Of a stretch of DNA of 6,060 bases, positions 1-6,060 are shown one piece after another (the stretch's first letter is position 1; each line of letters begins with the position of its first letter). Where the stretch lies: IMG/VR virus record IMGVR_UViG_2744054977_000003; one strand, written 5' to 3'. The DNA comes from a virus (Duplodnaviria; Heunggongvirae; Uroviricota; Caudoviricetes). The notes below the pieces were generated by a model. It did not search any database. It saw nothing but the letters and a program-made list of their open reading frames with translations, and was not told the DNA's origin. A program made the position numbers and the translations under genes.

Positions 1-17
1 TCTCTGTGGAGGAGTCC

Positions 18-416
18 ATGACGAAAGATGAACTGATTGCCCGTCTCCGCTCGCTGGGTGAACAACTGAACCGTGATGTCAGCCTGACGGGGACGAAAGA
101 AGAACTGGCGCTCCGTGTGGCAGAGCTGGAAGAGGAGCTTGATGACACGGATGAAACTGCCGGTCAGGACACCCCTCTCAGCCGGGAAAATGTGCTGACC
201 GGACATGAAAATGAGGTGGGATCAGCGCAGCCGGATACCGTGATTCTGGATACGTCTGAACTGGTCACGGTCGTGGCACTGGTGACGCTGCATACTGATG
301 CACTTCACGCCACGCGGGATGAACCTGTGGCATTTGTGCTGCCGGGAACGGCGTTTCGTGTCTCTGCCGGTGTGTCAGCTGAAATGACAGCGCGCGGCCT
401 GGCCAGAATGCAATAA
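18..416 (+). CDS. FI: Head assembly / DNA packaging accessory protein gpFI (lambda-like). The six-frame track starts at GTG 6, but ATG 18 is preferred.
   Basis: Translation from ATG 18 (MTKDELIARLRSLGEQLNRD...GLARMQ) matches my recollection of lambda gpFI (about 132 aa). GGAGG at 9-13 lies just upstream of ATG 18. Stop TAA at 414-416. Sits immediately upstream of FII as in lambda. Confidence 0.88.
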   Translation: MTKDELIARLRSLGEQLNRDVSLTGTKEELALRVAELEEELDDTDETAGQDTPLSRENVLTGHENEVGSAQPDTVILDTSELVTVVALVTLHTDALHATRDEPVAFVLPGTAFRVSAGVSAEMTARGLARMQ

Positions 417-427
417 CGGGAGGCGCT

Positions 428-781
428 GTGGCTGATTTCGATAACCTGTTCGATGCTGCCATTGCCCGCGCCGATGAAACGATACGCGGGTACATGGGAA
501 CGTCAGCCACCATGACATCCGGTGAGCAGTCCGGTGCTGTGATACGTGGTGTTTTTGATGACCCTGAAAATATCAGCTATGCCGGACAGGGCGTGCGCGT
601 TGAAGGCTCCAGCCCGTCCCTGTTTGTCCGGACTGATGAGGTGCGGCAGCTGCGGCGTGGAGACACGCTGACCATCGGTGAGGAAAATTTCTGGGTAGAT
701 CGGGTTTCGCCGGATGATGGCGGAAGTTGTCATCTCTGGCTTGGACGGGGCGTACCGCCTGCCGTTAACCGTCGCCGCTGA
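428..781 (+). CDS. FII: Head completion / head-tail joining protein gpFII (lambda-like), GTG start
   Basis: 117-aa ORF (MADFDNLFDAAIARADETIRGYMGTSAT...) recognised as lambda gpFII. GGGAGG at 418-423 is followed by a 4-nt spacer and GTG 428. Stop TGA at 779-781. Confidence 0.9.
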   Translation: MADFDNLFDAAIARADETIRGYMGTSATMTSGEQSGAVIRGVFDDPENISYAGQGVRVEGSSPSLFVRTDEVRQLRRGDTLTIGEENFWVDRVSPDDGGSCHLWLGRGVPPAVNRRR

Positions 782-792
782 AAGGGGGATGT

Positions 793-1371
793 ATGGCCAT
801 AAAAGGTCTTGAGCAGGCCGTTGAAAACCTCAGCCGTATCAGCAAAACGGCGGTGCCCGGTGCCGCCGCAATGGCCATTAACCGCGTTGCTTCATCCGCG
901 ATATCGCAGTCTGCGTCACAGGTTGCCCGTGAGACAAAGGTACGCCGGAAACTGGTAAAGGAAAGGGCCAGGCTGAAAAGGGCCACGGTCAAAAATCCGC
1001 AGGCCAGAATCAAAGTTAACCGGGGGGATTTGCCCGTAATCAGGCTGGGTAATGCGCGGGTTGTCCTGTCCCGCCGCAGGCGTCGTAAAAAGGGGCAGCG
1101 TTCATCCCTGAAAGGTGGCGGCAGCGTGCTTGTGGTGGGTAACCGTCGTATTCCCGGCGCGTTTATTCAGCAACTGAAAAACGGCCGGTGGCATGTTATG
1201 CAGCGTGTGGCCGGGAAAAACCGTTACCCCATTGATGTGGTGAAAATCCCGATGGCGGTACCGCTGACCACGGCGTTTAAACAAAATATTGAACGGATAC
1301 GGCGTGAACGTCTTCCGAAAGAGCTGGGCTATGCGCTGCAGCATCAACTGAGAATGGTAATAAAGCGATGA
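793..1371 (+). CDS. Z: Tail completion protein gpZ (lambda-like)
   Basis: 192-aa ORF (MAIKGLEQAVENLSRISKTAVPGAAAMAINRV...) recognised as lambda gpZ. G-rich Shine-Dalgarno (GGGGG at 785-789) precedes ATG 793. The stop overlaps the U start (ATGA at 1368-1371). Confidence 0.9.
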   Translation: MAIKGLEQAVENLSRISKTAVPGAAAMAINRVASSAISQSASQVARETKVRRKLVKERARLKRATVKNPQARIKVNRGDLPVIRLGNARVVLSRRRRRKKGQRSSLKGGGSVLVVGNRRIPGAFIQQLKNGRWHVMQRVAGKNRYPIDVVKIPMAVPLTTAFKQNIERIRRERLPKELGYALQHQLRMVIKR

Positions 1372-1763
1372 AACATACTGAACTCCGTGCAGCCGTACTG
1401 GATGCACTGGAGAAGCATGACACCGGGGCGACGCTTTTTGATGGTCGCCCCGCTGTTTTTGATGAGGAAGATTTTCCGGCAATTGCCGTTTATCTCACCG
1501 GCGCTGAATACACGGGCGAAGAGCTGGACAGCGATACCTGGCAGGCGGAGCTGCATATTGAAGTTTTCCTGCCTGCTCAGGTGCCGGATTCAGAGCTGGA
1601 TGCGTGGATGGAGTCCCGGATTTATCCGGTGATGAGCGATATCCCGGCACTGTCAGATTTGATCACCAGTATGGTGGCCAGCGGCTATGACTACCGGCGC
1701 GACGATGATGCGGGCCTGTGGAGTTCAGCCGATCTGACTTATGTCATTACCTATGAAATGTGA
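1368..1763 (+). CDS. U: Tail terminator protein gpU (lambda-like)
   Basis: 131-aa ORF ([48 protein letters not shown]...) recognised as lambda gpU. Start is coupled to the Z stop. Stop TGA at 1761-1763. Confidence 0.9.
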
Positions 1764-1770
1764 GGACGCT

Positions 1771-2511
1771 ATGCCTGTACCAAATCCTGTAATGCCGGTG
1801 AAAGGTGCCGGGACCACCCTGTGGGTTTATAAGGGAAGCGGTGACCCTTATGCGAATCCGCTTTCAGACGTTGACTGGTCGCGTCTGGCAAAAGTTAAAG
1901 ACCTGACGCCCGGCGAACTGACCGCTGAGTCCTATGACGACAGCTATCTCGATGATGAAGATGCAGACTGGACTGCGACCGGGCAGGGGCAGAAATCTGC
2001 CGGAGATACCAGCTTCACGCTGGCGTGGATGCCCGGAGAGCAGGGGCAGCAGGCGCTGCTGGCGTGGTTTAATGAAGGTGATACCCGTGCCTATAAAATC
2101 CGCTTCCCGAACGGCACGGTCGATGTGTTCCGTGGCTGGGTCAGCAGTATCGGTAAGGCGGTGACGGCGAAGGAAGTGATTACCCGCACGGTGAAGGTCA
2201 CCAATGTGGGACGTCCGTCGATGGCAGAAGATCGCAGCACGGTGACGGCGACAACCGGCATGACCGTGACGCCTGCCAGCACCTCGGTGGTGAAAGGGCA
2301 GAGCACCACGCTGACCGTGGCATTCCAGCCGGAAGGCGCAACCGACAAGAGCTTCCGTGCGGTGTCTGCGGATAAAACAAAAGCCACCGTGTCGGTCAGT
2401 GGTATGACCATCACCGTGAAAGGTGTTGCTGCAGGCAAGGTCAACATTCCGGTCGTATCCGGTAATGGTGAACTTGCTGCGGTTGCAGAAATCACCGTCA
2501 CCGCCAGTTAA
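1771..2511 (+). CDS. V: Major tail tube protein gpV (lambda-like) with C-terminal Ig-like domain. Start placed at ATG 1771, not the upstream in-frame ATG 1741 in the ORF track.
   Basis: Translation from 1771 ([36 protein letters not shown]...) matches the lambda gpV N-terminus as I recall it (246 aa). GAGGA at 1762-1766 with a 4-nt spacer supports ATG 1771. The 1741 start would overlap the U 3' end and has no SD. The C-terminal roughly 90 aa is Thr/Val-rich and beta-strand-like, as in the gpV Big_2 domain. Stop TAA at 2509-2511. Confidence 0.9.
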
Positions 2512-2526
2512 TCCGGGGAGTCAGAG

Positions 2527-2949
2527 ATGTTCCTGAAAACCGAATCATTTGAACATAACGGTGTGACCGTCACGCTTTCTGAACTGTCAGCCCTGCAGCG
2601 TATTGAGCATCTTGCCTGGTTGAAAGAGCAGGAAAAAAAGGCTGAATCCAGTGGCAACCTGCAGGTGTCTGTAGAGGAGCTTATCAGAGGCGGGGCGTTT
2701 CTGGTGGCGATGTCTCTGTGGCATAACCATCCACAGAAGACAAAGCTGCCGTCCATGAATGAAGCCATTACGCAGATTGAGCAGGAAGTGCTTACCACCT
2801 GGCCCACGGAGGCAATTGCTCAGGCTGAAAACGTGGTGTTACGTCTGTCCGGAATGTCTGAGTTTGTGGTGAATAATGCCCCTGAACAGACAGAGGACGC
2901 CGGGCCTGCAGAGCCTGTTTCTGCGGGAAAGTTTTCGACGGTGAGCTGA
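2527..2949 (+). CDS. G: Tail assembly chaperone gpG (lambda-like), the zero-frame product
   Basis: 140-aa ORF (MFLKTESFEHNGVTVTLSELSALQRIEHLAWLKEQEKK...PVSAGKFSTVS). GGGGAG at 2515-2520 with a 6-nt spacer precedes ATG 2527. It ends 18 nt after the conserved slippery heptamer. Stop TGA at 2947-2949. Confidence 0.9.
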   Translation: MFLKTESFEHNGVTVTLSELSALQRIEHLAWLKEQEKKAESSGNLQVSVEELIRGGAFLVAMSLWHNHPQKTKLPSMNEAITQIEQEVLTTWPTEAIAQAENVVLRLSGMSEFVVNNAPEQTEDAGPAEPVSAGKFSTVS

Positions 2950-3365
2950 GTTTTGCCCTGAAACTGGCGCGTGAGATGGGGCGACCCGACTGGCGTGCCA
3001 TGCTTGCCGGGATGTCATCCACGGAGTATGCCGACTGGCACCGCTTTTACAGTACCCATTATTTTCATGATGTTCTGCTGGATATGCACTTTTCCGGGCT
3101 GACGTACACCGTGCTCAGCCTGTTTTTCAGCGATCCGGATATGCATCCGCTGGATTTCAGTTTGCTGAACCGGCGTGAGGCTGACGAAGAGCCTGAAGAT
3201 GATGTGCTGATGCAGAAAGCGGCAGGGCTTGCCGGAGGTGTCCGCTTTGGCCCGGACGGGAATGAAGTTATCCCTACTTCCCCGGATGTGGCGGACATGA
3301 CGGAGGATGACGTAATGCTGATGACAGTATCAGAAGGGATCGCAGGAGGAGTCCGGTATGGCTGA
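2527..3365 (+). CDS. T: Tail assembly chaperone gpGT, the fusion made by programmed -1 ribosomal frameshift at G_GGA_AAG (2925-2931). Join is 2527..2931 then 2931..3365, with nt 2931 read twice. Predicted length about 279 aa.
   Basis: The T reading frame is open from the slippery site to TGA 3363-3365 and has no SD-supported start of its own. Reading in the -1 frame from 2925 gives GKVFDGELSFALKLAREMGRPDWRAML..., the lambda gpGT junction sequence. The predicted length agrees with my recollection of lambda gpGT, and the phase relationship is exactly right (G codons start at positions of the form 3k+1, T codons at 3k). Confidence 0.88.
2925..2931 (+). other. Programmed -1 ribosomal frameshift slippery heptamer G_GGA_AAG (recoding signal for gpGT)
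   Basis: Sequence gggaaag at 2925-2931 with GGA (2926-2928) and AAG (2929-2931) as zero-frame codons of G. This is the heptamer known from lambda G-T. Confidence 0.88.
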
Positions 3366-5836
3366 ACCGGTAGGCGATCTGGTCGTTGATTTGAGTCTGG
3401 ATGCGGCCAGATTTGACGAGCAGATGGCCAGAGTCAGGCGTCATTTTTCCGGTACGGAAACTGATGCGAAAAAAACAGCGGCAGTCGTTGAACAGTCGAT
3501 GAACCGGCAGGCGCTGGCTGCACAGAAAGCGGGAATTTCCGTCGGGCAGTATAAAGCCGCCATGCGTATGCTGCCTGCGCAGTTCACCGACGTGGCCACG
3601 CAGCTTGCAGGCGGGCAAAGTCCGTGGCTGATCCTGCTGCAACAGGGGGGTCAGGTGAAGGACTCCTTCGGCGGGATGATCCCCATGTTCCGGGGGCTTG
3701 CCGGTGCGATCACCCTGCCGATGGTGGGGGCCACCTCGCTGGCGGTGGCGACCGGTGCGCTGGCGTATGCCTGGTATCAGGGCAACTCAACCCTGTCCGA
3801 TTTCAACAAAACGCTGGTCCTTTCCGGCAATCAGGCGGGACTGACGGCAGATCGTATGCTGGTCCTGTCCAGAGCCGGGCAGGCGGCAGGGCTGACGTTT
3901 AACCAGACCAGCGAGTCACTGACGGCGCTGGTGAATGCCGGTGTGCGTGGTGGTGAGCAGTTTGAGGCGATCAGCCAGAGTGTGGCGCGTTTCTCCTCTG
4001 CATCCGGCGTGGAGGTGGACAAGGTCGCTGAAGCCTTCGGGAAGCTGACCACAGACCCGACGTCGGGACTGACAGCGATGGCACGTCAGTTCCATAACGT
4101 GACGGCGGAGCAGATTGCGTATGTTGCTCAGTTGCAGCGTTCCGGAGATGAAGCCGGGGCATTGCAGGCGGCGAACGAGGCCGCAACGAAAGGGTTTGAT
4201 GACCAGACCCGCCGCCTGAAAGAGAACATGGGCACGCTGGAGACCTGGGCAGACAGGACAGCACGGGCATTCAAATCCATGTGGGATTCGGTGCTGGATA
4301 TTGGTCGCCCGGACACTGCCCAGGGAATGCTGGAGAAAGCAGAAAAGGCTTTTGATGAGGCGGACAAAAAATGGCAGTGGTATCAGAGCCGGAGCCACCG
4401 GCGCGGTAAAACCTCAGCATTTCTTGCCAATCTCCGGGGAGCATGGGAGGACAGAGCGAATGCGCAACTTGGGCTTTCAGCCGCCACGTTGCAGGCCGAT
4501 CTTGAAAAGGCCAGAGAGATGGCAGCAAAGGACTGGGTCGAGTCTGAGGCATCACGGCTGAAATATACCGAAGAGGCGCAGAAGGCTTACGAACGCCTGC
4601 AGACGCCGCTGGAGAAATATACCGCCCGTCAGGAAGAACTGAATAAGGCACTGAAAGACGGGAAAATCCTGCAGGCAGATTACAACACGCTGATGGCGGC
4701 AGCGAAAAAGGATTATGAAGCGACGCTGAAAAAGCCGAAGCAGTCCGGCGTGAAAGTGTCTGCAGGCGATCGCCAGGAAGACAGTGCTCATGCTGCCCTG
4801 CTGACGCTTCAGGCAGAACTCCGGACGCTGGAGAAGCATGCCGGAGCGAATGAGAAAATCAGCCAGCAGCGCCGGGATTTGTGGAAGGCGGAGAGTCAGT
4901 TCGCTGTACTGGAGGAGGCGGCACAACGTCGCCAGCTGTCCGCACAGGAGAAATCCCTGCTGGCGCATAAAGATGAGACGCTGGAGTACAAACGCCAGCT
5001 GGCTGCACTTGGCGACAAGGTTACGTATCAGGAGCGCCTGAACGCGCTGGCGCAGCAGGCGGATAAATTCGCACAGCAGCAACGGGCAAAACGGGCCGCC
5101 ATTGATGCGAAAAGCCGGGGGCTGACTGACCGGCAGGCAGNNNNNNNNNNNNNNNNNCTGGATGGCAGGCCTGAAGTCCGGCTGGAGTGAGTGGGAAGAG
5201 AGCGCCACGGACAGTATGTCGCAGGTTAAAAGTGCAGCCACGCAGACCTTTGATGGTATTGCGCAGAATATGGCGGCGATGCTGACCGGCAGTGAGCAGA
5301 ACTGGCGCAGCTTCACCCGTTCCGTGCTGTCCATGATGACAGAAATTCTGCTTAAGCAGGCAATGGTGGGGATTGTCGGGAGTATCGGTAGCGCCATTGG
5401 CGGGGCTGTTGGTGGCGGCGCATCCGCATCAGGCGGTACAGCCATTCAGGCAGCTGCGGCGAAATTCCATTTTGCGACCGGAGGATTTACGGGAACCGGC
5501 GGCAAATATGAGCCAGCGGGGATTGTTCACCGTGGTGAATTTGTCTTCACGAAGGAGGCAACCAGCCGGATTGGTGTCGGCAACCTGTACCGCCTGATGC
5601 GGGGCTATGCGGAAGGTGGTTATGTGGGCGGTGCCGGAAGTCCGGCGCAGATGCGGCGGGCTGAAGGCATTAATTTTAATCAGAACAATCACGTGGTGAT
5701 TCAGAACGACGGTACGAATGGTCTGCCAGGTCCACAGATGATGAAGGCAGTGTATGACATGGCCCGCAAGGGTGCCCGTGATGAAATTCAGGCACAGATG
5801 CGCGATGGTGGTCTGTTCTCCGGAGGTGGACGATGA
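3358..5836 (+). CDS. H: Tail tape measure protein gpH (lambda-like), interrupted by a 17-nt N run at 5141-5157 with an apparent frame change across it. Intact gene with an assembly gap or a pseudogene is unresolved.
   Basis: N-terminal piece 3358..5140 (MAEPVGDLVVDLSLDAARFDEQMARVRRHF...GLTDRQA) and C-terminal piece 5159..5836 (WMAGLKSGWSEWEESATDSM...MRDGGLFSGGGR) both match lambda gpH as I recall it. AGGAGGA at 3344-3350 with a 7-nt spacer precedes ATG 3358, which overlaps the T stop. Stop TGA at 5834-5836 overlaps the M start. The upstream piece has codons starting at 3k+1 and the downstream piece at 3k+2. Confidence 0.85.
5141..5157. other. Run of 17 ambiguous bases (N), an assembly gap or masked segment inside gene H
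   Basis: Literal n characters in the sequence. The flanking coding frames are not congruent with a 17-nt spacer. Confidence 0.99.
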
Positions 5837-6060
5837 AGACCTTCCGCTGGAAAGTGAAACCCGGTATGGATGTGGCTTCGGCCCCTTCCGTCAGGAAAGT
5901 GCGCTTTGGTGATGGCTATTCCCAGCGAGCGCCTGCCGGGCTGAATGCCGACCTGAAAACGTACAGCGTGACGCTTTCTGTTCCCCGTTGGGAGGCCACG
6001 GCGCTGGAGTCGTTTCTGGCTGAGCACGGGGGCTGGAAAGCCTTTCTGTGGACGCCGCCT
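5833..6060 (+). CDS. M: Minor tail protein gpM (lambda-like), 5' part only; continues beyond the window end
   Basis: My own translation from ATG 5833: MKTFRWKVKPGMDVASAPSVRKVRFGDGYSQRAPAGLNADLKTYSVTLSVPRWEATALESFLAEHGGWKAFLWTPP, recognised as the lambda gpM N-terminus. GGAGGTGGA at 5822-5830 is upstream. The start overlaps the H stop (ATGA). Absent from the ORF track because there is no stop within the window. Confidence 0.85.
   Translation, partial: MKTFRWKVKPGMDVASAPSVRKVRFGDGYSQRAPAGLNADLKTYSVTLSVPRWEATALESFLAEHGGWKAFLWTPP

What the first reader, a model, noticed from the sequence alone, without database searches (positions are those of the whole stretch)
2925..3365. Intact G-T programmed -1 frameshift cassette
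The slippery heptamer G_GGA_AAG sits in the exact phase needed to join G (codons at 3k+1) to the T frame (codons at 3k), 18 nt before the G stop. The T frame is open from there to 3365, and no SD-supported start exists for T alone. This matches the known lambda recoding event, in which a small fraction of ribosomes make gpGT. The G/GT ratio is established as essential for tail assembly, and the mechanism is conserved across long-tailed phages. It is a real recoding signal that ORF callers miss, but it is not novel.
Basis: partly seen in the sequence, partly recalled or inferred. Interest (0 to 1): 0.45.

Follow-up and report, generated by a model that had tools for sequence, protein, structure and literature searches.

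The report
Lambda-type G/GT tail-chaperone frameshift site
This is the well-known lambda phage signal that makes a few percent of ribosomes slip back one base at the end of gene G to produce the G-T fusion protein needed for tail assembly; it is intact here, ordinary and already described.

Summary
GGGAAAG lies at 2925-2931, phased G_GGA_AAG in the 140-codon G ORF (2527-2949). The -1 (T) frame is open from 2886 to the stop at 3363-3365. A -1 slip gives a 279-aa fusion that aligns without gaps to lambda gpGT: 255/279 identical overall, 143/144 in the T part.

The window is a lambdoid FI-FII-Z-U-V-G-T-H block. Apart from a 17-N gap in H, it differs by 3 mismatches from an E. coli prophage. The G-T stretch is 93.9% identical to lambda.

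One GGGAAAG in 6 kb is what chance gives; the support comes from context. In 91 related loci, from Escherichia to Proteus, Pantoea and Edwardsiella, an NNNAAA(G/A) slip site sits exactly 13 T-frame codons upstream of the conserved ARE motif. T-frame conservation begins at the slip site, not at ATG 2976. That ATG has no Shine-Dalgarno sequence and its residue is Phe in most relatives.

A branched RNA fold is predicted 7 nt downstream (2939-3009), but comparative support for it is equivocal.

RefSeq and some phage records still annotate T from the internal ATG.

The parts
1771..2511 (+). Gene V (major tail tube protein), immediately upstream of G. It gives the canonical V-G-T-H gene order.
   Evidence: PF16461 Phage_TTP_12 at E=1.7e-70, plus Big_2. 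Collinear with lambda V.
2515..2520 (+). Shine-Dalgarno sequence of G (GGGGAG)
   Evidence: Anti-SD duplex of -7.6 kcal/mol, ending 5 nt before ATG 2527.
2527..2949 (+). Gene G, the zero-frame product gpG (140 aa, tail assembly chaperone); stop TGA at 2947-2949.
   Evidence: ORF list. PF06894 at E=4.4e-53. TIGR01674 equivalog, 191 bits against a cutoff of 74. Residues 31-111 form a mosaic patch relative to lambda.
2925..2931 (+). Slippery heptamer G_GGA_AAG, the site of the -1 shift (GGA AAG re-read as GGG AAA).
   Evidence: Sequence and phase. Identical to the lambda site at lambda coordinates 10109-10115. Named as lambda's G/GT slippery sequence in PMC3296357 Table 1 and in PMC7618472.
2931..3365 (+). 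T segment in the -1 frame (144 codons plus stop TGA at 3363-3365), translated only as the C-terminal part of gpGT. The fusion is 2527-2931 joined to 2931-3365, 279 aa.
   Evidence: Translation. PF06223. TIGR01715 equivalog aligns from T residue 5, which is 11 codons upstream of ATG 2976. 143/144 identical to lambda T, which is annotated from the same base.
2976..2978 (+). Internal ATG (Met16 of the T segment) that gene callers use as the 'T' start; most likely not an initiation site.
   Evidence: No SD: -2.3 kcal/mol, worse than the background median. The residue is Phe in 7 of 10 aligned relatives, while E5, F8, L12, A13, R14 and E15 upstream of it are invariant. PGAP and the Turner record start T here.
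2939..3009 (+). Predicted branched RNA structure starting 7 nt after the heptamer: an outer stem (2939-2946 with 3002-3009) enclosing two hairpins. It is a possible but unproven modulator of the shift.
   Evidence: MFE -36.4 kcal/mol, z=-4.1, 0 of 200 shuffles as stable. More stable than synonymous-codon shuffles (z=-2.4, p about 0.01). 85% of pair cells kept in 16 relatives but only 72% in 60, with no excess of covarying pairs. No drop in synonymous variation. No Rfam family.
3358..5836 (+). Gene H (tape measure protein), the binding partner of gpG/gpGT. Its ATG at 3358 overlaps the end of T, with SD AGGAGG at 3344-3349. The gene is interrupted by a 17-N run at 5141-5157.
   Evidence: PF06791 TMP_2 at E=5.3e-71. 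SD duplex -10.3 kcal/mol. N run. Comparison with the E. coli prophage L004.

Best explanation
This is the G/GT tail-assembly-chaperone recoding cassette of a lambda-like phage or prophage of E. coli. All ribosomes start at ATG 2527.

Most ribosomes read G to the TGA at 2947-2949 and release gpG (140 aa). A small fraction slips one base backwards while tRNA-Gly and tRNA-Lys occupy GGA and AAG at 2926-2931. The tRNAs re-pair with GGG and AAA, and the ribosome continues in the T frame to 3365. The product is gpGT (279 aa). In lambda, which has the identical heptamer, about 4% of ribosomes shift.

By homology to lambda, many copies of gpG and few of gpGT coat the tape measure protein H. The T domain recruits the tail tube protein V. 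Both chaperones leave before the tail is finished.

Shown here:
- the anatomy, phase and open frames;
- orthology to lambda G, T, V and H;
- the absence of an independent start for T;
- positional conservation of the slip site across Enterobacterales.

Inferred from lambda experiments and not measured here: the act of frameshifting, its rate, and the chaperone function.
For: Anatomy and phase.

Orthology: G-T DNA is 93.9% identical to lambda and 98.5% to phage Turner. It is 100% identical to prophages in seven complete E. coli chromosomes, and 3498 of 5426 complete E. coli genomes hold a match covering at least 80% of the query. The fusion is 255/279 identical to lambda gpGT without gaps. Family models: PF06894 and PF06223; TIGR01674 and TIGR01715 equivalogs.

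Precedent in annotation: phage 21 and phi80 records annotate the joined CDS, and phi80 has a 'slippery sequence for -1 translational frameshift' feature at the homologous position.

Conservation: in 91 loci the T-frame hexamer 13 codons upstream of the conserved A-R/H-E is NNNAAA followed by G or A. The counts are GGAAAAG 52, GGGAAAG 27, AAAAAAG 3, AGAAAAG 3, GGTAAAG 3, GGCAAAA 2 and GGGAAAA 1. A G-frame ORF is open for a median of 138 codons upstream, and the G stop lies 0, 3 or 15 nt downstream. Just 3' of the heptamer the T-frame peptide is conserved (VFDGEL, AFEGEL, VLASEL, ALASEL), whereas the G-frame tail varies in sequence and length.

No independent T start. No promoter-like site between G and T.

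Literature: lambda's slippery sequence is GGGAAAG and the zero frame is kept about 96% of the time (PMC3296357). The 30:1 ratio is crucial for tail assembly, and neither product is in virions (PMC5009743). G_GGA_AAG is highly shift-prone in E. coli (PMC5009743 citing Sharma et al. 2014).
Against: No direct measurement exists for this sequence. The base two positions 3' of the heptamer differs from lambda (2933 T instead of G), so the rate could differ somewhat from lambda's. The heptamer's mere occurrence is not statistically unusual. Whether the surrounding phage or prophage is functional cannot be judged from 6 kb that contains an assembly gap in H.
Confidence: 0.94

Rival explanations
1. 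T is an ordinary separate gene, initiated at ATG 2976 to give a 129-aa protein, as RefSeq PGAP and some phage records annotate it. On this reading the heptamer is incidental.
For: Gene callers place the T CDS at this ATG in the E. coli prophage and in phage Turner. It is the first start codon in the T frame.
Against: There is no SD: -2.3 kcal/mol, and 72% of window positions do as well. The ATG lies inside the predicted hairpin. Met16 is Phe in 7 of 10 relatives, while invariant residues E5, F8, L12, A13, R14 and E15 lie upstream of it. The TIGR01715 model starts 11 codons upstream of the ATG. Annotated 'T starts' in relatives fall at different, non-homologous codons, whereas the slip site is fixed. 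In lambda the T frame is expressed as gpGT by frameshifting (PMC5009743 and PMC3296357).
Confidence: 0.03
2. The fusion arises by RNA polymerase slippage (loss or gain of an A in the mRNA) rather than by ribosomal slippage.
For: Some relatives have AAAAAAG at the site. Transcriptional slippage is known in other systems (PMC5009743).
Against: The run here is only three A's. From my own knowledge of slippage systems, not from a tool result, productive transcriptional slippage needs a much longer homopolymer run. The conserved feature across relatives is the in-phase A_AAG tetramer with a P-site codon that can re-pair (GGA, GAA or GUA), which is a ribosomal signature. Lambda's gpG:gpGT ratio responds to thiolation of tRNA-Lys U34, which is a ribosomal mechanism (PMC3296357).
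Confidence: 0.01
3. The cassette is intact in sequence but no longer used, because it sits in a defective prophage remnant that is never expressed.
For: Most matches are chromosomal prophages (4224 of 4247 places). At least one relative, Shigella flexneri L144, carries a broken T frame.
Against: All eight genes seen in the window are open and collinear with lambda, apart from the assembly gap. The G-T stretch is 98.5% identical to that of the isolated phage Turner. This rival concerns the host element, not what the signal is.
Confidence: 0.05

Closest known systems
Bacteriophage lambda G / G-T programmed -1 ribosomal frameshift (Levin, Hendrix & Casjens 1993; Xu, Hendrix & Duda 2013, 2014)
   Same: Same heptamer, G_GGA_AAG, at the same codon (Gly134-Lys135 of G). 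Same 15-nt distance to the G stop, same 140-aa and 279-aa products, and same V-G-T-H context. T is 143/144 identical.
   Different: G residues 31-111 carry 23 substitutions, a mosaic patch. The base two positions after the heptamer is T rather than G, which turns the G tail CSTVS into FSTVS and is silent in the T frame. This G allele also has an extra in-phase A_AAA_AAG at 2634-2640.
G-T frameshift of phi80, N15 and HK225-type lambdoid phages and of prophages of other Enterobacterales
   Same: Homologous G and T (T 38-63% identical). The slip site sits at the same distance (13 codons) from the conserved ARE motif.
   Different: They use G_GAA_AAG (also A_GAA_AAG or G_GUA_AAG), where the P-site re-pairing is imperfect. 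The G stop often follows after 0 or 3 nt. The T segment is shorter, about 112-117 codons.
Conserved tail assembly chaperone frameshift of long-tailed dsDNA phages (Xu, Hendrix & Duda 2004), including P2 E/E+E'
   Same: Two overlapping ORFs lie between the major tail gene and the tape measure gene, and the longer product is made by a low-level frameshift (PMC5009743; PMC10885494).
   Different: Most of those cases share no detectable sequence similarity with lambda G/T and use other slippery sequences or +1/-2 shifts. The present locus is a close orthologue, not just an analogue.
E. coli dnaX tau/gamma -1 frameshift
   Same: A -1 shift on an A_AAG-ending heptamer decoded by the single tRNA-Lys (mnm5s2UUU) (PMC5009743).
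   Different: dnaX uses A_AAA_AAG with an upstream SD-like element and a downstream stem-loop, reaches about 50%, and yields a shorter product (PMC3965066). Here there is no SD-like core upstream (read from the sequence), the rate in lambda is about 4%, and the product is longer.

Membership tests
Lambda-type G/GT tail assembly chaperone -1 frameshift cassette | Two overlapping ORFs located between the major tail (tube) gene and the tape measure gene | tested here: met
   V at 1771-2511 (PF16461), G at 2527-2949, T frame to 3365, H from 3358 (PF06791). Collinear with lambda.
Lambda-type G/GT tail assembly chaperone -1 frameshift cassette | The upstream ORF is a gpG homologue | tested here: met
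   PF06894 at E=4.4e-53. TIGR01674 equivalog, 191 bits against a cutoff of 74.
Lambda-type G/GT tail assembly chaperone -1 frameshift cassette | The downstream ORF is a T homologue lying in the -1 frame relative to G | tested here: met
   PF06223, 54 bits against a cutoff of 25.9. TIGR01715 equivalog, 189 bits against 77. G codons at 3k+1 and T codons at 3k.
Lambda-type G/GT tail assembly chaperone -1 frameshift cassette | An in-phase slippery heptamer (X_XXY_YYZ) near the 3' end of G, inside the G/T overlap | tested here: met
   G_GGA_AAG at 2925-2931, 15 nt before the G stop, within the 64-nt overlap 2886-2949.
Lambda-type G/GT tail assembly chaperone -1 frameshift cassette | The downstream ORF lacks its own translation start | tested here: met
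   The only candidate, ATG 2976, has no SD (-2.3 kcal/mol), is not conserved, and lies inside the conserved family region.
Lambda-type G/GT tail assembly chaperone -1 frameshift cassette | The slip site is conserved in position among homologues although the flanking sequence diverges | tested here: met
   All 91 of the loci in which the T-frame anchor motif was found have NNNAAA(G/A) exactly 13 T-frame codons upstream of the ARE motif. A further 6 loci gave no anchor hit: some are truncated, one has a broken T frame, and three had shown the same site under the looser pattern.
Lambda-type G/GT tail assembly chaperone -1 frameshift cassette | A few percent of ribosomes actually shift, giving both gpG and gpGT | not testable with these tools
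   Shown experimentally for lambda with the identical heptamer (PMC3296357 and PMC5009743). Not measured for this sequence, which differs at the second base 3' of the heptamer.
Lambda-type G/GT tail assembly chaperone -1 frameshift cassette | gpG/gpGT bind the tape measure protein, the T domain recruits the tail tube protein, and both are absent from virions | not testable with these tools
   Inferred from 91% identity to lambda gpGT and the lambda literature (PMC5009743). No solved structure of a relative exists.
-1 PRF signals with a defined downstream RNA stimulator (dnaX-, IS- or coronavirus-type) | A conserved stem-loop or pseudoknot 5-9 nt 3' of the heptamer, supported by covariation or mutagenesis | tested here: inconclusive
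   A stable branched fold starts 7 nt downstream (z=-4.1; z about -2 against synonymous shuffles in 10 of 14 relatives). Pairing falls to 72% in 60 relatives. Covarying pairs do not exceed shuffles (12 against 11.8). Synonymous variation is not reduced (p=0.27). There is no Rfam match.

The most novel reading that the evidence does not exclude
The branched RNA fold predicted at 2939-3009, starting 7 nt after the heptamer and predicted with the same outer-stem and long-hairpin architecture in most lambda-, Stx- and phi80-type relatives tested, may be a real and so far uncharacterised element that tunes the gpG:gpGT ratio. On this reading the 2933 G-to-T change next to the heptamer shifts that ratio in this allele. 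The evidence neither establishes nor excludes this.
Probability: 0.15. Interest if true: 0.3.

Novelty: already known. Interest (0 to 1): 0.08.

Why it matters
Scientifically it adds nothing new. The lambda G/GT frameshift has been a textbook recoding event since 1993, and this copy is a close orthologue found in about two thirds of complete E. coli genomes.

Its practical value lies in annotation. RefSeq PGAP and some recent phage records still call T as a separate 129-aa gene from a non-conserved internal ATG. That truncates 15 conserved residues and hides the 279-aa gpGT product. The comparative rule found here could be used to correct such records across Enterobacterales: the slip site is NNNAAA(G/A), 13 T-frame codons upstream of the ARE motif.

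Tried and rejected
1. Heptamer frequency as evidence. One copy against 1.03 expected, so it is uninformative alone; I relied on phase, overlap and conservation instead.

2. A viral-contig scan with the T segment returned only relatives 99-100% identical in protein. It was useless for conservation, so I switched to tblastn of the phage collection with spread rows and to a profile scan of species-representative genomes.

3. A strict X_XXY_YYZ search missed the site in phi80-type relatives. Inspection showed G_GAA_AAG, which is annotated as slippery in the phi80 record, so the rule was relaxed to NNNAAA(G/A).

4. The downstream RNA stimulator was tested in five ways (fold z-score, synonymous-codon shuffles, pair counts on 16 and on 60 sequences, synonymous-site entropy, Rfam). 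The fold is stable in lambda-like and phi80-like sequences, but it is confounded by the conserved peptide LAREMGRPDWRAMLAG: the mirrored Ala-Arg / Arg-Ala codons give GGCGCG...CGCGCC. The wider family does not support it, so it is left as unproven.

5. An upstream SD-like stimulator as in dnaX: no GGAG, GAGG or AGGA core lies in the 20 nt before the heptamer (sequence). The nearest, GAGGA at 2894-2898, is about 27 nt upstream, which I judge too far by analogy with dnaX (my own knowledge).

6. Independent initiation at ATG 2976 was rejected.

7. Transcriptional slippage was rejected because the site has only three A's.

8. A PDB sequence search for gpGT gave no hits.

9. I could not obtain Levin et al. 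1993, Xu et al. 2013 or Liu et al. 2013. I recall that Levin et al. reported a modest contribution of downstream sequence without a simple structure, but this is unverified.

Full report
**Observation**

The sequence shows GGGAAAG at 2925-2931, the only copy in the window on either strand. The G ORF runs from ATG 2527 to TGA 2947-2949 and encodes 140 aa. Because (2925-2527) mod 3 = 2, the zero-frame codons are GCG GGA AAG. The heptamer therefore has the X_XXY_YYZ phase that lets both tRNAs re-pair after a -1 slip, GGA AAG becoming GGG AAA.

The -1 frame has a stop at 2883-2885 and is then open to the stop at 3363-3365. The two frames overlap for 64 nt (2886-2949), and the heptamer lies inside that overlap. 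Fifteen nucleotides (five codons) separate it from the G stop. Joining 2527-2931 to 2931-3365 gives a 279-aa protein with the junction ...PVSAGK/VFDGELSF....

Its '18 nt' holds only when counted to the last base of the stop codon.

**What the region is**

The G-T stretch is 93.9% identical to phage lambda and 98.5% to Escherichia phage Turner. It is 100% identical to prophages in seven complete E. coli chromosomes, and 3498 of 5426 complete E. coli genomes hold a match covering at least 80% of it.

Apart from a 17-N run inside H, the whole window differs from the prophage of E. coli VG888-46E9 by three mismatches. It is collinear with lambda FI-FII-Z-U-V-G-T-H.

The predicted fusion aligns to lambda gpGT without gaps and is 255/279 identical. 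Twenty-three of the 24 differences lie in G residues 31-111, and the T part is 143/144 identical. Lambda's T CDS is annotated from the base that corresponds to window 2931, the last base of the heptamer.

Family models agree:
- G matches PF06894 and the TIGR01674 equivalog.
- The T part matches PF06223 and the TIGR01715 equivalog.
- V and H match the lambda tail tube and tape measure families.

**Is it more than chance?**

The heptamer count is not informative: shuffles give 1.03 copies on average. The context is.

Only five in-phase XXXYYYZ heptamers occur among 1760 codon positions of the window's genes. This one sits in the short overlap where a shift is productive.

The comparison with relatives carries more weight. 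I collected graded relatives from the phage collection (T 96% down to 32% identical) and from species-representative bacterial genomes. In all 91 loci where the T-frame anchor motif was found, the T-frame hexamer 13 codons upstream of the conserved Ala-Arg/His-Glu is NNNAAA followed by G or A. The counts are GGAAAAG 52, GGGAAAG 27, AAAAAAG 3, AGAAAAG 3, GGTAAAG 3, GGCAAAA 2 and GGGAAAA 1. In these loci a G-frame ORF is open for a median of 138 codons upstream, and the G stop follows 0, 3 or 15 nt downstream. The hosts range from Escherichia, Enterobacter, Klebsiella and Kluyvera to Morganella, Proteus, Providencia, Pantoea and Edwardsiella.

The phi80 record labels the homologous GGAAAAG as 'slippery sequence for -1 translational frameshift'. 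The phi80 and phage 21 records both annotate the joined CDS.

Immediately 3' of the site the T-frame peptide is conserved (VFDGEL, AFEGEL, VLASEL, ALASEL). The G-frame tail varies in sequence and length (FSTVS, CSTVS, SSTAS, HSKAS, PLPAS, P, none). Selection therefore acts on the T frame from the slip site onward.

**Does T have its own start?**

ATG 2976 is the first ATG/GTG/TTG in the T frame. Four observations argue against it as an initiation site:
- Its best pairing to the anti-Shine-Dalgarno sequence is -2.3 kcal/mol. That is weaker than the median of all positions in the window, and compares with -7.6 for G and -10.3 for H.
- The Met is replaced by Phe in 7 of 10 aligned relatives, while six invariant residues (E5, F8, L12, A13, R14, E15) lie upstream of it.
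- The TIGR01715 model begins 11 codons upstream of it.
- No promoter-like site lies between G and T.

RefSeq PGAP and the Turner record nevertheless start T at this ATG.

**Mechanism**

By orthology, this is lambda's programmed -1 ribosomal frameshift. The papers held in the library state the following:
- Lambda uses GGGAAAG for G/GT, the zero frame is kept about 96% of the time, and both Lys codons are read by the single tRNA-Lys(UUU). Loss of thiolation of its U34 raises frameshifting and lowers phage yield (PMC3296357; PMC7618472).
- The roughly 30:1 ratio of gpG to gpGT is crucial for tail assembly.
- gpG and the G part of gpGT bind the tape measure protein, and the T domain binds the major tail protein.
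- Neither protein is found in virions (PMC5009743).
- G_GGA_AAG is among the most shift-prone heptamers in E. coli (PMC5009743).

The act of shifting, its rate and the chaperone function are inferred for this sequence and were not measured.

**A possible downstream element**

RNA folding predicts a branched structure at 2939-3009 that starts 7 nt after the heptamer: -36.4 kcal/mol, z=-4.1, and 0 of 200 shuffles as stable. The same outer stem and long hairpin are predicted in most of the lambda-, Stx- and phi80-type sequences tested. The native sequences are more stable than synonymous-codon shuffles in 10 of 14 cases (z about -2 to -2.8).

The wider comparison does not support it:
- 85% of pair cells are kept in 16 relatives, but only 72% in 60.
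- The number of covarying pairs equals the shuffle expectation (12 against 11.8).
- Synonymous variation in this zone is not reduced (0.66 against 0.76, p=0.27).
- Rfam has no matching family.

Part of the complementarity follows from the conserved peptide itself, through the mirrored Ala-Arg and Arg-Ala codons. I treat the structure as unproven. I could not obtain Levin et al. 1993 to check what was reported about downstream sequence.

**Differences from lambda near the site**

Base 2933 is T where lambda has G. This changes the G tail from CSTVS to FSTVS and is silent in the T frame. An effect on the frameshift rate is possible but untested.

**Verdict**

The finding is real and correctly interpreted, and it is a close orthologue of a textbook case. 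Novelty is 'already known' and interest is low. The only practical point is that many database records still mis-annotate T.

Noticed in passing
window 2633-2640: G contains a second in-phase slippery heptamer, A_AAA_AAG (dnaX type, within a run of seven A's; G codons GAA AAA AAG). A -1 shift there meets TGA after three codons (KKG*), giving a dead-end peptide of about 38 aa. Lambda lacks it (GCAGAACAG there). Only 7 of about 105 sampled loci carry this G allele, including phage Turner and the E. coli prophage L004. A shift there would lower gpG and gpGT output equally and would not change their ratio.
   Followed up: partly
window 5141-5157: A run of 17 N lies inside the tape measure gene H, and the reading frame differs on its two sides. 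By H gene length (2580 nt in the near-identical E. coli VG888-46E9 prophage, 2479 nt here), the run stands for about 118 nt. It is therefore an assembly gap or mask, not a real feature.
   Followed up: yes
window 2601-2860: This is a mosaic patch in G: 39 nucleotide differences from lambda in 2601-2800, against 0-8 per 200 nt in the genes upstream. They give 23 amino-acid changes in G residues 31-111, while T is almost identical. Phage Turner shares the window's allele. This looks like a recombination patch typical of lambdoid phages.
   Followed up: partly
window 2933: T replaces lambda's G two bases after the heptamer. The change is Cys136 to Phe in the gpG tail and is silent in the T frame. 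In the relatives examined, the two bases after the heptamer read TT, TG, TC or CA.
   Followed up: partly
window 4201-4600, 5001-5200 and 5601-6060: H diverges strongly from lambda in blocks (60-120 differences per 200 nt, with several indels). The end of the window no longer aligns to lambda, although it matches the E. coli prophage. The tape measure gene is therefore mosaic relative to lambda.
   Followed up: no
loci L099-L113, L124, L132, L155 (genome contigs): G-T segments 99-100% identical to lambda's appear on short or low-coverage contigs of unrelated organisms (Neobacillus, Kitasatospora, Pseudomonas, Shewanella, Chromatium, Enterococcus, Psychrobacter and others). The most likely cause is lambda DNA contaminating those assemblies.
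   Followed up: no
locus L144 (Shigella flexneri CP182557.1), about 695-760: The heptamer GGGAAAG is intact, but the T frame is broken by changes about 20 nt downstream (GKVFDGELISP*). This is a decayed G-T cassette in a prophage remnant.
   Followed up: no
window 1741-1770: The mechanical ORF list extends V upstream to ATG 1741 (256 aa). Lambda's V (246 aa) corresponds to ATG 1771, which has a GAGGA Shine-Dalgarno sequence. The longer ORF is probably an artefact of ORF listing.
   Followed up: partly

Follow-up and report, generated by a model that had tools for sequence, protein, structure and literature searches.

What length of DNA does a short run of undetermined bases stand for when it falls within a well-known phage gene, and is the gene still whole? 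The window analyzed here, a stretch of 6,060 nt, has 17 N at 5141-5157, the sole N run found by a sequence scan. An earlier note on this DNA had taken the interrupted gene to be the tape measure gene H and had suggested that variation in the length of the ruler may be hidden behind the N's.

Reading frames around the N run

The ORF that starts at the ATG at 3358 reaches 5140, a distance of 1783 nt, and thus comprises 594 codons plus one base, ending in ...AKSRGLTDRQA and a lone G. On the 3′ side of the run, a single frame is open, with codons from 5159 (WMAGLKSGWSEW...) to the stop at 5834-5836. The upstream frame (3358) is 3k+1 and the downstream frame (5159) is 3k+2; if H is continuous, the hidden length must therefore be 1 mod 3. 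Since 17 is 2 mod 3, it cannot be the true length, provided that H is intact. This is what the earlier note had argued, and its coordinates, frames, and flanking peptides were all correct. It had also given lambda gpH as 853 aa, in agreement with the lambda annotation, and had stated that the flanks correspond to ...TDRQA and NWMAGLKSGW.... The alignment agrees with the latter, with the first residue (N/S) itself inside the gap; the C at 5158, the third base of codon 634, is the only base of that residue present outside it. An uninterrupted H ORF of ~850 to 860 codons thus cannot be read in the window, given the 17 N and the change of frame, and is obtained once the gap is filled with the 118 nt that the nearest relative has there (see below).

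The features of the window are as follows.

6-416, FI (Pfam)
428-781, FII (Pfam)
793-1371, Z (Pfam)
1368-1763, U (Pfam)
ending at 2511, V (Pfam)
2527-2949, G (Pfam)
2976-3365, + strand, T reading frame, 5′ of H and overlapping its start (Pfam Phage_tail_T)
3358-5140, + strand, 5′ part of H, codons 1-594 and the first base of codon 595; 95-98.6% nt identity to lambdoid phage tape-measure genes
3517-4125, + strand, TMP_2 domain (PF06791) of H, aa 54-256 (Pfam, E=5e-71)
5141-5157, no strand, run of 17 N, read as a gap left by scaffolding or assembly and not sized to the true distance (118 nt in relatives)
5158-5836, + strand, 3′ part of H, the third base of codon 634 and codons 635-859 (WMAGLKSGW...GGLFSGGGR), with the stop at 5834-5836
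5159-5377, + strand, Tape_meas_lam_C domain (PF09718) of H (Pfam, E=1.6e-21 for the downstream fragment)
5833-6060, + strand, start of M, overlapping the H stop and running off the window (Pfam Phage_min_tail)

Pfam assignments and the lambda gene order together describe a lambda-like module, FI-FII-Z-U-V-G/T-H-M. The place of H, after a G/T pair with a -1 slip site and before M, fits the gpH family. Within H, TMP_2 scores 239 bits, the cut-off being 30.2. For Tape_meas_lam_C, which spans aa 633-707 in the complete protein of Escherichia coli ETEC1732, the downstream fragment covers profile positions 3-75 of 76, the first two residues being inside the gap. DNA searches find the region in 145 to 149 lambdoid phage records; of 5426 complete E. 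coli genomes, 4160 contain it. Among the closest known relatives is lambda gpH (853 aa; J02459 10542-13103; PDB 8iyk chain H), to which H, with the gap filled, has 90% aa identity over its full length; the match to 8iyk chain H has E=0. The two share TMP_2, Tape_meas_lam_C, the place between G/T and M, the 118-nt segment, and identical flanks. They differ in that lambda gpH has 853 aa and the closest intact relative of the window's H has 859, and in that the window's H is interrupted by 17 N; the six residues that lambda lacks fall outside the gap, within the divergent replacement cassette of aa 323-396. Judged by its sequence, then, the gene is a homologue of the lambda tape-measure gene H in a lambda-like E. 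coli prophage, and the identification made in the earlier note holds, given the two domains, the identity to gpH, and the 8iyk match.

In lambda, a G-T fusion is produced by -1 frameshifting at a GGGAAAG slip site in G. The window has a lone GGGAAAG, at 2925-2931 near the end of G, in the phase G GGA AAG (X XXY YYZ). Although T is listed as an ORF of its own with an ATG start (2976-3365), its product probably arises as a G-T fusion. Upstream, the mechanically called ORF for V (1741-2511) has 256 aa from the ATG at 1741, and in RefSeq the ETEC1732 homologue begins at the equivalent of 1771 and has 246 aa.

The hidden segment in relatives of the window

Of the complete genomes, that of E. coli ETEC1732 (NZ_CP122823.1, from pig feces) contains the best match, a prophage which differs from the window at 2 of 6043 determined bases (272 and 5114) and is exact over the right flank. 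Where the window has 17 N, this prophage carries 118 nt, CGCGGGAAGCCACAGAACAGCGTCTGAAGGAACAGTATGGCGATAATCCGCTGGCGCTGAATAACGTCATGTCAGAGCAGAAAAAGACCTGGACGGCTGAAGACCAGCTTCGCGGGAG. Because 118 is 1 mod 3, this fill restores the frame, and the window so completed can be read from 3358 through to the stop at 5834-5836 as one ORF of 859 codons. The earlier note had named just this ORF as the one to look for in a closed sequence, and its guess that roughly 100 nt were missing was close: relatives have 118 nt, 101 beyond the 17 N. The filled product is WP_023281238.1 (NZ_CP122823.1 2587798-2590377) in all but one residue: that protein, complete and free of gaps, has N586, and the window has S586.

The 40 restored codons (aa 595-634) read AREATEQRLKEQYGDNPLALNNVMSEQKKTWTAEDQLRGS. 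With its alternative residues, the hidden peptide can be written as (A/E)REATEQRLKEQYGDNPLALNNVMSEQKKTW(T/A)AEDQLRG(S/N). On this comparative evidence, the real content of the gap is most likely 118 nt, or 40 codons, making H one intact gene of 859 codons; at some 6 polymorphic sites (fill positions 1, 2, 14, 23, 93, and 118), it is uncertain which base the fill has. Since the 118 nt of the relatives restore an intact gene, nothing unusual needs to be hidden by the gap.

The length of this segment could be followed in two broader sets of sequences. In IMG/VR, contigs sharing the exact 37-nt left flank of the window gave 118 informative loci, and in 117 of these the distance to the right flank is 118 nt; in the lone exception, an A5 run is longer by one A, and the frame is broken. 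These loci include 27 sequence variants of the segment, all of them differing by point substitutions. Among complete E. coli genomes, a spread sample of 60 was taken together with the best 40 of 3735 matching records, and all informative rows (~99, those with both flanks aligned) show an offset of +101. Phage lambda also has 118 nt between the flanks. The segment is thus invariant in length in the intact comparators, as far as these alignments go, and natural differences in the length of H fall outside it. The suggestion that the gap hides length variation is not supported by this comparison.

Two apparent departures from this length were set aside. In E. coli, a 706-nt class occurs beside the usual 718-nt span, and alignment places the 12-nt indel downstream of the gap, at GGAV (aa 715-718). 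In some phage rows, including that of lambda, an offset of +100 is a BLAST end effect; the H/M junction has no indel, and lambda has 118 nt.

A gap might still conceal a real structural change, whether an in-frame indel, an expansion of repeats in the ruler, or a mobile element. Lambda tolerates small deletions and duplications in H, with a change in tail length (PMC1796659), and the alignment shows that natural indels exist elsewhere in H. The segment, however, is 118 nt in all intact comparators, and there are no repeats in or around it to drive expansion or contraction. An insertion sequence would leave H complete on both sides of its insertion, yet here 118 nt of H are missing, and an insertion sequence is also at odds with a scaffolder estimate of 17 nt. 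We consider a structural change of any of these kinds very unlikely.

Even less probable, in our view, is that the 17 N are literal, the same number of real bases having been called ambiguously or masked, so that a 101-nt deletion shifts the frame, H is a pseudogene, and the prophage is tail defective. Taken literally, 17 is 2 mod 3 and does put H out of frame, and some sequence collections do hold masked stretches that read as N. But a search for the two flanks with any 17 bases between them found no match in genome, viral, or metagenome contig collections, and no such spacing occurs in the E. coli rows and IMG/VR loci examined. As a control, the window itself, N's included, is matched by the same pattern, which makes the empty results elsewhere meaningful. 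Furthermore, the rest of H and all of the neighboring genes are intact, with the 2 mismatches in 6043 bases being to an intact prophage, and N runs of arbitrary length occur inside the same H gene in other scaffolds. Three such public metagenome scaffolds were found: in L132, 19 N take the place of 29 nt; in L131, 10 N stand between flanks that abut; and in L126, the run of N is long.

The public contigs also show small irregularities of other kinds near the segment. Single-base homopolymer differences in the H genes of L125 (~9860), L128 (~1852), L129, and L066 split H into products of 588 aa and 224 aa: a G5 run corresponding to window 5116-5120 is shortened to G4, an A4 run nearby is shortened to A3, and an A5 run within the 118-nt segment is lengthened to A6. 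These splits look like real frameshift alleles but are more probably sequencing errors. In L127 (~6127-6186), a fragment of a major capsid gene encoding 65 aa is fused to the middle of the 118-nt segment, and in L051 a single N at 118 nt past the left flank precedes sequence for the N-terminal part of H. These abrupt joins may be assembly chimeras or deletions.

Origin of the break in the assembly

The window resembles known scaffold gaps in short-read assemblies, in which finished genomes are collinear with both flanks and the count of N (here 17) differs from the true distance (118 nt). The earlier note had considered repeats in this region a plausible cause of the break. Tandem Repeats Finder, run on the complete H gene, placed no tandem repeat within the segment or close to it; the sole tandem repeat in H is an 11-nt array of 2.1 copies ~1.6 kb upstream of the gap. 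Direct repeats in the complete gene amount to imperfect matches of 14 to 18 nt, at chance level. Repeats within H thus find no support as the cause of the break.

Repetition of the gene itself is another matter. A 617-nt stretch around the gap has 8244 copies in 3715 E. coli genomes, with a median of 2 and a maximum of 8 per genome, and the closest relatives of the window, ETEC1732 and ETEC1734, each have two copies. Lambda itself is identical to the window at 199 of 200 nt to the left of the gap and over the first 69 nt to the right. Most likely, the assembly broke here because this part of H is nearly identical between lambdoid prophages, of which E. coli usually carries two or more. Short reads would not have been uniquely placeable in the part of H common to co-resident lambdoid prophages, and the contigs would have ended there; a scaffolder would then have joined two contigs with an imprecise estimate of the distance, leaving 17 N.

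A second lambdoid prophage in the same cell is, by this comparison of genomes, the likelier cause of the break, qualified by the fact that some close relatives, e.g., VG888-46E9, have a single copy of the H segment. As a second copy is not guaranteed, one could instead envision that a local property of the sequence, for instance a strong hairpin or an extreme base composition, caused coverage to drop out. However, the 118 nt have 56% G+C, compared to 57% for the window, and no inverted repeat lies in or adjoining the segment; a local cause appears unlikely, if somewhat less so than the alternatives weighed above. Overall, we think it highly probable that this is a technical scaffold gap with a true length of 118 nt, that H is intact at 859 codons, and that the break most likely arose from reads that could not be placed uniquely.

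The one mismatch to ETEC1732 within H lies close to the break. The G at 5114 (Ser586), 27 nt from the edge of the gap, is shared with lambda and many other H lineages, and ETEC1732 has A (Asn). This G could be a product of natural mosaicism, or it could come from reads of a second prophage copy at the end of a contig.

For annotation, the gap matters in a limited way. Left uncorrected, it leads gene callers to split H into a 610-aa product with X residues and a 224-aa product, and such split calls could mislabel an apparently intact lambdoid prophage as tail defective. The 118-nt fill gives a standard gene. As assembly gaps go, this one is ordinary: the gene is well known, and the hidden sequence can be predicted from relatives. 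Such gaps are already known, and no new biology is involved. The value of the correction is limited to annotation, and it makes no open question testable.

Role of the tape measure and variation elsewhere in H

In lambda, gpH dictates how long the tail tube is and is cleaved near its glycine-rich C-terminal region to give gpH* (~residues 1-710) and a C-terminal fragment (PMC12617516). The protein is described as helical (PMC10721106), and small deletions and duplications in H change tail length (PMC1796659). Given the 90% identity to lambda gpH, the product of this H would be expected to act in the same way, as a tape measure around which the gpV tube polymerizes and whose length sets that of the tail, and to be cleaved later to gpH* and a C-terminal fragment.

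The 40 hidden residues (aa 595-634) lie just before Tape_meas_lam_C, clipping two of its residues, and are within gpH*. From the descriptions of gpH in PMC12617516 and PMC10721106, it is plausible that they belong to the helical, length-determining part of the protein. Where PMC5099701 cites Katsura and Hendrix, the ruler is given as ~0.15 nm per residue; by that measure, about 6 nm of tail would be due to the hidden residues. The tail as a whole would be expected to resemble that of lambda, at about 150 nm, the 6 residues beyond lambda gpH adding no more than ~1 nm. If real, an in-frame indel in the hidden segment would give a measurably shorter or longer tail, by ~0.15 nm for each residue. 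There is very little chance, in our estimation, that the prophage carries a true in-frame indel in this part of the gpH* ruler, or that H is disrupted there and the prophage is tail defective; the comparisons give no sign, and so suggest no reason to suppose, that the hidden residues are absent or altered in the window's genome.

Several other features of H were seen in passing. A perfect 18-nt inverted repeat lies at 5424-5441 and 5585-5602 (CCGCATCAGGCGGTACAG and CTGTACCGCCTGATGCGG), with 143 nt between the arms. A conserved structure formed by these arms is unlikely: in most other alleles, 14 of the 18 positions are complementary and compensatory changes are lacking. As the pairing is not kept across alleles, we claim no structure for it.

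Nearby, in the glycine-rich region and close to where gpH is cleaved to gpH*, is a four-residue indel, GGAV, at 5399-5410 (H aa 715-718). A protein alignment shows it to be present in the window and lambda and absent from the O157:H7 E32511 and USVAST219 alleles. The minority E. coli class that is 12 nt shorter, of the O157:H7 type, is explained by this indel.

A further difference is upstream, at 4324-4545 (H aa 323-396), where a mosaic cassette has almost no identity over ~70 residues to the lambda and O157-type alleles, with near-identical sequence on either side. The cassette is 6 residues longer in the window, and it is in this mosaic block that the ruler's real, natural difference in length resides.
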